DNA from: Candidatus Sulfotelmatobacter sp.
GTDB taxonomy: Bacteria; Pseudomonadota; Alphaproteobacteria; Ferrovibrionales; Ferrovibrionaceae
Direction: 5' to 3'
NCBI GenBank assembly: GCA_035523835.1
Contig: DATKQA010000417.1
Span: 1-27,088, forward strand
DNA length: 27,088 nucleotides
Below, one piece after another: positions 1 through 27,088 of this stretch (the stretch's first letter is position 1; the number at the start of each line of letters is the position of its first letter). The position numbers were made by a program, and so were the translations under genes. The notes beneath the pieces were generated by a model. That model saw only the letters and a list, made by a program, of their open reading frames with translations. It did no database searches and was not told the DNA's origin.

Positions 1-2316
1 GTCGCTTCGCCGCACCGGTTCGCTCGACACCGTCGCGCGCGTCGTCGCCATGAACGTATCCGGCAGGTAGACGAGCTTCTCCGAAAAGTAGCGGTCCATG
101 CCGGGCGCGATCTGGCGATGGTCGGTGATGAGGTATTGCAGGAAATCGCCGCCGATGGTCGAGGAATAGCCGAGATAGTGCGCCTGCACCGGCGCCGGAC
201 GGAGCGCGAATATCTCCGGCCGGGAGAAGCGGGTATGGCCGGCGAGGTCGATCAGGATATTGATGCCGTCGGCATGGATCTGCTCGGCCGACTGGCGGAA
301 GGACTGGTTGCTGACGTCGCGGAAGGCGTGAAAGTGCCGGCGCAGGTGCGCGGTCACGCCGTCGGCCTGCACCGGCGCCAGGGAATAGCCGTAGATCTCG
401 AAATTCTCCGTATCATGCGCTTCGAGCAGCCCGCGGAACGCCATGGCGACGCTGTGATAGCGGAAGTCGGGGGAGACATAGCCGACGCGGAGCTTGCGCA
501 CCGGCGTGCGCGGATGGGCGAACGCCAGCGAGCGGGTGATCTCGCTCACCGCATTGGCCGAGCGGCCGGCCATGTAGCGGGCGACGCGGTAGCGCAAGTC
601 CATCGACGCCGGCGTCCCCATCAGGCCGAAGCCCGACACCGTGAGCGGCTTGCCCTCCTGCAGCTCCACCTCGGTATTGGCCAGCATCTTGGCGATGGTG
701 GCGTCGAGATTCGACCAATTGCATTGCAGCATCAGGCCGTGCGCCAGATAGGGATAGACGGCGTTGTAGTCGGGCCGGATCTGCAGCGCCTGCTTGAAGA
801 CGGTGACCGATTCGTCATAGCGGCCGATGAGCTGCAGCGCGCCGCCGAGGTTGAAATAGGCCGGCGAGCGCTTGGGATCCTGGGCGATGACGTCGCGGTA
901 GAGCTTGATCGCCTCGCCGAAGGCGCCCTTGGCCTGGTAGGAGATCGCCAGGTTGTTGGTGGTCTCGAGATGGCCGGGTTCGACGGCGAGGGCGTCGCGG
1001 AAGGCGGCGATGGCCTCGTCGTGCCGGTTCTGCGCCTGCAGCACGAGGCCGAGGTTGTTGTGCGCATCGGCCGTCTTCGGGCTGAGCGCGATGCCGCGGT
1101 TGAGCGATGCCACCGCCTCGTCGAAGCGGCCGAGGCCGCGCAGCACATTGCCGAGGTTGATATGGCCGACGGCGAACTCGGGATCGTGGCGCACCGCCGC
1201 CGCATAGGCCGCCGCCGCCTCTTCGTGCCGGTCGACGGTGATCAGGGCGTTGCCGAGGTTGTTGTAGGCGAAGATGAAATCCGGCCGCAGCTCGATCGCC
1301 TTGTGCAGCACGGCGATCGATTCCTCGACCGCGCCGACGGCGAGCAGCACGCTGCCGAGATTGGTGTAGATCTCCGGCACCGACGGGTCGATGCGGATGG
1401 CCTCGCGGTAATGTTCGATGGCGGCGGGGTGGTTCTGCTGCGCCTGGTAGACGTTGCCGAGATGGAAGCGGGTCGCGGCATCGTCCGGCGCGGCCCGGCG
1501 GGCCTGCTCCAGAAGGCTGAGGGCGAGGTCCGGGCGGTTGCGCTTGCCGACCATGTGCGCGAGCGCACGGATCGCCTCGATATATTTCGGCCGCAGCGTC
1601 ATGGCCCGGCGCAGAAGCCGCATCGCGGTCGCCGAGCGCGCGGTCTTGTCGTAGATCAGCGCCAGATTGTAGCAGCCCTGCGGCCAATCCGGCTTCAGCG
1701 CCAGCGCGGCTTCCAGGTGCCTGACGGCGCTCGCATCTTCGCCGAGCGCGGCCAGCACGTTGCCGTAGTTGGCGTGCGCCTCGACATTGTCCGGCTCGGC
1801 TTCGAGCACGGCCTCGAAACATTGGCGGGCGGCTTCCGGCTGGCCGAGGTTCCAATTGGCAGTACCAAGGCCGATGCGGGCCGCGGCCAGGTCCGGCTGC
1901 AGGGCGAGCGCCTGCTCCAGATAGGTCTTGGCTTCTCCGAAGCGCTTGCCGCGCACCAGAACGCTGCCGAGATTGGCCAGCGCCGCTGCAAAGGCCGGCC
2001 GGCGGGCGATGGCGCGGCGATAGAAATCCTCCGCCGCGGCGGCGTTGCCGCGCTCCGCTTCGAGATTGCCGAGGTTCGAGAGCGTATCGGGATCTTCCGG
2101 CGCGATGCTCAGCACCTGGCCGTAGAGCATGACCGCCTGCTCGACCTGGCCGACGCGGGCCGCGAGCGCCGCCAGGTTGAAGAGCGCGCCCTGATGCTTG
2201 GCATCGGCGGCCAGGATGCGCTGGTAGATTTCGGCTGCTTCAGCCAACCGCCCCGAACGGTGATGATGCAACGCGACGGCAAAAATCGTCTGGGAGGAAT
2301 CAGCGGCAACCGACAT
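1..2316 (-). CDS. TPR-repeat O-glycosyltransferase, GT41 (OGT/SPINDLY-like); 3' end truncated by the window edge
   Basis: Manual translation from ATG at 2316 (MSVAADSSQTIFAVALHHHRSG...) stays open to base 1 (772 codons). It gives about 14-15 TPR units (e.g. AYNNLGNAL, AHNNLGLVL, AYFNLGGAL), then GT41 motifs LRVGYVSPDFRYHSV, DGINILIDLAGHT, RPAPVQAHYLGYSSTIG and EKLVYLPDTF. It is missing from the ORF track because no stop codon lies in the window. Confidence 0.9.
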   Translation of the reverse strand, partial: MSVAADSSQTIFAVALHHHRSGRLAEAAEIYQRILAADAKHQGALFNLAALAARVGQVEQAVMLYGQVLSIAPEDPDTLSNLGNLEAERGNAAAAEDFYRRAIARRPAFAAALANLGSVLVRGKRFGEAKTYLEQALALQPDLAAARIGLGTANWNLGQPEAARQCFEAVLEAEPDNVEAHANYGNVLAALGEDASAVRHLEAALALKPDWPQGCYNLALIYDKTARSATAMRLLRRAMTLRPKYIEAIRALAHMVGKRNRPDLALSLLEQARRAAPDDAATRFHLGNVYQAQQNHPAAIEHYREAIRIDPSVPEIYTNLGSVLLAVGAVEESIAVLHKAIELRPDFIFAYNNLGNALITVDRHEEAAAAYAAAVRHDPEFAVGHINLGNVLRGLGRFDEAVASLNRGIALSPKTADAHNNLGLVLQAQNRHDEAIAAFRDALAVEPGHLETTNNLAISYQAKGAFGEAIKLYRDVIAQDPKRSPAYFNLGGALQLIGRYDESVTVFKQALQIRPDYNAVYPYLAHGLMLQCNWSNLDATIAKMLANTEVELQEGKPLTVSGFGLMGTPASMDLRYRVARYMAGRSANAVSEITRSLAFAHPRTPVRKLRVGYVSPDFRYHSVAMAFRGLLEAHDTENFEIYGYSLAPVQADGVTAHLRRHFHAFRDVSNQSFRQSAEQIHADGINILIDLAGHTRFSRPEIFALRPAPVQAHYLGYSSTIGGDFLQYLITDHRQIAPGMDRYFSEKLVYLPDTFMATTRATVSSEPVRRSD

Positions 2317-2339
2317 GGCGCGATGGTGCCCGCGCGCGG

Positions 2340-2354
2340 TTAAAAGAGCGTTTA
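2340..2354 (-). promoter_or_regulatory. CtrA-box-like site upstream of the GT41 gene
   Basis: TTAA-AAGAGCG-TTTA (TTAA-N7-TTAA, one mismatch). The minus strand reads TAAA-N7-TTAAC, 23 nt upstream of the GT41 ATG. Confidence 0.6.
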
Positions 2355-2395
2355 GCGGGGCCGCGGCGCGGCCATTTTGCCGACACTTTCCGAAC

Positions 2396-2449
2396 GGCGC
2401 AGTTTGCCGCCCGGCCCGGCAGGAATTGCGCGATCTGGCAAGTCTTGCC
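2396..2449. promoter_or_regulatory. Cluster of ftr (FlbD enhancer)-like elements for flagellin-1
   Basis: GGC-N7-GCC dyads at 2396-2408 (GGCGCAGTTTGCC) and 2437-2449 (GGCAAGTCTTGCC, a perfect palindrome), plus an imperfect one at 2418-2430. They lie about 115-170 bp upstream of a sigma54 promoter. Confidence 0.7.
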
Positions 2450-2521
2450 GGGTCCGGCGGCTCCGCCCGGGCGGCTCACATTTCCGCTTCAGGCTTTGCT
2501 AAGGATAAGATACATAAGCAA

Positions 2522-2534
2522 TTTCAACATGTTA
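2522..2534 (+). promoter_or_regulatory. IHF-binding site candidate
   Basis: TTTCAACATGTTA versus consensus WATCAANNNNTTR (1 mismatch), in an AT-rich patch between the ftr elements and the sigma54 promoter. A near-identical site sits at 4371-4383. Confidence 0.6.
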
Positions 2535-2563
2535 TCGGAGGATCGCGGAAGCGGCCGCGGCTC

Positions 2564-2578
2564 TGGCATGCGGCTTGC
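2564..2578 (+). promoter_or_regulatory. Sigma54 (-24/-12) promoter of flagellin-1-flbT-flaF1
   Basis: TGGCAT-GCGGC-TTGC matches TGGCAC-N5-TTGC, 82 nt upstream of the flagellin ATG. Confidence 0.85.
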
Positions 2579-2660
2579 CATTGTGGCTTCGAGCCGAATG
2601 CACAGCTTTCCGCCGTCAGAAGGCGACCCGCGAAATATCTGCGGATGAGGAGACAGAATC

Positions 2661-3476
2661 ATGGTTCTATCGATCAACACCAACACGCCGGCCGCTCTGG
2701 CGCTCGAGCAGTTGAACAACACCAACGCCCAGCTCAATCAGACGCAGCTCGCCATCTCGACGGGCCTCAAGGTCAACGGCCCGAAGGACGATCCCTCGGC
2801 CTATGCCATCGCCCAGAACCTGCGCGGCCAGATCGCCGGTACCCAGGCGGTCGGCATCGCGCTGTCCACCGGCGGTTCCGCGGTCAACGTCGCCATCAGC
2901 GCCGGTCAGTCGATCGCCGACCTGCTGACCCAGGCCAAGGCCAAGATCGTGCAGGCCAACCAGAACGGCCTCGACCCGGTGTCGCGCACCGCCTTGCACA
3001 ACGATTTCGTGGCGCTGCGCGAGCAGATCGACACGATCGTCTCCACCGCCTCGTTCAATGGCACCAACCTGATCGACTCCGGCGCCACCAGCCTGAGCGT
3101 GCTCTCGACGGTCGACGGCAGCACCATCACCGTCAGCGCCCAGGGCCTGACCACCTCGGCGCTGTCGATCAGCTCCGCCGACCTCACCACCTCGGCCGGC
3201 GCGCTGTCGGCCCTGACCGCGATCAACTCGGCCATCACCGAGGTCTCTAACGCGCTGGCGGCACTCGGCGCCTCCGCCGAACAGATCGATCTGCAGTCGA
3301 GCTTCGCCACCAAGCTGGTCGACATCCTGAGCGCCGGCGTCGGCGACCTCGTCGATGCGGATATGGCCTCGGAGAGCGCGCAACTCCAGTCGCTGCAGGT
3401 CAAGCAGCAGCTCGGCGTGCAGGCACTCTCGATTGCCAACCAGTCGCCGCAGGCGATCCTGGCGCTGTTCCGCTAG
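2661..3476 (+). CDS. fliC: Flagellin 1 (271 aa, short Caulobacter-type)
   Basis: N-terminal SINTN...STGLKVNGPKDD, central FNGTNL, C-terminal VDADMASESAQLQSLQVKQQLGVQALSIANQSPQAILALFR. RBS GAGGAG upstream. Confidence 0.97.
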   Translation: MVLSINTNTPAALALEQLNNTNAQLNQTQLAISTGLKVNGPKDDPSAYAIAQNLRGQIAGTQAVGIALSTGGSAVNVAISAGQSIADLLTQAKAKIVQANQNGLDPVSRTALHNDFVALREQIDTIVSTASFNGTNLIDSGATSLSVLSTVDGSTITVSAQGLTTSALSISSADLTTSAGALSALTAINSAITEVSNALAALGASAEQIDLQSSFATKLVDILSAGVGDLVDADMASESAQLQSLQVKQQLGVQALSIANQSPQAILALFR

Positions 3477-3531
3477 GATATCGGCTAGACATCGCACGGG
3501 GCGGGGCCGAGAAGCGGCTCCGGCAGGCAGA

Positions 3532-3936
3532 ATGGCACTCAAGATTACCCTCAAGCCGGGCGAGAAGTTCGTCATCAACGGCGCCGTCATCATCAACGGC
3601 GATCGCCGGACCAACATGGTGATCCAGAACAAGGTTTCGATCCTGCGCGAGCGGGACATCATGCAGTTCGAAGAGGCGAACACGCCGGTCAAGCGCATCT
3701 ATTTTCCGATCATGATGATGTATCTCGACGGGGGCCGGGACAAGACGCTGCACGCAGAATTCGTGCGCCGCGTTACCGAATTCATCAACGCCGTCACCAA
3801 TTCCGAGGCGCTGCAGCTCAGCATCAGCATCATTCAGGCTGTCAACGCCGGGGAATTCTATCGCGCCCTTCTGGCATGCAAGAAGCTGCTGCCGTTCGAA
3901 CAGGAAAGACTGTCCTATGAGCCTGGCAAAGTATAA
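3532..3936 (+). CDS. flbT: Flagellin mRNA-binding regulator FlbT (134 aa)
   Basis: MALKITLKPGEKFVINGAVI...SILRERDIM...TPVKRIYF...FYRALLACKKL. Start placed at ATG 3532 inside track ORF 3355..3936; overlaps flaF by 20 nt. Confidence 0.92.
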   Translation: MALKITLKPGEKFVINGAVIINGDRRTNMVIQNKVSILRERDIMQFEEANTPVKRIYFPIMMMYLDGGRDKTLHAEFVRRVTEFINAVTNSEALQLSISIIQAVNAGEFYRALLACKKLLPFEQERLSYEPGKV

Positions 3937-4270
3937 GTCCGTTCAGAACGCCACCGAGCATCCGCGCAGCACGGAATACCGGCTGTTCGCGCAGGTCACC
4001 CGCGCGCTGATGGAGATCGGCGACAAGATCGATGCCAAGGCGCACGAGACGCTGCATTGGAACCAGCGCATGTGGATCGCGCTGCAGACCGATCTGGCGG
4101 CCGACGGCAACCAACTGCCCGACGGACTCAAGGCGCAGCTCATCTCGCTTGCCACCTGGGTCGACAAGTACACCATGAAGGTGATGCAGCGGCGCGCGCC
4201 GCTGGCGCCGCTGATCCAGGTGAACCGCGCCATCATGGAAGGATTGGCGAGCAGCGCCGGCGCGGCGTGA
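3917..4270 (+). CDS. flaF: Flagellar biosynthesis regulator FlaF, copy 1
   Basis: YKSVQNATEHPRSTEYRLF...WNQRMW...DLAADGNQLPDGLKAQLISL...LIQVNRAIMEGL; adjacent to flbT. Confidence 0.92.
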   Translation: MSLAKYKSVQNATEHPRSTEYRLFAQVTRALMEIGDKIDAKAHETLHWNQRMWIALQTDLAADGNQLPDGLKAQLISLATWVDKYTMKVMQRRAPLAPLIQVNRAIMEGLASSAGAA

Positions 4271-4291
4271 GGCGGGCGGCAATTTCGTACC

Positions 4292-4336
4292 GGTAGAAAC
4301 TGCCGCCCCGGCAAATCTTGCCGGGCAGAAATCGCC
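4292..4336. promoter_or_regulatory. ftr (FlbD enhancer) cluster for flagellin-2
   Basis: 19-bp dyad CCCGGC-AAATCTT-GCCGGG at 4307-4325, flanked by GGT-AGAAACT-GCC (4292-4304) and GGC-AGAAATC-GCC (4324-4336). Confidence 0.75.
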
Positions 4337-4370
4337 GGCCGCATGGTGAATGCTGGGTAAATTCTGCCGA

Positions 4371-4383
4371 TTTCAACATCTTA
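4371..4383 (+). promoter_or_regulatory. IHF-binding site candidate
   Basis: TTTCAACATCTTA, 12/13 identical to the site at 2522-2534 and at a similar distance from the sigma54 element. Confidence 0.6.
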
Positions 4384-4408
4384 ACAGAAAGCAAATCGGC
4401 CGCTTCCG

Positions 4409-4423
4409 TGGCATGGCGATTGC
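4409..4423 (+). promoter_or_regulatory. Sigma54 promoter of flagellin-2
   Basis: TGGCAT-GGCGA-TTGC. Confidence 0.85.
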
Positions 4424-4495
4424 TTCTTCGGGCACGGGGCAAAATGCCCCGCCGGCAAAACGCCGGAATTCTCCGTCAGAAGAAGGAGCGTACCC

Positions 4496-5317
4496 GTGTC
4501 CACTACCAATTCCATCAATACCAATACCGCCGCAGCCGCCGCTCTGGAGCAGTTGAACTCCACCCGTATTCAGTTGGCCCAGACGCAGCAAGCCGTCACC
4601 ACGGGCCTTCGAGTGAGCGGCCCGCAGGACGACGCGTCGAGCTTCGCCATCGCCCTGAACCTGAAAGGCACGATCGCCGGCGACACCGCCGTGCAGACCG
4701 CGCTCTCGACCGGTGAATCGGCGGTGAACGTCGCCGTGAACGCCGGCCAGTCGATCGCCGACCTGCTGACCCAGGCCAAGGCGAAGATCGTGGAAGCCAA
4801 CCAGAGCGGCCTCGACGCCACGTCGCGCACCGCCCTGCACAACGACTTCGCGGCTCTGCGCAGCCAGATCAACACGATCGTTGCCACCGCCTCGTTCAAC
4901 GGCACGAACCTGATCGACTCTGGCGCCACCACGCTCAACGTGTTGAGCACGGCGGACGGCAGCGTCATCGCGGTGAGCGCCCAGGGCCTGACCAGCTCGG
5001 CCCTCGGCATCAGCTCTGCCGACCTGACCACCTCGGGCAGCGCCACGGCGGCTCTGACGGCGATCAACACCGCCATCACCACAGTGGCGAACGCGCTCGC
5101 CGCTCTCGGTTCGGCGGTCAGCCGAATTGAGGACCAGAGCACCTTCACCGGCAAGCTGATCGATACGCTGAATGCCGGCGTGGGCGATCTCGTGGACGCC
5201 GACCTGGCGCAGGAGAGCGCGCAGTTGCAGGCCCTGCAGATCAAGCAGCAGCTTGGCGTGCAGGCACTGTCGATTGCGAACCAGACTCCGCAGTCGTTGC
5301 TGTCTCTGTTCCGCTAA
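4496..5317 (+). CDS. fliC: Flagellin 2 (273 aa), GTG start
   Basis: SINTN, TTGLRVSGPQDDASSFAIA, FNGTNL and VDADLAQESAQLQALQIKQQLGVQALSIAN. RBS AAGGAG at 4483-4488; clear paralog of flagellin 1. Confidence 0.97.
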   Translation: MSTTNSINTNTAAAAALEQLNSTRIQLAQTQQAVTTGLRVSGPQDDASSFAIALNLKGTIAGDTAVQTALSTGESAVNVAVNAGQSIADLLTQAKAKIVEANQSGLDATSRTALHNDFAALRSQINTIVATASFNGTNLIDSGATTLNVLSTADGSVIAVSAQGLTSSALGISSADLTTSGSATAALTAINTAITTVANALAALGSAVSRIEDQSTFTGKLIDTLNAGVGDLVDADLAQESAQLQALQIKQQLGVQALSIANQTPQSLLSLFR

Positions 5318-5327
5318 GGGTAAGGAC

Positions 5328-5357
5328 GGGGAGGCGGGGCGCAGGCCGCGCCTCCCC
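5328..5357 (+). terminator. Stem-loop after flagellin-2 (partial terminator or mRNA-stabilising hairpin)
   Basis: GGGGAGGCG...CGCCTCCCC 9-bp perfect outer stem, followed by the pyrimidine-rich ATTCTTCCATTGTT with no clean U tract. Confidence 0.5.
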
Positions 5358-5454
5358 ATTCTTCCATTGTTGCTTGCGACAGGTCTGCCGCGACCGGAGG
5401 CGCACAATCAGCCGTTCCGGCCGTGGCGCGAGAGCTCACAATCGGGAATAGCTT

Positions 5455-5838
5455 ATGTCATTGCAGAAATATCAGGCGGCACAACGCGCGACGGAGAGTC
5501 CGCGCAGCACGGAATACCGACTCTTCGCGCAGGTCACGCGCGCATTGATGGACTACAAGGAGGGCCCGGGGCCGAAGCGCATCGAGGCGCTGGATTGGAA
5601 CCGCCATGTCTGGACCGTGCTGTTGAGCGATCTGGCGGATTCCCGCAATCAACTGCCGAGCCAGTTGAAGGCGACGTTGATTTCGCTGTCGATCTGGGTC
5701 GGCAAATACACCCGCAAGGTGATGAGCGGACGGGCGCCGCTGCAGCCGTTGATCGATGTCAATCGCAACGTCATGGAAGGCCTCGCGGCCGGGGCGCGGA
5801 ACGCGCTCGCGCAACCGCAGAATCGCAACGCGGCCTGA
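5455..5838 (+). CDS. flaF: FlaF, copy 2 (127 aa)
   Basis: Aligns without gaps to FlaF copy 1; my hand count is 70 identities over 111 residues. Confidence 0.92.
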   Translation: MSLQKYQAAQRATESPRSTEYRLFAQVTRALMDYKEGPGPKRIEALDWNRHVWTVLLSDLADSRNQLPSQLKATLISLSIWVGKYTRKVMSGRAPLQPLIDVNRNVMEGLAAGARNALAQPQNRNAA

Positions 5839-5877
5839 GACGGGCTGGCGTCCGCCAAGCCGGCGGCGAAGCGGACG

Positions 5878-5916
5878 AGGGGCGGCGGACGGTGGTCCGG
5901 CCGCCCCTTTCGTTTT
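5878..5916 (+). terminator. Rho-independent terminator between convergent flaF2 and the decarboxylase
   Basis: AGGGGCGG-C-GGAC / GTCC-GG-CCGCCCCT hairpin followed by TTCGTTTT. Confidence 0.7.
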
Positions 5917-5923
5917 CGACGGC

Positions 5924-7402
5924 TCAGTGGGCGCGGGCGGCACCGAGGCGCAGGACGGCGTCGACCAGGAGGTCGAAATCCTCGAGCCGGCTGCGGTGGT
6001 TGGTGATGGCGACGCGGATGGCCAGCCTGCCGTCGAGACGCGTGGTGGAGGGGGCGGCGATGCCCGTTTCCTGCAGGTCGGCGACGATGGCCTCGTTCAA
6101 GCGGTCGAGCGCGGCCTCGGGCGCCATCGACGGCGCGTAGCGGAAGCAGACGATATTGAGTGGTCCGGCCGCCATCGGCTCGAGCGCCGGTTCGCGCCGG
6201 ACGCGGTCGGCGAGGTAGGCGGCCTGGCGGCAATTCTCCTCGATCTTCCGGCCCAGCCGCTCGACGCCGTGTTCCTTCAAGGTGAACCAGACCTTGAGCG
6301 CACGGAAGCCGCGCGACATTTCCGGCCCGTACTCGCAGAACCAGGGGTTGGCCCCGGCCAGGCCGCGCGGCGCCGCCGCCAGATAGTCGTGGCGGGCCGA
6401 GAAGGCGCCGAGCTGCAAGGCGCTGTCGCGGATCAGCACGCAGCCGGCGTCGTAGGGCACGTGCAGCCATTTATGGAAATCGAAGGCGATGGAATCGGCC
6501 TGTTCGATGCCGCGGACCAGCGGCGCCAGGCGTTCGCTCATCACGGCCAGCGCGCCGAAGGCGCCGTCGACATGGAACCAGAGGCCGTAGTCGCGGCAGA
6601 CGGCTGCCAGGGCCGAGAGATCGTCGACGGCGCCGGTATTGACGGTGCCGGCGGTGCCGACGACGCAAAACGGCCGCAAGCCTTGCGCCAGGTCGGCCTC
6701 GATCCGGCGGCGCAAGGCAGCGAGGTCGATCCGGCGCGAGGCGTCGACGGCGACGGTGCGGAGTGCCTTGCGGCCGAGGCCGAGCGTCTCGAAGGCCTTG
6801 GCGAGCGAACCGTGCGCCTCGCTGGAGCTATAGGCGACCAGCGGGACGGCGCCGAGACCGTCCTGCCGCACGTCGCGTCCCGCCTTGTGGTTGCGGGCCA
6901 CGGTGAGCGCCACCTGGTGCGCCATCGAGGTGCCGCTGACCAGCAGGCCGCCGGCTTCCGCCGGCAGGGCGAAGAGTTCGCAGAACCACTGGATGACCTG
7001 CCGTTCGACATAGACGGCGCCGTGGTCGCGGCCGCCGACATTGGCGTTCATCGCCGCCGCCAGCATCTCGGCGACGACGCCGCCGGCCGTGCCGGAACCA
7101 TGCACCCAGCCAAAGAAACGCGGATGGGTATTGCCGGTGCCGTAGGGCAGGATCAGCTCCGCGCAATCCCGCGCGGTCCTGGCGGCGCCCTGTCCGGCGC
7201 GCGGCAGCGGCTCGGTCAAGGCCTGCTTGACGGCCTCGGGCACCGGCCGCCAGACCGGCCGCTGCCGCACGGTCGCCAGCGAATCCAGCGCGGCGTCGAG
7301 CATCTCGTGCGCCAGGCGGCGGAAGGCGGGCCAGTCCGCCGGATCGAGCGAGCCTCCGTCGACCGCCGCCGGCTGCCGGGAGAATTCCGCAAAGGCGTTC
7401 AT
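5924..7402 (-). CDS. Group II PLP-dependent amino-acid decarboxylase (DDC/GAD/Ddc family), 492 aa
   Basis: HPRFFGWV, EAHGSLAKA (conserved His), VVGTAGTVNTGAVDD, WFHVDGAFG, SIAFDFHKWL (PLP Lys, codon 6470-6472), HDYL (catalytic-loop Tyr) and EMSRGFRALKVW. Confidence 0.93.
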   Translation of the reverse strand: MNAFAEFSRQPAAVDGGSLDPADWPAFRRLAHEMLDAALDSLATVRQRPVWRPVPEAVKQALTEPLPRAGQGAARTARDCAELILPYGTGNTHPRFFGWVHGSGTAGGVVAEMLAAAMNANVGGRDHGAVYVERQVIQWFCELFALPAEAGGLLVSGTSMAHQVALTVARNHKAGRDVRQDGLGAVPLVAYSSSEAHGSLAKAFETLGLGRKALRTVAVDASRRIDLAALRRRIEADLAQGLRPFCVVGTAGTVNTGAVDDLSALAAVCRDYGLWFHVDGAFGALAVMSERLAPLVRGIEQADSIAFDFHKWLHVPYDAGCVLIRDSALQLGAFSARHDYLAAAPRGLAGANPWFCEYGPEMSRGFRALKVWFTLKEHGVERLGRKIEENCRQAAYLADRVRREPALEPMAAGPLNIVCFRYAPSMAPEAALDRLNEAIVADLQETGIAAPSTTRLDGRLAIRVAITNHRSRLEDFDLLVDAVLRLGAARAH

Positions 7403-7406
7403 TGCG

Positions 7407-9212
7407 TCAGGCCGCGCCGGCGATGCGCGCCTCGATCAGGCTTTCCAGGGCCTGGAAGATGCGCGGCACGTAGCGGTGCTTGTAGGGATAGGCTGCGATC
7501 GGATCCATCAGATGCACGATCATGCCGACATCGACTTCGAACAGCAGCAGGCGATTGTCGGCGGTGATCGAGCAGTCGATGCCGAAATAGTCGAGGCCGA
7601 CCGTCTGGCCGATCGCCTCCAGCGCGTGCTGCAGCGAGGCGTCGAACCGATGGCTGTGGTCGGCGAGGAAATGGCTCTCCTCGCGGCGCTTCCAGTCGCT
7701 GTCCATGTCGGCGTTGTAGTAGTGCACCATCCAGTGCCTGGAGATCGCGAGATGGAAGGGATAGGGCACGCCGCCGATGTAGATGAAGCGGTACTTCCGG
7801 TAGTGGCCGTCGCCGTTGGCGTAATCGACGAAATCGGTGACGTAGAACTCGTCCGCCGCGACCTCGGCGAGATAGCCGGCGAGCTGGTCCCCGTTGTCGA
7901 TCTTCGCCAGGTCGTTGCCGGCATGGGCGCCGGCGGGCCGGATCAGCAGGGGCAGGGCGGCACCGCCCGCCGTCAGAAAACGGTCGAACGACGGGGCGGC
8001 GAGATCGCGCCGCGCGGCGCGGCGCACCCGGGGGATCACGCAATGCCCGATGCCCCGGAGCTTCGCCGCCATGTGGTCGCGCGTGGTCTCCAGCACCCGC
8101 TTGGGGTCGTTGAGCCACGGCTTCCGCATGGTGCCGATGAGGCGCTCGGCCAGCAGCAGGTTCGACCTCACCGCGTCGGGCTCGGCGATGGCGTTGAAGA
8201 CGATGTCGCAGGGCGGCAGCGCGGCGCTGCCGGCTGCGTCATCGCAGACATAGTAGGTGTGCAGGTTGTTGCGCGCCTTGTCGAACAGGAAGTCGGTCGG
8301 GATATTGGCCTGCCAGTCGCCGGGCGCGTTCAGGATGAGAATGTTGCGGGCCGTCGTCGCCGCGCCGCTCCATTCGCTGAAGACGCGCTTCACCTGCAAG
8401 GCTTGGCGCTGGTGGGCGAGCGCCGTTGCCTTGTCGCCGAGCGCCTGGGCGATGGCATAGATCGCCATGTGCACGTCGGCGAGTGTCGGATCGATCTCGA
8501 CGGCGCGGCGGAAGGCCTGCATCGCCTCGTCGAGCTTGTATTGCTGGCGCAGGATGCTGGCGAGGCCGACATGGGCCTCGGTCTGCCGAGGATCGATGGC
8601 GAGCGCGCGGCGAAAGGCTTCGATCGCTTCCGCGGGCCGCCCGGCCTCGGCCAGGGCCACGCCGAGGTTGTTGTGCAGCTCGGCCCGGTCGGGATGCAGC
8701 GCCACCAGGCGGGCGAACGCCGCGATGGCCGCATCCAGCTCGCCCTTCTGCCGCAGGGCGCCGCCGAGGCGGTTCAGGGCCTCGGCGTAATCGGGCCGCA
8801 GGATCGTCGCCGCGCGAAATGCGGCAATGGCCGCATCGAGGCTCCCCTGCTCCAGCAGGGCTGTGCCGAGGCTGTTCTGCAGCGTGGCATTGGCCGGGTC
8901 GAGCGCGATCGCTTCCCGATAGGCGGCGAGCGCTTCCGCCGATCGGCCGAGCCTGCGCAGGGCGTGGCCGAGGTTGGCCAGGGCCTCGCGATAGCCCGGC
9001 TTCAGGCCGACGGCACGCCCGATCAGGTCCGCCGCCAGGGCGGCATCGCCGGCGCGGAAGGCGATGACGCCGTTGAGATGCAGCGCCTCCGCATAGGCCG
9101 GATCGTCGGGCGGCACGTTCCGGCAGGCGGCCAGCGCTTCGGTTTGCCTGCCGGCCTTGAAATACGTCAAGGCGTTCTGGATTTCCTGGCGGGATGATTG
9201 CTGCAGCGACAT
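7407..9212 (-). CDS. TPR-repeat / ATP-grasp (RimK/GshB-like) ligase fusion, 601 aa
   Basis: The N-terminal ~270 aa are TPRs (ALANLGHAL, LHNNLGVAL, AHVGLASIL). The C-terminal part has ATP-grasp-like segments WLNDPKRVLETTRD, PLLIRPAGAHAGNDL, YVTDFVD, RKYRFIYIGG and GLDYFGIDC...LLFEVD. Confidence 0.75.
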   Translation of the reverse strand: MSLQQSSRQEIQNALTYFKAGRQTEALAACRNVPPDDPAYAEALHLNGVIAFRAGDAALAADLIGRAVGLKPGYREALANLGHALRRLGRSAEALAAYREAIALDPANATLQNSLGTALLEQGSLDAAIAAFRAATILRPDYAEALNRLGGALRQKGELDAAIAAFARLVALHPDRAELHNNLGVALAEAGRPAEAIEAFRRALAIDPRQTEAHVGLASILRQQYKLDEAMQAFRRAVEIDPTLADVHMAIYAIAQALGDKATALAHQRQALQVKRVFSEWSGAATTARNILILNAPGDWQANIPTDFLFDKARNNLHTYYVCDDAAGSAALPPCDIVFNAIAEPDAVRSNLLLAERLIGTMRKPWLNDPKRVLETTRDHMAAKLRGIGHCVIPRVRRAARRDLAAPSFDRFLTAGGAALPLLIRPAGAHAGNDLAKIDNGDQLAGYLAEVAADEFYVTDFVDYANGDGHYRKYRFIYIGGVPYPFHLAISRHWMVHYYNADMDSDWKRREESHFLADHSHRFDASLQHALEAIGQTVGLDYFGIDCSITADNRLLLFEVDVGMIVHLMDPIAAYPYKHRYVPRIFQALESLIEARIAGAA

Positions 9213-9260
9213 GCGAGGGATACCGCCTGGTTGACTTGAGCGAGCTCGGCGCCTGCCGCC

Positions 9261-9746
9261 TCAGACCCTTTGATCGAGCGCCAGCGAGGTCGGCCGGGCG
9301 ACGCGGTAGTTCGGCGTGACCGGGCGCATGGTGGCGTGCTTGTCGTAGCCGCTGACCGGACGGTTTCGCTTCGCCACCTCGTCGCCGATGCTCTTCACCA
9401 CCCGCTCGGTCACCACACGCATGGCGTTGACCTTGCGGCCGTTCTCCTCGATCAGACGGCGGAAACGCTGGGTGACCTCCCGGAGCCGGGCGACATCGGC
9501 CGGCGCCGCACCCTGCAGGCGGCCGGGGTCCTTGTTGATGCTCGCCATCTCGCGCGCATACATTGCCGCCAGCCGCTGCTTCTCGTCGATCTGCTTGCTC
9601 AGATCCTTCGGCCGGCGCTGACTCAGCAGCGCGTTCTCGGCGGTGATCAGGTCGATCAGCCGCTCCGTGATCAGGATCAGCGTGTCGAGCGAGCCGAGGC
9701 GCACGGCGCCGTTGCCGGCGGGCGGGGACTGCGGTGCGGCGCTCAT
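9261..9746 (-). CDS. FlgN-like flagellar export chaperone (FlbY position), 161 aa
   Basis: Helical LIDLITAENALL...EKQRLAAMY pattern. It directly follows flgI-flgJ with a 4-nt overlap, the position flbY occupies in Caulobacter. Confidence 0.65.
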   Translation of the reverse strand: MSAAPQSPPAGNGAVRLGSLDTLILITERLIDLITAENALLSQRRPKDLSKQIDEKQRLAAMYAREMASINKDPGRLQGAAPADVARLREVTQRFRRLIEENGRKVNAMRVVTERVVKSIGDEVAKRNRPVSGYDKHATMRPVTPNYRVARPTSLALDQRV

Positions 9747-10075
9747 CGGCCGCCCTCCTGCAACCGCACCATCTCCTGATAGACGGCGCTGGCGATGCCG
9801 ATGCCGCCGTGCCGCGTGACCTGCTTGCCATATTGCTCGCTCAACATGGAGCGGATGATGTTTTCGGCCTGGCCGCCGCCGAAGTTGGGATCGGCCTGCA
9901 CGCTCTCGTTCATCAATTCAAACATCTGGTTCAGGAACATGGATTCGAAGCCTCGGGCGGTGCGCCACATCTTGGCCGCGTTGCCGGGATGCAGGTTGAT
10001 GCTCGGCTGGGCGGCGGTCGGCAGGCCCTGCAGGGTCGGCGACGACAGGGTGGCGAGAGGTGCGGCCGCGTCCAT
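9743..10075 (-). CDS. flgJ: FlgJ, rod-binding domain only (no muramidase), 110 aa
   Basis: ARGFESMFLNQMFELM...FGGGQAENIIRSMLSEQYGKQVTRHGGIGIASAVYQEM. Start ATG at 10075 overlaps the flgI stop (TGATG). Confidence 0.85.
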   Translation of the reverse strand: MDAAAPLATLSSPTLQGLPTAAQPSINLHPGNAAKMWRTARGFESMFLNQMFELMNESVQADPNFGGGQAENIIRSMLSEQYGKQVTRHGGIGIASAVYQEMVRLQEGGR

Positions 10076-11409
10076 CAGCGCACCACGATCTCGGCCTGGA
10101 GGGCGCCGGCGGTCTTCACCGTCTGCAGGATCGAGATCATGTCGCGCGGGCCGATGCCGAGCGCGTTCAGGCCGTTGACCAGTTCTTCCAGGCTGACGCT
10201 CGCCGGCAGCACGCCGAGGCGCTTGTCCTTGCCTTCGTCGACCTGGATGTCGGTGCGCGGCACCACCACGGTCTGCGCGCCGCCGCCGATCTGGCCCGGG
10301 GTCGCCGACTGGCCAGGGACGCCGGTGCCCGGGATCGCCTGCGGCACCAGGTCGAAGATCGGCTGGCCGTTGGGCGTGAGGGCCGGGGTTCCGTTGGCAT
10401 TGAGCCGCTGCACCTCGAGGTTGCCGACCGAGGCGCTGGTGCCGGCGATGCCGGGCTGGCCCTGCACCACGCCGGGGCCGGGCGCGAAGGCGTTGGGCTG
10501 CGACACCTGTGGCGTCTCGGTGATGCGGATGGTGAGGTTGCCCTGGGCGATGGCGACGGTCGAGATGCGCACGTCCTTGCCCATGACGATGATGCCGTTG
10601 TTCTCGTCGATCACCACGCGCGCTTCTTGATCCGGTTCGACCTTGAGGTCTTCCACGTCGCTCAGCAGGCCGACGACATTGTTGTGGTAGCTGGCCGGCA
10701 CGGTGAGCAGCACGGTCGTCGGGTCGAGCAGCTTGGCCGCCGGCGTGCCGAGATAGGAATTCATCGCCTGCGCCATGCGGCGCGCGGTGGTGAGGTCGGG
10801 ATTGCGCAGCGCGACGCGGATCGACGTCATCTGCGACAGTTCGAAGCCGACCTCGCGCTCGACGATGGCGCCCGAGGCGATGCGGCCGGTGGTCGGCACC
10901 CCCTTGGTGATCGAGGCCGCCTGGCCGCTGGCGGTGAAGCCGCCGATGGTGACCGGGCCTTGCGCCACGGCATAGACCTCGCCGTCGGCGCCCATCAGCG
11001 GGGTGACCAGCAGCACGCCGCCCTGCAGGCTCTTGGCATCGCCGATGGCGCTGATGGTGACGTCGATGTGGCCGCCCTGGCGGGCGAAGGGCGGCAGGGT
11101 CGCGGTCACCATCACCGCGGCGATATTGGCCGGATCGGTGGAGGTGCTGGCGCGGATATTGACGCCCATGCGCTCCAGCATGGCCTGCAGGCTCTGCAGG
11201 GTCATCGGCGAATTGCGCACGGAGTCGCCGGTGCCGTTCAGGCCGACCACCAGGCTGTAGCCGATCAGCATGTTCTCGCGGATGCCCTCGAAATCGGCAA
11301 TGTCCTTGATGCGCGAGGTGGCGCAGGCTTCGCCGGCGCTGCACAGCAGGCAAAGCAGGCCGAGCAGGCCAAGAAGGGGGCGGATCGTTCGAATGCGCGA
11401 AGAGGTCAT
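10075..11409 (-). CDS. flgI: Flagellar P-ring protein FlgI (444 aa, carrying a ~65-aa insertion)
   Basis: RIKDIADFEGIRENMLIGYSLVVGLNGTGD, NIAAVMVTATLPPF, DAKSLQGGVLLVTPL and LVNGLNALGIGPRDMISILQTVKTAGALQAEI. Start moved to ATG 11409 (signal peptide follows; the sigma54 site lies inside the longer track ORF). Confidence 0.96.
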   Translation of the reverse strand: MTSSRIRTIRPLLGLLGLLCLLCSAGEACATSRIKDIADFEGIRENMLIGYSLVVGLNGTGDSVRNSPMTLQSLQAMLERMGVNIRASTSTDPANIAAVMVTATLPPFARQGGHIDVTISAIGDAKSLQGGVLLVTPLMGADGEVYAVAQGPVTIGGFTASGQAASITKGVPTTGRIASGAIVEREVGFELSQMTSIRVALRNPDLTTARRMAQAMNSYLGTPAAKLLDPTTVLLTVPASYHNNVVGLLSDVEDLKVEPDQEARVVIDENNGIIVMGKDVRISTVAIAQGNLTIRITETPQVSQPNAFAPGPGVVQGQPGIAGTSASVGNLEVQRLNANGTPALTPNGQPIFDLVPQAIPGTGVPGQSATPGQIGGGAQTVVVPRTDIQVDEGKDKRLGVLPASVSLEELVNGLNALGIGPRDMISILQTVKTAGALQAEIVVR

Positions 11410-11451
11410 GGCGTTTTGCCGGGCCCGGGAAACTGAACTCGCTTTCCCATA

Positions 11452-11466
11452 GCGAATCCCGTGCCA
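11452..11466 (-). promoter_or_regulatory. Sigma54 promoter of the flgI operon
   Basis: Minus strand TGGCAC-GGGAT-TCGC, 42 nt upstream of ATG 11409. Confidence 0.75.
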
Positions 11467-11530
11467 CCAGGACACCGAACCAACGCCTTTGAATTCGTTG
11501 GAGATTTATGTGGCGGGGGCGATCCGTCCG

Positions 11531-11563
11531 GGCAATTCCTGCGGCCGGTGGGCAGACTTTGCC
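11531..11563. promoter_or_regulatory. ftr-like elements between flgI and fliX
   Basis: GGC-AGACTTT-GCC(GGG) at 11551-11563 and imperfect GGC-AATTCCT-GCG at 11531-11543. Confidence 0.65.
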
Positions 11564-11568
11564 GGGTC

Positions 11569-11584
11569 TTTACGGCCTGTTAAC
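11569..11584 (+). promoter_or_regulatory. CtrA box upstream of fliX
   Basis: TTTA-CGGCCTG-TTAAC. Confidence 0.7.
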
Positions 11585-11639
11585 GCTCGCGGGGCACACT
11601 GCGGGCAGCCACGGCGTCATGCAGGTATCAGGCCGCGCC

Positions 11640-12053
11640 ATGAAAATTTCCGGTCCCGGACCGCTCGTTCCAGCTTCCGTGCGGCGCGCCAACCGGCCTT
11701 CCGGCGAGGCGGAAGAGGGCTTCGCCACCCACCTGCCCGGCGAGGAGACCCAGGCCGCCGCCGTCGGCGCGGCGGCGCGCCTTGCGCCGACCAATAACCT
11801 CTTGGCATTGCAGGAAATTGCCGACGCCACCCACTCCCGCCGGCGGGCCGTCCGGCGCGGCAAGGACCTGCTCGACCGCCTGGACGAGATCCGCCATGCG
11901 CTGCTGCTCGGCTCGATCGCCCCCGAGCGGCTGGTGTCGCTGGCCCGCATGCTCAGGGACCAGCGCAGCACGATCGATGATCCCCGGCTGCTGGCCGTAC
12001 TCGACGAGATCGAATTGCGCGCGGCGGTCGAGCTCGCCAAACTCGGTCACTGA
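11640..12053 (+). CDS. fliX: Flagellar assembly regulator FliX (FlbD partner), 137 aa
   Basis: MKISGPG...NLLALQE...RRRAVRRGKDLLDRLDEIRHALLLG...LDEIELRAAVELAKL. Divergent from flgI and upstream of dksA, as in Caulobacter. An alternative start exists at 11619. Confidence 0.9.
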   Translation: MKISGPGPLVPASVRRANRPSGEAEEGFATHLPGEETQAAAVGAAARLAPTNNLLALQEIADATHSRRRAVRRGKDLLDRLDEIRHALLLGSIAPERLVSLARMLRDQRSTIDDPRLLAVLDEIELRAAVELAKLGH

Positions 12054-12102
12054 GCCGAAATCAATGGCTTTTTTCGGTCCGGCGGCCGGTTGCAAGGAAT
12101 TC

Positions 12103-12138
12103 TTGCAGGCCGCAGGTCGTCTCCATATACTCCGCGCC
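12103..12138 (+). promoter_or_regulatory. Sigma70-type promoter of dksA with a GC-rich discriminator
   Basis: TTGCAG-N17-TATACT followed by CCGCGCC. The -35 overlaps the inverted repeat TGCAAG-N5-CTTGCA (12091-12107). Confidence 0.65.
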
Positions 12139-12182
12139 GAAATCCGGTTCCGACTGAAATCCGTGATTTCCTGGGGTAGGTA

Positions 12183-12599
12183 ATGGGAATACACTTGCCT
12201 GCAAATTATCGGCCGTCCGATGACGAGCCGTTTATGAACGCCAAACAAGTCGAGTATTTCCGTCGGAAACTCTTACGTTGGCGTGATGAAATTCTAGCCG
12301 AATCCAATCTTACACTTCAGCACCTGCAGGAAGATACGGTACAGGAACCGGATATTGCTGACCGGGCTTCGACGGAATCCGAGCGATCTCTTGAACTTCG
12401 CACTCGCGACCGGCAGCGCAAATTGATCGGCAAGATCAATGCCGCGCTGCGCCGCATCGACGACGGCTCCTACGGCTATTGCGAGGAGACCGGCGAGCCG
12501 ATCAGCCTGCGCCGGCTCGAGGCGCGGCCGATCGCCACCCTGTCGATCGAGGCGCAGGAACGTCACGAGCGCCGGGAAAAGACCTACCGGGACGAGTAG
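12183..12599 (+). CDS. dksA: RNA polymerase-binding transcription factor DksA (alphaproteobacterial one-Cys type)
   Basis: FMNAKQVEYFRRKL, PDIADRAS (DxxDxA tip) and DGSYGYCEETGEPISLRRLEARPIATLSIEAQE. Confidence 0.96.
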   Translation: MGIHLPANYRPSDDEPFMNAKQVEYFRRKLLRWRDEILAESNLTLQHLQEDTVQEPDIADRASTESERSLELRTRDRQRKLIGKINAALRRIDDGSYGYCEETGEPISLRRLEARPIATLSIEAQERHERREKTYRDE

Positions 12600-12634
12600 G
12601 CGGGCGGTCAGCGCGCTAAGCCGGTCTCACCCGC

Positions 12635-13402
12635 TCAGAACGGGAACAGGACGTCGAACACCTGCTGGCCGTAGCGGGCCTGCTGCACGTCGGTCAATTG
12701 ACCGTGGCCGCCGTAGGAGATTCGCGCCTCGGCGATCTGGGTGTGGTTGATGGTGTTGGTCGCGGTGATGTCCTCCGGCCGCACCACGCCGGAGATGGTG
12801 AGCTCGCGCACCTCGAAGTTCACCCGCACCTCCTGGCGGCCGTAGATCACCAGATTGCCGTTCGGCAATACCTGGGTGACCAGGGCGGCGATCGTCAGGT
12901 TGATCGTTTCCGAGCGCGCCACCGTGCCGCCGCCGGTGCTGTTGCTGGTGGAGTTCAGGTTGACGGCGTTCGCCGGGTCGATGCCGTGGAAGACGCGGCC
13001 GATGGCGCCGCCGGCGGCCTCGGCGCCGAGGAAGTTCGGGATCGCCGCGGTCTCGGCATTGTTGCGCGAGCGGGTGGTCGTGTCGGCGACGTTGGCGGTA
13101 TCGGCGACGGCGACATTGACGGTCAGGATGTCGCCGACCTTGGACGCGCGCTGGTCCTTGAAGAACTGCCGAGCGCCGGGGCGCCACAGGCTGTTGGCCT
13201 GGCGGACCAGCGGTTCCGGTTTCGGCATCGGCAGGCTGACCGGCTTGTAGTCCTTCTTTTCCGTCGGGTCGTCGATTTTGCTCATCTTCGGCGCCTCGCC
13301 GATGTTGGCCAGGCGATCGGCCATGTTGCAGCCGCTGGCCAGGAGGCCGAGGGCCAGGCAGAGCGGCAGTTTGCGAAGACCAGAAACGCTACGGAGCGGC
13401 AT
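12635..13402 (-). CDS. flgH: Flagellar L-ring lipoprotein FlgH
   Basis: Lipobox LLASGC; NSLW, FFKDQRASKVGDILTV, VTQVLPNGNLVIYGRQEVRVN, GVVRPEDI and IAEARISYGG. Confidence 0.96.
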   Translation of the reverse strand: MPLRSVSGLRKLPLCLALGLLASGCNMADRLANIGEAPKMSKIDDPTEKKDYKPVSLPMPKPEPLVRQANSLWRPGARQFFKDQRASKVGDILTVNVAVADTANVADTTTRSRNNAETAAIPNFLGAEAAGGAIGRVFHGIDPANAVNLNSTSNSTGGGTVARSETINLTIAALVTQVLPNGNLVIYGRQEVRVNFEVRELTISGVVRPEDITATNTINHTQIAEARISYGGHGQLTDVQQARYGQQVFDVLFPF

Positions 13403-13429
13403 TGCGACTACCCTTGAAACGTCACGCGG

Positions 13430-14425
13430 TTACGGCAGGTCGGCTCGTGCCGGCACGCCGAGGGCGACCTGGCTGGCGCCGACGGCGACCAGATTGTGGC
13501 CGACCACCATGGCGACCACGGTCTTGTGGCTTTGAATGTTCTGCACCTGGATCATGTCGCCCTTGCCGCCTTCGTCGACGGCGCGGCCGGTGGCGGTCAG
13601 CGTCATGTTCGGCGCCGACACGGTCATGGTGATGAGCGCGCCCTTGGCCACCAGAATGGGACGGTCGACGTCGCCGATCCGAATCTGGGTTTCGGCGGAC
13701 AGGCCGCGCTTCGGCGATTTGCCGATCAGGTCGTTGGCATCGGTAATGGTATTGCGGTCGACCCGCTCCATCGGCACGTCGAGCCAGGCGATGTCGTTGC
13801 GGCTGATGACATGGTCGGGGCCGAAGCGGTCGCGCAGCACCGGTATATGGGCCATGCGGAGCGCGCGGCCGAGCACCTGCACGCGGGTGGCCTCGGGGTC
13901 GTCGGCGGGCGCCGCCAGCATGACGGTGAAGCGTTCCGAGCGCGGATCGTAGTCGATATCGTCGACGCGCACGGTCGCCGGGGCGTCATGCGCGACGGCA
14001 AGCGTCAGCAGCGGATTGGCGAGCTGCACGGAGATGTTGCGGTCGCCGGAATAGTCGATCAGCGCCTTGGTGATCTGGTCGATGATCTCCTTGTGCGGCA
14101 CCAGTTTGCCGCCGCGGGTCACGCTGACCACGCGAAGCCCGGGATCGGGTTCCCAGTTCAGGCCGACGGCGTGGGCCGCGCCCTGGAGCTGGTCGACGCT
14201 GAAGCGGAGCGTTTCGCCCGGCGCCGGCGCCGGGGCGAAGTCGGTCTTGGCGGCCTTGCCGGCGCCCTCGAAGATATCGCCGAAGGTGATCTCGTCGGCG
14301 TCGACGAAGATGGTGTTGCGCAGATGCGGCGCGCTCTCCGGCGTGGCGCCGAAGGCGACGCGGCCGAGCGCCGAGACGGCAAGCAGGAGCGTGAAGGCGG
14401 CGGCGATCAGCAGTCGGTAAGCCAT
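13430..14425 (-). CDS. flgA: P-ring assembly chaperone FlgA (331 aa)
   Basis: Signal peptide, SAF-like segment (VISRNDI...LIGKSPKRGL) and PILVAKGALITM...LTATGRAVDEGGKGDMIQVQNIQSHKTV; lies between flgG and flgH. Confidence 0.9.
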   Translation of the reverse strand: MAYRLLIAAAFTLLLAVSALGRVAFGATPESAPHLRNTIFVDADEITFGDIFEGAGKAAKTDFAPAPAPGETLRFSVDQLQGAAHAVGLNWEPDPGLRVVSVTRGGKLVPHKEIIDQITKALIDYSGDRNISVQLANPLLTLAVAHDAPATVRVDDIDYDPRSERFTVMLAAPADDPEATRVQVLGRALRMAHIPVLRDRFGPDHVISRNDIAWLDVPMERVDRNTITDANDLIGKSPKRGLSAETQIRIGDVDRPILVAKGALITMTVSAPNMTLTATGRAVDEGGKGDMIQVQNIQSHKTVVAMVVGHNLVAVGASQVALGVPARADLP

Positions 14426-14435
14426 CAGAAATCTC

Positions 14436-15221
14436 CTAGCGGAGCTGGGTGATGTCTTGCAGCATCTGGTCCGAGGTCGTGATGACCTTGGAGTTCATTT
14501 CATAGGCGCGCTGCGCGGTGATGAGATTGCTGATCTCGTTCACCGGATCGACGTTGGAAGTTTCCAGGAATCCCTGCTGGATGGTGCCGTAGCCAGGCGA
14601 GCCGGGGGTGGCGAGCTGGGCGGCACCGGAGGAAGCCGATTCCAGCACCAGGTTCTGGCCCATGGCCTCGAGGCCGGCGTCGTTCGGGAAGATGGCGAGG
14701 TTGAGCTGGCCAACGGTTTGCGGATTGACCTGGTTGGCGATGGAGACCTGCACCAGGCCGGTGTTGCTGATGCTGACGCTGGTGGCGTTCGGCGGCACGG
14801 TGATGGTCGGCTGCACCAGGTAGCCGTCCTGGGTGACGATCTGCCCGGTCGGGCTGAGCTGGAACGAACCGTCGCGCGTGTAGGCGAGGGCGTTGCCGGG
14901 AAGCTGGATCTGGAAGTAGCCCTTGCCCTGGATCGCCAGGTCGAGCGAATTGGAGGTCGAGGTCAGGTTGCCCTGCTGCGTGATGCGGTAGACCGCGCCG
15001 GTCTTGACGCCGACGCCGACCTGGATGCCGGCCGGCACCACCGTGCCGGAATCGGAGGAGGACGAGCCGATGCGGCGAAGATCCTGGTACAGCAGGTCCT
15101 GGAACTCCGGTCGCTGGGTCTTGAACGCCGTCGTGTTCATGTTGGCGATGTTGTTGGAAATCACTTCGACGTTGGTTTCCTGGGCCAACATGCCGGTGGC
15201 GGCGATGCTTAAGGAACGCAT
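14436..15221 (-). CDS. flgG: Distal rod protein FlgG
   Basis: MRSLSIAATGMLAQETNVEVISNNIANMNTTAFK, DLAIQGKGYFQI, YTRDGSF and GFLETSNVDPVNE. Confidence 0.97.
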   Translation of the reverse strand: MRSLSIAATGMLAQETNVEVISNNIANMNTTAFKTQRPEFQDLLYQDLRRIGSSSSDSGTVVPAGIQVGVGVKTGAVYRITQQGNLTSTSNSLDLAIQGKGYFQIQLPGNALAYTRDGSFQLSPTGQIVTQDGYLVQPTITVPPNATSVSISNTGLVQVSIANQVNPQTVGQLNLAIFPNDAGLEAMGQNLVLESASSGAAQLATPGSPGYGTIQQGFLETSNVDPVNEISNLITAQRAYEMNSKVITTSDQMLQDITQLR

Positions 15222-15236
15222 GACGATAAATCCCCG

Positions 15237-15956
15237 TTAGCTGAACTTCGCCAAACTCTCGATCGACTTGGTCTGGCGATCGTTGTCGGCCTGGATCAGG
15301 CTTTGCGCCGCCTCGTAGCTGCGCTGCAGCTCGATCATCTTGGTCATCTCGGTGATCGGCTCGACGTTGGAGCTTTCGATCATGCCCTGCTGCAAGGTGC
15401 TGTTGCTGGCCGGCGTCGGCGTCTGGTCGGTGGCATAGAGGCCGGAGCCGGTCTGCTGCAGTGCCTGCTCGTTCTGGAACTGCACCAGGTTCAGCCGGTC
15501 GACGCGGCCGGAATTGTCGGAAATGGTCCCGTCCAGCGCGATGGTCGGCTGGCCGTTGCCGGAGTTGAGGGTGATCGGCTGCGAACGGTCGTCGAGCACC
15601 GCATAGCCCTCGCTCGTGGTCAGCAGCCCGCTGCTGTTCATCTTGAGGTGGCCGTTGCGCGTGTAGCGGGTGCCGGCGGGCGTGCTGACGGCGAGGTAGC
15701 CCCGGCCGTTGATGGCGACGTCGAGCGGATTGCTGGTGGTCTCCAGCTTGCCCTCTTGGGTGTCGCGGAGCACGCCGTAATCCTCGACGAATGACATCGG
15801 CTCGCCGTGCTGGGGCTGCATCAGGAATTCGCGGAACAGCACCTTCTCGCTCTTGAAGGCGGTGGTGTTCATGTTCGCGAGGTTGTTGGCGATCACATCG
15901 AGCTGACGGCGCATCGCCGTTTGCTGCGACAGGCCGATGTAAACCGAATTTTCCAT
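15237..15956 (-). CDS. flgF: Proximal rod protein FlgF (239 aa)
   Basis: MENSVYIGLSQQTAMRRQLDVIANNLANMNTTAFK, NPLDVAINGRGY, YTRNG and IESSNVEPITEM. Start set at ATG 15956. Confidence 0.95.
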   Translation of the reverse strand: MENSVYIGLSQQTAMRRQLDVIANNLANMNTTAFKSEKVLFREFLMQPQHGEPMSFVEDYGVLRDTQEGKLETTSNPLDVAINGRGYLAVSTPAGTRYTRNGHLKMNSSGLLTTSEGYAVLDDRSQPITLNSGNGQPTIALDGTISDNSGRVDRLNLVQFQNEQALQQTGSGLYATDQTPTPASNSTLQQGMIESSNVEPITEMTKMIELQRSYEAAQSLIQADNDRQTKSIESLAKFS

Positions 15957-16002
15957 GGCGCTTGCCCTTCTGGCCGCAAAGCTTCCGACTGCCGAAGCGG
16001 AC

Positions 16003-16018
16003 TGCACGCGGCGTGCCA
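16003..16018 (-). promoter_or_regulatory. Sigma54 promoter of flgFGAH
   Basis: Minus strand TGGCAC-GCCGC-GTGCA. Confidence 0.75.
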
Positions 16019-16082
16019 GTTGGCAAAGTCAAGGCCGGGCAAGCGAATGCGCGGGATTTCGCTGCCGGCGCGGCGATTTTCG

Positions 16083-16109
16083 GGCAAGCCTTACCCGGCA
16101 GAACTTGCC
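16083..16109. promoter_or_regulatory. ftr-like elements between flgF and fliL
   Basis: CCCGGC-AGAACTT-GCCC at 16094-16110 and imperfect GGC-AAGCCTT-ACC at 16083-16095. Confidence 0.65.
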
Positions 16110-16124
16110 CGGGAAGCTGCCGAT

Positions 16125-16140
16125 TTCACCTCTTATTAAC
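16125..16140 (+). promoter_or_regulatory. CtrA box upstream of fliL
   Basis: TTCA-CCTCTTA-TTAAC. Confidence 0.7.
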
Positions 16141-16206
16141 CTTCCCGACGGACAATCCCCCAAGTCAGCGGTTGCCTGCCGGCGGCCGCGCAATCCAGGT
16201 GTAGCG

Positions 16207-16725
16207 ATGAGTGATACCACCGCCGACGAAGAAGAGGTGGAAGGCGGTGAAGTCGCCGAGGCGCCGAAGCGCCGCCGCTTCAGCGGCAAGAAGATCGTGC
16301 TCTTCGTGGTGCTCCCGCTTCTGCTTGTCGGCATTGCCGGCGGCGCGGTGTTGAAATTCAACCTGCTGACGCCGGTGCTGAAGACGGTGGGCATGGATCC
16401 GGACGCGCCCAAGGCGAAGCCGGTCGTCTTCTATGACCTGCCGGAGATGCTGGTCAATCTCAACTCCACCACCAAGCAGGCGAGCTATCTGAAGCTCCGC
16501 GTGGCGCTCGAGCTCGACGATCCCCAGGCGGGCAAGAAGCTCGACGACCTGCTGCCGCGCGTGCTCGACAATTTCCAGGTCTATCTGCGCGAGCTGCGCA
16601 TGGAGGACCTGAACGGATCCGCCGGCCTCTATCGGCTGAAGGAGGAGCTGCTGCTCCGCATCAACGCGGCGGTGGCGCCGGTGCACGTCAACGACGTGCT
16701 GTTCAAGGAAATGCTGGTGCAATAG
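16207..16725 (+). CDS. fliL: Flagellar basal body-associated protein FliL (172 aa)
   Basis: Acidic N-tail, one TM (IVLFVVLPLLLVGIAGGAVL), FYDLPEMLVNL, YLKLRVALE and PRVLDNFQVYLREL...GLYRLKEELLLRIN. Start ATG 16207. Confidence 0.95.
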   Translation: MSDTTADEEEVEGGEVAEAPKRRRFSGKKIVLFVVLPLLLVGIAGGAVLKFNLLTPVLKTVGMDPDAPKAKPVVFYDLPEMLVNLNSTTKQASYLKLRVALELDDPQAGKKLDDLLPRVLDNFQVYLRELRMEDLNGSAGLYRLKEELLLRINAAVAPVHVNDVLFKEMLVQ

Positions 16726-16733
16726 GTCTGGGC

Positions 16734-17852
16734 ATGGCGGAAGGCGACAACACCAACGAGCCGGTCGACAACGACGCCGTCGCGGCGGAATGGGCCAAGA
16801 TGGCCGAGGCCGAGCAGCCGGCCGACGATGCCTTTGCCGCCGCGCCGGCGGCGGGCGCGGCCGCGATGCCCTCGCCGGGCCAGTCGACCCGCGTCCTGAA
16901 CCAGGACGAGATCGACAGCCTGCTCGGCTTCGATTCGTCCGATGATCAGGACAAGGACCGCTCGGGGATCAAGGCCATCATCAACAGCGCCCTGGTCTCC
17001 TACGAGCGCCTGCCGATGCTCGAGGTGGTGTTCGACCGGCTCGTGCGCATGATGACCACGTCCTTGCGCAACTTCACCTCCGACAACGTCGAGGTCTCGC
17101 TCGACAACATCACCGCCATCCGCTTCGGTGATTATCTCAACTCCATTCCGCTGCCGGCGATCCTTGCCGTGTTCCGCGCCGTCGAATGGGACAATCTCGG
17201 CCTGATCACCGTCGACAGCTCGCTCATCTACTCCATCGTCGACGTGCTGCTCGGCGGCCGCCGCGGCACGGCGGCGATGCGCATCGAGGGCCGGCCCTAT
17301 ACCACCATCGAGCGCAACCTGGTCGAGCGCATGATCACCGTGGTGCTGGCCGACATGTCGGCCGCCTTCGAGCCGCTGTCGCCGGTGACCTTCAGCTACG
17401 ACCGCATCGAGACCAATCCGCGCTTCGCCACCATCGCCCGACCGGCGAATGCCGCCATCCTGGTCAAGCTCAGGATCGACATGGAGGACCGCGGCGGCCG
17501 ACTGGAGCTGCTGCTGCCCTATGCGACGCTGGAGCCGGTGCGCGAGCTTCTGCTGCAGATGTTCATGGGCGAGAAGTTCGGCCGCGATTCGATCTGGGAG
17601 AACCACCTGGCGACCGAGCTCTGGTCGACCGACGTGCAGATCGATGCCGTGCTGGACGAGCAGGTGATGTCGCTCGGCGAGGTGATCAACCTCGAGGTCG
17701 GCAAGACCATCATGCTGAATTCGACGCCGGACACCTCCATCGTGCTGCGCTGCGGCGGCATTCCGATGGTCACCGGCAAGATGGGCCGCGTCGGCAGCAA
17801 TATCGCCGTCCGCATCGACCGTTCGTTGAAGAAACTGGGAGCGCCGACATGA
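16734..17852 (+). CDS. fliM: Flagellar motor switch protein FliM
   Basis: CheY-binding LNQDEIDSLLG, YERLPMLEVVFDRLVR, EGRPYTTIE and a C-terminal SpoA-like domain. Confidence 0.97.
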   Translation: MAEGDNTNEPVDNDAVAAEWAKMAEAEQPADDAFAAAPAAGAAAMPSPGQSTRVLNQDEIDSLLGFDSSDDQDKDRSGIKAIINSALVSYERLPMLEVVFDRLVRMMTTSLRNFTSDNVEVSLDNITAIRFGDYLNSIPLPAILAVFRAVEWDNLGLITVDSSLIYSIVDVLLGGRRGTAAMRIEGRPYTTIERNLVERMITVVLADMSAAFEPLSPVTFSYDRIETNPRFATIARPANAAILVKLRIDMEDRGGRLELLLPYATLEPVRELLLQMFMGEKFGRDSIWENHLATELWSTDVQIDAVLDEQVMSLGEVINLEVGKTIMLNSTPDTSIVLRCGGIPMVTGKMGRVGSNIAVRIDRSLKKLGAPT

Positions 17853-18262
17853 TGCTGAACCTGGCGGTGGATCTGCTTGTCGCCGGCCTCTGCGTCGCCA
17901 CCATCGTCTACTGCTTCATGCTGAACCGGCGGCTCGACAGCCTGCGCGCCGGCCATACGGAGCTGCGCGGCCTGATCGCCGAATTCAACAAGGCGACCGA
18001 GAAGGCACGGGTCGGCGTCGCCGAACTCAAGCTCGCCGGCGAGGAAGCCGGGCGGGCGCTGCAGGAGCAGACGACGAAGGCCCGCGGCCTCGCCGACGAA
18101 CTCTCCTTCATGAACGACGCCGGCGGCCGGCTGGCCGATCGGCTGGCGCACGGCATCGAGGCGGCGCGGCGGCAGACGCCGAAGCCTGTCGCGGTCGATG
18201 CCGAGCCGCCGCGCTCCGAGGCCGAACGCGAATTGATGCAGGCGCTCCGGCGCGTGAAATAG
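17849..18262 (+). CDS. Single-pass membrane coiled-coil protein downstream of fliM (PflI/DUF6468-like), 137 aa
   Basis: N-terminal TM (LAVDLLVAGLCVATIVYCFML), coiled coil and conserved-looking tail RSEAERELMQAL; ATGA overlap with fliM. The family call rests on position and architecture. Confidence 0.6.
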   Translation: MMLNLAVDLLVAGLCVATIVYCFMLNRRLDSLRAGHTELRGLIAEFNKATEKARVGVAELKLAGEEAGRALQEQTTKARGLADELSFMNDAGGRLADRLAHGIEAARRQTPKPVAVDAEPPRSEAERELMQALRRVK

Positions 18263-18287
18263 GCTCACCGGTTAAGGGCACACTGGC

Positions 18288-19181
18288 ATGAAGTTCCGCC
18301 TTCCGACCAGCCGTCTGCGCGTGGTTCCGCTCACCATCTTCGCCGCGGCGATCCTGGCCGGGTTGAAGCTCGGACAGGTCCTCGACCTGGCGAGCGCCGC
18401 TTTCGGCGTGCCGCCGGCACAGGCGGCGACGGAGGCCGATCAGACGCCGCACAAGGCGACCGGCGCTCCACTGCCCCTGACGCCGGCCGGCGCCAAGCGC
18501 GCCGACACGGCGACGCAGACCGCTCCCGCCGAGGCGCCGGCCAAGGCGGCCCCGCCGGCGCCGGCGGCCGCCGCAGCCCAGCCGGCCGCACCGCCGCCTG
18601 CCGCAGCATCCACGCCGGCGCCGGGCGCAGCGCCGCCGGCCCAGCCGGCCGCGCCGGCCACCGCCGACAATTCGGTGATGCCGGCGCCCGCGAGCGAGGC
18701 GCCGAAGGCGCCGCCGCCACCGCCGACGCCGCCGAAACGCGATCCCACCACCTTCACCCAGGCGGAGGTCGATCTGCTGCAGAACCTGTCGACCCGCCGC
18801 GACGAGCTCGACAAGCGCGCCAAGGATATCGAGATGCGCGAGAGCGTGCTGGCCGCCACCGCGAAGAAGGTCGACGAGAAGATCGCCGCCCTGAAGCAGA
18901 TCCAGGACAATATCCAGGCCCTGCTCAAGCAGCGTGACGCCGCCGACGAGCGGAGCCTGAAGAGCCTGGTCAAGGTCTACGAGAACATGAAGCCGAAGGA
19001 TGCGGCGCGCATCTTCGAGAAGCTCGACATGCCGATTCTGCTGCAGGTGGTGGAGCGGATGAAGGAGCGCAATCTCGCCGCTATCCTGGCCGAGATGGAT
19101 CCGGCCAAGGCGAAGTCGATCACCATCGAGCTGGCGACGCAACACGAGCTGCCGACCAAGGCGCCGGCCGGCAACGGCTGA
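18288..19181 (+). CDS. motE: MotE-family periplasmic motility protein with a long Pro/Ala linker
   Basis: N-terminal hydrophobic anchor, ~100-aa Pro/Ala low-complexity linker, coiled coil (RRDELDKRAKDIEMRE) and LVKVYENMKPKDAARIFEKL...ERMKERNLAAILAEMDPAKA. Confidence 0.75.
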   Translation: MKFRLPTSRLRVVPLTIFAAAILAGLKLGQVLDLASAAFGVPPAQAATEADQTPHKATGAPLPLTPAGAKRADTATQTAPAEAPAKAAPPAPAAAAAQPAAPPPAAASTPAPGAAPPAQPAAPATADNSVMPAPASEAPKAPPPPPTPPKRDPTTFTQAEVDLLQNLSTRRDELDKRAKDIEMRESVLAATAKKVDEKIAALKQIQDNIQALLKQRDAADERSLKSLVKVYENMKPKDAARIFEKLDMPILLQVVERMKERNLAAILAEMDPAKAKSITIELATQHELPTKAPAGNG

Positions 19182-19252
19182 GCCGTGCCCGGCGGTTGCT
19201 GGCGTGAAATCCGGCGCGAAATGCCGTTTTCCCTCGGCCGGTGACGACTGGC

Positions 19253-19268
19253 TTAATCACAATTTAAC
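19253..19268 (+). promoter_or_regulatory. Perfect CtrA box upstream of cheY
   Basis: TTAA-TCACAAT-TTAAC. Confidence 0.85.
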
Positions 19269-19343
19269 CGCCTTGCCGCTAGCTTCTGGAGCGCGGTTTT
19301 GCGGCCGGCGCGTTCCACATTAGTGCCTCCCGAGGAGCAGACA

Positions 19344-19730
19344 ATGGCTGTCGACAAGAATATGCCGATTCTGATCGTTGACGATTACAAGACGATGCTG
19401 AGGATCATTTCCAACCTTCTGAAACAGCTCGGCTTCGGCAACGTCGAAGAGGCCACCGACGGCAGCATGGCGCTCGGCAAGCTGCGCGAGCGTAACTACG
19501 GCCTGGTCATCTCCGACTGGAACATGGAGCCGATGACCGGCCTGCAACTGCTCAAGGAGGTGCGCGCCGACGAGCGGCTGAAGGGCGTGCCCTTCATCAT
19601 GGTCACCGCCGAGAGCAAGACCGAGAACGTGGTCGCCGCCAAGGCCGCCGGCGTGAACAACTACATCGTCAAGCCGTTCAACGCCGAGACGCTGAAGAAG
19701 AAGCTCGAGACGGTGATCGGCGAGTTCTGA
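19344..19730 (+). CDS. cheY: Chemotaxis response regulator CheY (128 aa)
   Basis: Stand-alone receiver with IVDD, ISDWNMEPM (phospho-Asp), MVTAE and YIVKPF. RBS GAGGAG before ATG 19344. Confidence 0.92.
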   Translation: MAVDKNMPILIVDDYKTMLRIISNLLKQLGFGNVEEATDGSMALGKLRERNYGLVISDWNMEPMTGLQLLKEVRADERLKGVPFIMVTAESKTENVVAAKAAGVNNYIVKPFNAETLKKKLETVIGEF

Positions 19731-19756
19731 GGCGACGGCAGAACGGGGACCGCGCC

Positions 19757-20404
19757 ATGGCCGCAAACGCGTACAAGACTACTCTCAGCAGAAGGGTCGA
19801 GGCGCTGCAAGCCGAGCGCGGCGACAGCGTCAAGCTGAGCGAGGTGGCCGGCGTCGTCGAGAGCCTGATGACGACGATGGAAGGCGATATCTCCGCCATC
19901 GATATCCAGATGCACCGCGAACTGCAGGAGCTCGCCGACTACATCCGCCGCGCCAAGGATGAGATCGCCGCCATCCAGCCGCAGGAGATTCCCAACCAGC
20001 ATATTTCCATCGCCACCGACGAGCTGGACGCAGTGGTGCAGGCGACCGAGCAGGCGACCGGCGTCATCCTCGATGCGGCCGAGCAGCTCGGCGATCTGGC
20101 GAAGAAGCTCGAAGGCGACGCGGCCGCGCAGATCGACGCCATCACCACGCGCATCTACGAAGCGTCCAATTTCCAGGACATCACCGGACAGCGCATTACC
20201 AAGGTCGTCCGTACCCTGCATCACATCGAGAACAAGGTGACCGCCCTGGCCCGCGCCTTCGGCCACGACATGCAGGCTTCGCCGGCGGCCGGCGCGGTCG
20301 CCAAGGCGGCCGAGGGCGACCTGGCGCTGCTCAACGGTCCGCAGATGCCGGACAAAGCCAACTCGCAGGCGGATATCGATGCCCTCCTGGCGAGCTTTGA
20401 CTAG
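19757..20404 (+). CDS. cheZ: CheZ-family phosphatase (alphaproteobacterial type)
   Basis: Catalytic SNFQDITGQRITKV (DxxxQ) and C-terminal CheY-binding helix NSQADIDALL. Confidence 0.88.
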   Translation: MAANAYKTTLSRRVEALQAERGDSVKLSEVAGVVESLMTTMEGDISAIDIQMHRELQELADYIRRAKDEIAAIQPQEIPNQHISIATDELDAVVQATEQATGVILDAAEQLGDLAKKLEGDAAAQIDAITTRIYEASNFQDITGQRITKVVRTLHHIENKVTALARAFGHDMQASPAAGAVAKAAEGDLALLNGPQMPDKANSQADIDALLASFD

Positions 20405-20441
20405 CCGCAAGACCGGCCGGCGCGCCGGGCGCGCGGCGGCA

Positions 20442-23423
20442 ATGCACAAGCTCGCCGATCTGCTGCCGTGGCTGTTCGTCGCGCTGTGGATAATGCTTTC
20501 GGCCGCCTTCGCCGGCGAGCACGTGGAGGTCAGGGCGGCGACGCACGACAATTTCGCCCGCATCGTCTTCGAATGGCCGCGCGCCGTCGCCTTCAAGGCG
20601 GCGGTGGCCAACGACCGGCTGACCGTCGAATTCAAGCAGGATTTCGCCGGCGACGTCGCCGTCGTGGCGCATCGGCTGGATGACTACATATCCGCCGCCG
20701 AGGTGGCGGCGGACCGCAAGTCGGTGACCTTCCGGCTCAAACGGCCGGTCACGCTGAAAACCTCCGGCCACGGCAAGCTGGCCATTCTCGACCTCTATCC
20801 CGAGAAGGCGGCAAAGCCGGCGGCCGAGAAACCCGCGGCCGAGAAACCCGCGGCGACGAAAACGAAGAACGCCCCGCCCAGGCCGGCCGCGACCAAGCTC
20901 GCCAAGGCAAACGAGAAGGCCGCGACGGCGGCGGCCAAGGCGGCACCGGCAAAGCCTGAGCCGGAGCCGAGCAAGCCTGCAGCCGCACCTCAAGCGACAG
21001 CCGAGACCGCGCCGCCGTCGCCCGCGGCAACCCCATCCGCACCGGATACCGGCCCCGACCGGCTGAGCACGCGGGTCGAGGGCACGAGCGGCGGCGCGCG
21101 GCTGCATTTCGCCTTCAACCATCCGATGCCGGCGGCGGTGTTCCAGCGCGGCGCCTCGCTCTGGCTGGTGTTCGGCCGCGCCGCGGCGGTGGATCTCGCC
21201 GGCCTGGCAAGCGACACGACGGGCTCGGTGCTGCGCGCCGAGCAACCGGCCGTGGCGCAGGGCACCCTGCTGCAGCTTCATATCAAGCCGGGCCTCGCGC
21301 CCGTCGTCGGCCGCGCGCAGAACGAATGGCTGGTCGATCTGGCGCCGGCCACTTCGGCAGCGCTGCCGGTCGCCGTCGAGGTGCGTGCCGAACCGGCGGC
21401 GGCATTGGGGCCGCGGGTTTTCCTGCCGGCGCTCGATGCCGGTCCGGTGGTGAGCCTGACCGACCCCGACGGCGGCGAGCGCCTCGCCGTGGTGCCGCTG
21501 CTCGGCGCCGGCCTCGGCATCAACCTCAGCCGCTCCTTCCCGCAGTTCGAGATTCTGAAATCGGCCCAGGGCGTGCTGGTGGCGCCGAAGACCGACCAGA
21601 TTGTGGTGCAGCCGCTGCCGAACGGCGTCGCCATCACGGCCAGGAGCGGCCTGCTGCTGTCGCAGACCCTGCCGAAGCAGAAGAACGCGCCCGACCCGCA
21701 TCCCAGCATGTTCCACGTTGCCGCCTGGCGCGGGCCGCCGGGTGAATTCGTCGCCACCAAGCAGGCGCTGCAAAGCGCGCTGGCGAAGGCGTCGGAACTG
21801 CAGCGCACCACGGCGCGCTACGCGCTGGCCCAGTTCTATTTTGCCAACGGCTTCGATGCCGATGCGCTCGGCGTGCTGACCCGGCTCGCCCAGCAGGACC
21901 CGCATGCCGCCGACGAGCGCGCCTTCCATGTGCTCCGCGGCGCGGTGGAGGTCGGGCTCCGCCGGCTTGACGACGCGGCAGCCGATCTCAACATAGCGGA
22001 ACTGGCGCAGGACCCCGAGGCGGCGGTATGGCGCGGCGCGCTCTATGCCGCGCGCCAGGACTGGGACCGCGCGCGCGACGAGTTCATCCGCGGCCGCAAT
22101 GCCATGGGGGAATTTCCACCGGACATGCGGGCCAGGCTGCACCTGGCCATGGCGCAGGCCTTCGCCGGCAGCGGCGATCCCGGCAGCGCCAAATCCATCC
22201 TGAGCGTGGTGGCGCACGAGCTTGGCCGCGACCACGCCTCGCTCAACCTTGCCGGCGAAGCGGCCCTGCTGCACGGCGAGGCGGAAGAGAAGCTCGGCGA
22301 CAACATGGCGGCCTCGACCGATTTCAAGGTGGCGGTGGCCTCGACCAACCGCGCCGCCCGCGCCCATGCGCTTCTGGAGCAGGCGAATTTCCAGCTCAAG
22401 ACCGGCGAGATCAAGCCGGCCGAAGCCATCCAGCGGCTGGACGGGCTGCGCTATTCCTGGCGCGGCGACGACCTGGAACCGCGTGTACTGCGCCGCCTCG
22501 GCCAGCTCGATGTCGAGACCGGTGACTACCGCGGCGCCCTGACCGTCTGGCACCAGCTCGCGTCCTATTTCCCCAAGACGCTGCTTGCCGTCGCGGCCGA
22601 GAAGGACATGGCGAGCACCTTCGGCAAGCTCTATCTCGACGGCGAGTCCGATCGCATGCCGGCGGTCGAGGCCGTCGGCCTGTTCTACGACTTCCGCGAT
22701 CTGGCGCCCACGGATGCGCGCGGCGACGAGATGATCCGCAAGCTCGCCGACCGCCTGGTGAGCGTCGATCTGCTCGGCCGCGCCGGCGAACTGTTGCAGC
22801 ATCAGGTCGAACATCGTCTGAGCGGTGAGGAGAAGGCGAAGGTCGGCACCCGGCTCGCCGTCATCCGGCTGCTTGACCACAAGCCCGACCTGGCCCTGCA
22901 GGCGCTCGAGGTCAGCGCGGTGCAGCCGCTGCCCGATGCGCTCGCCGCCCAACGCTCGCACCTGCAGGCGCGCGCGCTCGCCGATCTGAGCCGCTACGAC
23001 CAGGCGCTCAAGGTGCTGGCCGGCGACGATAGCCGCGACGCCAAGCTGCTCCGCGTCGACATCGCCTGGCAGCAGAAGGATTGGCCGGGGGCGGTGCAGG
23101 CCCTGACCGCGCTGCTCGCCAACCGCGACCAGGATCCGACGCCCTTCACCGCGGCGGACCGGCAGAGCGTGTTGCAGCTTGCGGTGGCGCTTTCGCTGAC
23201 CAAGGACACCGCCGGCCTCGACCGTATCCGCGGACTCTACGCGCAGCGGCTCGCCGGCGCGCCGGAGGCGGATGCCTTCCGCGTGCTGACCAACCGGGTC
23301 GACAAGGACAACACCGAATACCGCAACCTGGCCACGGCGATCGCCGGCATCAATCAGCTCGAAGCCCTCATGGCCGGCTACCGCGCCAAGCTCAAGGGCG
23401 GCCAGCTCAGCGCCATCAACTAG
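20442..23423 (+). CDS. Large secreted protein (993 aa): beta-rich N-terminal domains, Ala/Lys/Pro linker, C-terminal TPR/alpha-solenoid
   Basis: Signal peptide ending SAAFA; beta-type segments (VEVRAATHDNFARIVFEW, ARLHFAF...VFQRGASLWLVF); helical repeats (ARYALAQFYFANG, AVWRGALYAARQDW, LLQHQVEHRL). Start ATG 20442 follows the cheZ stop. Confidence 0.8.
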   Translation: MHKLADLLPWLFVALWIMLSAAFAGEHVEVRAATHDNFARIVFEWPRAVAFKAAVANDRLTVEFKQDFAGDVAVVAHRLDDYISAAEVAADRKSVTFRLKRPVTLKTSGHGKLAILDLYPEKAAKPAAEKPAAEKPAATKTKNAPPRPAATKLAKANEKAATAAAKAAPAKPEPEPSKPAAAPQATAETAPPSPAATPSAPDTGPDRLSTRVEGTSGGARLHFAFNHPMPAAVFQRGASLWLVFGRAAAVDLAGLASDTTGSVLRAEQPAVAQGTLLQLHIKPGLAPVVGRAQNEWLVDLAPATSAALPVAVEVRAEPAAALGPRVFLPALDAGPVVSLTDPDGGERLAVVPLLGAGLGINLSRSFPQFEILKSAQGVLVAPKTDQIVVQPLPNGVAITARSGLLLSQTLPKQKNAPDPHPSMFHVAAWRGPPGEFVATKQALQSALAKASELQRTTARYALAQFYFANGFDADALGVLTRLAQQDPHAADERAFHVLRGAVEVGLRRLDDAAADLNIAELAQDPEAAVWRGALYAARQDWDRARDEFIRGRNAMGEFPPDMRARLHLAMAQAFAGSGDPGSAKSILSVVAHELGRDHASLNLAGEAALLHGEAEEKLGDNMAASTDFKVAVASTNRAARAHALLEQANFQLKTGEIKPAEAIQRLDGLRYSWRGDDLEPRVLRRLGQLDVETGDYRGALTVWHQLASYFPKTLLAVAAEKDMASTFGKLYLDGESDRMPAVEAVGLFYDFRDLAPTDARGDEMIRKLADRLVSVDLLGRAGELLQHQVEHRLSGEEKAKVGTRLAVIRLLDHKPDLALQALEVSAVQPLPDALAAQRSHLQARALADLSRYDQALKVLAGDDSRDAKLLRVDIAWQQKDWPGAVQALTALLANRDQDPTPFTAADRQSVLQLAVALSLTKDTAGLDRIRGLYAQRLAGAPEADAFRVLTNRVDKDNTEYRNLATAIAGINQLEALMAGYRAKLKGGQLSAIN
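20820..20854 (+). repeat. 15-bp tandem repeat encoding AAEKP x2 in the linker
   Basis: (GCGGCCGAGAAACCC)x2 + GCGGC. Confidence 0.8.
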
Positions 23424-23524
23424 CGACCGGGAAAACCTCGCGGAACGAACCGCCGTTCCTCCTCCTGCGGAGGTTGACGACGAGGGCGAGCGTTTCGTGC
23501 CGGCGCGCCAGCTTCTGATGTATT

Positions 23525-24820
23525 GTGGGATGGGAGCAGGGGATGGTCGGCAGGCTTTCCGCGGTGGTGGACTTCGGCGTGGCGCCAGGCATTCGCGAGG
23601 CGCGGGCTTCGGCGGTTCGGGCGCTGAACATCATCGTGCTTGTGCTCTGCTGCATCGCGCTCGGTTCGGCGATCATGTCCGTGATCTTGATCTCCACCGA
23701 GCTGGCGCTGATCAACGTGATCTTCTTCCTGGTCTACGCAACCGCGCTTCTCTTGAACGGTGCCGGCAAGCTCGATGCGGCGCGCTGGGTCGCTCTCGGA
23801 TGCGCGGGATTGCACTACCTGACCGCCAACGTCGCGGTCGGCCAGACCGCCAGCGTCGATCTCTATGTGGTCGCCATGGCCTACGCGCCGATGCTGGCCT
23901 TCGCCCGCAGCGAGACGCGGAAACTCCTTGGCGCCTACGCGATCTTTCTCGCCAGCCTGTTGGCGGCGCAACTTTACCTGGCGTCGCACACGCCGATCTA
24001 CAGCCTGCCGGAGGCCGGCCGCATGCCCTCGCGCCTGTTCGCCCTGGTGATGCTGTCGGGTTTTTCCGCAGTCACCGTCTACTACTACCGGGCGGCGGCG
24101 ATCTCGGCGCAAATCAAGCTCTACCAGGCGAACCAGCGGCTGCATGAGCTGCTGGTCAACATCCTTCCTGTGGCCATCGCCGGGCGGCTGAGCAAGGGCG
24201 AGACGCCGATCGCCGATGCCCATGCGGAAGCGACCGTGTTGTTCGCCGATCTCGTCGGCTTCTCGGCGCTGTCCAAGCGGCTGGCGCCGGCGCACCTGGT
24301 CGAGCTGCTGAACGTGCTGTTCTCCCGCTTCGACGAGGCCGCGGCGCGCTTCGGCGTCGAGAAGATCAAGACCATCGGCGACTGCTACATGGCGGCGACC
24401 GGGGTGCTCGGCGATACCGCACGGCAGACCGAGGTGATGGCGGATTTCGCGCTGCAGATGCTCGATACCGTCGCCGCGGTCGGCAAAGAATTCGATCAGC
24501 CGCTCAAGCTTCGCATCGGCATCAGCACCGGCCCTGTCGTCGCCGGCGTCATCGGCCGGCGCAAATATGCCTACGATCTATGGGGCGACACGGTGAACCT
24601 CGCCAGCCGCATGGAGCACGACAGCGAGGGTGGCCAGATCCAGGTGACAGAATCAACCTATTGGCGCCTGCACCGAAATTTCGTCTTCCGCGAGCGCGGC
24701 GCGGTCGACATCAAGGGCTATCCCAACACGTCGGTCTATGTGCTGCTCGGGCGTTTCGTCGCGCCCGACGACGTGGTGCCGCTCGATCCAAAGCCGGTGC
24801 AGCCGACACGTTCGACCTGA
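23525..24820 (+). CDS. Membrane-anchored class III adenylate cyclase
   Basis: About 5-6 TM helices, then ATVLFADLVGFS, VEKIKTIGDCYM, RIGISTGPVVAG and YDLWGDTVNLASRME. The Lys (KIK) and Asp (YDLW) at the purine-specifying positions indicate ATP. Confidence 0.9.
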   Translation: MGWEQGMVGRLSAVVDFGVAPGIREARASAVRALNIIVLVLCCIALGSAIMSVILISTELALINVIFFLVYATALLLNGAGKLDAARWVALGCAGLHYLTANVAVGQTASVDLYVVAMAYAPMLAFARSETRKLLGAYAIFLASLLAAQLYLASHTPIYSLPEAGRMPSRLFALVMLSGFSAVTVYYYRAAAISAQIKLYQANQRLHELLVNILPVAIAGRLSKGETPIADAHAEATVLFADLVGFSALSKRLAPAHLVELLNVLFSRFDEAAARFGVEKIKTIGDCYMAATGVLGDTARQTEVMADFALQMLDTVAAVGKEFDQPLKLRIGISTGPVVAGVIGRRKYAYDLWGDTVNLASRMEHDSEGGQIQVTESTYWRLHRNFVFRERGAVDIKGYPNTSVYVLLGRFVAPDDVVPLDPKPVQPTRST

Positions 24821-24829
24821 GGCAGGCAT

Positions 24830-24858
24830 AAAACAAGGGCGCCCGTCGGGCGCCCTTG
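24830..24858 (-). terminator. Rho-independent terminator of the csp gene (between convergent genes)
   Basis: CAAGGGCGCCC-gtc-GGGCGCCCTTG perfect 11-bp stem; the minus strand continues TTTTAT. Confidence 0.8.
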
Positions 24859-24881
24859 CGTCTTGTCGAGAGTGGTTCGGC

Positions 24882-25085
24882 TCAGGCCGACTTCAGATTG
24901 TCGGCGGCGAACTTGCCGCGCTCGCTCACCACGTCATAGCTCAGCTTCTGACCTTCGGTCAGCGAGCCGAGACCGGCGCGCTCAACGGCGCTGATATGAA
25001 CGAAGACGTCCTTCGAGCCGTCGCTCGGCATGATGAAACCAAAACCCTTGGTCGGGTTGAACCACTTGACGGTACCGATAGCCAT
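24882..25085 (-). CDS. cspA: Cold-shock protein (CspA family), 67 aa
   Basis: GTVKWFNPTKGFGFI (RNP1), DVFVHISA (RNP2); RBS GGAGG. Confidence 0.95.
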   Translation of the reverse strand: MAIGTVKWFNPTKGFGFIMPSDGSKDVFVHISAVERAGLGSLTEGQKLSYDVVSERGKFAADNLKSA

Positions 25086-25288
25086 GATGGCCTCCAGATG
25101 GATGTGACGAATCGCGCCGCGCGATGCGTTTCACGCGGCCCGAGGCAGTTGCGGCTTCATGGTTATCTTGTAGAAGCGCCCCCTGAGGGGGTGGAACGGC
25201 AAGGGCCGAAGCGTAGCACTGACCGGCGATAGATGGGCGATACCGCGGCAAAATGCAAGTGGCGAATTTGTGACCGCGCTGCGCCGCC

Positions 25289-25966
25289 TCACGGGCCGAG
25301 GTACTCGGCGAGCTTGGCGGCGGCGCGGCGCCAGCTATCGGCCGCAGCATCGGGGTCGTAGCTATGCAGCCCTTCCAGGACGAAATCGTGGCCGGCACCG
25401 CGGTAGGTGACGAGCTCGAAAGGCAGGCCGGCCGCCGCCGCCGCGGCGCCGAGATCGCGTGCCGTCTTGATGGTGCAGCAGTGGCTCGATAGCTGGTCGG
25501 CCTCGCCGGCGAACATCAGCACCGGCACCTTCAGGCCGCGGACGAAGCTTGCCGCGTCGTTGATGCCGCGGGTGACCGGATACCAGAGCAGCGCGACGGC
25601 GACCAGGTCCGGCCAGGCGGTCGCGTTGCGCAGCAATTCGCCGCCGCCCATGGAGAAGCCGGCCACGCCGACCTTGCCGGGCAGCGCGTGCGGCGAGGAT
25701 TGCGCCCTGGCGATGGCCGCCCGCAGCGTGGAAGCCGACGTCATGGCGTGGCTGTCGAGCAGGATCGCGTCATAGCCGAGCGCGGCGATCCGGCGGGCCG
25801 GCGGCTGATAGGTGGAGGCGCCGAAGGCGCCGGAGACCACGACAACGAGCCGCCCCTTGCCGGCCGGCGGGGTGAACTCGCTCTGCGCCCGCGCGGCCGG
25901 GGCGAAGCCCGCGAGCCAGGTCAGGCAGGCGGCGAGCGCCATGCAGCAAGCCGAGTTCAGGCGCAT
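25289..25966 (-). CDS. Secreted dienelactone-hydrolase-like alpha/beta hydrolase (225 aa)
   Basis: Signal peptide (...APAARA|Q), nucleophile elbow VAGFSMGG, PVLMFAGEAD (Asp) and YRGAGHDF (His). Start ATG 25966 with GAGGGGGG RBS; this is the C-terminal part of track ORF 25289..26833. Confidence 0.85.
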   Translation of the reverse strand: MRLNSACCMALAACLTWLAGFAPAARAQSEFTPPAGKGRLVVVVSGAFGASTYQPPARRIAALGYDAILLDSHAMTSASTLRAAIARAQSSPHALPGKVGVAGFSMGGGELLRNATAWPDLVAVALLWYPVTRGINDAASFVRGLKVPVLMFAGEADQLSSHCCTIKTARDLGAAAAAAGLPFELVTYRGAGHDFVLEGLHSYDPDAAADSWRRAAAKLAEYLGP

Positions 25967-26055
25967 GCGTCCCCCCTCGCGCCGGCGGCCGGACGGCCGC
26001 CCGATCCGAGAGGTTACGCGGCGATCGAGGGGCCGGCAATCGGCCGCTGCCGGCT

Positions 26056-26802
26056 TCAGCTTCCGAAGCTCTTGACCAGCGAACCCGCGATGAGCGTCCA
26101 GCCGTCGACCAGCACGAAGAAGATGAGCTTGAAAGGCAGCGACAGCATGGCCGGCGGCAGCATCATCATGCCCATCGACATCAGCAGCGAGGCCACCACC
26201 ATGTCGATGACGATGAAGGGGATGAAGATCAGGAAGCCGATCTCGAAGGCGCGCTTGATCTCGCTGATCATGAAGGCCGGGATGAGGGCGCGGAGCGGCA
26301 CGTCGGCCGGGTCGGCGACCGGCGCGATGCGGCCCATGTCCATGAACAGCTTGAGGTCGCTCTCGTGCACATGGTCGATCATGAACTGGTGCACCGGCGC
26401 GACGGTGCGGTTGAAGGCGGTCTCCTCGTCGATCTTCTGCTCGATCAGCGGCTGGATGCCGTCGTGATAGGAGCGCTCGAAGGTCGGCTGCATGATGAAG
26501 CCGGTGAGGAACAGCGCCAGGCTGATCAGCACCACGTTGGGCGGCGCGGTCTGCACGCCAATGGCGCTGCGCAAGAGCGACAGCACGATGATGATGCGGG
26601 TGAACGAGGTCACCACGATCAGGATCGACGGCGCGAGCGAGAGCACGGTCAGCAGCGCTACGAGCTGCACGATGCGGCCGGTCAGCGTGCCGCCCTCGCC
26701 GAGATCGAGGCTGACCGATTGCGCCGCGGCCGGCCAGGCGGCGAGCAGCGCCGCCGCGCCGAGGCTCAGGGCCAGGCCGATGAGGAGTATACGCTTGTTC
26801 AT
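26056..26802 (-). CDS. fliP: Flagellar export protein FliP
   Basis: LLTVLSLAPSILIVVTSFTRIIIVLSLLRSAIG, PPNVVLISLALFLT, LIPAFMISEIKRAFEIGF and ISLPFK-like MLSLPFKLIFFVLVDGW. Confidence 0.97.
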   Translation of the reverse strand: MNKRILLIGLALSLGAAALLAAWPAAAQSVSLDLGEGGTLTGRIVQLVALLTVLSLAPSILIVVTSFTRIIIVLSLLRSAIGVQTAPPNVVLISLALFLTGFIMQPTFERSYHDGIQPLIEQKIDEETAFNRTVAPVHQFMIDHVHESDLKLFMDMGRIAPVADPADVPLRALIPAFMISEIKRAFEIGFLIFIPFIVIDMVVASLLMSMGMMMLPPAMLSLPFKLIFFVLVDGWTLIAGSLVKSFGS

Positions 26803-27086
26803 GGCGCGGCCTCGTTGTCGGCGGCGGCGGCAATGCCGCTTTCCACCAGGAGATCGGCGTTCTGGCCGAGCAGCACCAGATGTTCGACCGCGTCGCGGCG
26901 GATCAGCACCAGGCGGCGGCGTGCATCGACCGGCGCCACCTCCACCACCTGCAGGCGGCGGCCCTGGCTCGCACCGGTCGCCCGCGGCATCAGGCCGAAG
27001 CGGCGCGCCGCCACGGCGACCACGCCGATCAGCGCCAGCACGGCGATCAGCGCCGCGACGAACCGCAGATACTGACTGAAATCCAT
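26799..27086 (-). CDS. fliO: Flagellar export protein FliO
   Basis: One TM, then RRLQVVEVAPVDARRRLVLIRRDAVEHLVLLG; 4-nt overlap with fliP. Confidence 0.9.
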   Translation of the reverse strand: MDFSQYLRFVAALIAVLALIGVVAVAARRFGLMPRATGASQGRRLQVVEVAPVDARRRLVLIRRDAVEHLVLLGQNADLLVESGIAAAADNEAAP

Positions 27087-27088
27087 GG

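Follow-up and report, generated by a model that had tools for sequence, protein, structure and literature searches.

Here, we identify a two-gene cassette for a group II PLP decarboxylase and a RimK/LysX-like ATP-grasp ligase with a long TPR domain at the end of a flagellar gene run in a window of 27,088 nucleotides (the whole stretch of DNA that was analyzed). The enzyme identities of the pair are solid; we infer in which direction the chemistry runs and what the two substrates are. We consider it plausible, with a rough probability of 0.45, that the most likely substrate of the cassette is a component of the flagellar filament and that the cassette thereby decorates the flagellum. In the mechanism that we propose, the decarboxylase would convert an amino acid to a primary amine, and the ligase would activate a carboxylate as an acyl phosphate and then couple it to this amine. 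In the source lineage, the cassette would have been inserted at the 3' end of a sigma54-type flgI-flgJ-flbY operon, beside flagellin and flaF genes, and because of this position the pair is probably transcribed together with late flagellar genes. The most likely acceptor would be flagellin or else a sugar or precursor that flagellin carries, and the long TPR domain would be an adaptor that docks proteins, like that of FlmG.

Organization of the locus

On the minus strand, flgI, a flgJ/cheL-like gene and a FlgN/FlbY-like gene are followed by the genes for the TPR-ligase and the decarboxylase (Table 1). The FlbY-like gene is separated from the TPR-ligase gene by 48 nt and the latter from the decarboxylase gene by 4 nt; in relatives, FlbY-like orthologs likewise come after flgI-flgJ. 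The preliminary description of this DNA had reported both open reading frames with their coordinates and strand, the order of the run and the two gaps, all of which we recovered, and had claimed that the run lacks a terminator. In agreement with this claim, scanning the minus strand of the run gave no terminator-like site before the hairpin 3' of the decarboxylase gene, and the folding of the 48-nt spacer does not exceed that of shuffled sequences (z +0.63). The hairpin is likely the end of both convergent transcription units, i.e., those of the decarboxylase and flaF2.

Table 1. Features of the flagellar gene run and the cassette (positions in the window)
Feature	Position	Strand	Remarks
Sigma54-type promoter-like site, TGGCAC-N5-TCGC	11452..11466	-	One mismatch to TGGCAC-N5-TTGC; precedes flgI and is a candidate promoter of the entire run
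flgI (P-ring protein)	10075..11409	-	PF02119, 452 bits
Rod-binding flgJ/cheL-like gene	9743..10078	-	PF10135 in the C-terminal part of a long ORF; 110-aa ortholog in L001
FlbY-like/FlgN-like gene	9261..9746	-	Weak PF05130 FlgN match, E 0.001; last recognizably flagellar gene of the run
TPR-ligase, N-terminal TPR domain (residues 1-283)	8363..9212	-	TPR_16, TPR_11, TPR_1 and others, ~residues 40-280
TPR-ligase, C-terminal ATP-grasp domain (residues 280-601)	7407..8375	-	Predicted fold; structure and profile matches
Group II PLP-dependent amino-acid decarboxylase	5924..7402	-	PF00282; starts 4 nt after the ligase gene
GC-rich hairpin	5887..5915		Between the convergent decarboxylase and flaF2 genes

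The sigma54-type site lies 43 nt upstream of an in-frame ATG at 11409, which is probably the start of flgI as it gives a signal peptide (predicted N-terminus MTSSRIRTIRPLLGLLGLLCLLC...). Across the window, the motif matches five times versus 1.95 times expected by chance, and four of the five matches (at 2564, 4409, 11452 and 16004) closely precede flagellar genes; both flagellin genes and flgF have sites of this kind before them. The motif scan of the window gave no such site directly before the ligase gene. Of the shared sigma54 promoter proposed earlier, the site itself stands, albeit with one mismatch, while we infer the shared transcript of the pair and flgI-flgJ-flbY from the arrangement of the DNA. 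The sequencing runs that contain this stretch are DNA metagenomes from wetland and soil only.

Identity of the two enzymes

The 492-aa decarboxylase matches PF00282 at 202 bits (cut-off 27). It has the HK PLP-lysine motif, with DFHKW aligning to DAHKW of 4obu, and the catalytic-loop Tyr is present in the alignment. By these sequence criteria, the protein is a group II PLP decarboxylase, as had been called. It scores below the cut-offs of the NCBIfam decarboxylase equivalogs RhbB (L-2,4-diaminobutyrate; 204 versus 900 bits), PanP (aspartate; 146 versus 606 bits) and MfnA (tyrosine; 87 versus 299 bits) and of the histidine equivalog (60 versus 305 bits), and no substrate can be assigned. The nearest solved relatives are the tryptophan decarboxylase-type 4obu and DOPA decarboxylase, followed by diaminobutyrate decarboxylase; the nearest of these act on aromatic amino acids, but the relationships were judged too weak for naming a substrate.

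The TPR-ligase (601 aa) consists of ~280 aa of TPR repeats and a C-terminal domain. Residues 285-601 match no Pfam or NCBIfam model, including any ATP-grasp or RimK model, and phmmer with the single ligase sequence gave no match in the PDB. A profile of the domain hit ATP-grasp enzymes only, the best being LysX (3vpd; E 0.0015, the sole match below 0.01). An AF2 model based on a 41-sequence alignment has a pLDDT of 91.7 and a pTM of 0.90; it superseded an unusable single-sequence model (pLDDT 35). Foldseek matched the model to D-Ala-D-Ala ligases (Ddl) and LysX in the PDB at E ~1e-13, and VIA-align, with matches spanning residues 8-322 of the 322-residue model, gave Z scores of 20.3 for ArgX, 20.2 for RimK, 20.1 for LysX and 18.6 for GshB. 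The ArgX, RimK and LysX superpositions have an rmsd of 3.5-3.7 Å over 261-268 aligned residues with 13-17% identity. As modeled, the domain is a complete three-subdomain ATP-grasp ligase fold, which bears out the ATP-grasp call that had been made from sequence. Some source annotations label relatives of the ligase as RimK family; the predicted likeness to RimK is structural and comes without a match to a RimK-type model, and we do not assign the protein to this family.

Twelve residues are invariant in the 41 homologs (R425, D468, R472, K473, R475, E511, E512, D546, E559, D561, H567 and K578). In the profile alignment, R425 aligns with the ATP-binding Lys (KP) strand of LysX, and motif position suggests K473, D546, E559 and D561 as nucleotide- or metal-binding residues. 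Complex prediction for the TPR domain and flagellin scored 0.00, a value that counts neither for nor against binding.

The ligase family and the cassette

The ligase belongs to a large, uncharacterized ATP-grasp family without a Pfam model that is present in >536 species, mostly Eremiobacterota and Proteobacteria. Nearly always, an enzyme that transforms amino acids accompanies it. The decarboxylase directly adjoins the ligase in 37 of the 95 surveyed copies; alternative partners are an FAD/NAD(P)-binding protein (18 of 95), for which an ESM Atlas look-up returned generic names of this kind only, and a class-V PLP enzyme (L082, L057, L080 and L134). The trees of the decarboxylase and of the ligase agree, with the same clades in both, and the two genes are co-inherited as a conserved cassette. 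The pairing of ligase and decarboxylase proposed earlier is supported as a conserved unit. Decarboxylase relatives with 52-61% identity lack a ligase neighbor in G006, G008, G009, G012 and G017. Two ORFs beside unlinked decarboxylases (L117, 347 aa; L120, 607 aa) were considered as hidden ATP-grasp genes and rejected (hhalign probability <1%). A search upstream of the ligase for a conserved small ORF that might encode a carrier or precursor peptide gave clade-local or out-of-frame artefacts only, and no ORF for a small substrate is conserved beside the cassette.

Genomic context and function of the cassette

Several lines of evidence link the cassette to flagellar genes. First, flagellar neighborhoods recur. 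A sister genome (L001) has identical synteny, with proteins 70-88% identical to those of the window. Independent flagellar contexts occur beyond this genome. In Rhodopila (L055), flgE, flgK, flgL, the decarboxylase and the ligase form one array; flagellin and flaF lie within 10 kb, as do a TPR-GT41 and a second TPR-ligase. In another alphaproteobacterial family (L132), the order is flagellin, a 564-aa gene, ligase, decarboxylase and flagellin; this pair, with a ligase 35% identical to that of the window, occupies the same flaF/flbY junction on the opposite strand. In L014 and L124, the ligase gene is divergent from fliK-flgD-flgE-fliF, with sugar-nucleotide and acyl-activating genes after the ligase in L124; in L082, the ligase and its class-V partner are convergent with fliD-fliC. 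Second, the eight flagellar-adjacent rows are scattered over the 122-row ligase tree such that seven changes are needed, of which at least six are forced by well-supported branches. Third, on the assumption that a flagellar gene is the neighbor of ~2% of the gene positions in a flagellated proteobacterium, ~1.3 flagellar-adjacent loci would, as a rough estimate, be expected among ~65 proteobacterial loci, while six or seven were observed. A phyletic test is uninformative, since flagellin occurs not only in most genomes with the cassette (41 of 47) but also in most relatives (36 of 41). Because the flagellar-linked members in L132 and L055 have little or no TPR, the earlier proposal that the TPR domain picks flagellin cannot be a general rule.

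The preliminary description had held that its flagellar reading would fail if homolog pairs were mostly unlinked to flagellar or surface-protein loci, and from flagellar loci most are indeed separate: ~90% of family loci have no flagellar gene within 10 kb. None of the ~45 Eremiobacterota loci has flagellar neighbors, and in five Eremiobacterota genomes the flagellin genes are >100 kb from the cassette. Other surroundings include housekeeping genes. These observations speak for the strongest alternative, which we regard as possible, if on the unlikely side, and in which the cassette makes a soluble amide, e.g., a gamma-glutamyl or other acyl amine or a polyamine conjugate, with a role outside flagellar structure such as signaling, stress protection or as an exported metabolite. 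Its placement would then reflect an insertion-tolerant convergent flaF2/flbY junction, and this junction does vary among close relatives, being empty or holding unrelated genes. G008, of the same family, has identical synteny and no pair, and G001, of the same genus, carries 7.5 kb of unrelated genes there; therefore, the pair is dispensable for such a flagellum and the site takes unrelated genes. Also in line with a soluble product, the start of the L123 ligase gene overlaps the stop of the outer-membrane component gene of an RND efflux operon, with a similar coupling in L122, and a LuxR/AAA (LAL-type) regulator comes after the pair in nine Eremiobacterota loci. The N-terminal region is short in many family members (decarboxylase-linked copies have a median length of 465 aa versus 601 aa for the window ligase), and characterized pairs of a decarboxylase and an ATP-grasp enzyme such as MfnA/MfnD yield small molecules (PMC8141765). 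A soluble product accounts less well, however, for flagellar adjacency in at least six tree-separated lineages, often in operon-like arrays with filament or hook genes, for the ~280-aa TPR protein-binding domain, or for the closest structural relatives of the ligase. ArgX/LysX and RimK act on protein C-termini.

Two further points concern the acceptor under the preferred reading, decoration of the filament. NeuB (PF03102) was not found in the source genome (76% complete), G001, G003, G008 or the Rhodopila genome, and a nonulosonic-acid acceptor is therefore unsupported here. Furthermore, we regard as rather improbable a direct amidation by the ligase of the C-terminus or of Asp/Glu side chains in flagellin or in proteins of the hook-filament junction, with the amine from the partner decarboxylase. 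If true, the bacterial flagellum would undergo "aminylation" at the protein level by a RimK/LysX-like enzyme, and different lineages would have plugged this enzyme, as part of a mobile two-gene cassette, into their filament operons.

It is slightly less probable still that the TPR domain docks another cellular or envelope protein, of which the ligase caps the C-terminus or Asp/Glu residues with the amine, expression with flagellar genes being incidental or merely regulatory. A TPR domain joined to a RimK/LysX-like fold fits such a target, and the source genome encodes two further TPR-ligase paralogs beside two TPR-sulfotransferases, away from flagellar genes, suggesting a wider set of TPR-guided modifying enzymes. 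However, no candidate target is conserved beside the cassette, and a TPR-sulfotransferase/TPR-ligase trio is also found beside the hook operon in L014. Least probable, and in our view very doubtful, is the reverse order of chemistry, in which the ligase attaches an intact amino acid to an acceptor, as LysX does with LysW, and the partner enzyme then acts on the tethered residue: ArgX/LysX are the closest structural neighbors, and the interchangeable partners all transform amino acids, as expected for tailoring of tethered residues, but no carrier protein gene is conserved nearby, and only substrates tethered through the side chain would work since the PLP Schiff base of group II decarboxylases requires that the alpha-amino group be free.

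Known flagellin modifications include glycosylation, methylation and phosphorylcholine-type groups. If the link to the flagellum is real, ATP-dependent amide decoration would join this repertoire and could alter filament charge, phage adsorption and recognition by the immune system or predators. Even if the link is incidental, the cassette would represent a new amide-forming pathway with modular partners, i.e., decarboxylase, flavoprotein or class-V PLP enzyme.

Comparison with known systems

The analogies drawn earlier to MfnA/MfnD and to the TPR domain of FlmG both have a basis in the literature. In methanofuran synthesis, MfnA, a group II-type PLP tyrosine decarboxylase, supplies the amine to the ATP-grasp tyramine:glutamate ligase MfnD, and the product is a free cofactor intermediate (PMC8141765). 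Unlike MfnD, the window ligase bears a TPR domain and has no MfnD-type match, and the decarboxylase falls short of the MfnA model (87 versus 299 bits). The TPR domain of Caulobacter FlmG binds flagellins (PMC7591256). In FlmG, as in the window ligase, an N-terminal TPR region of ~300 aa precedes a catalytic domain, and the gene is tied to flagellin genes; however, FlmG is a GT-B glycosyltransferase, whereas the catalytic domain in the window is predicted to have an ATP-grasp fold. Taken over the full ligase domain, RimK and LysX/ArgX match best in structure. The window ligase has the invariant strand residue Arg425 where LysX has Lys and, judging from motif position, Asp561 at the third metal-site position where classical enzymes have Asn; moreover, its partner is a decarboxylase rather than S6 or LysW.

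The claim that no flagellar modification of such a kind had been described is tempered by type B flagellin of C. difficile, which carries a taurine-containing peptidylamido-glycan, a moiety that needs the ATP-grasp gene of the cluster, CDR20291_0245 (PMC5207245, PMC5207246). Taurine, an amine of the decarboxylation type, is among the amino compounds that this glycan holds in amide linkage (PMC5207245, PMC5207246). The likeness is one of description: C. difficile is Gram-positive, and its cluster has neither a decarboxylase nor a TPR domain. In HS:2 capsule amidation of C. jejuni, a PLP enzyme makes the amine and an ATP-grasp domain amidates a surface-glycan carboxylate (PMC11800397, PMC11800379). 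The parts are the PLP decarboxylase Cj1436, the PLP transaminase Cj1437 and the C-terminal ATP-grasp amidoligase domain of Cj1438. As in the window, where the gap is 4 nt, the gene for the amine-forming PLP enzyme adjoins that for the ATP-grasp ligase; in C. jejuni and in the ligase family alike, the PLP partner is either a decarboxylase or an aminotransferase-fold enzyme; and both ligases carry a second, fused domain. Unlike Cj1438, the window ligase is structurally nearest to RimK/LysX, carries TPR repeats as its fused domain and has no Pfam ATP-grasp match. The setting is flagellar in the window and capsular in C. jejuni, where the amines are phosphorylated serine derivatives. Altogether, the C. 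difficile flagellin glycan and the C. jejuni capsule are precedents for the general kind of chemistry, and the specific flagellar decoration that we propose may be undescribed.

Results

The window covers a flagellar locus of an alphaproteobacterium, from a metagenome-assembled genome that is 76% complete, and wetland and soil metagenomes contain near-identical DNA. Gene order was assigned from Pfam matches, with FlaF assigned via homology to the sister genome L001. The preliminary description placed a TPR-ligase gene and a PLP decarboxylase gene at the end of the minus-strand flgI-flgJ-flbY run, and this layout holds, with intergenic gaps of 48 nt and 4 nt. There is no terminator-like site on the minus strand, the 48-nt spacer is without significant structure, and a GC-rich hairpin lies 3' of the decarboxylase stop. 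One sigma54 site is located 43 nt 5' of the likely flgI start; no such site was found in the window directly 5' of the ligase gene. On sequence grounds, it is reasonable to infer that ligase and decarboxylase are co-transcribed with flgI-flgJ-flbY. In the stretch 11409-11475, the longest flgI open reading frame begins 5' of the sigma54-like site; the in-frame ATG at 11409, which results in a typical signal peptide, is more likely to be the start.

Coordinates of features in the window and in related loci
Feature	Position	Strand	Basis or remark
TPR-GT41 gene	1-2316	minus	Pfam
flagellin, flbT, flaF, flagellin, flaF	2661-5838	plus	Pfam; FlaF via L001 homology
flgI, then rod-binding flgJ/cheL-like, FlgN/FlbY-like, TPR protein, decarboxylase		minus	Pfam
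fliX, dksA, flgH, flgA, flgG, flgF, fliM and others			Pfam
TPR-ligase	7407-9212	minus	601 aa
Decarboxylase	5924-7402	minus	492 aa
Sigma54 consensus site, one mismatch	2564-2578		just upstream of flagellin 1
Sigma54 consensus site, one mismatch	4409-4423		just upstream of flagellin 2
Sigma54 consensus site, one mismatch	11452-11466		just upstream of flgI
Sigma54 consensus site, one mismatch	16004-16018		just upstream of flgF
Fifth sigma54-consensus match	6676-6690		within decarboxylase gene; probably chance
Junction in G008 (same family)	L115:5600-6206		~600 nt only
Junction in G001 (same genus)	L114:2830-10290		beta-lactamase-family hydrolase, alpha/beta hydrolase, methyltransferase, ArsR-rhodanese protein, fatty-acid hydroxylase, DedA-rhodanese protein
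Two TPR-ATP-grasp paralogs, own genome	L097:7740-9500, 9430-10944	plus	in tandem, contig C399
Two TPR-sulfotransferases, own genome	L097:2493-4703, 6085-7779	minus	adjoin the paralogs
PF13454 protein	L007:10931-12289		450 aa
Class-V PLP enzyme	L082:9346-10776		directly 3' of ligase
Protein without Pfam match	L132:7512-9206		564 aa
Genes 3' of TPR-ligase	L124:12098-20411		NTP-transferase/CBS, DegT aminotransferase, two unknown genes, SDR, AMP-binding enzyme, LuxE, LuxC
RND efflux operon and pair	L123:7202-13392; L122:652-13374		Rhodospirillales-like contigs
Regulator, unknown protein, peptidase	L050:12341-18442	same strand	850-aa LuxR/AAA (LAL-type); 400 aa; S53 (kumamolisin-like)

The decarboxylase is, as initially called, an unambiguous group II PLP enzyme (202 bits on PF00282) in which the PLP-lysine HK motif and the catalytic-loop tyrosine align. 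Among solved structures, its nearest relatives are 4obu, a DOPA decarboxylase and a diaminobutyrate decarboxylase, and it reaches none of the NCBIfam equivalog cut-offs.

In the ligase, TPR repeats span approximately residues 40-280; for the other 320 residues, neither Pfam nor NCBIfam gave a match. Several lines of evidence confirm the ATP-grasp call that had been made by eye for this region. First, a structure model built from an alignment of 41 homologs is confident (pLDDT 91.7) and matches D-Ala-D-Ala ligases and LysX in Foldseek (E ~1e-13). Second, the highest VIA-align scores are those for ArgX (Z 20.3), RimK (20.2), LysX (20.1) and glutathione synthetase (18.6). Third, a PDB profile search with the family returned ATP-grasp enzymes only. 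The family-invariant residues R425, K473, D546, E559 and D561 probably occupy ATP-grasp nucleotide/metal-binding positions, R425 being placed by an explicit alignment and the others by motif position. The C-terminal domain is predicted to be a full ATP-grasp ligase.

The ligase family is large, comprising at least 396 clusters in the protein collection and occurring in at least 536 species genomes, with its bulk in Eremiobacterota/Vulcanimicrobiota and Proteobacteria; it is carried by 20 of 300 evenly sampled Alphaproteobacteria. We surveyed the gene directly adjoining the ligase in 95 copies. The same decarboxylase subfamily is present in 37 of them, an FAD/NAD(P)-binding protein (PF13454) in 18, and no recognised partner in 40, part of which lie at contig ends. 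A small clade (L082, L057, L080 and L134) has a third partner type, a class-V aminotransferase-fold PLP enzyme. Recognised partners are thus almost always amino-acid-transforming enzymes. The PF13454-linked copies form one Eremiobacterota subclade (L007-L041) nested among decarboxylase-linked ligases; here, the PF13454 protein lies directly downstream of the ligase, in the decarboxylase position, suggestive of a partner swap. The decarboxylase tree has the same clades as the ligase tree, and its few unlinked members fall among linked ones; therefore, the two genes are one evolutionary unit.

Discussion

Our data are best explained by the pair being an amide-forming module, in which the decarboxylase would make an amine and the ATP-grasp ligase would couple it to a carboxylate activated as an acyl-phosphate. 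The long TPR domain and the predicted ArgX/RimK/LysX-like fold suggest that the acceptor is a protein or is bound to one, while family members with a short N terminus and the sugar-nucleotide genes of L124 point to a possible glycan or precursor acceptor. Because searches of this genome and of the relatives examined (G001, G003, G008 and Rhodopila) did not find NeuB, pseudaminic or legionaminic acid as the acceptor is not supported here.

We tentatively suggest, with a probability of about 0.45, that the target in this lineage is the flagellar filament. In the Rhodopila locus L055, the order is flgE-flgK-flgL-decarboxylase-ligase, with a second TPR-ligase, TPR-GT41, flagellin and flaF within 10 kb. 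G094 belongs to another alphaproteobacterial family; there, one flagellin gene precedes and another follows the pair, which occupies the same flaF/flbY junction but is on the flagellin strand. This ligase (L132) is only 35% identical to that of the window, and TPR repeats were not detected in it. A 564-aa protein encoded between the flagellin gene and this ligase might substitute for the absent TPR adaptor. L014 and L124 each have a TPR-ligase that runs divergently from fliK-flgD-flgE-fliF, and in the Thiorhodococcus locus L082, the genes for the ligase and the class-V PLP enzyme converge with fliD-fliC. The genes downstream in L124, which we take to resemble glycan-modification gene sets, possibly constitute a set for a flagellar glycan or an acyl-sugar. 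In L014, two TPR-sulfotransferases follow the TPR-ligase beside the flagellar hook operon, and the same combination recurs in the genome of the window at L097.

Placing the eight flagellar-adjacent rows on a 122-row tree takes seven changes, and well-supported branches force at least six of these. Flagellar association has arisen, or was kept, repeatedly in distant branches. Among ~65 proteobacterial copies, six or seven flagellar-adjacent loci were observed versus ~1.3 expected at an assumed base rate of ~2%; this excess is suggestive only, since we estimated the base rate ourselves, related genomes do not count independently, and the window had been chosen for this feature.

A less likely alternative is that the pair makes an unrelated small-molecule product; the recurrent adjacency to flagellar genes argues against this. 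Linkage to flagellar loci is not the rule, however, which speaks against a flagellar role: the majority of surveyed loci are nonflagellar. Genes around the pair in an Azospirillaceae genome are smpB, dapA, folK, rpoZ and relA. On two Rhodospirillales-like contigs the pair lies 3' of an RND efflux operon, and in L123 the start of the ligase gene overlaps the stop codon of the outer-membrane-factor gene. In nine Eremiobacterota loci (L050 and eight similar ones), the pair is followed by a LuxR/AAA regulator, a protein of unknown function and an S53 peptidase, and in five Eremiobacterota genomes (contigs/chromosomes of 3.2-3.9 Mb) flagellin genes are >100 kb from the cassette. The convergent flaF2/flbY junction itself is variable among relatives. 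G008 has identical GT41-flagellin-flbT-flaF-flagellin-flaF/flbY-flgJ-flgI-fliX-dksA synteny with a short junction; in G001, the junction holds 7.5 kb of unrelated genes. The insertion at this junction is common only to the window and L001 (ligase 70%, decarboxylase 81% identity). The rest of the probability is shared by non-flagellar protein targets and a reversal of the reaction order. Altogether, the proposal that the pair aminylates flagellin or its glycan stands in part: both enzyme identities, the conserved pairing and the recurrent flagellar adjacency support it; however, the predominance of nonflagellar loci speaks against it.

Several known systems are comparable. Two analogies drawn in the preliminary description are both documented, i.e., the MfnA/MfnD pairing (PMC8141765) and flagellin binding by the TPR of FlmG (PMC7591256). 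In the capsule of Campylobacter jejuni, the ATP-grasp domain Cj1438C links amines to glucuronate as amides; either the PLP decarboxylase Cj1436 or the transaminase Cj1437 supplies these amines (PMC11800397, PMC11800379), alternatives that parallel the decarboxylase and class-V PLP partners of the ligase family. Clostridioides difficile type B flagellin bears a taurine-containing peptidylamido-glycan, the terminal moiety of which requires the ATP-grasp gene CDR20291_0245 (PMC5207245, PMC5207246). By sequence (Pfam, NCBIfam), the ligase of the window is outside all of these families. The C. jejuni and C. difficile precedents make the pair a variant of something known rather than new in kind.
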